Assembly (NCBI GenBank): GCA_013416795.1
Contig: RQSC01000015.1
Location: forward strand, 167,696 to 231,695
DNA: 64,000 nt
From: Prasinococcaceae sp. CCMP 1430
Taxonomy: Eukaryota > Plantae > Prasinodermophyta
Direction of reading: 5' to 3'
Under the pieces are notes generated by a model. It saw only the letters and a program-made list of their open reading frames with translations, was not told where the DNA came from and did no database searches. Numbering within the stretch: the first letter of the stretch is position 1; each line of letters begins with the position of its first letter. Shown here piece by piece: positions 1-64,000 of this stretch. A program made the translations under genes and the position numbers.

Positions 1-1
1 G

Positions 2-190
2 CTGTGCGCCTACCGCGATGAGACGGGAAGCATCGACGTGGAGGCGGCCATCGCGAAGGGGTGTGCCACGGAGCAGGAGGAGCGCCTGGCGGCGTGGGCC
101 AAGGCGCAGCGCCTGGCGCGCGCCAAGGGCATGCTGAATGACAAACGCGTGGCCTACCTGGACGGCGTTGGCTTCGATTGGAAGAGTTAA
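2..190 (+). CDS. 3' end of a helicase-associated (HA) domain protein (partial, runs off the window start)
   Basis: Frame 2 translates LCAYRDETGSIDVEAAIAKGCATEQEERLAAWAKAQRLARAKGMLNDKRVAYLDGVGFDWKS*. This matches the HA-domain pattern L..W...QR....G.L...R...L..GF.W. Not in the ORF track. Confidence 0.75.
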   Translation: MCAYRDETGSIDVEAAIAKGCATEQEERLAAWAKAQRLARAKGMLNDKRVAYLDGVGFDWKS

Positions 191-270
191 CGAGCGTGAA
201 AACTATGTACGATTCTGTGTGGCTTTGTATGGGATGGGAGTCGACGCGTGCGAGTGGTGCGTGCGTGCGT

Positions 271-343
271 GCGGTGTGCGTCTCCGGTCGCGGGCGCGCC
301 CTCTGTCTGTAGGGGCCTGCCGCTCGCGCCTTCATGTGTCCGC
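271..343 (-). promoter_or_regulatory. Candidate SECIS-like hairpin in the 3' UTR of the TGA-containing gene
   Basis: Minus strand reads gcgg-acac-ATGAa-ggcgcgagcgg-cag-gcccct-acagacag-agggc-gcgcccgcgacc-gGAg-acgcaca-ccgc. It has an AUGA/GA core, a ~10-bp helix II with one bulge and one mismatch, an apical mini-stem and a short helix I. It lacks the canonical apical AA. Confidence 0.35.
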
Positions 344-399
344 CTGCCCGCCTGCGCCTCTGCGCGAGCCCACTCCCCCGATCCCTCCGTCCGTACCCA

Positions 400-946
400 T
401 CAGGACATGGCCTGGGGCGCCGGCGCCTTCGCCAGGTCGACGGCGCGGCCCGCAGTGTGGTCGATGGCGCCCGAACACGCCGAGCGCGCCACACAGCCGG
501 GAACGCAGTAGTACATCGGCAGGCACTCACCGTCCGCCTTACTGCCGTCCACCTCAACAGTCATGGTAAATGGCACACCGACCTGCGTTCCAAGGGAGCG
601 CCAGCCGCCGACGTCAGCACACAGAGGGGGGGAGGTGGCGCCGCGAGGCACTGCGCAGTGCGGGGCGGCCAACCTTGTGCTCGATCGCCACCTCGCCGAG
701 CTTTCCGGTGACCGCATCGGCCACAGCAAAGCGGTTGCCCATGACTGCGCGGTTACGCGCACACGCGCGCAGCGCAGCACAAGAACAGACGTCGGTCAGC
801 CGTCGCACGGCGGGCGTCGCGCGCGAGGCGCACCACCGCTGCGCATGGCGGCGCGAGCGGACCCCGCGCCGGCTCGCTCGCACGCACGCACCCCATCCCG
901 CCAGAGGTCAGGAGTGAATGATGACCTTCGTTGGCTTCGTCGGCAT
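400..946 (-). CDS. Small Rdx/thioredoxin-like protein with in-frame TGA (candidate selenoprotein); exons 946-892, 744-674, 582-400
   Basis: Two canonical introns: 891-745 (GTGCGT..CTGAC..CGCAG, phase 1) and 673-583 (GTTGGC..CTGAC..CGCAG, phase 0). They join to MPTKPTKVIIHS[TGA]PLAGWVMGNRFAVADAVTGKLGEVAIEHKVGVPFTMTVEVDGSKADGECLPMYYCVPGCVARSACSGAIDHTAGRAVDLAKAPAPQAMS*. Confidence 0.65.
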
Positions 947-1946
947 TTCTTGCGCGGCGGCGACCCTGCCCATAGGGTCGAGCAAAGACTAGGTCGAGGC
1001 GAGGGGGCTGGGATGCGAGTGGTCGCTCGCTCGCGGAGCTGTGCCGCCCCCGCACCCCGCACCCCGCCCCGCCCCCGCGCGCGAGCGCCGTCCGTTCCCC
1101 TCGCGGCGCCGTCGCGTTTTTTCCCCGCAATAATGAGCGCAGCGAAATGCACGTCCGCGGTTCCGCGAGCACCCGTTTCATTGGCACGCGGCGCGGAGCG
1201 GGTGCGCCGAATTGCAATTGCACCCCCCAACCGACGCCGCGCGCGACCGCCGAAGAAAAATCTGAATCGCTCTCGCGCCGAACTCAAACTGGCCGGGGGG
1301 AACGAACGGTACGCGACCGCAGCCATGATGATCGAAATGCATTCACTCGGCATTGCCATCAAACTCAATGCGTGTTTTGTGGCCTTTTTTGGCTGGCAAT
1401 GTCATGCACGGCGTGCGCCGCGACGCCACACCGTGCGCCGGCGGCGCCTGCGGGCAGCGCGGGGAGGGGAGCGCCGGGGGCGCGCGCGGGGGGATTTGGG
1501 GGGAAGGCAAGGCGAGCTCGCGTAGGCCTGCTGGTCTGGGACCGCCCCATCGGACGGCGCCGCGCCCAGCGCGCCCCGTCCACCCGTGAGCGTTGAAGCG
1601 CGTCTTTTCGCGGGTGTGCGGGAGGCCTTTTCTCTGCGCACGCAGACATCCCGCTCGCCGCGGCGATGTGGCCTGGTGCGGGGGGAGGGCGCGGCGGGGG
1701 GCCATGGCAATCTCCCCAGGATAGTAGGGACGGGGCACTTCCCTCGTCACTGACGCCCGCGGCGAGGCGCGACGGCGACGCGCTGTGGTCCCAGCACGGA
1801 GGTGGGCCAGCGTCGGCAGGTGCGCAGTTGGCGCTGGGCTGGGCAGCGGCTGGGGAGCCTGGGGGGAGCCACAAACGCCGTCCCTGCCTGTGCTCGGCGT
1901 CGCTACGGGAGTCGGCTCCTCGACGACAGCAGATTCGGCACCTACC

Positions 1947-4900
1947 ATGCGCTTGTTGCCGGTGCCCTGCAACCAGCCGTTGCCGGCGCGTGCGCCGGCA
2001 CTGCCTACGGCGGCCCCTCCGCAATGGTCCCGCTTCGCAAACGCGTTTCCTCCCAGCCCCAGAGGAGAGGGCGCCGGCATTCGTGACATGTATCGCAAGG
2101 ACCCGGGTGAGACGCGGCGACAGCTCGCCTTGGACCTGCTAGGAAGCCAGGAAGATGAGGAGAATTGGGCAAGCCCTTCGCTGCTCCCTGACGCGGCTGG
2201 GGCAAGCTCTGAGAACCCGGGCGGCAGGGTCGCCGCCACACCGGCTCTTCCGCCATCAGAGGAGCGTGTCGACCCCGAGGCCGCATGCCTGCATGCCTCG
2301 AAGACAGCGCACCTTGTTGATGCCCCGGCCTGTGACGGAGAAGAGGCGAATCGTGCGAGGAAGAGGCAGAGACTAAGCGAGATACTGCTCGGAACGACTG
2401 ATGGCGCGCGCGCGGGCGGCTGCACGCGCGAGCCACTCGGGCAGCTGCGCGAGAGGAAGTGCAAAGGAAGGGAGTTCCTCACCACTGACCGGCGCGATGC
2501 GCAGGCTCGCCCGCGGGGCACACCAGGCTACGATGGGCGCACTCTCCTCGTTCCGCAGCAGTACATGAGCGAGCTCACCCCAACCATGCAGCAATTTTGG
2601 CGTGTGAAGAGCTCGCACGCCGACTGCGTCGTGTTTTTCAAGCTCGGCAAATTCTACGAACTCTTCGACGAGGATTCGGACGTCGGTGCGCGCGTCTGCG
2701 GGCTCAAGCAACGCGAGGGGAAAAAATCTGGCTTCCCCGAGCGCTCCTTCGCTCAGTACGGCGTGCGCTTGGTTGCCGAGGGCTATCGTGTGGCGGTCGT
2801 CGAGCAGGTGCGGACGGCGAATGCCTCAGCCAAGGCCGCCATGGAGCGCAGGGTCGTGGCCATTTTGAGTCCGGGGACTCTGCTAGAGCCCGAGCTGCAA
2901 CAGCTCGCCGAGCCGGGCGCGCCATCGACCATTCTGGCAGTTGGCACGAGCGGTGATCACGACGCCTTCGTCGTGGCCGACTGCTATTCAGGGACACTAC
3001 AGGTGCATGTCACTGCTGCGGCAGGAAGCTTCCAAGAGTGGCGCCACGCGCTGGAATCGATCGTGTCACTCGCGGCTCCTGCTGAGGTCCTGCTCCCGGC
3101 AGGCCTGAGCCCACTGCACCGCCGCGCGGTCGAGGCCGCCTGCCGCAGGTCCGCACCCTCCCGGACTGGCACTCTGCTTGTCACCGAGATTGCTGAAGAG
3201 GGCTGGGATGATGCAGGAGGCGCAGCTGCTGTGGCGATCCACGCAGGGCGCTGCTACTGGGAGCAGACTAGCCCGTCAACCGTACAGCAGCTCACTGACC
3301 TTTGCTCAACTGGCAAGCCGAATGAGCCCGTCGCCACTGCGACAGCATTCGCGCTTCTCGTCACTTACCTGCGCGAGGCAAAACTGGACGAGTTGGTGCT
3401 ACCCCGCACGAGAGTCCTCTTCACCCACGCATCGACTGCAGCGACGTTGCGCGAGGGCCTACGCGGCGCGCGCACGGCGATGGGCCAAGATAGTGCAGGA
3501 CTGGATTTCGAGCAGCGCGCGGCCCTCCGGGTGCCGCACCACCTGGCAATCGACCCGGCAGCTGTTGCCAACCTGGAACTTGTCACGAACGTTGACGGTG
3601 GGCATGCTGGCACCCTCCTGGCGGTGCTGTGCAAGTGCAGGTCGCCGGCAGGGAGGCGAATGCTGCGCTCGTGGATGCTGCGACCACTTGCATTTGTCGC
3701 TGTCATCAACAGCCGACAGCAGGCCACTCGACTTCTCCTCGAAGACGATGCCATCTTCGACGCGTGTACGGCTGCGCAGCAAGCACTTGGCAAGATTCCT
3801 GACCTCGCCAGGGCCACCGCAGCTGTCCAGAGGCACGCGCCCGTAACCACGGACGGGGGAGCGGCCTCAGGCAACCGCAGGCACGCAGCAGGGGTTGTGT
3901 TGTACGACTCACTAGATGCGGCATCACAGAGCACACGGGCGCTCGCAGATGCAATGGCTGCCGTTCGTGGAATCCTCGATGCATGCGCTTCCCTGGACCA
4001 CGTGAGGCCCCTTCTCGCCTCCTCTGCGCCGCTGCTGGACCTGCTCAGCCGTCAAGGCTCGCCGCTTTTCCCATCCATCGAGCAGGCGCTCACGGAACTC
4101 GAGGACTTTTTGGGAACTGACGACAGCGGACAGCCATGCGTGCGAGAAGGAGCGGACGCCGCGCTGGAGACTGCGCTCGCCGCGACTGATGCAGCAGAGA
4201 ACGCGCTCGCACAGTTCCTGGAGGTTGCGAAAGGCGACGTCGCTGCTCTCAATGTGACGTCTCCGTCCAAGAACAAGCCGGTCACCTACTCGGGCTCGTA
4301 TGCCCTTGTCGTGTCTAAAAGCGCCGTCGTACCCTCCTGGTGGCAGCCAGCGTCAGAATACGTCGTCTCGAGCAAGAGCAAGACGCGCAACTACACGTGC
4401 GTAGATCTACAGATGCTGCTCAAGCGCGCAGCCGACGCCGAAGAAAAGCGTCGTGTTGCGCTCGAACAGGCCCTTGGCTCGGCGGTGCTCTCGTTTTGCG
4501 CCTCGGCGGACGCGTGGGCTGCCGTCGCACAAGCAGCAGCCGAGCTGGACGCGCTCGTAGCCCTTGGCTGCTCTGCCAGGGCGATGGAGAGCGATGGTCC
4601 TGTCTGCTTTCCGACGGTGTCGCAGCCAAATGGAGCCGGTCCACCCACCTTTGAGGCAAGGGATCTCAGGCATCCAACGCTGCAGCGCTGCGCGTCCGCC
4701 TTGGCAGGCGGTGGTGCAGAGCGTGCGGTGGTTCCAAGTGACATCCACCTTGGAAGCGCGGGCAGCAAGCGCCTCCTGATTTTGTCAGGACCGAACATGG
4801 GAGGAAAGTCCACTCTGATGCGCGCCGTCGCACTGGTGTACGTGCTTGCGCAGATGGGGGCAGCCGTGCCAGCAACATCATGCAGACTGCGGGCCGCGAC

Positions 4901-5798
4901 TCGCCTTTTCGTGCGTATGGGCGCCCAGGATTCAATCACAGAGGGCGAGGTGAGCCGTGAGTGTCTGCCCCCCCCCCACCACACCACACCACACACACGA
5001 CACGCACACACCGCACTCCGCTTCACGATAGCAAACAGCGCTGGCGGATGCGCACTGAAACGTCTAGGTGTGCCCCAGCGTCTGGCTATTGCGCGTGGCG
5101 CAATGTAGCTGATTGTCGCACGCTCCCAACGTCTGCCGCGCCCTTGCTCTGGCGCCGGCCATGCGCGCCTTCGCCGTGCGGCGGCACTAAAGTCGACATT
5201 CATGACTGAGGCGCTCGAAGTTGCAGCTTCAATATCGACCGCCAACGCGTCGGACGTGATAATTCTGGACGAAGTCGGCCGCGGCACATCCACTCGTGAT
5301 GGCGCGGCACTGGCTGCGGCCGTTGCGTGCAAGCTTGGGAAAGCGGGCTGCATCGCAATCCTCAGCACGCACTACACCGAGGTTGCATCACCTGACGGAC
5401 TTCTTGCCGCCGGCATCTCCGAGCACGCTCAGTACGGCTGCATGGGGTACCGCTCTATCGCAGGCGATGATGAAGCACCCGAAAGCATCGAATTTACGTA
5501 TCGCCTGACCCCCGGACCGGCCTCGAAAAGCATGGGCATCGCCGTGGCGGGGTTGGCTGGTGTGCCACCCCCTGTCTTGAGCCTCGCTACAAAGATCGCG
5601 CAGGAAAAATCTTCGAATTTCGCCGCCTCAAGGGCAACACAGTCTAGCAGCGGCCTCATCAAGATTGTCCAACGCGTGCTGCGCGCTGCAGCGGCCGGGG
5701 ACGGCTGCGTCCTGCGGGCCCTTTGGCATACGGCGCATGAGCAGCCTCGCGTCGCGTACCAGGAAAGGCCCCAGCGAGCCGCCAACTGCCACGCTTGA
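1947..5798 (+). CDS. MSH6: MutS homolog, MSH6/MSH7 subfamily; intron 4950-5192; true start may lie upstream (~1666)
   Basis: FFKLGKFYELF mismatch-binding motif, GPNMGGKSTLMR Walker A, RMGAQDSITEGE|STFMTE joined across a GTGAGC..AAAG intron, DEVGRGTST and STHY motifs. Confidence 0.9.
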
Positions 5799-6070
5799 AC
5801 GTGCGACGCGAAGCACAAACATGCACACTGAGAGAGAGAATGTGTGTGACAGACAGGACGCACGCAGCTTTGCACGCACTCTCTTACACTTGACGCGCAA
5901 GCCCTGCGCTTCACATGGACCCCGACCAAACACAATTCCACATTCTTCTGTGCCTCGGTACCAGGTACCTGGTACTACAACTCACACGTAAATTTACTGG
6001 GGATGTGTGCGACTCCTGCATGCGATTGCTGTTAGAGGCTACACGGAGAGCCACGAAATGCGGCATGCAC

Positions 6071-9000
6071 CTACTTGCGCACAAGTAGAGCGACATAGAT
6101 CCACGCAGCGGCCACGGCGCCAGCTCCCGCGGGTGCCACCAGCGTGGCCACGGCGAACTCGTTGCCCTGCGAGGTATCGAGATGGATCCCGGTGGCCAAG
6201 ACGCGCTGGCAGGCCTCTTCCACACTTGAGAGTGGCACCAGCAGTGGGTAACCTGTGAAGCGGTAGGTACGTGTGAAGCTCTCGAGCGCTTTCTCGTGGG
6301 CCAACTCCGCCCCAAGCGAATCGCCGCCCATTGCCGCGCCACCACTGGCGAAACTCTCGCCGGAAGCCCGCAACTGCTCGAGTTCCTGCAGCAGAGGCTT
6401 GAGCTCCTTAGAGAGCCGTCGGTTGAAGTGCGTGTACGTAAGCGTGCGCGCGCTCGACAGCGAATCCATCACACGGCGCTCCAGCGCCTCCTCAATCGCG
6501 CGCATGGACAGCATGCCCACAGGCGCGAAGGTAGGCTGCGCCTGCACTGTCGCCAGCGCAGCCTCGCGAGAGGTAGCGGCTGGCGTAGACGCAACGCCCC
6601 TCGACACCCTGGGCAGCATGGCGTGCCAAAGGCGCGCGTCCCACAAGTCCCATGTGACCTCCCATGGCGCCTTAACCGCCTGAACGTTCGCGTAGGCGTT
6701 GGCGGGTCCCAGAAGCGTGCCGACAGAGCGCACCTCGCACGAGACATCGCTGACGTCGTACGCGGTGCCATCACCATCGCAGTGCACGCTCCCCGGGCAC
6801 CAGATGCGCCGCGGCGCGTCCGCACCGGCCACACCGCTCATCGTAATCACATGCGAAGGCTCGACGCCGACGGCATCGCTCAGCACGTACGCCTCAACGC
6901 CTGCCCAGCGGAAAAGCGAGCAGAGCATGAGCGCACGCTCCACCCCGCCCGCCATGGAACACTCAGCAACCTCGGCGTGGCGCATCCACATGCGGTCAGC
7001 GCGGAAAGTGTAGAGCCACTCGGGCGGGTCGGGATACAGACTCACAAAGCGTAGCATCATCTGCATGCCCTGTTCACCCACAGCGCCGTCATCGGGAAGG
7101 CCCAGTGACGGCGGGGGACGCAACGAGGAAATGTACCTGCACGCCACAACTGCCGCACCCTCGGCGTCGCGCACGATGGCACGCGCGGGCACCGACAGGC
7201 GCTTGCAGTCGGCTTCCCATGCGCGCGCCTGCTGCAAGAGCAGCGCATCTTCGACTGTTGGCGCGGCGGATATCCCCACATCGCCAGTGACACCCTGACC
7301 GAGTGTAAATTCCGACATCGAGGTGGTTTCGTCCGCGACCTCGAATATCTCCGGGGTGAGCTGAGGCTGCAACGCCAGCGACACGTACAGCAGTGGCATG
7401 TCGCCCGCTGCACCGCCGCCGCGCTGCCGCCGATAACCAAGCAGCGCACTCGGTGCGGCCAATCGAATCGGGCCTCGCAGTTGACCTGCTCGGCACACCT
7501 CGCCGATTGGGGTCACCTGGCGGCCCAGGTAGCGGCGCATGGTGCGGAAGCAGCCCGCCGCGTCCACGGCACCGCTCGCGTCGGGCACCTCGTCATACAG
7601 CGAGATGATCAGAGGCTCTTTCATGGCATGGAGCACACTGGGTGCGCTGCCCCCCTGTGGCGGAGAGAAGGGCAGCACCAGTTGCTCGCTCCAAACTGGT
7701 GCTCCACAATCCACGCTGCGGGTGCGCACCGTGCGGCCCTGGAAGGTCACCTCAACAAAGGTCGAGGCGCGCGTTGCCCCGCCGCCATTGGCGCCGTCAA
7801 GTACAGGGTCACCCAGCAGCGCGTCATCGAGACCACTGCTTGTGCGCATTGTCGCGCTCGGGCTGAAGGCACCGGCTGCGGCTGCGCCCACACCGCCTGC
7901 GCCGGTCTGGTTGAAGCGACCAAATACTGACTGCGCGTCTCCAACTCGCAGCGGGATGTTGTACGCTTTGGAGACATAAATGGAGATCTGGCACACGTCG
8001 GGGTGCGTTGTGCGCACGACCTCAGTGGTGACAGTTGGCTTGAGCTTGCGACGCGGGCGAAATATCTCAGAGAGCCATTGCAGATTCAGACCGAACTCCG
8101 GCAGCGGCGTGTCTTTCACCACGTCCTCCACGCGCGCTGCGGGACGCAGGCGCGCGCGCAGCGCGGCAGAGGCGGGGCCGCTGCCGATGCCGCCGGCCAG
8201 TGGCACGCCACCGCGGACAGCAGCCGCGGGCAGGGCAGCAGCGAGGCGGTCGCGCAGAGCCAGCCGCGCGCTCTCACGCAGCTTCATTGCGGCGTCTGAA
8301 GCAGCGTCTGACAGAGCGGACTTGTCAGGCTGGTGACGCATTCTTTGGGCGTCGCCACCGCCGCGTCCCTCCGCCTGCTCAAGCACCTCCAATTGCTGCG
8401 GGTGAAGGTCGTTGTCCCGCAGGGGCACCTCGAGGTCGAGGCGCACAGCGCGATCCCACCGCACGCGAAGCAGGCGCGCGCGGGGCCCCAGCACTCCTGC
8501 CTCGAGCGCAGCGGCATCGTCGGCGCCCAAACGGTACCCCGGCGGGCGCACGCCTGCGGCGGCTGCAGCCTCACGAGCGGTGACCGTGTTGCCCATCTTG
8601 CCGTGGAGTAGCTCGACGATGTGCGAGTTGCGCGGATCATTGGGGTCAAGCGCGCGCTTTGACCCCTCGATCCATTCCACGAGCCGCGGTTCGCTGAGTG
8701 CACCAACAGAGGCGAAGGGTGCGTGGCGCCGCGTGTGGCCCTGGGAATGGCTCGCGCGCGCCGCAGTCGAGCGCCCGTGAACGATCACGTGCGCGTCGAC
8801 CTCCACGGCGGCGACGGGGGGCGGGGCGCGGTCGCCCACGTCCCCGCGCGCACCAGCGGCCTCCACATCAAAGCTGCCGCTGGCGCCTCCGTCTGCAGCG
8901 GTGCTGCTGCTTTCTCCCGGTTTGGCCGTGCCTTCCACTGCCAAGACGCCACTGGTGGCAGCCCCGGTGCCAACGTCGACCTCGCCAGTCCACGCCATTC

Positions 9001-12000
9001 GCGCCTGGAGACTGCCGTGAGGGTAGCGCATGGTAGCACCCTCTCGGAGCCCACCGCCCTGCGCGATGTCCCAAGGACTGGAGAAGGCCTCGTCGCCAGT
9101 AAACTCGAAGGTGCCAGGGCGTTCGTATACCAACGGGGCGCCATTCGTCCCAGGAACGGCGAGGTACAGCGATGCGAGCACCTTGTCGCTTGGAAAGGCC
9201 TTCTCGTAGATGTCCACGCGCAGCTCGTGCGGGCAAGCGCGCACCTGAAGCGACAGCAACGTGCCGAGCTCGAAGGACATCGCGGTGATGCCCGCGGGGG
9301 CCGCGGGTGGTGTGATGCCCGCCTCGCGCCCATCAATGAACACCTTCGCGTACACGCGCATGGCCGCCAGCCGACGCCTGCGCTGCGTCTCCTGCGGCGG
9401 GATGACAGGTTCGTGGCGCGGGGTGGTCGCGCGCATAGGTACCACGCGCGGAGCGCCCACTTTCGTCTCGGTGCCTGCCGCGCGCCGCGCCGCGACCACC
9501 GCCTCAGCAGCCGCGTCCGTGTCGAACGCCACTTCTTTGGGCGCCATCGCCCCGACCTTCTCAAGCTGGGCCTCGGCGGCAGCGACGGCAGCCAAGTCGG
9601 CCTCGGCCTGGTCACGCTCCGTTTCGGTGGCCTCTGCAGGCGCGCCGGGTTTGGCTGCAGCCTCGCGACGCATGCGGGCCCCCTCCTCGGCCTTCGCACG
9701 CGCCAACCTGAGGTGCTCATTTGCGGCTGACATCGCGAGGGCGTGCTCCTTGCGCGCGTCGGCCTGCACTTTCGTGTGTCGCGCTGCCATCTGTCGCACC
9801 TGACCAGCCACCGCCAATCTCTCGCGCTCAGCGTCGCGCTTCGGATCGCCCGGCCTGTGCGTGAAGCGCACACTGGCGGTTGTTGCCGCGAATCCCTGGA
9901 CACGGCGCACCTCCTGCAACTCAGCGAAAAGCGACTGGATATGTCGCACGTGCTGCAGATCCTCGGCTTCCTCAGCATCGCGCATCTCGGCGGCGTCCGC
10001 TACTTCCACGTCGAGTCTCTCCTTGCGCTCGAGCAGCGCGGCGCACCGCAGGCCCTCACCCGCGGTCCCACCCGCGTTCGCAGCAGGCGCGGGTGCATCA
10101 GCACCCTGAGCGGCAGCCGCAGCGGCCCTGACGGCGTCGAAGCCGCCCAGGCGCTCGATCTCGGCGTTGGCCTTGTCCAACGCTGCCGAGAGCGCATCCG
10201 CTTGCTGCGAGCGAAACTCAGCCATGCCAGCACCCGCACGGCGCTCGTACACGCCCACGCTCGTGTCTAGCGCTGCCGCCAGCACCTCCTCACGAGCCAT
10301 AAGAGAGTGGTCGTGCAAGTCCACGCGCCCAAGCTCAACGTCAAGCTGGTACGCGCGCGCGGAGACATCTGCACCCGTGTCGAAGAGCACGCGCGTGGGC
10401 TCACAGGCAAGATACGGCGCCTCAGGATCGTAGATGAAGGGAGAGCGGCCGCGGCTACGGTCGGATGGGTCGGCCATGTGCGACGGCTGTCCTGACTCGT
10501 CTGTCCACCGCCGGCGAAGTTTCTCGCGTTGCAGCGTCTCGCGGCGGTTACTGCCGTCACCGACAGCCACGCGCGCGCGTGCCTGCTCCGCCCACGTGCG
10601 CGCCTGCACGGCAGCGCTGCGCGCGTGCTTGGCGCGCTGCTCAGCCGCTGCGGCGGCTGCCTCAGCGTCGGAGACGAGCGCAGCGTGCGCGGCAGCATCG
10701 GCACCAGCGTCCGATGCATGCTTCGCGCGCCGCACGGCCACTTCAGCGCGCGCCGCCGCAACTTCGCTTTCCTGCTCTGCGCCCTTGGTAGTCACGCGCT
10801 TTTCGTGCTCACTCTTGGCAGCCTCGTAGACCGCCATCATCTCGGCGTGCCGCGCGGCGGCAGCGTCACGCGCGGCGGCCACACGCTCCTCAATGAACGC
10901 CGTATCTGCATCGTTGTCTGGCGTTTTTGCCCTCTCATAAGCAACCAGCTCGGCCGCGTACGCCTCCTGTGCGGCTGCGTATGCGGCTTTGCGCCGTTCG
11001 GCCTCATCGCCTGCGGCTTCGCGCGCATTCTCGACGGCAGCGCGCGCGGCGGCCACGCGGGCGTCCACCGCAGCGGACCGCTCGGCAGCGGCCGTGGCAG
11101 CTGCGGCGGCTGCGAGGTCATCTTCAGCCTCGAAAGAAGCACGCGCGATCCCCTGCGCTGCTTCATGCTCCGAGCGCGCAGCGGCCATCGCTGCCTCAAT
11201 CGCAGCCTCCCGAGCAGCCTTCGTTGCACCTTCGTGCTCCGCCTTGCGCTCATCCTGCGCGCGCTCGTGCTCCGCCTTGCGCTCGCCCTGCGCGCGCTCG
11301 TGCTCCGCCTTGCGTTCGCCCTGCGCGCGCTCGTGCTCCGCCTTGCGTTCGCCCTGCGCGCGCTCGTGCTCCGCGCGGATCTCCTCGATGGCTTTGCCGA
11401 TGGCCGCAGCGTGAGCATCTGCCGCTGCCTTCTCTGCCTCGGCGTGCGCCGCGAGCGCAGCGGCGTGCTCCTCAGAGGCCTTTGCCTGCTGGACATTGTG
11501 AGCCTCCTCGCGGCGCTTGAGCTCCTCGGCGACAGCCTTGAGTTCCGCCTGCTCATCGGCGATGTCGGCACCGCCGCGCGCTTCTTTGCGTTCGTCCTTG
11601 ATGTCCTCGACAACGACCTCTTCATCGAACTCCTCCTCGACGGGTGCTACCGGTGGCTGCTGCGACTGCGGGGCCGGATTCTCGGCGGCGGCGCGCTCAG
11701 CGGCTGCGGCCTCATCGAATGGCGAGGCGTCGAACGGCGCATCTTCGAACGGCGCAGCCTCGAACGGCTCAGCCTCGAACGGTGCAGCTTCGAAAGGCAC
11801 AGAACCTGCGGGTGCACCGGCCTCGGCCTGAGCACGCGCGGCGGCCTCGTCGAAGGGCGCGGGCGTGAACTCAGCCTTGGCACCAGCAGCAACTTGGGGC
11901 ACGACCGCCTCAGCCTCGGCGCGCGCGGCGGCCTCGTCAAACTCCGGTGGCATCTCGACGGCCTCCGGGTCGTTCGGCGGCTCCGGTGGGGGTGCCTGCC

Positions 12001-12832
12001 CGGCCTTAGCGCGGCGCTCCTCGAGCTCCCTGATGGCCTGCTCGCGAGCCGCGGTCTCGTCGAAGGCGACCTCCGCGGGCGGCGCCGGCAGCGACGCTTC
12101 AAGCGCCAACTGTGCCTTGGCCGCACGCTCGGCGAGTATGTCACGCAGCGCGGCATCCTCATCGAACTCGTCAGCGCTAGGCGGGGCCTTTCCGCGCAGC
12201 TCGCGCAGCCGGCTCTGAGCGGCGGCCATGGCTGCCTCAGCTTGGTCCGCCGCGGCGCCTAGCTTGTCCGCATCGCCTTCGAGTTCCGTTGCGGCCACGG
12301 CCGCGTCCACGGCGCCCCCGCTCCCGCCGAGCAGCCGCTGCTCCATTCGCAGGGCGTTGTCGCAGTTCCTGTCGCGCGGCCGGTCGGCGAAGTATATTCC
12401 ATCGTGCGCGCGGCTGTACACTGCTCCGGGGCCGTTCACAGGCGCCGCCGGCGGGATCCAGAGCCCCTTGTCGGGCGCGCCGGGCCCCGCGGCGTCGAGG
12501 TACGCCCCAGGGCACGTGACACCCTCCGCACAGCCGAGCGGATTGCCGTTGGGCAGCAGCCTGTGGCGCAGCGGCGCGAGCGGCGTGCGCTGCGTGCTGG
12601 CCTGCGAGAAGAGCGAGCCAAGCCCGCCGGCGTCGCCCTCCACCTCGAAGCCGCTGGCCCCCAGGAGGCTGCTGCTGGTCGCGCGCGTCGCGGGCATGAT
12701 CTCATCGTCCTCCTCGTCGCCGTTGCCGGTGGCCGCGGTCGCGGCGCCCGCGCGCGCGGGGCGGCCGAATCCCCTCCCGCCGGGGGTCGGATACGGTGCG
12801 GCCCGCGCGCAAACGCTGCCAGCGGATTCCAT
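6071..12832 (-). CDS. CC2D2A: CC2D2A/MKS6-like ciliary transition-zone protein (coiled-coil plus C2 domains), intronless
   Basis: Long ORF with the LDPNDPRN motif, IFRPRRKLKP, a C2 domain (VSKAYNIPLR...FVEVTFQG...PVWSEQLVLPF), a transglutaminase-like C-terminal part (YANVQ...WDL) and terminal TGYPL...WIYVALL. ATG at 12832 or 12698. Confidence 0.85.
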   Translation of the reverse strand: MESAGSVCARAAPYPTPGGRGFGRPARAGAATAATGNGDEEDDEIMPATRATSSSLLGASGFEVEGDAGGLGSLFSQASTQRTPLAPLRHRLLPNGNPLGCAEGVTCPGAYLDAAGPGAPDKGLWIPPAAPVNGPGAVYSRAHDGIYFADRPRDRNCDNALRMEQRLLGGSGGAVDAAVAATELEGDADKLGAAADQAEAAMAAAQSRLRELRGKAPPSADEFDEDAALRDILAERAAKAQLALEASLPAPPAEVAFDETAAREQAIRELEERRAKAGQAPPPEPPNDPEAVEMPPEFDEAAARAEAEAVVPQVAAGAKAEFTPAPFDEAAARAQAEAGAPAGSVPFEAAPFEAEPFEAAPFEDAPFDASPFDEAAAAERAAAENPAPQSQQPPVAPVEEEFDEEVVVEDIKDERKEARGGADIADEQAELKAVAEELKRREEAHNVQQAKASEEHAAALAAHAEAEKAAADAHAAAIGKAIEEIRAEHERAQGERKAEHERAQGERKAEHERAQGERKAEHERAQDERKAEHEGATKAAREAAIEAAMAAARSEHEAAQGIARASFEAEDDLAAAAAATAAAERSAAVDARVAAARAAVENAREAAGDEAERRKAAYAAAQEAYAAELVAYERAKTPDNDADTAFIEERVAAARDAAAARHAEMMAVYEAAKSEHEKRVTTKGAEQESEVAAARAEVAVRRAKHASDAGADAAAHAALVSDAEAAAAAAEQRAKHARSAAVQARTWAEQARARVAVGDGSNRRETLQREKLRRRWTDESGQPSHMADPSDRSRGRSPFIYDPEAPYLACEPTRVLFDTGADVSARAYQLDVELGRVDLHDHSLMAREEVLAAALDTSVGVYERRAGAGMAEFRSQQADALSAALDKANAEIERLGGFDAVRAAAAAAQGADAPAPAANAGGTAGEGLRCAALLERKERLDVEVADAAEMRDAEEAEDLQHVRHIQSLFAELQEVRRVQGFAATTASVRFTHRPGDPKRDAERERLAVAGQVRQMAARHTKVQADARKEHALAMSAANEHLRLARAKAEEGARMRREAAAKPGAPAEATETERDQAEADLAAVAAAEAQLEKVGAMAPKEVAFDTDAAAEAVVAARRAAGTETKVGAPRVVPMRATTPRHEPVIPPQETQRRRRLAAMRVYAKVFIDGREAGITPPAAPAGITAMSFELGTLLSLQVRACPHELRVDIYEKAFPSDKVLASLYLAVPGTNGAPLVYERPGTFEFTGDEAFSSPWDIAQGGGLREGATMRYPHGSLQARMAWTGEVDVGTGAATSGVLAVEGTAKPGESSSTAADGGASGSFDVEAAGARGDVGDRAPPPVAAVEVDAHVIVHGRSTAARASHSQGHTRRHAPFASVGALSEPRLVEWIEGSKRALDPNDPRNSHIVELLHGKMGNTVTAREAAAAAGVRPPGYRLGADDAAALEAGVLGPRARLLRVRWDRAVRLDLEVPLRDNDLHPQQLEVLEQAEGRGGGDAQRMRHQPDKSALSDAASDAAMKLRESARLALRDRLAAALPAAAVRGGVPLAGGIGSGPASAALRARLRPAARVEDVVKDTPLPEFGLNLQWLSEIFRPRRKLKPTVTTEVVRTTHPDVCQISIYVSKAYNIPLRVGDAQSVFGRFNQTGAGGVGAAAAGAFSPSATMRTSSGLDDALLGDPVLDGANGGGATRASTFVEVTFQGRTVRTRSVDCGAPVWSEQLVLPFSPPQGGSAPSVLHAMKEPLIISLYDEVPDASGAVDAAGCFRTMRRYLGRQVTPIGEVCRAGQLRGPIRLAAPSALLGYRRQRGGGAAGDMPLLYVSLALQPQLTPEIFEVADETTSMSEFTLGQGVTGDVGISAAPTVEDALLLQQARAWEADCKRLSVPARAIVRDAEGAAVVACRYISSLRPPPSLGLPDDGAVGEQGMQMMLRFVSLYPDPPEWLYTFRADRMWMRHAEVAECSMAGGVERALMLCSLFRWAGVEAYVLSDAVGVEPSHVITMSGVAGADAPRRIWCPGSVHCDGDGTAYDVSDVSCEVRSVGTLLGPANAYANVQAVKAPWEVTWDLWDARLWHAMLPRVSRGVASTPAATSREAALATVQAQPTFAPVGMLSMRAIEEALERRVMDSLSSARTLTYTHFNRRLSKELKPLLQELEQLRASGESFASGGAAMGGDSLGAELAHEKALESFTRTYRFTGYPLLVPLSSVEEACQRVLATGIHLDTSQGNEFAVATLVAPAGAGAVAAAWIYVALLVRK
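11232..11372 (-). repeat. 33-bp coding tandem repeat (AEHERAQGERK x~4) in CC2D2A; a 15-bp APFEA repeat lies at ~11715-11795
   Basis: ctcgtgctccgccttgcg(t/c)tcgccctgcgcgcg is repeated in tandem. Confidence 0.9.
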
Positions 12833-14276
12833 CGGAGGTTTAAATATCTGCGGGGCGCGACGCGGTCCGCTCCTCGCCGGAGTGTTTTCCCCATTCGCAC
12901 GGCCCGCCCGCGCGCGCGCGCGCGCGCGCGCGCGCGGCGGGAAAAATCTGCGCGACGCCCCCGCAGAGCCGGGTCCGCGCCCGATCGAAACGGGGCTGAT
13001 CGACGGGTCGAATCGGAAGCGGTCGGGGGCGATGCGGGGGAGACGAACGATCCCAATCGGGTCCGAGAAGGGGATACCAGGTGAATCCAGCAGGTCCGCG
13101 AAATGGTTGGTTGGCGCGTCAGAGGGGACTTTCACCGACATTGAGACCGAGCGCCGCGCGTCAGAATGGCTCTCCCGTGGGTACCTTATTCTCGAAAAGA
13201 CGTGCGCGGCCTTTGTCCCCTTGCCATCTTCTTGCTCGTGTTGGACTGTTGGTTCGGTTCCGGTTCCCCCACGGCACGGCAGTTCGTTCGGCGGTCGGTG
13301 GATCCGCCAAGCCGCGGACGGCTCCCCGCCCCCGACGCCGCCCTCCCCGCAGTTCCGGATCTATTCCTCGGTGCGTCGCTCCCACCCCGTCGGCGACCGT
13401 CGGTTGGCCCCAACCAACCCACCAACCAACCAACGATATGGCTCGTGTGGCTGGCGCGAAGGGTGCGGCCCGCGCGCGCGCTCCCAGTCACACGCATGCT
13501 GGGCGCACCGCACCGCGCAGACAGCGCCGCAGCAGCAGCAGCGCAGGGCGCAGGACTGGCTGGGAGCAGAGCTGAGAGAGCGGAGGGGGCAGACCGGCGT
13601 CCGACCGAGGCAGGGCTCTGGCCGACCCCGACGCAGGCGGGTGCCGTACCGACTTGGGCAGAAGAGGCTCAATGGAGCCGGAGGCGCGGCTGCTCCTACA
13701 GTACTGTCTGGCTGTGGCGGGCCACCCAACGCGTACGTCGGCTGGCGTTCAAAACCTCAATGATTCCACCCGAGGTTCGACCGTACCCAAACCTCCAATG
13801 CCGCGGATTCGCAGCGCGATTTTAGATGTATTGACATCTAATATGTATTTGACGGTGTGGTGTTTGAGAGGTCGCGCGCGCGCGTTCGGGCGCTGTCGCG
13901 GACCCTCCGTCGCGGCCGCGTCGAGAGCCGCGGAGTCCGCCCGTGCGCGTTTCGTCGCGCGCTGGGCGCGTTTTCGGGGGGCGGGGCCGGGTGCCGCGCG
14001 ATGGCCGTTCCGGGCGCGGCCGGCGGGCGATTTCGCGCGCGCGCGGGCGGAAAATCGTTCGCCGATCGGCGGCCCTCCTCTGTGTGGCCCGCGTCCGGTC
14101 GATCGATCGATCCGCAGCGGGCCCGAAACGCATGCGTTTTGATGGGGGGCAAAAACGCGCGCGAAAAGCGCGCGCGCGCGGCGCGCGCGCGCGCGCGCTC
14201 CGCCGCGCCACACTCGACGCAAGGTGCGCGGCGCGCGACGCGGCGCTCGCGCTCCCCCCACTCCCGCCTCCGCCCC

Positions 14277-14671
14277 NNNNNNNNNNNNNNNNNNNNNNNN
14301 NNNNNNNNNNNNNNNNNNNNNNNNNNNNNNNNNNNNNNNNNNNNNNNNNNNNNNNNNNNNNNNNNNNNNNNNNNNNNNNNNNNNNNNNNNNNNNNNNNNN
14401 NNNNNNNNNNNNNNNNNNNNNNNNNNNNNNNNNNNNNNNNNNNNNNNNNNNNNNNNNNNNNNNNNNNNNNNNNNNNNNNNNNNNNNNNNNNNNNNNNNNN
14501 NNNNNNNNNNNNNNNNNNNNNNNNNNNNNNNNNNNNNNNNNNNNNNNNNNNNNNNNNNNNNNNNNNNNNNNNNNNNNNNNNNNNNNNNNNNNNNNNNNNN
14601 NNNNNNNNNNNNNNNNNNNNNNNNNNNNNNNNNNNNNNNNNNNNNNNNNNNNNNNNNNNNNNNNNNNNNNN
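14277..14671. other. Assembly gap (N run) that contains the 5' exons of SAM synthetase
   Basis: Run of N flanked by poly-C/GC runs. Confidence 0.99.
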
Positions 14672-14711
14672 NCCCCCCCCCCCCCCCCCCCCGGCGCGCG
14701 CGCGCGCGCAG

Positions 14712-15731
14712 GTGATGGTGTTCGGCGAGATCACCACCACCGCCAAGGTCGACTACGAGGCCGTCGTGCGCAAGACCTGCAACGAGATCGGCTTCGACGC
14801 GCCCGAGAAGGGCCTCGACGGCAACAACTGCAAGGTGATGGTGCACCTCGAGGAGCAGTCGCCGGACATCGGCCAGGGCGTGCACGGCATGGGCACCAAG
14901 AAGCTCGAGGACATCGGCGCCGGCGACCAGGGCCACATGTTCGGCTACGCCACCGACGAGACCCCTGAGCTCATGCCGCTCACCCACGTGCTGGCGACCA
15001 ACCTCGGCGCCAAGCTCACCGAGGTGCGCAAGAACGGCACCTGCCCGTGGGTGCGCCCCGACGGCAAGACCCAGGTCACCGTCGAGTACAGGAACGACAA
15101 CGGCGCGATGATCCCGCTCCGCGTGCACACCATCCTCATCTCCACCCAGCACGACGAGACCGTGACCAACGAGAAGATCGCCGCGGACCTGCAGGAGCAC
15201 GTGATCAAGCCCGTGGTGCCCGCCAAGTACCTCGACGACAAGACCATCTACCACCTCAACCCCTCCGGCCGCTTCGTCATCGGCGGCCCGCACGGCGACG
15301 CCGGCCTCACCGGCCGCAAGATCATCATCGACACCTACGGCGGCTGGGGCGCGCACGGCGGCGGCGCCTTCTCGGGCAAGGACCCCACCAAGGTCGACCG
15401 CTCGGGCGCGTACATCACGCGCCAGGCGGCCAAGTCGGTCGTGGCGGCCGGCCTCGCGCGCCGCTGCATCGTGCAGCTCTCGTACGCCATCGGCGTGCCG
15501 GAGCCGCTGTCGGTGTTCGTCGACACCTACGGCACGGGCAAGGTGCCGGACGCGGAGATCCTCGAGAAGGTCAAGGCGGCCTTCGACTTCCGCCCGGGCC
15601 TCATCGGCAAGAGCCTGCAGCTGAAGGAGATCGAGGGCGGCTGCCCCAAGCGCTACCAGCAGACCGCCGCCTACGGCCACTTCGGCCGCGAGGGCCCGGC
15701 CTTCACCTGGGAGAAGGTCGTCCCCCTGTAA
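14712..15731 (+). CDS. METK: S-adenosylmethionine synthetase (canonical MAT), last exon; 5' part in the gap
   Basis: [56 protein letters not shown] and TAAYGHFGR motifs. Acceptor gcgcag precedes 14712. Near-total GC3 codon usage suggests high expression. Confidence 0.97.
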
Positions 15732-16377
15732 GTGCCCCCAAACGCACCCGCGCGCCCTCGCGGGCGTGGCGGGGCGGGCGGACGCGGCGGCTGCGGGGTG
15801 TCACCCAATTTTTTGGACGGGCGGGGCGCGGCCCCGCCTCGCCCGCTAGAGTGATACGATGGTAACGGATAGGAGAAACGCAATAGCAGGCGGAGGACGC
15901 GGACCCGGAGACCTCAAGGGACCATCAACAGGGACGGCAAGAGCGACGCAGACGAACACACACACGAGCAACGGCGAGCAAACAGGTGGCTTCCGCGCGG
16001 GCGGCGAGCCGACAACAGAGCGGCGCGCCGCGCGCCGGGACACGACCCATGGCGCGGCCAGCGTGCAGGCAAGGACACGCGCCCCACGAGTTACGAGACA
16101 CACACACGACAAGTGCCACCACTCCGCACACGCCGGACTTTCCACACAACGCCCTGGTATGGTCTATTGGAGTAAGCGAAACCACGCCTCGCCTGACTTG
16201 GTAGGCTAATCAATTCAAGATGTGCACGGACCACGCGGATGCGGCAAGCGGCGCGGCGCGAGCGCGGGCGGCGAGCGGGCGAGCCTGGCCCGTGCTGCGC
16301 GCGCGCTGCCACCAATTTGGTCGGCTCTACAAGCCCGACCGCGCGTGCGTCGCTAATGTCCTACGCCTCGCGCGCGC

Positions 16378-17647
16378 TCAGTCGGCGTCGAAGCTTGTGT
16401 CGGGATCCGCGCCTGAGTAGCCCATGAAAGGGTCAAATGCGGGGCCGCTGCCACGACTCCCCTCGCTGCCCACGCGCACGCTGCCAGGCGGCGGCCGACA
16501 CCACTGGGCGTAGGTGGGGACCAAGAACTCCGGCACCGCCTTGGTTCCATGCGCGGAGCTCCCCACGCCCACCTCCGACGTGTAGCGCGCGTCCGCCGCC
16601 GGGCGCATGTTGGTCGGGTCGTCGAAGACGTCGTTGGCGATGGCCTCGTCGATGAACGCCTGGATGGGCGCCACACTTTCCAGGAGTTCAAGCTCGTTGG
16701 TGATTTCACACAACCGCTTGCCTGGTGGGCGAGAGTGTGCGGGCGCCGGCAAAGCGGGTGAGCGGAAGTGAGCGCGCGTCGTGCCCACGCGTGGCGCAGC
16801 GGCGTGGCGGGCGTGAGCGCATGTGCGCGTCGAGCGTGCGCGCTCGCGCGCCCTCGCGGACTCGCGCGGCGGCCACTGCGCACGCTGCGCGTTCGAGGCG
16901 CACCTTCCTTTGCCGCGTCCTCGCAGTTTGCCTTTGCCCCCAGCAGCCTCTGCTGCTGCTGCAGCAGCGCCCACTCCTTGGCGGACTGCTCCTCCTTGAG
17001 CGCCATGAGCACCTCGGCGCGCTTCGACTCCACCTGTGCCAACAGCGCAGAGAAGAAATGGTCCGCTGAGGTCTGCGCCTCGCGCCCCTTCTCAGCCACC
17101 TGCCTCATTTCTTCCTCCACTGCCGCACTCGCGTTGTTGAGCTGCCGCGTGCGCCTGTCGAGCAGCGCCACGCTGGAGAGCACACTCTCGCGCGTCCCGC
17201 GACTCGCCGCGCGGATCTCGCCCGCCATCCCCTGCCATCGCTTGTGCTGAGCGATGCTCGCCTCACTCGCCTGCCATGGAGCATGCGACAGAGCGCGGTC
17301 CGAGCGCGAGCGCGTGTGCGTTCGCAAGCGCGTGTGAGCGCGCGCGCTGCCGCCGCGCGCGGTCCGTGGGGGGCAGGGGCGGGCGCGCGGGTGCGGGCGT
17401 CCGTGCGTGCGCCAACGCTGTGCTTGCACGCCCTGGCGCGAGCGCGGGCTCCCGCGCGAGGCTCGCGGCCGCGCGCTCTCACCCTCGTGTTGAAGCACGC
17501 CGCGACTTTTGGTGTCATCGCGCGCTGCACGACGAGCTCCCCAACCGCCGCCAGCGCCGGCGCACCGCCCTGCACGGGCGCCGGGGCGTACGCGCTCTCC
17601 ATCCCGCGGTTCGTCTGCTCCTCCGCCACGCGCGCCACAGCGCTCAT
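16378..17647 (-). CDS. Coiled-coil protein (BBC/TRIM coiled-coil-like); exons 17647-17483, 17270-16904, 16721-16378
   Basis: Three ORF segments are joined in frame by GTGAGA..GCAG and GTGCGC..CCAG introns. The middle exon is a heptad helix (HFFSALLAQVESKRAEVLMALKEEQSAKEWALLQQQQRL). Confidence 0.65.
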
Positions 17648-18247
17648 GCCGATGCGCTGCCGGCCGGCAGCGCGGCGCGGGCCCGCGAAACACAAGGCCC
17701 GGCGGCGGCAGCGCCAGTCGCCGCCGCCGCCCCGCTGCTCGCGCAGCGCGCCCCCGCCGTCGCCCCGGGGAACGAGAGGGTTGAGCCCCATCCGAACGAG
17801 CAAGGGGAGATGTCATCGCACGCACATCAAAACCAACGCAGCGCCTTGGGGGAAACGGAAACGCACGGAAAAGCTTAAAAGAATACGTAGTTAAACCCTC
17901 GATTTGAAATACCCAAAACATAACCCTAACATCGCCGAATCCCGTTCGCGGGTCTGGAAGCGTACAACGCACGCCGTGGCCCGGGCAGCCGCTGGACGGG
18001 CCCACCCGAGTGGGTGGGTGGGTGGGGGGGGTGGGGGTGCGAGCGCGAGTGCACGAGGGCGAGGGCGAGCGCACTTGCGAGCGCCGCCACCTGAGGGGCT
18101 GCCTCGCACCGCCCGGCTCCGCCCGCTCCGCGGCGAGTGCGACGAGTGCGATGATTGCGTCGTTATTACTGGAGCCGCGCGGGGCGCGGCGTGTGTGAAT
18201 GAATTATGATGATAGTAGGGTGATGTCCCCGCGCGGTCCGCGGGCGC

Positions 18248-21200
18248 TCACGAGAGCGAGGTGAAGGCCGCGGCCGAGCGTGCGATCCAGTGCGAGTCGG
18301 GCTTGTCGCTCGCGAGCGCAATGAACAGCACGAAGTTGGTCGAGTGGCCGGTCGTGCTGAGCGTGCCCGCCCTCGACAGGATCTTGTACACGGGGCACAT
18401 GTATATTCCCGGCCCCGCCTCGACGGGCTTCATCTGCTGCGGGAGTAGCCACATCACAGGCATGTTCGTGTACAACTCCTTGGGGCGCGATTCGGCGAGC
18501 CTGTGCTCCTTGTCGCACCAGCGCGCGCCCTCCAAGAACAGGCCGCGGATGTACACGCCGTCCTCGGGGCCGGAGGTGATGCTCGCGGGCATCATGGCGT
18601 CCTCCGTCTTGAACGAGAAGTTGACCGTGTCGATGGCCATCTTGTTCTTGCGCGCGTAATTCTGCAGCGTGCCCGTGAGGAAGGCCTGCGGAAAGTAGAA
18701 GCCGCTGATCCAGAAGCACTTGGGCACGCCCTCCTCATACCATTTGGTGAGGAACGCAGTCCTCTCCAAGAGGTCCTGCACCCAGCTTGAGAGGGCCTTC
18801 AGACTCGGGTAGGCCTTGTTGGACCACATCTCGGGCACGCGGTTGTCGAACACGGAGTCCGTCATGGCTTCGAGCTCAGGCGACATCACCACCAGCCCCT
18901 TGACGGCCTTGACGGCCTGGTCGAGCGAGCGGTGCATGACGGCAAGCAAGCCGTTGTAGCGGATGCACTCCTGCTGCAGCACTGTGTTCATGCTCTCCTC
19001 GTAGAGCGTGGGATAGCGCGCCTGCACGGCGTCCACGTCGAACACCTTCGGCACCCTGGCAGCGATCTCGCGACACTTATTCTCGATCTGCTCCTCGCGA
19101 CTCACGCCCTTGCCGGCGCTCACGCGCGGCTGCAGCGAAAGCACCGTCTCCAAGGTGGCGTACGTCTCGTTCTGGTCACACGTGATCTCAGCGTTGGCGT
19201 GCAGCCCGAAGATCTCGGGTGCGGGCTGCAGCGGCAGCGCGGCGATGTGGTCAAGGTTCGCCTTGGCCGAATCCGACCGGGCCGGCACCTTGTACGTGCC
19301 GCTGTCCGAGAACGAGTACGGCTCGTCCTCGCGCACCACGTCATCGTTGATGAACTTAAGCAGCAGCGTATTGGACAGCCGGCGGTCTTTGTCGTCCGTG
19401 ATGCGGCCGCCATAGTTGATCTCGCTGGTGAGCACACGGATGACCCGGTACGGGATGTCGTCGTAGTCGTTGAGGAAGTTGAGCATCTGCGTCTGGCACA
19501 CGCTCAGGTCGCCGTCGGTGAAGTCGTACCTGATGTTCCAGCCCAGCGGACCGAACTTCCGCCTCTCCTGGATGACGGCGTGGAAGAGGCACAGCCCGTA
19601 GAGCATCTTCTGCCACGCGACGGGCTTGGCGCACTCGGTGAGGTACTTGTCGGTGAAGCGCAGGTACGAGCGCGCCATGTTGGACTTGAGGCCGCGCGGC
19701 GGCTCGAGCGTCATCTTGACGCCGTTCTGCAGGATCGACACGGGGAACTTGGGCGAGGGCATCGACGTGAGCCACAGGCGGAAGTCCTTGTGAACCTTCT
19801 GTGGGTCCATGTTCTCCACGATCTGCTCGAGCGACTCCATCCAGCTGGGCGCGAGGTGGCAGTTCTGCAGGCACACCCACATGCCGCTTGCCATCGCCTT
19901 CTGCAGCAGCTTTTCGGCCTTGGGGCCCTGCCCCTGGCCGAGCGACACCTTGTCGAACTTGCGCTGCATTTTCATCTCCTCGGCGAGCTGCAGCAAGTCG
20001 GCCATCGGATCGGCGCCGGAGGATAGCACGAAGACGAGCGGGCTGAGCGGCGAGCTGTCCGCGTAGCACAGCTGCAAGTTGAAGGGCGGCGGCTCGATGA
20101 ACTTGCGGCCCATCTGCGCGTCGATGAAGTCCTGCATGCCGAGCACCACCCTGTCGGGCCGGAGGCAGCGCAGGAAAAGCAGCTTCTGCAGGCTTGAGAG
20201 CTTCGCGTCCCACTCGCCGCAAAGCGCCTCGCGGTGCGCGTCGCCCGCGTCGAACACGCCGCGGTAGTGGTCGATCTCCTCGGCGAAGTGCGCGTCGAAG
20301 CCCTCGAAGGCCGGCAGCCTGGCGAGGTTGAGGATCTCGATCCACGACTTGTCCGTGAGCCAGGGCGCGCCCGGGTTGGGCTTGTCGATGCTGCTGCTGG
20401 TGGGGCCCGCGAGGAAGAATCGATACTCGTCCCCATCCACCTCCCCGCGGTATTGCATGAGCTTGACGGTGAGCAGGAACGAGAACATGAGCTTGTCCTT
20501 CTCGAAAAGCGAGCGGCACACGTTCACGTACAGCGAGTACGTGAAGTACTCGTTGAGGTGGGATATGCGCTCCGCAATTTCCGAGGACTTCTCCGCGGCG
20601 CCGATGCCGCGCACGAAGAGATCGATGAACCACGTCAGCGAGTACTGGTACATGGGGTCAACCAGGCCCAAGTCGGCGATGCAGAAGAAGAGCAGCGACG
20701 CGCGGATCGCGACCGGGCGGTACTCCTCGCGCGTGGCATCGATGGAGCGCTCGGTGACCTCCGCCTCGGCCACCTTCTTGGAGATCTGATCCGACGTCAC
20801 CTTGGACTTGGCCAGCGTGTCGATGAGCGACTCGTCGTCGAGGATGTTACCCTGTGAGTTGGAGAGCATGTACAGGATCTTGTCCTCGATGTCCTTGAGC
20901 TCGCTCTTCATTCTGGCGTTGGCCACCACGAGCTGATTCTTCTGCTCCGATAGGTCCGGGCGCTCCTCGCCTACCACAGTGTTGAGAAGCTGATCCTCTA
21001 GCCCCTCTTGTGTGCTTAAGAAGCTCAACAGCGTCACCTTGACGCTGACCTCCGGCGAATACGCGGGGTTCGCCAGCTTGGTGGTGATGTAAAAGCGGAA
21101 GTCCGCGTGGTACGGGACGATGTTGTCGCCGATCTTGAGCACTTCGTTGCCGCCCTGCTTGTACGTCTGCTTGAGAAGCACGGGCTCAAGCGCGGGGTCG

Positions 21201-24200
21201 AGCGTCTCGAACACGTTCTCCAGCAGTGCCGCACGGCCAAAGCGCACGCAGTTCTCCAGCGTGCGCAGCATGTCCTTCTGCGTGAGCTTGACGACATCGA
21301 GCCCGTTGTCCTTCTCGAGGTTCTTGATCCAGCGGTTGGCCTGGCCCTGTGGGTCGATCATCAGTGGCCACCGGCGGCTCTTGCTCACGATGATGGCGTT
21401 CTCCACGCTCACCTGATCGGTGGGCAGCCCCGCGATCACCCAGTTGCGCGTCTTGATGGGCTCCTCGAGCGTCTTCCTGAGGTCGCACCCATGTGTGTGG
21501 GGCACCCCGAGGTCCGAGAGGCGCTTCGCCCACTCGGCGTTGAGCTTCTCGCGGTAGACGCCTGTGAAGGCTCCCGAGTACGCCACTGTGCCGGAGGAGA
21601 TCATGATGTCTCCCAGCACGTTGACCACGCTCACCTTCAGCTCCTCGACTGTGGCGATCCAGCGCGTCTTTTCGCCGCCCAGCCCGCCGATGAGCTTCTC
21701 GGCGCGCGTCAGCTTGAGGGTGCAGTCCTCCACTTGCCGCGCGAGGTCGGCCTTCTTTTGCACGGCCGCCTGCAGCTGCGACTCGAGGCTGGCGATCTTG
21801 TCCTCCACGCGCTTGAGCTTGGCCTGCGCCTCCTTCAGCTCCGCCATGGTTTTGTCGAGCGTTGCCTGCGCCTCCGCGAGCGCCCGGCGCTTGGGCTCGA
21901 CCTGCTTGGCGACCTGGTTGTACGTGTACATCGCGCGGACCCACATGCATATACTGGTGCACGCCTTAGAGGCCTTTGAGATGGCCTCGGGTGTGAAGCC
22001 CTCGTCGGAGATGTACGGCTCGATCTTCTTGATGACGGCGTCGCTGATGTTTTCCTTGTCGTACGTGAGCAGCGAGTCGAGGAACTTGTCGGGCTGCGAG
22101 ACCAGCTTCGTGGACTGCTCCCAGTAGTCGGCAATCTTCTTGCCCACCTTGTTGGGGTCGTCCACCATCTTGGGCTTTTCGCCGAACATGATGCACGTGG
22201 CCTCCATTACTAGCTTGACGCCCGCGGGGGGGTTGCGCATGGCCTTGACCTCGACGATATCAGAGCGCTGCAAGCTCTTGAGCGACTTCAGAGCGGCTTC
22301 GAGCGCAGGGAGCGCCTGGTCGAGATCGCGCTGCGCGTCGTCCGCGATGGCCTTGGCGGCGGCCGCCTGCTTGTTCGCGTCCTCCTCCTGTTGGCGCACC
22401 TCCGCCTTTGTCTTATCGGCCTCGGCCTTGTCCACAGTGATCACTTCGAGCATCTCGTCGGCCTCCTTGGCCGTCTGAGCGAGCACGGGCTGCAACGCGG
22501 TCAGTTCCTCTTGCATGACCTGCACCTCCTTTTCCGTGGTGAGCAGCTTGTCCAGACCGATCTCCAGGCGCGACTTCAGCGTGTTGAGCTCGTCCTTCTT
22601 GGCGGCGTTGAGCCTGAGGAAGAGATTGAGCAGCTCCAAGTACGACGTGGGCGTAGTGTGGTTGGTGCGGCGCAGTTCGTCGAAGTAGACGCGGCTCATC
22701 TTCTCCACGCTCTGGTGCACGTGTACGCACATGTCGACCATCTTCGGCAGCGTGCCCTCCGGCATCTCAACGTCCGCGAGGAAGTTCGTCGCCACGCTGC
22801 TCAACGCCTGGGCGGGCCACTCCGAGAACCAGTCGATGGCGCAGCAGTTGATCAGCGAGGGGAACATGCGCATGCGGCTGGCAAACGCCGCACCGATTGG
22901 GCTCATGCAGATGACCATGTGCAGGTTGGCACGCACGCGCGAGTTGAACTCAGCATAGAGCGCTAGCTTGGTGGGCTGCTCGCCGCGCTCCTTGAGGATG
23001 GGGCGCATGGCCGTGGCGATGGTCTCCTGATCCTCCACTGCGTCCATCAGGTTGGGGACGTCGCCGGCGTTGAGAATTCCGTTGATGTCCTCGAGCTGCC
23101 CCTCCCACACGATCTGCGTGTCGACGAACAGGAAGGTCGTGGGCTTGCCCTCAACGCCCGCCATCAGCAGGGCGCGCTTGAGGTCGTCCTTCCACTCGGT
23201 CTGGCCGTACCCCTTCGCAATCTCTACCTGGAAGAGCTCGAACTCCTCCATGTACGTCGCGAGGCGCGTCAGCGACTGACGGCCGCTGCCGCCGACGCCC
23301 AGCAGCAGCGCGTTGCCCAGCGGCAGGCGGATCACGCGGCAAATGCGGCTGACGTGCTCGAGCGCGTCCAGGAACAGCACAAGCTTCATCTGCGTGTTGG
23401 ACACCGAATTGTAGTCGTCGAGCTGCTCCTCCACCGACTTGACCAGCTTGTCCATGTCGGTCGCCTGCGCGTACACGCGCGGTTCGGCGCCGGGCACGAG
23501 GTAGTCACCGAAGATGAGGCGCTCGGTGGTCACGATGTCGTCCCAGCCGTGGCCCTCGCCCATGCGCTCGGCGAGCTGCTCGCGCATGGCGCTACCGAAC
23601 CACGCCTTGTCGTCATTATTGACGAGGCGGTCCGCAAATACGCGCGTGAGCTCGTGCAGCCACAGGCACAGCATGCCATTCGGCGTGCCTGCGGTGGCCG
23701 TCGTGGCGCGCATGACGCCCTGCATCACGCGCGCGACGTCGCGCAGGTTGAAGATGTAGTGTGACTTCGAGGGTGTGGGCAGCAGCTCGGTGCGAATGGA
23801 GTTGTACAGCGCCACTGTGGCCGCCACCACGGGGTCGCAGAGGTCAGCGACCTGCGGGTCGAAGCTGCGCCGCAAGAAGGTGCCCAGGACGGTGGTGAAG
23901 ATGCGCTGAATGGACTCGTCGGCCATCTCGTTGAACGACACGTAGTTGAAGTGGCGCAAGAAGCGGCCGGTAATGGGATTCTTGCCGCCGCCCGGCGGGC
24001 CCATAGCGCCCACGAACTGCAGGTCGACGATGCGGCGGAACGAGCACGGCGGCCGGCGCTCGTACCAGCCCTGGTGGTCCATCCACTGCCGCAGCAGCTC
24101 GATCGGCGGCTGCGCGCCATACTTCTCTCGCTGGGGCATGTTGAGATCGTCGATGAGCGCCACGAACTTCTTGCCTGCGGGCGGGCCGAACACACCCTTG

Positions 24201-27200
24201 CGGCGCTTGTCCATCTTGGCATCGAGGATGTCCTGCGTCTGGTTCGCCGACGTGCGCGCCGAGAAGGTCATGAAGATGGGCAGGTACGACTGGTCGAGCG
24301 AGGAAAGCTTGTTCTGCAGGTTGAGGGTCTTGCCCGTGCCCGTCTCGCCCACCGCCAGCAGGTGATTGCCCGCCTTCAGCAGAGCGTCGGTCAGGTACAT
24401 GTAGCGCACAGTGTCCGAGGTGGGCACGATGATCTGCGCGAATGGCGTGGCCGGGTCGAGCTGGAAGTCGGGCACGGTGGCCATCCAGTCGACCCATTGG
24501 CCGGCCTCCTGATCGTAGCCCCACGAATACACGGGCGCGTCGGCGGGCGGGGCGGTAGACAGCCCGGCGGCAGCGCACGCCTCGCGGAAGGCCTGGTCGA
24601 ACATCGGTTGGCTCGGACCGTTGCAGGTGGCGCCCACCGACCACACCACTGAGAAGAGGAAGAGCGGCTCCACCACGGCGGCCAGCCGGTCGACCTCGGC
24701 GGCCGAGAGCTCGTCCTGCCCCTCCACGCGCACGTAGGGCGCCACCAGGGCGTCCATCACGCGGAAGAGCGAGCACACCAGGTTGCCGTCGCCCGGCGTC
24801 GCGACGGTCTCCTTCAGCGACCTGCGCACTGTCGCGAGCAGTTGTGGCACCAGCGCGTCGAAGAGCGCTCGCAGCTTGTCGGCGTGCTCCTTGATGGCCG
24901 GCGCCAGCGCGTGGAGCCACGAGTCGACCAGCGGGCCGATGCCCAGCGAGATGGGCTCCATGTAAACCATGCCGCAGCGGGAGACTGTCGCGGGCGACGC
25001 GACCGCTAAGTCCTCGACCTCGAACATCATGGTCATCGGCGGCGACAGCTGGATGATCTCGCCCGAGACGAGGCAGAGCTTCTTATTGTCGTCGAGCACG
25101 GTGTTCATATTCTCGATCCAGATGGCGTCCACCGGGCCATCGAATACCATCCACTTCTTGTCAGGCTTGGGGTCGTCGGCGCACTCGCGCATGTAGCACG
25201 CGAGCACGCCGTCCGTCCACTCGTGCGTGGCGTCATCGAATTGGCCGTAGAGCTGACCCATGGTGATCGCCTTGGGGTTGAGCACGACTGTGCGCACCTT
25301 CTCGAAGTCCTCGCTGCCGGCGGCCTTGAGAGCGGTCATGGCCATTTTCAGCACGCTGTAATTTGACGTCTTGCCGCCGCCGGTGGGCCCGACGAGCATC
25401 AGGCCGTGGCGCACAATGGTCGTCTCGTACAGCTGAATGATCTTGCCCACGAATTCCTCGGTCGGCTGCAGGTTGAGTGAGGCGCACGCGTCGTCGATGG
25501 CGCCCAGCAGGTCGGCGTACTCCACCTTGGGAGGCTCTACGCCCGGGAAGAGGTCCGAGATGATGCCCGCGAAAAGCGGCAAGTCGTGGGACAGAAACTT
25601 GGGCACGTTGACGTCGCGAAGCCCGCGCAGCAGCAGGACCTCCTCGTTCTCATCGGGGAAGTCGCGCTTGAGGTTGCCCGCGGCGGTGATCACGCTCTTG
25701 ACGGCGCGCATGCCGTAGTCGTAGTGGTCCTGGCTCGACAGCTGCTCGGAGCAAAGCTTGAAGGTGGCGACCATTTTGCGCGCGAGCGCCTTGGCCTCGC
25801 GGAATCCGAAGGAGTACATCGAGATCTCGCCGATGAGCGCGTAGTCGGGAACCATCATGGCCACAGGCCGGAAGAGCGCCTTGAGGTTGTCGGGCAGCTC
25901 CGAGCGCCCCGCGTAGCCCGGGTTCATCGTGACGTACACAGTCATTTTGCACGGGTCGAGCTTGAGGGAGATCTCGGCGTCCTCGAACCAGAAGCGGGTC
26001 ATCCTGTTCTGGATGGCCAGCTGGATGGTCAGGATCTGCTGCGCCACCACACTGAGGACCTCCAAGTCGATGCGGTTGAACTCGTCGAAGCACGCCCACG
26101 CACCAGACGACGCCAGCCCCTTGAAGAACTTGCCCATCGCCAAGTAGTCGAGGCCGTCCGAACAGTTGAAGACCACGCACTGCATGGCAAGCGCCTTGGC
26201 GAGGTCCTTCACTGACTCTGTCTTGCCCGTACCGGCGGGCCCTGCCGGCGCGCCGCCCAGGTTGAGGTCCATGGCGCCCATGAGCGTCATGTAGCAGCGG
26301 TCGGTGAGCGGCGTGATCACCAGGCGTGCGCTGTTGCCCAGGTACTCGTACCCGTACGCGAGGTTGGCGCTCACCATCTTGACGCGCATGTTGTCGTCCT
26401 CCCAGTAGTAGCGCAGCTGCGAGACCCACTCGAACGCGCTCGCGTTCGTCACCTTGTCCTTCAGCAGGCCGGCGGTCACGTCGCGGGCGTGCACGTCGAC
26501 CACAATGAGCGCTCCCAGCGTCTTGCGCTCGAGCCCGGTGAGCTTGCCGCGCACGAGGTCGGTGAGCCCGAGCAGCTGGCCGTTGAGCTTTCCCATGTAC
26601 TCTTCCATGGAATTCCCCTCGAAGGCCGCCTCGACCTCCTGCGTCCAATACGTCGAGCTCACGGCCAGCACGGTCATGCCCGGCCAGAGCTTGACCCACT
26701 CGTTCCGGTCTCGGCACATGTAGTCCTCCAGGCTCTGCTTGATTGAGCCGTGGATTGCGCCGCGCATGCACGACTCGACCTCGCACAGCCAGTTCTCCAC
26801 TGCGCCGCGGGGGTACATGGACTGGTCGAATTTGACTTCCTCCTTCTCGGCGGAGATCATGTGCGTGATCTCCAGGTCGTCCTGAAACTTGATGGACGCG
26901 ATGGCCTCGAAGCACTTCTTGAGGTGCGGCTGGACGGCCAGCGGGTTCTTGGTCTGGGAGAGGATCTGCAACAGCTCGTCGTTCGAGAGGAAGTAGAAAC
27001 GTGAAAAGATCTCGCGCTTGCTCTCGAGGTACTCCGACAGCGACTTCTGCACGCTCTCGAGCATCTTGTTTCCCTCCATGAAGTTGTCGAGCATCTTCTT
27101 GGACGAGCACGCCACGAGCACGCCCGGCGATTTCACGGCGGCGGCCATCGCCTTGCGCCACATGCGGTCGACATTGGAGAAGCGCTTACCTTCGAGCGGC

Positions 27201-30200
27201 AGCTGCTGCTGGATGTCCTCCGAGCTGAAGATCGGCTCGAGGTACATCCACGAGCGCTGGAGCGCCATCCATTCCTCCAGAATCTCCGAGACCAGGCCAA
27301 GCTGCTTGTCCCAGGCGGTGATCTCCTCCTCGAATGGCTTTTTGTATGGCGAGAACCCCATCGCCTGCGCCATGACGATCTGGTCGTCGAGCATCTGCGA
27401 CACGGCCTCCTCGACCCTGACGACATGGGTGCCCGTGTCACGGTACTCCACGAGGCCAAGTTCGACGCCCTCCCACTCGCCCATCATCTTATGAAGGCTA
27501 GACTCGATGGAGAACTCCTTGCTGGCGATGTCGCAGACCTTGGTGATGACGTCGAGGTGGTCCATGAGCTTGAGCTCGCCCACCGCCTTGGCGAGCGTCA
27601 GGTCGGTGCGCTCGGGGTGCAGGTCGACGCCCACGTCCTGGGCGAGTTGGTCCCAGTGGCGGTCGCGCATGCCCGGGTTGCGCAGGCTCTGCAACAGAGG
27701 CAGGTACTCCTTGAAGGCGTCAATTTCGTCGCGGATAGAGTCACAATTTTTGGCGGCCGCGTCGTTGCCATTCAGGCCAAAGCCCTTGCCAACCCTGTAC
27801 ATGGTCTTCCACGAGCTCTCCACTACGGAGTCGATCTCCTCGGGCACCAGCATCGAGAAGGGGTCCTCCATCCACGAGGTGCGGCTGGACCGCCACTCGT
27901 CCGCTGTGACCCACAGGCCGTAGAAGGGCTCGAAGGCGTCGGAGGTCGACTTGAGGCCGCTGTAGTCCGTCTGCTCCTCACCGAGGAGCACCTCGCGCGA
28001 GTTGTACAGTGCGGCGTCTTTCGTCGCCTTGTCGATCTGGGTGCGCAGCTTCCGCATCTTGTCGGCCACCGCCTCAATGTCGGCGAGGTCAGCGTGCTTC
28101 TCCAGGCCCGCGACCGCAGTCTTGAGGCGCTTGACCTCCCCAGTGAAGTTCTCCTGTTCGTCCTGCATTTCGGCCTTGTATTCCTTCTCCAACGCGACCA
28201 GCTCGTCGGATACGGTCGTCGCCACGCCTTGCACACGACGCGCCCATCCCTGGGCGTTGGCCTTCTGCATGAAGGCCTTGTCGCTCAGACCGTATCCCAG
28301 CGTCTCGAGCGCGTCGTACCACACGAGCGCCTCGTCGAGTTCCGTCTGCAGCTCCTGCACGGCATTAGGGACGGTGTCCATGTACTCGCGACGCTCGGAT
28401 ACCTCCTCGATGTCGGCCGCAGGCTGCTTGAGCGTCTTCTCAGTCTTCTCGAATTTCTCGATGATTGACTTGGTCATGCCCTTGGGGATCGCGGCCACCA
28501 GGTCGCGCAGCAGCCCCACGATCGCCTCCTTCTTCGTCGCCAGGTGATCACGCACTGCCAGGCAGTTGATTCCAAAGGGCCCCACCGTGACAGTAGCCGA
28601 AATGGCCGCGCGGATGGACTCGGCATCGGCGGTGTGCTCGGCTATTTGCTCGGTGAGGGCCGACAGCGTGGGCTCGCCCGCCTCAATCTCGGCCACGTAC
28701 TCGGCGGGGTCGAGCGCGAGGAGGTCGAGGTATCTGCTGTAGGACGCCAGGTACTCGCTCGCAGCGCTGGTGGCACGCTGCGAGGCCATCGAGAGCTTCT
28801 CGCGTAGCGCCAGCACCTGCGGCTCCTGCGGGCGCACCGAGTTGAGCACAGGCCGGTATGACCAGAATAGGCCCTCCATGACGAGAGGCTCGAGCTGCGG
28901 CACGGCTGTCACGGCATTTATGGCGCCGTCGAAGACGCCCAGCACCGTCGGGGCGAGCGTGTCCAGGTCCGTGGTGTACATGAAGCTCGAGTTGTCGGGC
29001 GCAAAGCTCAGCGTGAGGGCAAGCAGCGGGACGCGGCGCCCGGCCCCCTCGACGCCGTCGCCACCGGTGCGAGGCTGCTCAGCCTCCTCGATAACCGTTA
29101 CCCTGGACGTGTCCTCAATCTTGACGACGGTGGCGCAGTGCTTCCACATGAAGGCGGTGAAAGTGTCCAGGCTGGACTCGATGAGGTAACGCACCGAGTC
29201 CTCCATCATGAAGCGCACCATTACGAGGAAGCGCTTGAGCTTGGAGCAGTCATAGATCTCCTGCGAGCTCTCGTCGAGGTTGAACCACCCCTTGCCGACG
29301 TCTTGGAAGCTCGAGCGGATGGCGTTCTTCAGGCTCCGCGTCCAGCCGTCCTTGAGGTGGGCAGCCACTTGTGCGCTGGTCTGCGTCTGCAGCTGTTCGA
29401 AGTCGTCGAGGCGCGAGCTCTTGGTGAAGAGCGTGGAGAACATTGACATCCCCGCCACTCGGTTGCACTCCGCGCGCACCTTGACGCGCGCCGCGTTTAC
29501 CTCGGCCTTGGTGAGGAATGTATGGAACGAGAACTCGGAGAACTGTTCTGGAAAATCGTATGGTGGGACCTCTGGCTCGCGCACGCCGCCTACCAGCGAG
29601 CCCACCGATGCATCCATCTCGGCCGCCCTGGCAGGGTCCGCTTCGCCTAGCGATACCCACATGCGCGCGAGCTTGGGGTCAGAGCCCGCCTTGGCGAGCT
29701 TCTTGGCAGCCTCGTCGAAGACGATGCGGTTCATGGCGCGCGCATAGTCGAGTTGAATCTCGTGCATGAGCTGCGAGGTGTCGGCGAGCGTATCCTTGAG
29801 TTTCTTGCTGTTGAGGGCTAAGCCCTGCATGCGGTCGATCTGTTCGGACGTCAGCGGCGGGATGTCCTCGGTGGGCATCGAGTCGACCAGCAGCGAGTAC
29901 TGCAGCGCATCCTCGGCCTTGCGTCTCCGCGCAACGGCGGAGGCGACGCGCCGCGCGTACAAAGCAGGGTCTTCGACCTCGAAGATCAGCAGCACGCGCG
30001 GTATCCACAGGCGCTCGCCGCCGTCATTCATCACCACCAGGTACGCAGCAGCCGACGCACACAGCGCAGCGATCGCGCTTTCATCCGCCGCTGCGGCCGC
30101 CGCCGCGGCCTCGTCGCCGCCTTCTTCGCTGTCAGCTGCTTCCGCGTCGTCGCCGCCCGGAGCCGCCGCGCCCTGCAGAGCGGCCTGCTTGGTCGCGTCG

Positions 30201-30688
30201 CTGGCGGCGGCGGCGGCAGCGGCGAAGTTGTCGCGCACGCCAAGCACCAGGCAACCGCACCACTCGCCGTCAACGAAGGCGCGCGCGCGGACCTCGCCGC
30301 CGGAGGCGAGCGGCTGGACCCACTCTGCCGGCGTGCGACCATCAAACTCGGCGTCGTCGAAGAGCTCCAGCGCCAGGGGGCTCGCATCGCTCGCCAGCGC
30401 CTTCTTGTAGTCCGGTAGGTTGCACGGGGGCGCGGCGAGCAGCGAGCCCACGTCCTGTCGCGCAAATTCTCGCTTCTTGCGCTCAATCTGCACGCGCCGG
30501 GGGGGCTCGCCGGGGCGCGTCTCGAATGGCGCCATCACCTTGGGCTCGAGGCCCGCGGGCACCGCCTCCTCATCCGCCTCGGCGAGCCCCGCCTTGGCGT
30601 TGAAGCCCGCCGCGGAGAGCACCGCGCCCTCGCCGCCGGCCGCGTCCTTGCCCTTGGCCCCCGCACCTCCCGGCGACCTGCTTGCCAT
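18248..30688 (-). CDS. DNAH1: Axonemal inner-arm dynein heavy chain, DNAH1-like, intronless, 4146 aa
   Basis: P-loops GPAGTGKT, GPTGGGKT, GETGTGKT and GVGGSGRQS, plus stalk/MTBD. The N-terminal PKVMAPFETRPGEPPRRVQIERKKR resembles the DNAH1 N-terminus. Confidence 0.92.
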   Translation of the reverse strand: MASRSPGGAGAKGKDAAGGEGAVLSAAGFNAKAGLAEADEEAVPAGLEPKVMAPFETRPGEPPRRVQIERKKREFARQDVGSLLAAPPCNLPDYKKALASDASPLALELFDDAEFDGRTPAEWVQPLASGGEVRARAFVDGEWCGCLVLGVRDNFAAAAAAASDATKQAALQGAAAPGGDDAEAADSEEGGDEAAAAAAAADESAIAALCASAAAYLVVMNDGGERLWIPRVLLIFEVEDPALYARRVASAVARRRKAEDALQYSLLVDSMPTEDIPPLTSEQIDRMQGLALNSKKLKDTLADTSQLMHEIQLDYARAMNRIVFDEAAKKLAKAGSDPKLARMWVSLGEADPARAAEMDASVGSLVGGVREPEVPPYDFPEQFSEFSFHTFLTKAEVNAARVKVRAECNRVAGMSMFSTLFTKSSRLDDFEQLQTQTSAQVAAHLKDGWTRSLKNAIRSSFQDVGKGWFNLDESSQEIYDCSKLKRFLVMVRFMMEDSVRYLIESSLDTFTAFMWKHCATVVKIEDTSRVTVIEEAEQPRTGGDGVEGAGRRVPLLALTLSFAPDNSSFMYTTDLDTLAPTVLGVFDGAINAVTAVPQLEPLVMEGLFWSYRPVLNSVRPQEPQVLALREKLSMASQRATSAASEYLASYSRYLDLLALDPAEYVAEIEAGEPTLSALTEQIAEHTADAESIRAAISATVTVGPFGINCLAVRDHLATKKEAIVGLLRDLVAAIPKGMTKSIIEKFEKTEKTLKQPAADIEEVSERREYMDTVPNAVQELQTELDEALVWYDALETLGYGLSDKAFMQKANAQGWARRVQGVATTVSDELVALEKEYKAEMQDEQENFTGEVKRLKTAVAGLEKHADLADIEAVADKMRKLRTQIDKATKDAALYNSREVLLGEEQTDYSGLKSTSDAFEPFYGLWVTADEWRSSRTSWMEDPFSMLVPEEIDSVVESSWKTMYRVGKGFGLNGNDAAAKNCDSIRDEIDAFKEYLPLLQSLRNPGMRDRHWDQLAQDVGVDLHPERTDLTLAKAVGELKLMDHLDVITKVCDIASKEFSIESSLHKMMGEWEGVELGLVEYRDTGTHVVRVEEAVSQMLDDQIVMAQAMGFSPYKKPFEEEITAWDKQLGLVSEILEEWMALQRSWMYLEPIFSSEDIQQQLPLEGKRFSNVDRMWRKAMAAAVKSPGVLVACSSKKMLDNFMEGNKMLESVQKSLSEYLESKREIFSRFYFLSNDELLQILSQTKNPLAVQPHLKKCFEAIASIKFQDDLEITHMISAEKEEVKFDQSMYPRGAVENWLCEVESCMRGAIHGSIKQSLEDYMCRDRNEWVKLWPGMTVLAVSSTYWTQEVEAAFEGNSMEEYMGKLNGQLLGLTDLVRGKLTGLERKTLGALIVVDVHARDVTAGLLKDKVTNASAFEWVSQLRYYWEDDNMRVKMVSANLAYGYEYLGNSARLVITPLTDRCYMTLMGAMDLNLGGAPAGPAGTGKTESVKDLAKALAMQCVVFNCSDGLDYLAMGKFFKGLASSGAWACFDEFNRIDLEVLSVVAQQILTIQLAIQNRMTRFWFEDAEISLKLDPCKMTVYVTMNPGYAGRSELPDNLKALFRPVAMMVPDYALIGEISMYSFGFREAKALARKMVATFKLCSEQLSSQDHYDYGMRAVKSVITAAGNLKRDFPDENEEVLLLRGLRDVNVPKFLSHDLPLFAGIISDLFPGVEPPKVEYADLLGAIDDACASLNLQPTEEFVGKIIQLYETTIVRHGLMLVGPTGGGKTSNYSVLKMAMTALKAAGSEDFEKVRTVVLNPKAITMGQLYGQFDDATHEWTDGVLACYMRECADDPKPDKKWMVFDGPVDAIWIENMNTVLDDNKKLCLVSGEIIQLSPPMTMMFEVEDLAVASPATVSRCGMVYMEPISLGIGPLVDSWLHALAPAIKEHADKLRALFDALVPQLLATVRRSLKETVATPGDGNLVCSLFRVMDALVAPYVRVEGQDELSAAEVDRLAAVVEPLFLFSVVWSVGATCNGPSQPMFDQAFREACAAAGLSTAPPADAPVYSWGYDQEAGQWVDWMATVPDFQLDPATPFAQIIVPTSDTVRYMYLTDALLKAGNHLLAVGETGTGKTLNLQNKLSSLDQSYLPIFMTFSARTSANQTQDILDAKMDKRRKGVFGPPAGKKFVALIDDLNMPQREKYGAQPPIELLRQWMDHQGWYERRPPCSFRRIVDLQFVGAMGPPGGGKNPITGRFLRHFNYVSFNEMADESIQRIFTTVLGTFLRRSFDPQVADLCDPVVAATVALYNSIRTELLPTPSKSHYIFNLRDVARVMQGVMRATTATAGTPNGMLCLWLHELTRVFADRLVNNDDKAWFGSAMREQLAERMGEGHGWDDIVTTERLIFGDYLVPGAEPRVYAQATDMDKLVKSVEEQLDDYNSVSNTQMKLVLFLDALEHVSRICRVIRLPLGNALLLGVGGSGRQSLTRLATYMEEFELFQVEIAKGYGQTEWKDDLKRALLMAGVEGKPTTFLFVDTQIVWEGQLEDINGILNAGDVPNLMDAVEDQETIATAMRPILKERGEQPTKLALYAEFNSRVRANLHMVICMSPIGAAFASRMRMFPSLINCCAIDWFSEWPAQALSSVATNFLADVEMPEGTLPKMVDMCVHVHQSVEKMSRVYFDELRRTNHTTPTSYLELLNLFLRLNAAKKDELNTLKSRLEIGLDKLLTTEKEVQVMQEELTALQPVLAQTAKEADEMLEVITVDKAEADKTKAEVRQQEEDANKQAAAAKAIADDAQRDLDQALPALEAALKSLKSLQRSDIVEVKAMRNPPAGVKLVMEATCIMFGEKPKMVDDPNKVGKKIADYWEQSTKLVSQPDKFLDSLLTYDKENISDAVIKKIEPYISDEGFTPEAISKASKACTSICMWVRAMYTYNQVAKQVEPKRRALAEAQATLDKTMAELKEAQAKLKRVEDKIASLESQLQAAVQKKADLARQVEDCTLKLTRAEKLIGGLGGEKTRWIATVEELKVSVVNVLGDIMISSGTVAYSGAFTGVYREKLNAEWAKRLSDLGVPHTHGCDLRKTLEEPIKTRNWVIAGLPTDQVSVENAIIVSKSRRWPLMIDPQGQANRWIKNLEKDNGLDVVKLTQKDMLRTLENCVRFGRAALLENVFETLDPALEPVLLKQTYKQGGNEVLKIGDNIVPYHADFRFYITTKLANPAYSPEVSVKVTLLSFLSTQEGLEDQLLNTVVGEERPDLSEQKNQLVVANARMKSELKDIEDKILYMLSNSQGNILDDESLIDTLAKSKVTSDQISKKVAEAEVTERSIDATREEYRPVAIRASLLFFCIADLGLVDPMYQYSLTWFIDLFVRGIGAAEKSSEIAERISHLNEYFTYSLYVNVCRSLFEKDKLMFSFLLTVKLMQYRGEVDGDEYRFFLAGPTSSSIDKPNPGAPWLTDKSWIEILNLARLPAFEGFDAHFAEEIDHYRGVFDAGDAHREALCGEWDAKLSSLQKLLFLRCLRPDRVVLGMQDFIDAQMGRKFIEPPPFNLQLCYADSSPLSPLVFVLSSGADPMADLLQLAEEMKMQRKFDKVSLGQGQGPKAEKLLQKAMASGMWVCLQNCHLAPSWMESLEQIVENMDPQKVHKDFRLWLTSMPSPKFPVSILQNGVKMTLEPPRGLKSNMARSYLRFTDKYLTECAKPVAWQKMLYGLCLFHAVIQERRKFGPLGWNIRYDFTDGDLSVCQTQMLNFLNDYDDIPYRVIRVLTSEINYGGRITDDKDRRLSNTLLLKFINDDVVREDEPYSFSDSGTYKVPARSDSAKANLDHIAALPLQPAPEIFGLHANAEITCDQNETYATLETVLSLQPRVSAGKGVSREEQIENKCREIAARVPKVFDVDAVQARYPTLYEESMNTVLQQECIRYNGLLAVMHRSLDQAVKAVKGLVVMSPELEAMTDSVFDNRVPEMWSNKAYPSLKALSSWVQDLLERTAFLTKWYEEGVPKCFWISGFYFPQAFLTGTLQNYARKNKMAIDTVNFSFKTEDAMMPASITSGPEDGVYIRGLFLEGARWCDKEHRLAESRPKELYTNMPVMWLLPQQMKPVEAGPGIYMCPVYKILSRAGTLSTTGHSTNFVLFIALASDKPDSHWIARSAAAFTSLS

Positions 30689-31104
30689 TTTTGTGAAGTT
30701 AGATTAATATCATTTTGTGCTTTTTGTAAAACATTCTTTTTTTCATGTGGGATATGCAAGTCATGAACACTAATAGAAACACCTGCTAATGTTGCTTGAT
30801 AAAATCCGACATGTTTTAAAATATCTAACATACGTGCAGTTTTAATAAAACCGTAATGTTGACCCCACCAGCTAATTAGTCGCTTAACTGTACCTTTATC
30901 AAAGGTTGTTGAATATAAAATAGGGGTACTTGCTAAGAGATCAAGATTTGGATAATTTTTTTGCATAAATAATTATAAAACTTGTACAATTTTTAAATTA
31001 TAAAATAATTAAAAATCTGAGCGATTTGAAAGAGCACAACAAGATAAATGAACACTAAATAAAAGTCTTCCAACACTAATTCTATGATATGAACCCATTT
31101 TTTA
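30676..31104 (-). other. rpoC2: Plastid-derived DNA: rpoC1 3' end (31098-31009), spacer, and rpoC2 5' end (30966-30676)
   Basis: Abrupt AT-rich block. It translates ..MGSYHRISVGRLLFSVHLSCCALSNRSDF* (like the rpoC1 C-terminal YxRxxxGRxxF) and MQKNY...FDKGTVKRLISWW...MLDILKHVGFYQATLAGVSISVHDL (RNA polymerase beta'' N-terminus). Confidence 0.9.
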
Positions 31105-31327
31105 CCACCCACCCCGCGACCACCCAACACCCCCTCCCTCACCTCTCATATCGACGCGATACCGCGCGGGCGTGCGATGCGGCCGAGGTCAAAACGCATG
31201 CGACGCGCGCGCGCCCGAACCGGAACGAGCCCGGGCCGGAGCGCAGGCGCGGCGAGGGCGCCGTCCGGCGTAACCGTAACACAATTAGGGTCGAATCATA
31301 GGGTTCGTGCACCGCACGCGGCCACTA

Positions 31328-31807
<480 letters not shown>

Positions 31808-31956
31808 TCACCACCATCAGAGATGTAAAAATTACTGTACACGCTTTTTTTTAACAACGGCGCTGCGGCTGCGCCAGAGCGCGCGCGCGGAGCGCTGCGC
31901 GCGCGGCGGCGGCCCCAACCCCCCCCCCTCCCCCTCCCCCATCTCCTTCGGTCGCG

Positions 31957-33237
31957 ATGCAGTACTACACGAAGCAGCAGCTCGAGGGCGCCAGTCGCTA
32001 CACTGGCAAGTGCCGCGTGGGCAACTGGTGCGTCGCGCCGCGCGCGCCGCGCTGGCGCGCGCCCGGGGGCGGACGGGCGAGCCTGTCGTGCCGGCGAAGC
32101 CCCTCCCGCACAAACCAAAAAAAAAAATGGGAGGAATTTCGGGCGTCGCGCGCGCGCGCATCGACGAGGGGCTGCACTGCCGTGCGGGCGCCCCCTCTGT
32201 GCCATGGCGAGCGCGGTCGCGTCCGAGGGCGCAAGCGATGATGCTGACGCGCGCACCTGCCGCGTCCGCCACCCCTGCCCCCGCAGGAATGAGGACATGG
32301 AGCTGGACTCGGTGCGTCCGTTGCCGCATGCACACTCGCGCGCGCGCGCGAGCGAGCGCCTTATTTTTTTCTGAGTTTTGTCCGGAGGCGCATCGACGTG
32401 CGCGGCGTTGGCGCTGACTGCAAGCCGCCACCGCCGCCGGTGCCCCTCGCTGTCGCGGTCGCTGGCGTCCTGGCTGCGACCGCCGGCCACGTCGCCCCCT
32501 CGCGCACCCTGCAGACGCTGCTGAAGGACTACATGTCCAAGAAGCGCCATGGCACACTCCTGCTGGACAAGTACAACGCGCGGATGTCGAAGTGCATGCG
32601 TCCCGCGCCGCTGCTGTGCCAGGACGCTGAGGGCGGCGTATCCTTCGGTGACGTGTGCATGATCAAGCACGGCGCGTCGGGTGCTGCGCTCGCGTTCGAC
32701 GTGGACGACAAGGTGCGGGCTATGCGAGGTTTGAGAGAGGCTGACGCCCTTGCCGCGTGGTCCGCTCGCCTCACGCAGAACAGCTGCAGATGCTCCGTGC
32801 CCCCCTCTGTCGCGGCAGCGAGCTGACACGCTGCTCGCTCGCCCGCCCCTGCCTCTGTCCCGCCACGTGCACGCGCGCTCACCAGGATCCGCGGCTGGAC
32901 GAGGAGACTTTTGCTGTGAGCGGCGCCACGGGCGAGAGCGCTGCGGGCCCCGTTGCCCGCAACACGTTTCTCCTCGTTGACCCGGCGGGCTCGGGCACTG
33001 GGCCTGTGCTCTACGGAAAGCCGCTGCTGCTGCGGGCCAACCCGGTGGTACGTGTGCGGCGGCTGCCGCTTTACCTGCCATCCGCATCGTTGCGCGAGCC
33101 GAGCTGTCAGTGGATGTGCGGCGCGCGCATGCCCTGCTGACTGACACAGCGCGCCACACGTCGCCACGTGGCGCTCCGCCCCCCCCAATATCTGCGCTTG
33201 CACCGTCCCTGGAAATGATCTCCGGGTGCCACTCGAC

Positions 33238-33271
<34 letters not shown>

Positions 33272-33722
33272 CCCTCTCGGCGTGACCGCTGCGCAGGTCC
33301 TCGGCGTGTCGCCTGAGGAGATGTCGAGCGCGCCCGGGCTGTACCTGCGCTCGTGGCCGCTTTCCACCACCGCCTTTTCAAAGCTCAGCAGACGCCAGGA
33401 GGTGGCGCTCACCTCGACCAAGTCATACGCGTGCCAGTGGGTTGTGCAGCCAAAGACGCCATCCATGCGCAAGATGCTTGAGGGGAAGGTGGTGCGCGCG
33501 GGAGAGGAAATCGTGCTGGTGCACGCCGCCACGAAGCAGAGCCTGTGTTTCACGGGCAAGAGCTACGCTACCGACTTCGGGCCCGAGTACGAGGCGTGCG
33601 CGTTCACTTCGCAGCTGAACAACAAGAGCGGCACGCTGGAGCAGATGTCGATGGGCGTGCCCGACGCGCTGATAGAGAAGTCGGAGAACTTGGAGAACTT
33701 CTTCACCATTGTCAACGCATAG
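31957..33722 (+). CDS. CFAP161: Cilia- and flagella-associated protein 161 (C15orf26-like); exons 31957-32027, 32287-32311, 32515-32712, 32886-33047, 33297-33722
   Basis: Spliced product begins MQYYTKQQLEGASRYTGKCRVGNW|NEDMELDS|TLLKDY (the GNWNED motif), then ..PVARNTF..LYG..YLRS..QEV..EG.VV..HAATKQSL..TDFGPEYE. All four introns are GT..AG and in phase. Confidence 0.85.
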
Positions 33723-33889
33723 CGCCATCGACACAGAACCCCTACCCATCAAATCCCACCCGGACCCCTTGTAAGACTATCAACCGCGTACAGAAAGCGC
33801 GGATTCGACGCACGCGCGCGCAAGTTGCGTGCGTGAGCGATGGCGCACGGGGCGTTGGCGGCCAACTTTATTAAAAGTGCTACTTACGA

Positions 33890-35500
33890 TCAGTCTGAGT
33901 CCTCGTCCTCCCAGCTACTGAAGACTTTCTTCGGCTGCGTCTTCGCATACGCGGCGCCGACGGCGCCCTTGCCATCGACGTCCTTCGCATGGCGAGTGAA
34001 GGCCTCCCGGATATCGCTGACGTCTCCGCCAAGCTCGCCGCGCGTGTGGCCGCCGGCCTTGAGGACATGCTGTTTGAGGATGGCGTGTTCGGGGAGCCCG
34101 ACACGCCCGCCACGTCCGCGCGAGCCCAAGATGGGTCCCGCGGTGAGCGCACCCGCGTCGGGGCGCAGTGACGCCTCGGACGCCTTCTTCTTTGGGTTGG
34201 TATACTTTTCGCCCGCACCCGGCGCATAGATCTGCCCAGGGCCAACCTCCCCGACGAAGGCATCCGGGCGGCGCTTCCGCGCCCGCGCGCACAGGCTCGC
34301 GCCGCGCTCGGAGAGGTCCTCGTCGTAGAGCACGCGCACGCTGCCCGCGCCGCGCGCGCCCGTGCAGACTGCCAGCTGGTTTATGCCAGCGTGCCATGCA
34401 AGCCGCGTCGGCATACCGCCGCCCTCACCCTCCACCGGCACGCCCAGGATGTCCTCGAGGTTGCCCGCGCGCAGAAAATGCAGCGAGCCGCTGCCACCCG
34501 CGCCGGCACCCTCGCGCGCCACCCCGACGGCAAGCAGCTCGCCGTCGGGCGAGAAACCGACGTCGCCCACGTCGTACGCAGTTGGCAGGCCATCTCGTGA
34601 TGAGATCGGACCCGCGCCCAGATTTCGCACGTCCCACACCTCGACGCTGTCCTCTCGGCGCACTGCGAGCGCGCGACCGTCTGGAGCCAAGCGCACGCAC
34701 ATCGCGCGATTCTCGCCGCCGCCTGCGCGCTGAACCCCCGCATGGTACTCCTTTGGGCGCGGCACACATTTGGCCGTGATCTTGATGGCCACCTGCTCCT
34801 TGGGCGCGGCGGTCGTCGACGCCATGATTGCCGAAGCACTGCGTAGGTCCCACATCTGTACCGATCCGTCCGCGCAGCCCCCATAGATGCACGAGCCACT
34901 TCCTCTGTCCCATTCGATGGCAGTCACGGGCAGGCGGCCCTGCGGCGTGCGCTGCCTCGGCCGCAGCAGCGTTTTGTTCTGCAGGAAGTCGCTCGCGTCC
35001 CACACCCGCACCGTGCCATCCTCCGACGCCGTGGCGTAGGTGGCGCGCTCGACCGGGCTGAAAGCGCACGCGTTGATTGCAGCCACGTGACCCACGGTCT
35101 TGGTCAGGTCGAGAATGTACATGTCGCCGCGGGACGTCTCGCCGAGGGTGCGGCCGTCCCGGTCCAGCAGCTTCGCGCGCGGCGCTGCCGGGCACACGAG
35201 CAGGTTGTCGCCCGTGCATGACCAGCTCAGGTCGGCAACGCGCTGCTCCGCGCAGCCCTCGAGGGTGCGGAACGGCCTCAGCGAGGCCGTCATCCCTCCG
35301 AAGTCGTACATCTCAACGCAGCCGTCCGTCGCGCCCGACGCGAGCCGGTTGCCCCTCGGGTCGAGCGCGAGCGCCGACACGGGGGCGACGCGCGCGCCAC
35401 CGAGCACACACTCGCGGCGCACAGGGGCACCCCAGTCGCGCGCGCGCGACAGGGCGTTGCGCTCATCGTCGCTGTCGATCTCCTGCGCCTCCGTCGCCGG
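33890..35500 (-). CDS. WDR70: WD-repeat protein 70 (GAD-1); start codon not found
   Basis: VSALALDPRGNRLASG..MYDFGGM...RPFR, GDMYILDLTKTVGHVAAI, DIREA and AYAKTQPK..F motifs. Confidence 0.9.
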   Translation of the reverse strand, partial: PATEAQEIDSDDERNALSRARDWGAPVRRECVLGGARVAPVSALALDPRGNRLASGATDGCVEMYDFGGMTASLRPFRTLEGCAEQRVADLSWSCTGDNLLVCPAAPRAKLLDRDGRTLGETSRGDMYILDLTKTVGHVAAINACAFSPVERATYATASEDGTVRVWDASDFLQNKTLLRPRQRTPQGRLPVTAIEWDRGSGSCIYGGCADGSVQMWDLRSASAIMASTTAAPKEQVAIKITAKCVPRPKEYHAGVQRAGGGENRAMCVRLAPDGRALAVRREDSVEVWDVRNLGAGPISSRDGLPTAYDVGDVGFSPDGELLAVGVAREGAGAGGSGSLHFLRAGNLEDILGVPVEGEGGGMPTRLAWHAGINQLAVCTGARGAGSVRVLYDEDLSERGASLCARARKRRPDAFVGEVGPGQIYAPGAGEKYTNPKKKASEASLRPDAGALTAGPILGSRGRGGRVGLPEHAILKQHVLKAGGHTRGELGGDVSDIREAFTRHAKDVDGKGAVGAAYAKTQPKKVFSSWEDEDSD

Positions 35501-36924
35501 CGGCACGCGCGGCGCCGCAGGCGCGACGCGCGCCACGCGCGCCACGCGCGCGCGGCCTGAAGCCTGAGGGCTCAGTGCGGCGCATAGCTCCCCGCTGCCA
35601 GGCGGCTGCGGTGCCCGAGCCGCCGGCTACTTCCCCTGGTCTTCCCACTATTGACGAGACGCTCGACTATGTCAAGTTCGTTGTTCCACTTGCTGCGCTG
35701 GTCACCGTCGACAAGGTGCTCGCAGCGTTCCTTGCCGCACAGGGCGTGACGTTCCCCGCGCCCATAATTGGCATGTTTGGCTTCTTTGGCGCGCTGCTCG
35801 CGCTCGAGAAGACGGCACCCGCCGTCAACAACGCCATCATCGACTTCTTCCAGCCCGCCGTGCAGTGGCTCACGCGCTGGCTGCCTCTCTTCTTCGTCCC
35901 CTCGTTGGTGACGCTTCCGCTCGCAGTGCAGTCGCTCAGCACAGCCGAGGTGGGCAAGCTGTTGCTCATCCTGCTTCCAGGTTGGGCGCTGAGCTGCGCG
36001 GTGACAGGCGCCGCCGTGCAGACCGTGCGTTCGTTCACGCGAACCTCCCTGCTGCCGTATACTCCCTCGCCGGCGCCGCCGCCCTTCTCGGCCGGCGTGC
36101 GCAACACCTGGGTGGGCGTCGCGCTCGCTGGCTTCGCGCTGTGCGCGGTGAGCCCGCTGGCGTTGGGTAGTGTGGCCATGACCGCGGCGCCCCCACTCAT
36201 CGCATGCACGGTGCTTGGCTACGTGGTGGGCACGGCCCTGCCCGCGGCGGTCAAGAGCGTGGTGCACCCCGTACTCACCACAGCACTCTTTGGCGAGCTC
36301 GGCTGTGCCTTGTACGGGATGATAAGTGGCATGCACTTGACAGATGCTCTGACCATCTACAAGACTGGCTCGCTCATGATCAACCCCGGCGCGGGTGACA
36401 TATTCATGGGCTTCCTCGGCAGCGTCATCCTCAGCTTCGCCTTCTCGATGTACTCCCAGCGCGCGCTCATGAAGCGGCACTGGCGCGAGATTTTCGGCAG
36501 CGTCGGCATGAGCTCGGTATTTTCGCTCTTCTCGACGGCCGCTCTGGGGAAATTGCTGGGCCTCGGCCCCGCGCTGACCATGGCCGTCGTGCCGCGCTGC
36601 ATTACGGTGGCGATCGCGCTGCCGATGGCTGACATGCTCGGCGTGGCCGACCCTTCGCTCACCGCCGCAGCGGTCGTGCTCACCGGGCTCATCGGCGCCA
36701 ACTTCGGCCAGAAGATGCTCGACATGTGCAAGTTCGACGACCCCATCACGCGCGGTATCGCCACCGCGGGCTCGTCGCATGGGCTCGGCACCGCTGCAAT
36801 CGCCCCCAAGGAGCCCGAGACTCTCCCGTTCTGCGCCATCGCCCAAGCGCTCACCGGCATCGCCTGCAGCTGCCTCGTGGCGGTGCCCGCCGTGCGAATC
36901 GCGCTGCTTGCCATCGCTTCGTAG
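35500..36924 (+). CDS. PLGG1: Plastid glycolate/glycerate translocator (LrgA-LrgB fusion); start codon not found
   Basis: Transit-peptide-like RRIAPRCQAAA, FPAPIIGMF, WLPLFFVPSLVTLP, GAGDIFMGFLGSVILSFAFSM, PRCITVAIA, RGIATAGSSHGLGTAA; ~12 transmembrane segments. Confidence 0.92.
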   Translation, partial: AARAAPQARRAPRAPRARGLKPEGSVRRIAPRCQAAAVPEPPATSPGLPTIDETLDYVKFVVPLAALVTVDKVLAAFLAAQGVTFPAPIIGMFGFFGALLALEKTAPAVNNAIIDFFQPAVQWLTRWLPLFFVPSLVTLPLAVQSLSTAEVGKLLLILLPGWALSCAVTGAAVQTVRSFTRTSLLPYTPSPAPPPFSAGVRNTWVGVALAGFALCAVSPLALGSVAMTAAPPLIACTVLGYVVGTALPAAVKSVVHPVLTTALFGELGCALYGMISGMHLTDALTIYKTGSLMINPGAGDIFMGFLGSVILSFAFSMYSQRALMKRHWREIFGSVGMSSVFSLFSTAALGKLLGLGPALTMAVVPRCITVAIALPMADMLGVADPSLTAAAVVLTGLIGANFGQKMLDMCKFDDPITRGIATAGSSHGLGTAAIAPKEPETLPFCAIAQALTGIACSCLVAVPAVRIALLAIAS

Positions 36925-37473
36925 GCACGGTGGGCGGGGCGCGTCGCCAGGGGCACGCGTCGCGCGCTGCTTGCTACTGTAGGACGCCACCACCACACCC
37001 GCATCCCCACCGGAGGGCACCCCCTCTCGTCGTACAACCTACTGGCCATAGCGCCAACGCATGCAACAGCCCGGCCCTCCGCGTCTGCCTTCCCGGCCGC
37101 CGGTCGGCCACGCCGCGCGCGACGCGCGGTTAGGAGGCAGCGCTCGAGCCCGCCGCCGGCACCCGCGCACCTGCTCTTTCTTCGCGCCGCCCCACGTGCC
37201 GCGCGCGCCCTGTGGCCGCCGCACCTCCGTCGCGCGCGCGCAAAAATGGCCCGGCGACGCGCCGCCGCCGCTGAGCTGGCGGGCCGAAAAGAGGGGACGG
37301 GGGGAAGAAGGAGAGTCTTTATTTAAATTGAAGGCAAAGGGTCATTCGGAACGCTGCGGCGTCGGCGGCGCCGTTTTTTGTTTGCGCGGATTTGTGATGC
37401 GGATTTTTCGCGCGCTCGTCTGTTTGCGTGTGCGTGGGCGACGCAGCCAGCGGGGGCGCCCGCCGGCGCTGGG

Positions 37474-37869
37474 CGGCGAGTCATATACCCAGCATCCGCT
37501 GTTCGAATCGCAGTATCTACAAGACCTTTACGTGCCCCATAACATGACATCACATATTCAGAAATAGATAATCCTTCACGAAAGTTACTTGTAATTGGAA
37601 ATTCAATTAATGTTCCTTTAGAATTTGACATTAATCCGCGCATACCAATTAATTGTCGAACTTGAGAAATGTTACCACGTGCTCCTGAAAATGCCATCAT
37701 ATAGACGGGATTAAAAGGATTTGTTGATAAAAAATAATGTAAAATTCCTGGTTTTAATAAATCATTGGCATATGTCCAAGTATAGAGTGCTTTTTGTACA
37801 CGTTCACTTGAAGTAATTAAACCTGCTTGCCATTTTTGTGAAGTTAGATTAATATCATTTTGTGCTTTT
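37474..37869 (-). other. rpoC2: Plastid-derived DNA: second rpoC2 fragment (continuation of the 30966-30676 piece)
   Basis: AT-rich block translating [23 protein letters not shown]...[61 protein letters not shown]. It abuts a 100-N gap. Confidence 0.93.
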
Positions 37870-37969
37870 NNNNNNNNNNNNNNNNNNNNNNNNNNNNNNN
37901 NNNNNNNNNNNNNNNNNNNNNNNNNNNNNNNNNNNNNNNNNNNNNNNNNNNNNNNNNNNNNNNNNNNNN
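37870..37969. other. Assembly gap (100 N)
   Basis: Run of N; there is also a single N at 40503. Confidence 0.99.
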
Positions 37970-38143
37970 GTAGACTAGCCGTGCTGTTGTGATCGCTCCC
38001 CTTTCCCCCTTTCGCACGTGGCCGCCGCCGCGTCCCTGCGCCCATCTGACAAACCCGCCCTCGCGCCTGCCTCGCCCATCCACCAACCCATCCATCCATC
38101 CACCCAACCACCCGCGCCGTGGCCGCGCGCGCGTCTCGCGCAG

Positions 38144-38542
38144 GGCTACCACCAACAGCAGCTCATCGAGATCCTTTCGTACGCGCTCATCCTGACCGGC
38201 AACCACATCTTCACGAGTGGCGCGACGGGTACCGACGCTGCGGTCATCCGCGGCGCGTTGCGCGCCGACGCGCCCGAGCTGCTCACGGTGGTGCTGCCGC
38301 AGTCGGTGTCCAAACAGCCGCCCGAGAGCCAGGAGCTCCTGAAGGACGTGCAGACCGTGATCTCCAAGCCCGAGAACGACGAGCTCGCCCTTGGCGACGC
38401 CAGCCGGATCTGCAACGCCGACATCATCACGCGCGTCGAGCAGGTGATCTGCTTTGCCTTTCACGACTCCAAGCTGCTCATGGAGACGTGCGAGAAGGCA
38501 CGCGAAGAGAACAAGATAGTCACCCTGTTCTTCTTGGACTAG
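38144..38542 (+). CDS. Cyanobacterial-type DprA/SMF-like (DNA recombination-mediator A family) protein, last exon; 5' exons missing
   Basis: GYHQQQLIEILSYALILTGNHIFTSGATGTDAAVIRGALRA..LLTVVLPQS..QP.ES...SRICN..II....QVICFAFHDS.LL.ETC..A.....IVTLFFLD. Acceptor cgcag ends at 38143. Confidence 0.8.
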   Translation, partial: GYHQQQLIEILSYALILTGNHIFTSGATGTDAAVIRGALRADAPELLTVVLPQSVSKQPPESQELLKDVQTVISKPENDELALGDASRICNADIITRVEQVICFAFHDSKLLMETCEKAREENKIVTLFFLD

Positions 38543-38941
38543 TGGTAGGCGCGGCAGGAGGAGGACGTGCAGGGCAGGCGATGCGTGGGCCCAGCGACGG
38601 GCGCGGCCTGCAAGCTCGCGGGCAAGCGAGCACCGCGGCCGATCCGGGCCGACGGGCGCCCGCCCCACACTCTTTGGGATTGTAATTCGACTGCATCTGA
38701 GCCGCGCGCGTCCAGCCGCGACTGGCAGCGCTCGCTCGCGCTCGCTCGCGGCGCGGCGGCAGTTGGCGGCGGCTCGGTCTCGGCACGTGGTGAGGGCGGG
38801 GTGGGGTGAAAGGGGGGGGGGGGCGGCAATTGGCGTCGGGGGAATGCGTCGCGTGTACAGAGAGCATGTTACAAAAAGGAGTCACGGAGGCGCGCATGCG
38901 CTCGGCGGTGCGCGCGCGCAGGCGCTCGGCGGAGACGCCCG

Positions 38942-40474
38942 TCACGCTCGCGACACGTGGACAGGCACCGGCGGCCTCGGCGGCTGCGCGTCGACGGGCG
39001 ACTCGGCGTCGACCGCGTAGTTCACGAGCAGGGTGCGCGCGCCAATCCGCGCGCCGTCGACGGCGCAGCGGTCCACCACGGGCGCGGCGGCGCCAGCAGA
39101 TGGGAAGTGCGCGTATGCGCTTCCGTAGAAGAGCTTGGTCTGACGGTCGACGATCCACTCGATCACGCAGCTGCTCTTGGCGACCGTCTTCGCCTTGGAG
39201 CCCACCCCGAGGGCGGCGCGCACTGCGTCGGCGTCAACGGCGAGCGGCAACTTGCCGACGAAGACGCGGCGCGATGGAGGGCGCGACTCGTTCCTCCTGC
39301 GCTTGGCGATGCGCTGCGCCGCCTGGCCGCCCGCTTTCTCCCCGGCGAGGCTGGCGAGTCTCCGCTTCTGGCGTGCGATGTCGGGCAGCGGCAGGTCGTG
39401 CAGCGAGTGGCCCTCGAGGCACAGCGGGCAGCGCAGTGATGACGCGATGGCCGCCTTGCCGCGGCGCGCACACCGCTCGCACACGATGACCGGCACCGCG
39501 CACGACGCCACCGCGCACTTGAAGTCCGCCTTGTAGGCGTCGTGGTCGTCGCCGCAGCAAGCGCACTTGGGCCTGATCTGCCGCGACCTCGCGTCCCCCT
39601 TGGTCACCATGTCGGCCTGAGCGACGCTCGTCTGCTCCTCGCGCCTGTCGAACAGATAGTTCTTCCCCCGCCAGTGACCGCCATCGGGAAAGGTCTTCAG
39701 GTAGCGGTCGATGCCTCCCTGCACCATCGAGATCCCGCGCGTGCTGAAGTCATCCGAGGCCTTCTCAATCTGGTGCAGGAGCGCGCTCGCTCGCTCGCAG
39801 CGGATGCCGCCGGTGCAGTACATGAGCACCTTCTTGCCCTTGAGCTGCTCCTTGGCGGTATCGGAGTTGAGCCACTTGGGAAACTCCCTGCTGTTGCGCA
39901 TCTTGGGGTCGATGAGCTTCGCACCGCCCTCGGGTGGAACCATGCGGCCAATGTCGGTCTCGTACGCGTTGCGCACGTCGATCACCACCGCATCGGGGTC
40001 CTCCATCATGCGGTGGTACTCGTCGGCGTCAACATGGCGCGCGCCGTTCTGCTTGAGGCTGGGTGCCCTCGCTCCCCCAAGGCCGTAGGCGACGAGCTCC
40101 TCCGTGTGCTTGATGGTGAGGCGCTTGAAGAGCGCGTGCTCCGGCTCGTCGTCGGATATCTTGAAGTCGGTCTCCTGGAAGAGCGGGTCGAACGCGCGCA
40201 GTCCCTCGCAGAACGCCCGCGCCTGCGCTGGCTCGCGCGTGGTGAGGGTGCAGTTGAGCCCCTCCACGGCGGCGCGGCCGCGGCCCGTGACGCTGTGCTC
40301 GGCGGCGAGGCGGGTGAACTCGGCGAGCAGGCGGCGCAGCTGCGCCTGCGACCACGCGGGCTCGGCGTACTGGTAGAACAGCACGACGGACACGCCCGTC
40401 GCGCCAGGCGCCGGCGGCGGCAGCGGCGCGTACGCGACCGAGCGCGCGTTGCCGCGCACGACGGCCGACGCCAT
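38942..40474 (-). CDS. Rhodanese-domain protein, TrhO/TSTD2 (UPF0176) family, with C-terminal RRM
   Basis: VLFYQY, GRGRAAVEGLNCTL, IDVRNAYE, MYCTGGIRCERAS, GGIDRY..G.NYLFDRR; Cys cluster; RRM (VFVGKLP..FYGSAYAHF). Confidence 0.88.
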   Translation of the reverse strand: MASAVVRGNARSVAYAPLPPPAPGATGVSVVLFYQYAEPAWSQAQLRRLLAEFTRLAAEHSVTGRGRAAVEGLNCTLTTREPAQARAFCEGLRAFDPLFQETDFKISDDEPEHALFKRLTIKHTEELVAYGLGGARAPSLKQNGARHVDADEYHRMMEDPDAVVIDVRNAYETDIGRMVPPEGGAKLIDPKMRNSREFPKWLNSDTAKEQLKGKKVLMYCTGGIRCERASALLHQIEKASDDFSTRGISMVQGGIDRYLKTFPDGGHWRGKNYLFDRREEQTSVAQADMVTKGDARSRQIRPKCACCGDDHDAYKADFKCAVASCAVPVIVCERCARRGKAAIASSLRCPLCLEGHSLHDLPLPDIARQKRRLASLAGEKAGGQAAQRIAKRRRNESRPPSRRVFVGKLPLAVDADAVRAALGVGSKAKTVAKSSCVIEWIVDRQTKLFYGSAYAHFPSAGAAAPVVDRCAVDGARIGARTLLVNYAVDAESPVDAQPPRPPVPVHVSRA

Positions 40475-40876
40475 TGTAATGGAGATGCTCCTGTACACGA
40501 ATNGGGGGCGTGCCACTCTTGCTGCTTTGCGCGCTGCGCGCGCAACCCACCCACCCATCCCGGGCTAATTGCGGTGCGGCCTGACAGCAGCATTTTAGAT
40601 CAAAAATTTTCAGTGTTTACCGTAAAAGTGACTTTCAGGCATCAAGGCAGGGTACACTACAATGTACAGTAACCCAAATCGCGCATCGAACCTCGGGCGT
40701 CAAGACTCGCGCGTCGCGCCGCCGGGCGGCGCTCCGGCCCTCGGAGCCGGGAGTGAGCGCGGGCGGCAGCGGGCGAGGCGTGAGCGCGGGGTCCTCCTCG
40801 CCATATACAAATGTGTACAGTGAGCCTATGCTCGCGGCGGCCACGGGCGGGGCGGGCGGGCGCCGCTCCGCGCCGG

Positions 40877-43425
40877 TCACACCGAGAGCAGCTCTTGCAG
40901 GGAATACAGCTCCTCGAGCTGCTCGAGATTGGTGGCGGCAGCGTCGCACCCGTTGACAGCGCCGGCGGCCACGTAAAGCTCCCGTGCGCGCAGCGCGTCG
41001 CCCTGGTGCGACGCCAGCACGCCGGCGTTCGAGCGCACGCGACAAAGCGCGGCATCGACGACCGGGCCAGACTCAAGGAGCTGCACGACGAGTGTGATGC
41101 GCGAGGGCCCATGCATCGGGTGAGCTAGCGATCGAGCGCATAGACGCGCGACGCGCGCGCATCGACCGGACGGCCTCCGCTGCAATCAGCTCGTCGAATG
41201 CGCGCTCGTACCTGCAGGATGACCCTCGCAACGGCGAGCTCGTTCGAGGCACGCTCGTACCATCCCGCGCGTGCGAACGCCGACGCGCGCTCCTCGAGCG
41301 CAGTCGCATGCTGTGTCCTGAGCTCAGCGGCGCGATCGCCGACCAGAAGCGCGCGCGCAGCCTCTGCGGTTTCGAATGTGTCTTGCGCCGCCGCTACAGA
41401 CGGCAGGGTCGTTCCTCCTGCCCTCTTGAGTATGGCTACAAGGTGCTCCCTGACGGCATCAAGCGGCGCGCCTGCGCGTAGCGCACCACCCACCGCACCG
41501 AGGCGCGGCGCACAACACAACGCCAGCGCGTCGAGCAGCGCACCCGCCATGTGGGCGTCCGTGTGCTCCAGCGGCGCATCCTCAGGTGGTGCGAGCCCGA
41601 AGCGCAGTCCACTGCGCCACACGCCGTCAGGCACGGGATGCGTGCGCAGGTCCTCGCACTCAGAGGCAGCGCCTTCGTCGCTGGTGCCATCGATGCGGCC
41701 GCGACGGCACCCATCACGGACGTTCGTCACGGCCTCTGTCGGCGCGCTCGTGCCGTCCTCGGCGCCTTCTGCACGGCGCGTTGTGTGCACGCGCGCATCG
41801 TCGCCCTCTTCTCCCGTGACAGCACCATTTTCTGCAGCGCACGCGCCCCACTCGGCGCTCTCCTCCTCGCCTTCCTCGCCAATTGCTACCGCCCAGCCGA
41901 AGTCCACCACCACCGCCGCGGGAAACAACGAAGGGCGTCGTATTTCGCCCACCACCTCCTGTACGTCCGCACCACTGGGGCGCTTTGGCGCTCTGAGCGT
42001 CACGCGCACATTGTCGGCGCTTAGATCGCGGTGCGACACGCGCGCGGCGCGCAGGTCACCAAGCGCGTCAACCAACGAAAGGGCCACGCGGGCCCACTCA
42101 TCGCCGCTCAGAGCAGGTAGTGAGGCCGCGCCGTCCTCGGGCGCACTCGCAGACTTTTCTGCGTCCTGCGTTCTCACGCTCGCGCCGCCGCCGCCATCGG
42201 CGACGTAGCCTGCTCTGTCGTACGCACCGCGCGTGAGCTCGTACATCGATGCGTCACCGGCGAGCTCGAAGCACGCAATCGCGTGGGTGTGCGCACGCGA
42301 CGAGGCGGACTCAGGTCCGCAGCCGGGCGTGCGCTCATCCTCGCCCACACGCGCGAGCGCGAGCGGGGCAGCGAACAAATTCGCACAGCCGCGCAAGGCC
42401 GCCGCTGCACGCGCGCGTGCAGCCAACCGAGCTTCTCGCTGCGCGATCCCGCCCGTTGCCTGCTTGCAAAAGAGTGCGCTCGCCGGCTGGGAAGCGCCGC
42501 ACAGCACGCCCAGCGCCTCGTTGGTGGCCGCCGTGCCGACGTCTACCGGCAGTGCGCTAGCATTCCCGTCCGCGCGCGCGCGCGTAGCGTGGCAGTCGAC
42601 ATGGTACGAGCGCGCGAGGTATGCATCCCCGAGCGCCGTCGACTGGCTTCGCAGCACGCGCGCATGCGCGCCGCCCAGCTCTGCCAGCAGGGCCGCACCG
42701 GAGCGCTCGTGGTTGCCTGCTGAGCCCCCTCCTGGGAGCTCCGACAGCCAGCCTGCGGCAGCGAGCGCGGCGTGGCTCCACCCGAGGTCCGTTCGCCGCG
42801 ACGCACGCGATGCGTACTCTAGGAGGAGGCGCCCCTCGTGAGTGGGCGCGCCTGCGACCTCGCGCTCATGTGCGTGCGCAAGCGCCAGGAGGCGCACATG
42901 TGCGCTCCAAGGCACATAGCCGAAGCGCGCGACGGCGTCGGCGAGCGCCGCAGCTGCCGCGTCGCCCGCTCCGAATGCTCGCAGTTGGGGGATGCGAGCG
43001 CCTCCCACCGCTCGAGCGCGCGCGTGTGCCGTGCACAGCGCGTTTGCCCTCGCGCCCGCGCCCGTGCGCCTGCCCTTGGCGACACCTCCGGCGTCTTCAC
43101 CATCACCGCCAGCGTCGCCGAGCGCACGCAGCTCGAACGCGCCGGATCCAAAGAGCGCATCGGCGGCCCCAGCAGCCGCCATCGCGTCCGATCCGGCGCC
43201 GCACACGACGACCAGCGGCGGCTGCGCGCCCTCAGACACGGCGGCGGCGGCGCCCACGCGCTCCCACCCATAGGCAACGACGCCGCCTGCCGCACCGAGG
43301 CGGTGCGCCGCTTCGGCCAGGCTGCCCCCGCCGCCACTTGCGCCGACGACGCCACCAGCGGCGACAACGACAGCGCCCAGCGCAGCGAGGGCGGCGAGCG
43401 AGCAGGCTGACAACGAACGCGGCAT
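40877..43425 (-). CDS. Signal-peptide-bearing protein kinase-like protein with C-terminal TPR-like helices; intron 41211-41081
   Basis: Hydrophobic N-terminus, HRDLSADNV catalytic loop, VVVDFGWA. A GTACGA..GCAG intron links to the exon LLESGPVVDAALCRVRSNAGVLASHQGD..ARELY. Confidence 0.6.
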
Positions 43426-43689
43426 AGCACGCTGGGGGACGCTCGCGCGTTCCCGCCCCCCATGTGGCGCGACCGGCGACGCGCCCGTGGGTGACGGGTG
43501 ACGGGTGCGGCCGGGGGGGCGGGGTGATCTGCCGATCAGAGCGCCGCGGCGCGATTTCTACCAGCGCGCGCTGCAGCGGGGGGCGCGCACCACATCGCGC
43601 GCGTGGCAGGCGGCGAGAGCGCGGTTCGGCGGTGGGCGCCCTGCCCTACCTCGAGCCGAGCGCGGCGAGCCCTCGCGCGTACCCGAGTC

Positions 43690-44924
43690 ATGCCATTCGC
43701 GGTGGTCCTGAGCGTCCCGCCGCCTGGACGTCACGCGGGCGGGGCTGCCGCGCAGCCGCGCGCGGGCCGCAGCACTGGCACCTGCGGGCCGCGACGCGCG
43801 CGCACGGCGGCGTCGCAGCGCAACCAGGGGAAGACCGTCGCGTGGCTGATGATCCCCCAGCGCCTGTCCTCTCTGGATGTGCCGACCCTCAAGGAGGTGA
43901 TGACCGCACAGGAAGCCACGCCTCGCGACGGCGACGAGCAGTCCGCGGCCCGCGCGGCGTGCCTACTCACCGTCGGGGGCGATCCCGACGCGGGGGAGAT
44001 CCTCGCAACAGTTATCCCACCCTCTGGCGCCTCGGGCGGTGCAGGTGGTGGTCGGACGCGCACGACGATGCGCACCCTGTACCCTGATCTGGAGGAGCCC
44101 GAGGGCGGGGAGCTGACTCCCGACGAGCGCGCCCTTCTGCGCGAGGAGGCGCCAACCTCGAGTGGTGGCATACTGCAAGCGGTGGTGAGTATTGTGATGA
44201 GTGCAGATGCCGACCAAGCGCTGTTTCCTCCAGCATCTGCGATGTGCGCGCACTCCCCCGCGCACGCTGGCACTTGCGCGCGCGCATGTGCGCGCTGGCG
44301 CTGTGCCCATACCCCACGTGTGTCTTCACACGCAACGTGGGAGCACCAATGATTGCACCGGCGCTGACGTCCATCTCATCCCGCACCCTGACGTTGCACT
44401 GCATGCGCATGACCTTCGTGTTGCACACGAAGCGCGAGCGCGTGTTTCGCCTGCGCCAGGAGATCCGTTTCGCGTCGGCGGGAATGAGCGACGAGGCACG
44501 CATCACGCCCGACGCCCTCGCTGAGGACGCCGCCGACACGCCGCCGTCCGCCGGCGTGGTGCGCATCGGCGCACGCGCCGACGTGCCGGCTCGTCAACCC
44601 CCTGCCGGCGCTGTCAGCGCGGGTGATGAAGGCGACGGCGGCAGCAGCGCAGCACGTGTCGTCGCGCGCTTCGCTGACACCCTTCATGGTGAGCACATCT
44701 TCATCTCGGCTGCAACAGCTGACGAAGTTGAAGACGGAGGTGGTGAGTCGACGTCCATGGACAGGTGGTCCGTTGAGGTCAACGGCGCTCGCGTGGGGAG
44801 TGACCCCGTGGAGGCACGACCTGGATCGGTGGTGACGCTGACGCTGCTCGGTGGACGCGACGACGGCGTGCCCCTCGCGTGCGAACATTTCAAGCTGGAG
44901 CGTGTGGAGGCACACTCGGCGTGA
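43690..44924 (+). CDS. Hypothetical protein with possible degenerate FHA-like C-terminal beta-sandwich; intron 44185-44459
   Basis: Two ORFs joined in frame by GTGAGT..CTGAC..CCAG. The C-terminal VEVNGARVGSDPVEARPGSVVTL resembles the FHA end. Confidence 0.5.
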
Positions 44925-45348
44925 GTGAGTGAGGAGAAGACGGAACGAACATCTGCAGGACGAAGAGCCCGATCGCAGTGCTGCTGGCGTTCAAGATACA
45001 ACATGCCCGCCTGTGCTGCCCGTGTATGAACGAGAGCAACATGCGTGCACGAGTGTCCATACATCATTGATAATGATGGCTTTACTAACAGCGCGCGCGC
45101 GCGCGCGGTACCGCACGCCTACCTAAGAAATCGGCGCGGATGCTGCTGGCTGGCCACTCGCTCCCGCCGAGTGGTTGCTGCTGCGTGGCGAACACTGCAC
45201 TGATGCCCACCTGGACGCGAGCATTGCGAAGAGCGTTTCTAGATCCTGGTGCTACCGCGACCGCATCGCTCATCTCCTTCTCGTCACCGTCGCACTCCCG
45301 TCCCGTCGACAGGTCTGTCGGCGCGTGGCGACGGCTGCTTTGAGGAGC

Positions 45349-46986
45349 CTAGGACTTGGTAGGCGGCAGGGCCGGCGGGCTGCCATCACTTTCTGCAGAG
45401 AAACGGGTGCCACGCTTGGATGCGGCAGGCGCTGTGCCGGTCTCGCTGAGTGCCTTGGAGTCCTGGGTGCCGCACCGCGACCTGGCCGATGAGCCGTCAT
45501 CAGACATTGACAGGCCTTTGGGGCGGCTGACCGCGCCGACGGTCGCCGAGGCGTCCTGCGTGGCATCGATGTGGTGGATGTCCACCTTGGGCACCCATCG
45601 CACCAGCACGTTGCGCTCTTCGCGCTCCTCCTCGGTGGGTGCCACGATGCACACGCGATCGTAGCCGATGGGCTCGGTGATCTGATGCGGCAGGCATATC
45701 TCCTCCGGGAGGTGGAAGTCGAGACTGGGGTACATGCCTGCTCCTTCCCTCTCGGCGGCCTCGCGCGCCTTGGTCGTGTACCTGTCCTTGCCAGAGGCCC
45801 TGCCTTTGGCGCCCGACGAGTCGGTAGCGAGCTCCTTGTCGCCGAAGACATCCACTTCGAATGCTGTCTTGACCACTTTGCCCTTTTTCTTGTCGCCGCC
45901 GTCGCGCTGTTCCTTCAGATGGCGTGCGTACGCGGCTATGCCCACCGCGATGCCCGCCTCCACAAAAATGGCTGTCAGGAGCTTGCGCGCGGTGAAGCGC
46001 TTCTTCTTCGGGCCCTCTGCAGTTTCCTCCTCGTCCTCGCTCAGCACCGCCACCGAGGAACGGCTTGACGTGGTGCGCATACCGGACGCGCGCGCTGCGG
46101 CCTCCGCGTACGCCTCCGCATCCGCATCCGCCTCAGCCTCGGCCTCCTCGTCGTCCATGTCGTCCTCATCGGGGGTGTCGGTGGCCATGGGAAGCTCCTC
46201 TGCCGCCTTGGCTGCGGCGCCCGCGAGCGTTGCGTCCGCAGAGACTTCGTCCGCCTCGGCGGGCTTGGGCGTGTCCGCTGCCGAGGGTGGCGGAGTCTCG
46301 GGAACGCCTTTCACGTCACCCTCGGGCGCGCTTGCCTCGATGGGCGCATCGGCCGCGGGCTCGGCAGGCGGGGCCGAGGTTTCCGTGGGCGCGGGTTCCG
46401 CGGCCTTCGCTTTGCCCTTGCCCTTGTCCGCGGGTGAGCTCCGGGAGAAGGGGGCTGCCACAGCGCCGGCGACGGTCTCGCCGCCTTTGTACACGGCACC
46501 CCCGGTCGCCTCGACACCGCGGTACACGGCGCCACCAGTCGCCTCAGCGCCGCGGTACACGGCGCCACCGACAGCCTCGGCACCCTTGTAGACGGCATCG
46601 CCGGCCGCCTTGAAGGGCGCCGTCACTGTCTCCAGAGCGCCGGCCGTTCGGGATTGGGACTTGATCTCAGGCTCGCCGCCCGCCGACGGCGTGCCGGTGG
46701 TCTTCTGCGACGACGGCGAGCTGCCGACGAACGGCGCCGCCACGGTGTCCGCCGCGGCGCCGACGGCTGAGCCCACCCCCTTGCCAACGGCGGTAACGCC
46801 TTGGGTGATCCCCGTGCCCGTGGCGGTGACGCCGGTCGCGACGGCCCCGCCGACCGCGGTGACGCCCGATGCGAGGCCGGTGGCCGCTCCCCCCACCGCC
46901 TTGAAGGGCGCGGCGAACACCCCGCCGAAGCCGCCGCCGCCGCGCTTTGCGGGCGAGGCCTTCTTCTTCGTCCTCCTGGACGACAT
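45349..46986 (-). CDS. 11-mer-repeat amphipathic protein with acidic linker and one transmembrane helix
   Basis: GVTAVGGAVAT/GVTATGTGITQ/GVTAVGKGVGS and AVYKGAEAVGG/AVYRGAEATGG/AVYRGVEATGG/AVYKGGETVAG repeats; TM segment LLTAIFVEAGIAVGIAAYA. Confidence 0.7.
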   Translation of the reverse strand: MSSRRTKKKASPAKRGGGGFGGVFAAPFKAVGGAATGLASGVTAVGGAVATGVTATGTGITQGVTAVGKGVGSAVGAAADTVAAPFVGSSPSSQKTTGTPSAGGEPEIKSQSRTAGALETVTAPFKAAGDAVYKGAEAVGGAVYRGAEATGGAVYRGVEATGGAVYKGGETVAGAVAAPFSRSSPADKGKGKAKAAEPAPTETSAPPAEPAADAPIEASAPEGDVKGVPETPPPSAADTPKPAEADEVSADATLAGAAAKAAEELPMATDTPDEDDMDDEEAEAEADADAEAYAEAAARASGMRTTSSRSSVAVLSEDEEETAEGPKKKRFTARKLLTAIFVEAGIAVGIAAYARHLKEQRDGGDKKKGKVVKTAFEVDVFGDKELATDSSGAKGRASGKDRYTTKAREAAEREGAGMYPSLDFHLPEEICLPHQITEPIGYDRVCIVAPTEEEREERNVLVRWVPKVDIHHIDATQDASATVGAVSRPKGLSMSDDGSSARSRCGTQDSKALSETGTAPAASKRGTRFSAESDGSPPALPPTKS

Positions 46987-48053
46987 GGCGTCGTTCGCCG
47001 AGCGCGTCACTCCTCACTCACACCGACGGACCCTGGCTGGGGATAGGGGCGGGGGTCGGGGATACGGTGGGGGTGTGTGGGAGGGGGGGGGGAGGACGGG
47101 CGAGAGGTCAGTACGCGCAGCCTACGATTGGCGGCGCGCCAGGAGGCAGGCGCCCCTGCAATGGACGCAGCCAGCGCGTGCGAGTGGCGGGCCTGCGTCG
47201 TCTGAAAGGGGGGGGTGGGAGGGGGACTGCTCGCGCGATGTTTGCATATATGAGGGCATATTGCCTGCCGACAGGACAGCCACAGAGCGGCGCGGCCTCA
47301 ACGGCACATCAAGGGCTGGTGACACGCGCGTTGCGCGCCTCGCGGCGCGCGGGAGGCACCTCGCGGCCTACGGGGAGCGCGCCTGGTGCGCGCCACGTGC
47401 GCCAGGGGGCCGTCGCGCAGCGCGGCGCCCAGCACCTTCCCCCCCCCCGGCTTTCTCCGCCACCGCCAGGGGTGTTGGCAACGGCGCTGATATTTTCCCT
47501 GCCTTTCTCCCCTCCAATCTGCCGCGCACGCGATACGATACCACATCTCCTCCCGCAGCAGCTCATCGCACCGCGCTGCGGCCTCAGTCGAAGCTCCGAA
47601 TCGACCGCAAAGCGGAATTTTGTGGCAGCGAGTGCGATCGCGCCCCGATCCGATCGACGGCGGCGGCACGGGAGCCACGATCAAAGTACGACAGAGAAAT
47701 CGACGGGCGTGGCTCCAACGGACGGCTCAGCGCGCTGCGTCTCGCGAATGGGCCCATCAGGACATTGTCATGACGAGGCCACGAGGGTCCTCACGAGGGG
47801 GCGCTGGGAGGAGAGGCGAACGGACGGCGGGGAGCACGTCGAAAACGAATGTGGCATGGTTGCAACGAATGTGGCATGGTGGCGTTACGTGGCGCGTGCA
47901 CATGACAATCTGATTGCGTGAACACACAGCGAGAGTGAGGGAGGGCCGTGTCTCACGCACGCCGCAACAGGCAGCGGGGAGGTGGGTAAGAACACGAGGG
48001 GAGGAGAGGTTCGCAGAAATTGCGCGATCTCTCGCTTGCACTGCACCGCTTCT

Positions 48054-49439
48054 TCACAGCACCCGCAGCTCGAGGTCGGGGTAGCCAGCTTCGGCCTTGC
48101 GCTCATCGAAGAGCGCTTTGATGGCGTCCACGTACGCGCCCAGGGTGGCCTCGACCTGCTCGGCGCTGGGAGCGTCGCCGGGCGCGAGGCCGGCGGGGCG
48201 CGCGAGGGGCGAGCCTACAGCGAGCGTGAGCCTCGTCTTGTACGGCAGCGGAGAGCCCAGCCGGCCCCAGAAGAGCATGGGAACGTAGCCTATGGTGCGG
48301 CTGAGCGAGCCCATCGCCTCGCCCATGGGCGGCCGCCACCAACGGAACGCGTCCCGCTGCCCAAACGCGAACACCGGCACGATGGGGGCGCAGTGTAGCA
48401 GCGCGAGCCGCACGAAGCCGCGCCGCTCGCGCAGGAAGAGCGTCTCCACGCGGTGATCCATGTACATTGCCTCGCGCACGCCGCCGGGGCAAATGACCAC
48501 GCTGCTGCCGCTCCCGAGCAGCGCGGAGATGTTCGCCCTCGTCGCCGACGTCAGGCCGAGCCAGCCCCACAGATGTCGCATCAGCGGCACGTAGAAGATG
48601 GCGCTCGATGCCACGCCGCGGCTGCCCGCCACCGATGGAAGGCGTCTTCCGAGCAGGCGCATGAGCGGCCCGCCAGGGCTGAAGGCTATGAACGAGATTG
48701 GCAGCACATTGTGCGGCGAAACGGCGAAGACGTACGGCGTGCTGCTGGTAGCCTGAGCTGCGGGCCCCGCACGCGGGCCACCGGCAACGCCGCCTCCGCT
48801 GTCGAGGCCAACGTTGCGCCTGCGGAGCGGCGCTGCCTGCCGCCCGGTGTGTGCAGTCGACCGCTCTACGCCCTCTGTTTGGCCGTCGACGCCACCGCTC
48901 TTCGAGGAGTCGGCGCCCTCTTCGTCCAGCATCGCTCCGCCCTCGCGGAGCAGCACTTTGAATCCGTCGCCGACGACGGACACATCGAAGTAATCCTCGG
49001 CGGTGGCCGCTATGTCCGTGGCGAGCCGTTTGCCCCAAGCGGGCGAGTACGTCAAAGGCAGACACGCCGACGCGGCGCATGCCATCAGGAAAATCACAGT
49101 GGAGACAGCAAAGGCCGCGAGGAGTGCGTGCGCGAAGACGCCATGCAAGCCTGCAATCGGATAGCCACCAAAGAGCACGTCGACGGCGGGTGCTGCTGCG
49201 CCTGCCCGGGAGTACCACGCGACGCTGCCGATCGCCAGCAGCACCGCTACGATGTTTGCGTGCACCAGTCCCATCCAAAGCGCGAGCAGCAGCACGCGAC
49301 GAGCACCAACAGCCGGCCGGGGGGCAGCGAACGCGCTGGCCAGCTCGGGGAAGCCATCATGGCACGCGGAGGGGTCGGCCTTTAGCTCTCCGCGAACGCC
49401 GTCCTGACCGCTGGTGGTCGTCGTCCGCCACCGCGCCAT
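48054..49439 (-). CDS. DGAT2: Diacylglycerol O-acyltransferase 2 (plant-type)
   Basis: N-terminal TM helices, PYVFAVSPHNVLP, IFYVPLMRHLWGWLG, PGGVREA, RRGFVRLAL..APIVPVFAFGQ, C-terminal LFDERKA..GYPDLELRVL. Confidence 0.9.
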   Translation of the reverse strand: MARWRTTTTSGQDGVRGELKADPSACHDGFPELASAFAAPRPAVGARRVLLLALWMGLVHANIVAVLLAIGSVAWYSRAGAAAPAVDVLFGGYPIAGLHGVFAHALLAAFAVSTVIFLMACAASACLPLTYSPAWGKRLATDIAATAEDYFDVSVVGDGFKVLLREGGAMLDEEGADSSKSGGVDGQTEGVERSTAHTGRQAAPLRRRNVGLDSGGGVAGGPRAGPAAQATSSTPYVFAVSPHNVLPISFIAFSPGGPLMRLLGRRLPSVAGSRGVASSAIFYVPLMRHLWGWLGLTSATRANISALLGSGSSVVICPGGVREAMYMDHRVETLFLRERRGFVRLALLHCAPIVPVFAFGQRDAFRWWRPPMGEAMGSLSRTIGYVPMLFWGRLGSPLPYKTRLTLAVGSPLARPAGLAPGDAPSAEQVEATLGAYVDAIKALFDERKAEAGYPDLELRVL

Positions 49440-50016
49440 GGCGTATGTGTGGGACTGCCCCGCCGGCCGCAGTGCCGCCCGGGGGCCGCGCGGCACGCTA
49501 CAGCACCACGCCCGCCCTGTCGCAAGCGACACGGCCGCGTCCGCTCCTGCGAATGCGCAATTGCCTCCACAAACAAACAAAGTCGCGTCGTCCCTGACTG
49601 ACCTTCCGTTTGCTGCAAGGCGCGCCAACACCCCCTCGCTGGCACCGCGCCGACGCGCGTCAGCCTGAGGGCACCGCGGCGGTGCCCTCCAGCGTCTACC
49701 CGCCAAGAGCCCCCACCCGCCCCCACCTGCGCTGCACCGCCTCCGCTGGCCGTCGTGTGGCGCGCCGCCGTGCCGCATCCCTCCGCAGCAGCAGCCGCGC
49801 AAGAGCATTCGCAACTATCATCAACAGCCAAACACGTTCGACAACTTTGGGCTCAACGTTGAATTTAGGGTGGGGGCGCACTCGCAGTGCAGGGTGGGGG
49901 TTTGCGTGCCCACGGCGGTGTGCAGGTTGGTGGTGTACATGTGAGTCTGGGAATACAAGGAGCGGCGGGCGCGGGCGGGCGCATGTGACGCCTACAAGCT
50001 GTCGCCCTGCCGTCGG

Positions 50017-51545
50017 CTACGTGCCAGCGGCAGCGGGGGCAGCCGCAGCTGCCCGAGCCGCTTCAGCTGTGCCGGCGCTGGTGGCCACTGCGCCGGACTT
50101 GAACGCGCGAACCGCCGCGAGCTCGAGCCCGAGCTGGCCGATGCGCTCACGCAGCAGCGGAAAGGCTGCCGAAGCCTCGTCGAGTCTTCCACGCGTCTGC
50201 CCCATCGCCGGGGGTCGCCCGTGCGTGAGAGCACGCGGCCGCGTGTCAGCAGCGTCGATCACAGGTCATGAACGCCTACACCCGAGCATGGCTCACGCAC
50301 GAATCGCAGCGCCACCCGCACGCCCCCCCTCGCACCGCCTTTGCACGCTCGCGCGCATGCACGCACCTCTTCAACCTCGAGGATGGCCTTCCCCCCCTGC
50401 AGCACCCTCAGGCGCATGCTCTCGTTTGGCCGCAGGCCGAGCGTCGCCCGCGCCACGCCTTCGCCGAGTTCTGCAGCGTGCAGGGTCTCCGGTTCGGCGC
50501 GCACGCCGAGCGCCAGCCGCGAGCGCAGACAGGGCGCGGCTGTGCGCGCAGAGGTGCGCCCGCGCCCGCGTGCACACGGAGGGCGTCAGCGTGCCTCGCA
50601 ACGCGACGGGGTGCGCGCACAGGGAAGCGGACACCACGACTCGCGCGTGCGCACACGCGTGGCGCGGGTTGGGTGGCACGCATGGCGACGCACCTGCCAG
50701 GTCCCAGTTCGGTAGACCGGCCGCGCGGGCGCACATGCGAACAGCAGCCTTGGGCAGCGTCGCGAGCGGGCTAATGACGCGGTGCTCGGTCGCAGCGAGC
50801 AGGCCCAGGCGCGTCGGGTCGGTCAGGTCGTCGGCGTTGGTGCCGTTGAGAATGAGCACCTCCTTCTTGTCCCCGCCGCCCTCGCGCGCGGCCGCGCGGC
50901 CGGCCGCCGCCAGCACTGTGTAGAGCTCAGTTTTGCACTCGTAGCACGCGGCGCCCTCGTTGGCGACGTAGTCGGGCCGCGACCCCTCGTCGGTGCTCAC
51001 CTGCGTGGGCGGGTCGCAGCACACGCGTGCGCGCCGTGAGAGGGTGCGCACGCGCTCGCATGCGTCAGCGCGTGCATGTCCGCACCGGCGGGCACAGCCC
51101 CGCCGCACGAGCGCTCGAGCTCGGGCGGAGGAGGAACATGCGATCGTGTCGCGGCGCATTGACGCGTCGCTGTGCGCGCGTCTACGGTCCGCACCTCCAC
51201 GAGGCGTATGCCGATGGCTGCAGCGGTCTCCCTCGCAGCAGCCAGCTGTGCTCCGGACAATGCTGCGCTCACGCCGATAGCCGCCAGCGCACGCCGCGGG
51301 CCGAACGCGCGCAGGGCGACGTGCGCGGCGAGCGACGAGTCCACGCCACCTGAAAACGCGACGACCGCCACGGCATCCCCAGCGCCGCCCGCTGTGCGCG
51401 CCTCGGCGACCAGCTCCTCGAGGAGGCAGCGCGCGCTTTCAGGCGACTCGGGCTGGCGCAGAAGCGAGCTCGCACGCGCGCGCCGTCGGCGCCGCGCGGC
51501 CGCGCTGCGCGTGCGGCGCGCACGGGCCTTGGCACACGGCCGCGC
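50017..51545 (-). CDS. LarE-like PP-loop ATP-dependent sulfur transferase; exons ~51545-51195, 51000-50694, 50539-50367, 50196-50017; start codon not found
   Basis: VAFSGGVDSSL PP-loop, NEGAACYECKTELY, NGTNADDLTDPTRLGL, SPLA.LPK.AVR..A...GLPNWDLAAAPCLRSR. Three in-phase GTGCG..CAG introns. Confidence 0.82.
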
Positions 51546-51587
51546 GCGTGGCGCCAGGCGTGCGGCGCTAGAGGCGCGCGCGGTGCG

Positions 51588-54500
51588 ATGAACTCGCGAG
51601 ACGCGGCGGCGCACCTGGTCCCGCAGTCGCCGTTTGTCGTCGACGGCTTCCGCCTGCCCCGAGCGGCGCTGCCGCGAGCGCCCGTGCGTGTGCTCACACA
51701 CTTCCACGCCGACCACTACGGCGGCCTCGACGACCGCTACGACGCAAGCGCGGAGGTGCGCGGCGTGGTCCAGCAGCCATGCGTTCCCCCGCCGTGCGTG
51801 CGGTGTGCGCGCGCGCGCCCGAGTGATCGTGCCACGCTGACGTGCGCGCTCACACTACCCGCCTCGCGCGCACCGTGCCTGAGCAGGGCTGCGGTGTCAT
51901 ATACTGCACGCCCATCACGGCTGCGCTCTGCCGTAAGCGACTGGGCGTGCGCGCTGACGCGCTCGTGCCAACGCCTCTGGGCAAGGTCGTGCGGTTACGG
52001 GGCTGGGCGCTCGTGCTCGCCGACGCCAACCACTGCGCGGGCGCCGCGCAGGTGCGTGCGCTCGTGGAGCCTGCGCAAGGAAGGGCGCCTTGGCGCGGGT
52101 GGGTGCCCGTGCGGAGGTGCGCGCACTGCCCTCGTGGCTGAAGGCTCGCACTGGCGGCAATCTCGAGTCGGCGCGCGAGCAGACGTGTACGCGAGCTGAC
52201 GCCTGCCGCCGCCTCGCGCCTCACTGTGTTCGGCGAAATAGGCCTGTTTCTTCGAGGTCGGCGAGGGGGAGGACGCCCCGCCCGATGATGCCGGATTAGT
52301 TGAGCTCACACGCGCCGCCACCAGGCGCTTCCTTCACTGTGGGGATATTCGGTACGCACCGACATTTGAGGTCGACCCCGCACTGCTCGCAATGCGCAAC
52401 TGCGATTGCGTTTATCTCGACACGACCTACGCGGCGCCCAAGCACGCCTTCCCGCCACAAGGCGAAGCCATAGCTCACTGCGCGGATGTCATCGCGCAGG
52501 CGATGGCGAAACCGGTGGAAGAGCGACCCCTCGTGCTCGTGGCTGCGTACAGCATCGGAAAGGAACGCATTCTCGTCGAGGCCGCGCGGCGGTGTGGCGT
52601 CCGCGTGGGTGTGGAGCATCGGCGCATGAGCACGCTGGTTGAGCTTGGTATGCCGAGCGCCGATCTGGCCGTGTTCACCGAGTCCGATGCGCCGGACGTG
52701 CGAGTGCGCATCGTCGGTATGGACACACTCGGCGAGACCTTCCCATACTTCAAGCCGAATTGGTCGAATTGTGACATCGCGGCGGGTGCGGTCGGCGCGC
52801 CGTGCGTCGTGGGCATCGTCCCCTCCGGGTGGATGCTGGCTCGCAAGGGAAAATCGCCGTACTCTCGCCGGGAGAAGGGAGATCACACCATCCATCTCGT
52901 TCCGTACTCGGAGCATTCATCCTTCGAGGAGCTGCGCCAGTATGTGAAGTTTCTGAAACCCGTGCGCATCAGGCCGACCGTGTACAGCAACGAGCGGGAG
53001 AGCGATCGTATCGTGGCCCGATTTCGAGATCTAGTGGATTCCACCGGCGCCAAGCACGCATTTCTGGGGTCAATGACCGCCGGGGGCAAGAGCAAAGGCA
53101 ATACTGAAGGCGCCGAGCGCGAGGACAGCAGCGTGACGGAGGGCGCGAACACGGAAACAAGCCGAAAGGAGCATTTGCCGCCGCCGGGCAGGATTACTGG
53201 ATCGGCGAGTGGCGTTGGGCAGAGTGTCGGCCGACAGCTCGCTCCCAGCGAGAATGCGCCTACAACACAACCGCAACAGCCACGAAGTGAGCGCAGCCAG
53301 GGTTGTGTCGGTGCAAAGGGCAGTGGTATGGAGGAGCGCGTCGAACGGCTGATTGCTGTCTGCGGCATCACCCCTGAACAAGCTCGAACACTCTTGCGAG
53401 ATACCAACGGGGACATGGAAGCCGCGGCAAACAACCACTACCTGCAGCAGGAGAGCGCAGCGTTGTCTGCACATGCCGGTGACGCCCACGCGCGCACCAG
53501 TGCCGACTCGCCTGCGTGGACGCAATTGACGTCACCGAAGCGCACGGCATCCCGCGCGGGGGCGCACGCTGGAACGCCCTCCAAGAGATCGAGGCGATCA
53601 AGCGGCGGGAGCGCCAGCGGCGGCGCTGGCGGCAAACAGACGGGAATCATGTCCTTCTTCAGGCGTGGCCACTTGGGCGGCAGCAATGCGGCGACAGGGG
53701 CACCTGGGGTATCAGCGCCGTTGTCGAGGCAGGCGTGCTCCGCAGCCGCGTTGATGGCCCGCCCGCCAGCGCCAACGACAGTCGGTGCGCCGTCGCTGCC
53801 TCCCTCACCCCAACCTGAGGTGCAAGCCAAGACCGTCGAAGCTGCACCTGCGCTGGGCATTGCTCCTGGAAGCGCCAGTCAAGACGCCCTGTCAGACGTC
53901 GCCGAATTCGACAGCGTGCGGCTCCCGTGCTGGCGTTATTCGCCACACGCGCATTCGCGATGGCGCCGGGCCGAGGCCACGCCGTGGGCGCATCTCGCAG
54001 CTGCTCTCAAGCACGCTGGCGCCGAGCAGGGCCGCTTGCGCAAAATTGACACCCTGGCAAATTGTTGGCGCGCAGTGATGGCGCTCACCCCACCGGACGT
54101 GCTGCCATGTGTGCTGCTCGCAACTGGTCGCGTGGCCGCCGCGCACGAGGATTTGGAGCTGGGGGTCGGGGGCGCGTCCGTGTCCAGTGCTGTCATGGAG
54201 GCGACGGGCGCCACCAAAGGCGCAATGCGCGAGGCGTACCGCCGCTGCGGTGATCTCGGGGACGTCGCCGCGGAGATGCGCACCGCGCAGCGCACGCTGG
54301 CGGCGCCCGCGCCTCTCACCGTGCCAGGAATATACAAGACACTGCTCCAGATCGCGCGCGAGGGCGGCCAGGGCTCAGCCGCGCGTCGCCATGGCGCCAT
54401 GGTGCGACTGCTCCGGGCGGCACGCGGGGCCGATGAGCTGCGCTATCTCGTTCGCATATTGCTGTCGAACTTGCGCATCGGCGCAACCGATAAACTCGTG

Positions 54501-55991
54501 CTGGCGTCCCTTGCGAAAGCTTCGGTGCTGCACCGAGCGGGCGTTGGGCTGCTCGCGGCCGCAGGCCGCGAGAGCGGCACGGGACCCGCGTCCACCGCAT
54601 CTGCTGGAGAGGCAGCCATGAAGCAAGTGGTTTCCCAGGCGCAGGAGGAGATCGCCACAGCATACACCATGCGACCATCCATGGAGATCATCGTGAAGGC
54701 ACTCGTCGAAGGTGGCATCGAGGCCGTGTCTGCTGCGTGCCACCTGACTCCCGGAGCGCCTGTTCTGCCTATGCTGGCGCGCCCCTGCAACGGCGCGCAG
54801 GAAGTGCACGCGCGCCTCGCCCTCTCGAAGGCGGGGTTCGTGGCGCAGTATAAATATGATGGCATGCGCGCGCAGGTGCACCTGATGGGACACGGCGAAG
54901 CAAAGGTATTCAGCAGGAGCTGCGAGGACTCCACGGAGCAGTTTGAGGACGCTGTGCGCGCCGTCAGCGCGGCGCTTAAGGAGAGCGAGGAGCACAGAGA
55001 TGATCCTATCGTAGTGGACTGTGAGATTGTGGCCGTCGACCGTGCAGAGACGCCCGCGCGGATTCTGCCCTTCCAGACGCTCGCGACGAAGGCCAAGACG
55101 GCCGCGGGACAAGCCAAGAAGAACGCAAGCGAGGGTACAGGCGCCAGCGTCGACGTGTGCGTGTATGTCTTCGATGTGCTGTTCCTCGGAACGAGATCGC
55201 TCGTTCATGCGCCGCTCTCGGAGCGCCTCGAGCGCTTGCGCGCGGCCTTCCCGAAGCAGGTGCCCGGCGTGCTCGAGCACGCCGAGCAGCGCCTCTTCTG
55301 TTTGCCGAACGTCGGTGCAGTTTCAGCAGAGAGCCGCAGTGGCGGCGGAGAGGCCGAGGAGCGCGAGCTGCACAAGGACCTCAGCAACATGCTGATGGAA
55401 AGCATTGGTGCCGGCTGCGAGGGGCTCATGTGCAAGGCCATGGACTCCACGTACGAGCCCTCGAAGCGCAGCGACGCCTGGCTCAAGGTGAAGCGCGACT
55501 ACGTCGCGGGGCTCGCCGACAGCCTTGATCTCGTCCCCATTGGTGCATGGTACGGCAACGGACGTAAGGCCGGCTGGTTTTCGCCCTGGCTGCTGGCGGC
55601 AGTCGACCCGGCCACGCAGGAGCTGCACTGCGTTTGCAGGGTCATGTCGGGCTTCTCAGACGACTTTTACAGGCGCAAGACGGCGGAGTACAAGGAAAAG
55701 CTCGTCGACGCATGCCCCGCGCATGTGCGCACCGGTGAGGCGTGCTCGGTGTGGTTCGACCCGTTTGAAGTCTGGGAGATACGGGGTGCGGACATTACGC
55801 TCTCCCCAGTGCACGCCGCAGGGTTGGGCAAGCTGGCCGAAAATACGAGCCGCGGGCTCTCTCTTCGATTCCCTCGATTTCTCCGCGAGCGCCCCGACAA
55901 AACTCCAAGCGGCGCCACCACTGTCGACGAGTTCGTGGAGATGTTCTCTCGGCAGGCCCAGCGGCTAGGCGCTGGCGGCCCGTCAGAGTGA
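51588..55991 (+). CDS. LIG6: DNA ligase VI (SNM1-type metallo-beta-lactamase, UBA-like and ATP-dependent ligase domains); exons 51588-51755, 51887-52051, 52242-55991
   Basis: FVVDGF, THFHADHYGGL, DANHCAGA, HCGDIRY, YLDTTY, VPYSEHSSF (MBL/beta-CASP); KYDGMRAQVH, EGLMCK, WLKVKRDY, LRFPRF (ligase). Confidence 0.93.
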
Positions 55992-56146
55992 CGCATCGAC
56001 TGTACATTGCTTATTAATTCATTTGTTGTCATACATAGGGGTGGGGGTGCCGGCGGGGTGTGGCGCACAGTGGGCTGAGCGCGCTATACATAGGGGTGGG
56101 GGTGGGGGTGGGGGGTGGGGTCGTCTCGTGCGCGTCGGCAGCAGCA

Positions 56147-59100
56147 TCAGCTCATGTCAACCCAGTCGCCCGAGTCGGAATCCCACTCGTACACCGAGAT
56201 GTGCCCAGAATCGTTGCCGTTCTCATCGCTCGTGTGCGACCCAGCGGCAACCCGAGTGCCGTCCAAACTGATGGCCGTGCTGCGACCCAGCCTGTAGTCG
56301 CCGCCAATGCCGTCGATGTCACTGCCCTTCTGGGCCCAGTCGCCCACGGCCGCGTCCCAGGTGTACACGCGCATGTGGCCCGAGTTGGTGCCGCCGTCAC
56401 CGTTGTTCGAGCGAGCGCCTGCTACCACAGTCATGCCGTCGCCAGAGATGTCGCACGATATGCCCCAGTCGTCGCCGGTGGCCTCGCGCGCGATGTCGGT
56501 GCCCATCTGGTTCCAGTCGGTGGTGTACTCGAAGACCTTCACCTCGCCGCCGTTCGCCTCGCTGGCGCCGCCGCACAGGTACGTGCCATCCGTTGACAAG
56601 CCAATGCCCGTTCCAAACCAGTCGGCCGCGCTATCGCCAATGATATCAGACCCTTTCTGCCCCCACTGCTCGGTGTCGCTGTTCCACGTGAAGACGCGCA
56701 CCAAGCCGCTCGGGTCGCTGTTCGACCCAACGCCATTGTGCTTGAAGCACCCCATCGCCAGCGTCGAGCCGTCCGGCGAAAGGCGCACGGCATCGCCGCA
56801 ATTGCCGTTGGGGTCGTCGCCATCGAGATCAGCGCCCATTTGCCCCCAACTTCCCGCTTCGGAGTCGTACTCGTACACGCGTGCGTGCCCGGCGGCGGAT
56901 CCTCCGCCGTCGTTCTCGGCGGCGCCAATGGCCACGCTCGTGCCGTCGCCGCTCAGGTCGCAGGAGAAGCCCGACTCGTCATTCTTGGCCTCGCCATAGA
57001 TATCAGATCCAAGCTGAGACCAGGAGGACCGGCCGGCGTTCCATTCGTACACCTGGACGTGTCCGGCGTTCTGCTTGTAGCCGTCGTTGTTGCGCCCACC
57101 TATCGCAAACACGCTCCCGTCCTGACTCAGGCTGACGGAATCGCCGAACTGGTCTGAACTCCCTGCCCCTTCGAGGTTGCTGCCTCGGATTACCCACGCG
57201 GAGCCATCGTACTTGATCGCTCGCGCGTAGCCGTTGGACCCTCCCATGTTGGCACCGCCGGCCACGACGGTTCCGTCCCCACTCAGGGCGATGCTGAAGC
57301 CAAACTTGTCGCCCGCCGCGTCGCCTAGGTACCACGGCGGTGGGGGGGGCGGTGAAGGGGGCGGTGAAGGGAGCGGCGGCGGGCTGGGCGGCGGGCTGGG
57401 CGGCGGGCTCGGTGGCGGTGAGGGGGGCGGTGAGGGGGGCAGGCTCGGCGGTGGCGGGCTCGGCGGCGGGCTCGGCGGCGCGCTCGGCGGTAGGAAGACG
57501 CACAGCGCCAGGCTCGGGAAATGCGCCTGACAGGTCTGCGGGCAGAACGCATACGTGAAAGGGTCGCTTGCAGGGCATCCGGCATTCACGATGACCGAGC
57601 AGAGCTCGTCCGAGATTGCGTTCTCGCACACTGTTGCCGGCGGGCTCGGCGGCGGAGCAGGCGGCAGGGGCGGGCTCGGTGGCGGGCTTGGCGGCAGGCT
57701 CGGCGGCGGCGGGCTCGGCGGCGGGCTCGGCGGGCTCGGCGGGGGAGACGGCGGAGGGGATGGCGGCGGCGTTGGCGGGAAGGCGGGAGGCGGGCTCGGT
57801 GGAAGGCTCGGCGGGGGAGACGGCGGAGCGCTCGGTGGCGGGCTCGGCGGCAAGCTTGGAGGGAGCGGCGGTGAGGGCGGCGGCTGCGGTGGCGAGGGTG
57901 GGGGAGGCGGGGGCGACGGTGGCACGCAGATCGCCCGCGATGGGTACGCAGCTTGGCACGAGTGCGCGCACAGGTACGTGGTTGCCTCGCTGTCGAGCGG
58001 GCAGCCAACTGCAAGAACCACGGAGCAGTCATCGACCCGATCCACGCACCACGGCGGCGGCGGGTTGGGCGGCGGGCTCGGCGGTGGCGGGCTCGGCGGC
58101 GGGCTGGGCGGCGGCGAAGGAGGCGCGCTCGGCGGCAGAGATGGCGGCGGGCTCGGAGGTGGGCTCGGAGGCACACTCGGCGGCGGGATCGGAGGCGGCG
58201 GGCTCGGTGGAGGGCTCGGTGGCGGTGGCGGACTCGGCGGCGGTGACTCCAGCACACAGATGTGCAGCGTAGCAAAGCTGTAGCTGCAAGTGGACGGGCA
58301 CAGCACGGTTGTAGCGAGGTCGTCTGCAGGGCATCCATTCGCAACAACAGAGGCGCACACGCTCGCATCTGCCATGTCCACGCACGGCACGAAGGGTGGC
58401 GGCGGCGGCGGGCTCGGCGGCGGGCTCGGCGGTGGCGGGCTCGGCGGCGGGCTCGTCGGGCTCGGTGGGGGCGGGCTCGGCGGAGGCAGACTCGGCGGAC
58501 TCGCTGGCGGTGGGAGTGGGGAGGGTGGCGGAGGGGGTGGGGGGCGTGGTGGAGGTGGGTTGGGCGGAGGTGGGGGCGAAGGCGGACGCAGAGGCGGGAA
58601 CGGCGGCTGGCGGGTTTCTGTGGCGGCGATGGATATCGACACCGGCGGCGGGGGTGACCCTGGCGGGGGCGGGGGTGAGCAGGTGCCGGCTTCGATGCAG
58701 GCCGCCTCGACAATGTCGCGTATGGCCTGCGTCAACGTCTCGGCGAAATCGGACGGGAGCTCTTGCCCGCTGCCATCCGCAGGGCGCACCTGGTACTGCA
58801 TTGACGCGTCGCCAATAAGCTTGATCAGTGCCCCCGCTTTCTCAGCGACGCGGTCGCTGATCCCCTCGGGGTCGCTCAGTAGTTCAAGGGCGCGCAGTGC
58901 TTGCTCTTTCATGGCCGCGTCCTCTTCCGCATCAAAAAGGACCGTGAACTCCACCACTATCTCCGTCTCTGAAATGATCTCGGTGACCTCGGATTCGACG
59001 TTGTCGCAGGGAGCGCCGGCAATGTCGGCGACCTCGCATTCGAGCTCGCGTTGTCGCTCCCTAAATTGATCAAGGCCCATGCCGTCGAAGCTAATGCCCC

Positions 59101-60660
59101 TGACGATGGCCACGAATAGGTCCACGTTCGGCCTGGTTGGCGTCGCAGGCGGCGGAGGCGCGAGCGGCGGGTCGGGAGATTCGACGAGTGGGGGACCCGT
59201 GTCGGGCCTCTCCAGGGTCGACCCGGAGATTTGGGCTGCCTTGTCGAGGACCGCGTCGCGCACCTCCCCGATGTCGAGGAACGCGAAGTCACCTTCATCC
59301 ACGGCGGCGCCCCTTTCTGGCGGCGGTGGCGGGGGGGCGCGTGCCGGCGGCGGTGGCGGGGGGGCGCGTGTGGGCGCCATCAGCACCGCTGGTGCGGGCT
59401 CGCCTCCTCCCCCACCGGACGCCGGCATCAGCGCCACAACCACTGCAACCACCCCGCCAAGCACCACGGCGACCCCGAGCGCGATCACCCACAGCGGCTG
59501 CCCCTTGCAGCAGCAGCAGCAGCACAGCGCCCACACGCCCCCGCGCCGTCGGCGCTCATCGGGGTCGGCGGGCGCGTCCTCTTCGTCCTCCACCACGATT
59601 GTCACCGCCGACTCGCTCGACACCTCGGCGATCGACTGCTCGGGCGCAATGGGCTCTGGAGGGCCGTTCCCATTTGGGAGCTTCCCCTCCTCCTCCCCCT
59701 CGGGCTCCCCCAGCTCGGCCTGCACGTCCAACGACGGCTCCAGCAGAGGCGACTCGGGCACCAGGATCACCAGCGGCGGCCTTGTCGCCGCGTCTGTCTC
59801 ACCCGCAGGCTCTGCCGGGGCGTCCGCCGCCGGTGCCTGCGGCTGCTGCGACTGCGGCGCGCCCGCCGCGGCATCCACCGGCTCCGAGGCCGTCGCTTGA
59901 TGCTCGGTGGTGAGCGCCTCTCCAGCCCCGCCTTCGGCATCGAGGGCGTCCGCCGCCGGTGCCTGCGGCTGCTGCGACTGCGGCGCGCTCGCCGCGGCAT
60001 CCACCGGCTCCGAGGCCGTCGCTTGATGCTCGGTGCTGAGCGCCTCTCCAGCCCCGCCTTCGGCATCGACGTCGGTGGTTTCTGCATCGACGTCGGTGGC
60101 CGTCGCTTGATGCTCGGTGCTGAGCGCCTCTCCAGCCCCGCCTTCGGCATCGACGTCGGTGGTTTCTGCATCGACGTCGGTGGTTTCTGCGCCCGAGTCT
60201 GTGGGACCGCTGTCACGCGCCAGGTCTCCGCTGGCGCCGCGCGGGCCGCCGGTGAGCTTCCGCCCGACCCAGCGCGCGGCACGCAGCGCCGGGCGGAGCG
60301 GCAGCGGCGCGCCCCCTCCCTTGCCCGCTCGGTCCGACGGTCCGACGGCGGCCGCAACCTCGCCCGAGTTTTTTATGCCGAGGTCCGCATTGTCGGCGTC
60401 GTTGCCACGGTCGCGGTCGTGGCTGTGTAACGATCCCGCAGCGGGCTCCGCCTCGGCGGCGCCCGCTGGCGCGCCCGCGGTGAGCCCCTCCTCGGAGCCG
60501 GAGCTGTCCGCGCCCGAGTCTGGCGAGGCCGGCGGGCGCGTGCCGCTACCGGCGGTGGGCGCGCCTTCATCGACGCGCAGCGCGTCCCCGCGCTGCGTCG
60601 TGATGCCACCCTCCGCCCCGCCCCCCGCCTCGGCATCGTCGCCGTCGCTCCCGCCGCCGC
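56147..60660 (-). CDS. Large type-II membrane, Ser/Pro-rich (HRGP-like) protein with three ShKT-like modules and a C-terminal FG-GAP-type beta-propeller; start codon not found
   Basis: Acidic repetitive N-terminus, CCCCC plus TM helix, long SPPP tracts, three six-Cys modules, and seven repeats of G...D.FG.S..LS.DG...A.GA. Confidence 0.8.
59817..60190. repeat. Nested intragenic tandem duplications (~126-bp and ~84-bp units)
   Basis: Near-identical copies encoding DAEGGAGEALSTEHQATA(SEPVDAAA.APQSQQPQAPAADA) and TTDVDAE. Confidence 0.9.
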
Positions 60661-62518
60661 CGTCGTCGCGGCGCGCGGCGAGGCGTCGTGCTGGGGGGTA
60701 GACGGGGGCGGCCACGAAACGCTCGTGCCGGCCGCGCGTGGCGCGCTCTCCTTCGCTGAGCGCGTGTGGGTCACGCCCGAGGGGTCGACAATGGGGCCAA
60801 TGGCACAGCGAGTGGGCTACGACGCCGAAGGCGACACAGCTTGGGAGGTGGACCTGAGTGGCACGGCGCTGACACTGACGGGAGAAGAGCGGGAGCTCGT
60901 GCTGATGGCCGGCTGGGTGCGCACGGGCCAGTGGCGCGCGGCACTCGAGGCGGGCGCACTCGAAGTCTCCGAGGCGCCAGCCAGCAAAACAGGCGGCGGC
61001 GACGACGGCGCATGCATCAGCCTCGTCCGGCTGCCGGGCGGTGCGCTGCTCGGCGAGCTCAAACTTGATAGCGAGGGCATGCCCACGGAGTTGAAGATGG
61101 AAACGGCCGCCGGGCTCGAGCGCTGGACGTTCGCGGGCCCGTGGCACAGTGTCGTGGACGGCGTGGTCGCCCCTTCTTTTCATCAGCACTTTCCGGCAGC
61201 GGGTGGCGACTCGACGTTCGTGATCTCCTCCGAGAACGTGGAGCTCCAGACCGACGCCAGTGCCGACGCCAGAGCTGACGAGGAGAGCGGAGACGGCGAG
61301 ATCGCCTCCTCGTTTGCCATCGACATGGACGCAGTGACCGCGCTACGCACTGCGGTCGACACAGCCGCGGCGGCCCGCGTCCCATGCTGCCGTGGCGACG
61401 GCGGCCACATTCTTGCGCGCGCTCGCACTGGCGACGCGGGCGACGGGGGCGCCGAGATACCCGGATGGGTAGTCATTGACACTGCTGCGGGCGGCGCCCT
61501 GTGCATCTCCCCTGCAGCCGCTGACGAGCTGGGCATGGAGAAGTTCGGCGAGGTGTGGTTAAATGGGGTGGGGGGAGGGATTAAGTGCGCTCTGCGGCGA
61601 TGCGAGGCATTTGCGCTGGGTCAGGTGACGCTCGTGCGTCCCGTTTTCGTCGAGATGGAGCTAGGCGATGCCGTCCGGCCCGCGAGCGCCGTGCGCGGGC
61701 GCCGCGCAAACGTGCGCAGCAGCGCTGCCGAACGCAACAACCGCATTATTGGCGCTGTGGGGGCGGCGATACTCCGCCGCAGCGTGCTCGAGCTGCGCCT
61801 CGGCAAACGCGACCCGTGGGCCGCCGGGGCGCCGCCAATGGCGCTCTCGGTGCACGCGCCCGAGCAGTACGAGGCGCCGACCGAGCGCGCGGAGACCGCC
61901 TGGCAGGGGCTTAGCTACGAGTATGGCGTGCCGCACCTCGAAGCCGTGCTTCGAGCGACGAATGAGGGCGGCCCAGAGAGCGAGGGTGGCGAGTCTGGCG
62001 GCGGGGATGGCCGTGAGCCGAGCGGCGGCGGTGCCATGCGCTGGCAGTCAGGCAGTGGCGTGGAGAGCGTGCTACTTAAGCTCTCGTTTGGCGTTGGCGG
62101 CTGCGGCCTCATCCTGCGCCGCCAGACCGCCGCGCGCATCGGCGTGGAGAGCGCAATCGAGGCGAGCGGGGTGGTGAGCGGCGCGGGCAGTGAGAGGGCG
62201 CGCATGGCGCGAATCGGGCAGCCGCTGCCCGAGACCAACCGGTCGCGCGATGCAGAGCAAGGCGGCGTGAGTGCGCCCCCAGGCGTGGGCGACGAGGACG
62301 TCTTCTCGACGCGCCTCGCGGCGGTCGAGTTCAAGGGCGCGACGATGCGCGGCGTGCGTGCGCTGGTGCACAAGGGGGAGCTCCCGCAGGATATCGAGCT
62401 CGCCGAGGCCGCCGGAGGTGCGGCATGCGCGCAGCTCCTCGACGGGGGCACGCTCCTGTGCCTCGACGTGCCCGGGGATCGGGTGTCAATTTCGCGCTTG
62501 GATAAATACTTCACGTAG
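60660..62518 (+). CDS. Aspartyl-protease-like (retropepsin-fold) protein; start uncertain
   Basis: GHIL..A...GWVVIDTAAGG.LCIS..AADELG (D-T motif), IIGAVGAAIL, and a second degenerate lobe. N-terminal GYD...AWEVDLSG. Confidence 0.6.
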
Positions 62519-62531
62519 TTATTAGTGACTA

Positions 62532-64000
62532 TTAGTTGTTGGCGAAGAGGCTCTTGCCACCGCTGAAGATGTCGCGCATGTTCGCCTGAATGTCGCTCTG
62601 CAGCCCCTTGAGGTTGGTGCTCAAACCCTTGTAAACGGCCGCGGCGCCCGCGGGCGTGAAGGAGCCTCCAGTGTCACCAGCCGTTGCGGCTGCTGCGCGT
62701 GCCTTGCGCTTCGCACCGCCGGCTGGCTCGGCAAACGAAAAGTGTGCATCCAGAGCGCTCGCCTCGGCAGACGGCGCAGCGGTGGCGACCTCTGGTGGCG
62801 GGCCGCACGCGAGAGCAAGCGCGTCCGCCTCGGAGAGGCGGGCGTTGGCACGAGCGCCACGTAGGTTGCGCCCTTTCAAGCGCACGCGAGCGCCCGGGCC
62901 TCCGCCGGGCGTGGGTACGGGCAGGTACGCGAAACGCGACGCCGGAGGCGTGCTACGCATGGTGTTGGCGTCGGTGACCGACGAGCTCGCGGTCGTGTTC
63001 GCGGTGGCCTTGCCAAGAGCGCCGCCGTCGGGATCGAACGGTGCTGCCGCCGTGGCGAGCGAGCCGTACAGGACCGCGGAGCGCTTGGCAAACCTCGCCT
63101 CGCTCTTCCACAGGTGAGGTTCGTATGTAGCCCAGTCGATAGGGTCCAGGCGCGCAGAGAGCGACAGGACCAGGGGGCCGCTGATCTGATCGTCCGCCGC
63201 GCGCGACCGGCTCCCCGCCGCTGCTCGCGCTGCGCTCGCTGCTGCCGCTGCAGCAGCGGCAGCCGCGGCAGCGGCAGCACCGCGCACGCGGGCTGACGCC
63301 GACCTAGCACCGAGTGAGCTCGGGTCGGCGGCGACAGCCATCGCCGGCGGCGCGTCTGTCGACGTATCCCGCGCCCCGGCAAAGGCGCGGCCCATGAATC
63401 GAACGTCCATCAACAGCTGCAATGCCCCCTTGACAGTTGTTGCCGCGGCGCGCTGCCGTTCTGACTTGGAGACACTCGTGCCCATTGCGGCTGAAGCCTC
63501 GGCGTCGACACGGTACGGCAGCAGCGCATGCGCGATCCGCCCACGCAGAGCGAACGCCAAGAGCTGCACGGCCTCGCGCTCAAGACTGGTGCCGGCCACA
63601 CGGCGCGCCTCGGTAGCCGTTCCAGTCAGGGCAGCGAGCAGGTACGAACTCGGCTGTGCTGGCAGTAGGAGCTTGGCAGCCTCGTCTACGCACTCCCAAT
63701 GGGCAGGGGCCACGGTCGCCACAATGGTTTCATCCGCCTCCAAGGCAGCGTCGTACGCACCACCGTGCCGCTCCGCGACGAATTCCGCCCACAGGCGCAA
63801 CACGCCCATGCCCGCATCCCACAGGGCGTTGCACGCCTCGGTGAGCTCGCGAGAAGGAGCGTCTGCCGCACCCGAGCGCGCCGAGTAATCACGCGCCCGC
63901 GTCCTCGACGATGACTGATGCTCCCCTCCCGCAGCGGCGCTCCTCTCGGCCGACTCGGGCCAGCCGCCAGGTATGCCGAGCATCCGAGGGAGCTCCTTGC
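62532..64000 (-). CDS. COG1: Conserved oligomeric Golgi complex subunit 1, 3' part (runs off the window end)
   Basis: GALQLLMDVRF and LDPIDWATYEPHLW.....AKRSAVLYGSL..RFAYLP are characteristic of the plant/algal COG1 C-terminus. Confidence 0.78.
   Translation of the reverse strand, partial: KELPRMLGIPGGWPESAERSAAAGGEHQSSSRTRARDYSARSGAADAPSRELTEACNALWDAGMGVLRLWAEFVAERHGGAYDAALEADETIVATVAPAHWECVDEAAKLLLPAQPSSYLLAALTGTATEARRVAGTSLEREAVQLLAFALRGRIAHALLPYRVDAEASAAMGTSVSKSERQRAAATTVKGALQLLMDVRFMGRAFAGARDTSTDAPPAMAVAADPSSLGARSASARVRGAAAAAAAAAAAAAASAARAAAGSRSRAADDQISGPLVLSLSARLDPIDWATYEPHLWKSEARFAKRSAVLYGSLATAAAPFDPDGGALGKATANTTASSSVTDANTMRSTPPASRFAYLPVPTPGGGPGARVRLKGRNLRGARANARLSEADALALACGPPPEVATAAPSAEASALDAHFSFAEPAGGAKRKARAAAATAGDTGGSFTPAGAAAVYKGLSTNLKGLQSDIQANMRDIFSGGKSLFANN

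Follow-up and report, generated by a model that had tools for sequence, protein, structure and literature searches.

The minus strand of the window, by which we mean the whole 64,000-nucleotide stretch of Prasinococcaceae sp. CCMP 1430 DNA analysed here, very probably carries between positions 946 and 271 a genuine three-exon selenoprotein gene, whose product of about 102 amino acids is inferred to contain selenocysteine (Sec). Support for this reading comes from the anatomy of the gene, a Sec/Cys pair among its relatives, conservation on both sides of an in-frame TGA, the agreement of its exon junctions with intronless genes, a hairpin that recurs in the 3' untranslated region (UTR), and the resemblance of one relative's modelled fold to that of known selenoproteins. 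Below, we lay out this evidence and weigh it against three other explanations of the same locus.

Results

A probable spliced gene interrupted by an in-frame TGA

An earlier note on this DNA had proposed an ATG at 946, a TGA at codon 13, a GTGCGT donor and three exons that together encode 102 amino acids, and all of these, including the exon coordinates, were borne out on the minus strand (Table 1). The spliced model comprises 102 codons in three exons. Exon 1 encodes the beta-strand-like segment KVIIHS before the TGA and reads CCT CTG GCG GGA TGG G between the TGA and the donor; in terms of the family, exon 2 covers helix alpha-1 and strand beta-2, and exon 3 supplies the nearly invariant E-C-L-P-x-Y-Y (with the codon for Cys62 at 525-523) together with a stretch rich in Cys, a helical tail and the stop codon. 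As the note had also stated, the gene escapes ORF finders, being absent from every mechanical ORF list. Its argument from intron phase holds only in part: the junction that joins G to TC in a Val codon does place exon 1 in frame with exons 2 and 3, but that the fit is exact is weak evidence when taken alone, because intron 1 amounts to 49 codons without an in-frame stop and the frame is therefore kept whether the intron is spliced or not. With a G+C content of 65-70%, long open frames are cheap.

Table 1. Features of the selenoprotein locus in window coordinates
Feature	Positions	Strand	Description
Alternative in-frame ATG	971-973	minus	9 codons upstream of ATG 946
Exon 1	892-946	minus	55 nt; ATG 946-944, KVIIHS, proposed Sec codon TGA, PLAGW, first base of Val codon
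In-frame TGA, proposed Sec codon	908-910	minus	residue 13; aligned with TGA or TGC in relatives
Intron 1	745-891	minus	phase 1, GTGCGT...GCAG, 147 nt
Exon 2	674-744	minus	last two bases of Val codon (tc), then ATG-GGC-AAC; encodes MGNRFAVADAVTGKLGEVAIEHK
Intron 2	583-673	minus	phase 0, GTTGGC...GCAG, 91 nt
Exon 3	400-582	minus	encodes VGVPFTMTVEVDG; stop TGA 402-400
SECIS-like hairpin	271-343	minus	3' UTR fold; same architecture in relatives

Translation from the alternative upstream ATG is possible and less likely than from ATG 946: the former has C at position -3, a weak context, versus A at -3 for the latter. The N-termini that precede the Sec position in relatives are 8-16 residues long.

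Several features of the neighbourhood were recorded separately. A convergent plus-strand neighbour with an HA (helicase-associated) domain ends at 190, and its transcript-like contigs end at 261 (run X2) and 282 (run X1); the 3' end of this neighbour thus reaches the foot of the hairpin at 271, so that the two 3' UTRs abut or overlap. On the other side, a short seawater metatranscriptome contig (X1) can be matched to 1260-1364 if 4 mismatches and a 6-nt insertion are allowed. The match lies within a stretch of about 800 nt without an obvious gene, ahead of a MutS-like gene (1785-5108, plus strand), and could stem from a UTR, from an RNA that is not annotated or from carried-over DNA. Elsewhere in the window, an Rfam match to RMST_9, a region of a vertebrate lncRNA, at 26779-26962 (minus; 47.8 bits, E 1e-4, against a gathering score of 65) is almost certainly due to chance or composition in an alga.

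Relatives carry TGA or a cysteine codon at the same position

Homologues were sought with separate exon pieces, the primary phmmer search using exon 3 alone, and exon 1 was included in no query. A word-indexed protein search with exon 3 recovered only near-identical calls from the same species, from Tara Oceans metagenomes. The exhaustive phmmer search with the same exon retrieved small relatives of 60-99 amino acids (best E 2.4e-10), and a profile search extended the family to about 38 members of roughly 80-100 amino acids, none of which bears a name or a Pfam domain. With the exception of one MMETSP transcript, all members derive from marine metagenomes or Logan assemblies. The PDB held no significant sequence match, and the ESM Atlas gave no usable lead. 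Five large repeat proteins among the phmmer matches (P0006, P0007, P0016, P0017 and P0019) are bacterial MBG_2/HYR_4C adhesins with compositional similarity and were rejected.

Most relatives had been called from a Met equivalent to Met 20 of the window protein (MGN...), which implies that the gene callers had stopped at something upstream. We read the DNA upstream of the called Met in eight independent relatives. Seven of the eight have an in-frame TGA at exactly the window's position (Table 2), and the eighth, P0021, has TGC (Cys) there within an uninterrupted ORF of 99 amino acids. TGC occupies this position in L021/L022 and L034-L039, and the P0021 population is all TGC. In the resulting Sec/Cys pair, TVIVKS-C-PTAGWVMNNR of P0021 matches KVIIHS-U-PLAGWVMGNR of the window. 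The shared motif is a hydrophobic strand followed by [S/T]-U-P-x-A-G-[W/F/Y], and conservation extends to both sides of the TGA; further along the alignment, G53, K54, E58, C59, P61, Y63, T82 and A83 are nearly invariant. The earlier note had predicted a TGA/Cys alignment at position 13 with flanking conservation on both sides, and since exon 1 was absent from the queries, the appearance of the TGA motif upstream of the relatives' called starts is a prediction fulfilled rather than a circular result.

Table 2. Residues around the in-frame TGA in the seven TGA-containing relatives; -TGA- marks the codon itself
Relative	Translated sequence
L023	..-TGA-PLAGFGMGN
L024	..VTVYS-TGA-PWAGYAMGNR
L028	..VTLKT-TGA-PLAGFVEMNN
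L029	..VKLYT-TGA-PTAGWVECGR
L030	..VTLYT-TGA-PLAGWAMGNR
L032	..VVLKS-TGA-PWA[D/G]WANGNR
L040	..VKLYT-TGA-PFAGFVQGNR

These data bear on the possibility that exon 1 is merely 5' UTR with a 12-codon upstream ORF ending at the TGA, and that an N-myristoylated protein of 83 amino acids begins with MGN at ATG 742. Gene callers do start most relatives at that Met, MGNRFA resembles a myristoylation start, the context of ATG 742 is good, there are no RNA or protein data for the locus, and Rfam finds no SECIS element. Against this, eight further genes conserve the protein sequence on either side of the TGA, the Cys form is a single continuous ORF, and SECIS-like hairpins go with all of the TGA forms and with none of the Cys forms (see below). 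Moreover, L029, L040 and L032 have V, V and A, respectively, where the others have Met, with no ATG after the TGA, so that their conserved helix can be produced only by reading through it. Because three relatives have no Met after the TGA, we regard an upstream ORF combined with an MGN start as ruled out, and we retain for it no more than a very small probability. The earlier note had held that its reading would fall if homologues were conserved only from MGNRFA onward; this is not the case, as the strand before the TGA and the PxAG[WFY] segment are both conserved.

The view that the gene encodes a selenoprotein must also be set against decoding of the TGA by a near-cognate tRNA, or a reassigned code (for example, to Trp or Cys), without involvement of selenium. 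No direct evidence for selenium is available and curated models recognise no SECIS element, which leaves room for such a mechanism. TGA, however, serves as the ordinary stop codon of this gene and of L023, which argues that the code is not reassigned; the exchange of Cys for TGA together with a 3' K-turn hairpin is the standard signature of Sec; and many selenoproteins have been reported from the species (PMC7455551). We therefore consider decoding without selenium to be exceedingly improbable, and continue with Sec as the preferred reading of the codon.

A SECIS-like hairpin accompanies the TGA forms

In the 3' UTR of the window gene, a hairpin lies 65 nt past the stop codon. Its helix I pairs 343-340 with 274-271, and its core sets AUGA (335-332) opposite GA (284-283), the latter within a GGAG (285-282) that is common to the 3' side of many relatives' hairpins. 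Helix II consists of 9 bp with a bulged A, is interrupted by a 3-nt loop and is topped by a mini-stem. The element has the core and both helices of a SECIS but no unpaired AA at its apex; the z-score of the fold is only -1.9.

The same architecture, [A/G]UGA-N followed by helix II and N-GA-N together with helix I, was observed 21-102 nt after the stop codon in all eight TGA genes (the window gene and the seven relatives). In five of the six relatives' contigs that were scanned with a descriptor, it was the sole such hairpin on either strand, and the Cys-form loci gave no hit with the same descriptor in their 3' UTRs. Positions 2-3 of helix II vary between genes while their pairing is kept (G-C/C-G and C-G/U-A/U-G). 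The descriptor scan took the place of a covariance model, as MAFFT had put the 3' GA of several relatives' hairpins out of register.

Over both strands of the window (128 kb), only three such hairpins have dG <= -20, the element downstream of our gene among them. That one of them should by chance fall on the correct strand of this 200-nt UTR has a probability far below 1%, with the reservation that the descriptor had been relaxed post hoc so as to accept the window element. The remaining two, at 24362-24429 (plus) and 59298-59244 (minus), also have a UGA...GA core, but lie inside coding sequence and were dismissed as false positives; the former lies opposite a dynein P-loop region.

The Rfam SECIS models gave no match in positions 1-1200, in the whole window or in five relatives' contigs, even at E <= 10. 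We take this to reflect poor sensitivity of the models, which missed the relatives' hairpins as well. Ostreococcus SECIS elements normally have GUGA cores and long mini-stems (PMC2375036), features that also occur in the hairpins of L029, L030 and L040. In two GC-rich relatives, the hairpins (L029:1681-1718 and L040:1791-1828) are plain stems of 11-13 bp that have a GUGA core, are closed by small loops (UUUCCUUG, GUAA) and lack the usual apical AA bulge; if functional, these would be unusually minimal SECIS elements.

The TGA and splice sites are maintained in natural populations

Had the TGA been a base-call error, as the earlier note had allowed, the proposed gene would have collapsed. A DNA contig from run X3, however, spans 622-1446 with zero differences, which excludes this, and the TGA is retained in 12 of 12 metagenome haplotypes that cover codon 13. 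Across the three exons, these haplotypes vary at 6 sites in 309 nt. A single codon of exon 1 is variable among the 12, a dinucleotide change converting Pro2 to Val (P2V) in L016; the sole polymorphism of exon 2 (725) is synonymous; and the variants in exon 3 are one synonymous change, one V-to-M and one terminal S-to-P. Intron 1, at 147 nt, has 12 SNP sites and one 41-nt indel. The latter is a deletion of 889-849 in L016, not a multiple of 3 in length, that leaves the GTGCGT donor intact. The deleted segment falls between two GTGCGTGCG repeats.

Both exon junctions of the window model are indirectly confirmed by the intronless relatives. At intron 1, the relatives show the spacing AGW-V-M(G/N)NR that splicing would produce in the window gene; at intron 2, EHK/VGVPF (the slash marking the junction) matches VVHKVAYP and VKHRVGLL of the relatives; and the pieces encoded by exons 2 and 3 can be aligned with them over their full length. 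This support for splicing comes from comparison of genes alone, without RNA reads: neither of the RNA-type runs (X1 and X2) yielded a contig over the gene, and no splice joint was seen in them. X2, the only probable transcriptome of the species, contains a contig for the convergent neighbour (1-261) and none for this gene.

Within intron 2, X3 has a depth of about 4x over 601-650. Other contigs exit the window at 574 and 669: they match 574-648 and 622-669 and then diverge almost exactly at the ends of the intron. Three Tara contigs, L010 (1-1100), L017 and L018, switch at about 669 into a different gene upstream of exon 3, one with a 386-aa ORF that has a tail-anchor-like end. That gene has an intron of its own that starts with GTGATGC and then continues with the same sequence as intron 2. 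No second copy of intron 2 is present in the 64-kb window. We conclude that intron 2 is probably one copy of a multi-copy, introner-like intron. The switch at about 669 was considered as evidence against the gene and set aside, the intron being multi-copy; although we attribute the junction to the repeated intron, a real rearrangement in some strains could also account for it.

A different concern is that the family is a true selenoprotein family of which the window copy is decaying or poorly decoded, having lost its apical AA, gained two recent introns and become barely expressed. This would agree with the lack of an X2 transcript contig for the gene, versus a depth of 18 for its neighbour, with a hairpin that has no AA and an interrupted helix II, with a 2-nt indel in the hairpin apex in 9-10 haplotypes, and with the missing exons 1 and 2 upstream of exon 3 in L010, L017 and L018. 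Yet the ORF, TGA, splice sites and hairpin core are intact in all covering haplotypes, variation in the exons is low and partly synonymous, and the 41-nt intron deletion spares the donor. Furthermore, the hairpins of L023 and L029 also have no 5' AA, so that its absence seems to be a trait of the family. On these grounds we judge decay of the window copy to be unlikely and favour an intact gene.

A relative's model resembles the SelW/Rdx fold

The fold was modelled not on the window protein but on the natural intronless Cys homologue P0021 (AF2, 23-row alignment; pLDDT 71.7, pTM 0.61). The predicted elements (E4-9, H20-31, E36-41, E46-51, E54-59 and H68-90) are arranged as a strand, the Cys, a short helix, a helix, three strands and helices, a beta-alpha-beta-beta-beta-alpha layout. 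In an exhaustive structural comparison with 48,161 representatives, the SelW-related structure 2fa8 ranked first (Z 7.3), mouse SelW (2npb) fourth (Z 6.4) and MIEN1 (2ljk) seventh (Z 5.8). Foldseek on the same model placed NDUFA2 (8e73_A2) best, at E 2.3e-3, and SelW at probability 1.00 with TM 0.53/0.58 and E of about 2-3e-3. The matches are weak, since no Foldseek E reached 0.001 or below and every Z was less than 8, and they were obtained with a relative. The model and the two fold searches thus lend modest support to the Rdx beta-alpha-beta-beta-beta layout suggested in the earlier note, that is, to a predicted Rdx/NDUFA2-type thioredoxin-like fold with Sec at the CxxU position; membership of the Rdx family is not shown.

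Like the members of the Rdx family (SelW, SelV, SelT, SelH and MIEN1/Rdx12; PF10262), these proteins are small, have a predicted beta1-alpha1-beta2-beta3-beta4-alpha layout, carry Sec just past beta1, in the loop where the first helix starts, and occur mostly in the Sec form. Where Rdx proteins have CxxU or CxxC, however, the new family has a lone Sec in [S/T]-U-P-x-A-G-[W/F/Y], and it differs further in a Cys-rich segment, E-C-x-P-x-Y-Y-x-C-P...C...C, and a conserved C-terminal ...GGAP....MER tail. No member has a Cys at -3 or +3 of Sec, and none of 12 members matches PF10262 at E <= 10, nor does P0021 have a Pfam family. These results uphold the observation that the motif is not CxxU and fits no recognised family.

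Many rows of the fold searches are occupied by NDUFA2 (complex I B8) and mitoribosomal mL43 (PF05047), which share the small thioredoxin-like fold. They show no sequence match to the new family, however, do not share its motifs, and are subunits of large complexes that are not selenoproteins in eukaryotes. As for the active site, Cys62 within E-C-x-P-x-Y-Y is a candidate resolving residue, and its role as selenenylsulfide partner is inferred.

Discussion

The proposed mode of action of this gene can be outlined as follows. The mRNA would carry a UGA at codon 13, which we infer to be recoded to Sec through the SECIS-like K-turn hairpin 65 nt past the stop codon, the hairpin presumably working with the alga's SBP2/eEFSec/tRNA-Sec machinery. 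The resulting protein would belong to an unnamed family of about 85-100 amino acids in marine green picoalgae, in which the first beta strand ends in [S/T]-U-P-x-A-G-[W/F/Y] and is followed by a helix, three strands and further helices. If the layout is indeed thioredoxin-like and of the SelW/Rdx type, Sec would occupy the loop that holds CxxU in Rdx proteins. The likeliest chemistry is then thiol/selenol redox catalysis, an inferred function in which the nearly invariant Cys62 of E-C-x-P may act as the resolving partner.

New eukaryotic selenoprotein families are rare. In the genome paper of this species, members of known families were detected with profiles (PMC7455551, PMC6627142), and a 2020 survey of 137 algae added three families. 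We compared the new family with lineage-restricted algal selenoproteins, namely Ostreococcus MSP and Hypothetical proteins 1-3 (Lobanov 2007) and SymSEP, PDI_e and AhpC_b (Jiang 2020), which, like it, are short and without names, occur nearly always in the Sec form and are confined to marine protists. Hypothetical proteins 1-3 of Ostreococcus, with sequences that terminate in GCUG or CUGR or contain GLUNIAQAG, are unrelated to it (supplement, PMC2375036). No family name in the available text of Jiang 2020 fits, although that text does not cover all 42 names (PMC7539508). In the literature as a whole, of which our coverage is incomplete, we found no description of this family, and the gene is probably the first to be described from an unnamed family whose fold and mechanism class are familiar.

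On balance, though with considerable reserve, we lean toward a broader proposal: that early-diverging marine green picoalgae share an undescribed eukaryotic selenoprotein family with a SelW-like thioredoxin fold, a lone Sec in the [S/T]-U-P-x-A-G-[W/F/Y] loop and a conserved Cys cluster, a SECIS element that often lacks the apical AA, and almost only the Sec form. If this is true, two decades of selenoproteome surveys of such genomes have missed it. The family is short, split at the UGA in every automatic gene call, and absent from Pfam and the named protein databases, and it thereby exposes a blind spot of profile-based selenoprotein surveys. Its hairpins, which look like working SECIS elements and yet are missed by curated models, offer a set on which SECIS finders could be retrained for use with GC-rich algae. 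For the alga itself, the genome annotation gains one gene and two introns, one of which has apparently spread recently. For biochemistry, the family offers a natural Sec/Cys pair and a second active-site design on a SelW-type fold, and, if the broader proposal is correct, its site of Sec plus a Cys cluster may carry out chemistry other than that of CxxU, such as the handling of metals or chalcogens.
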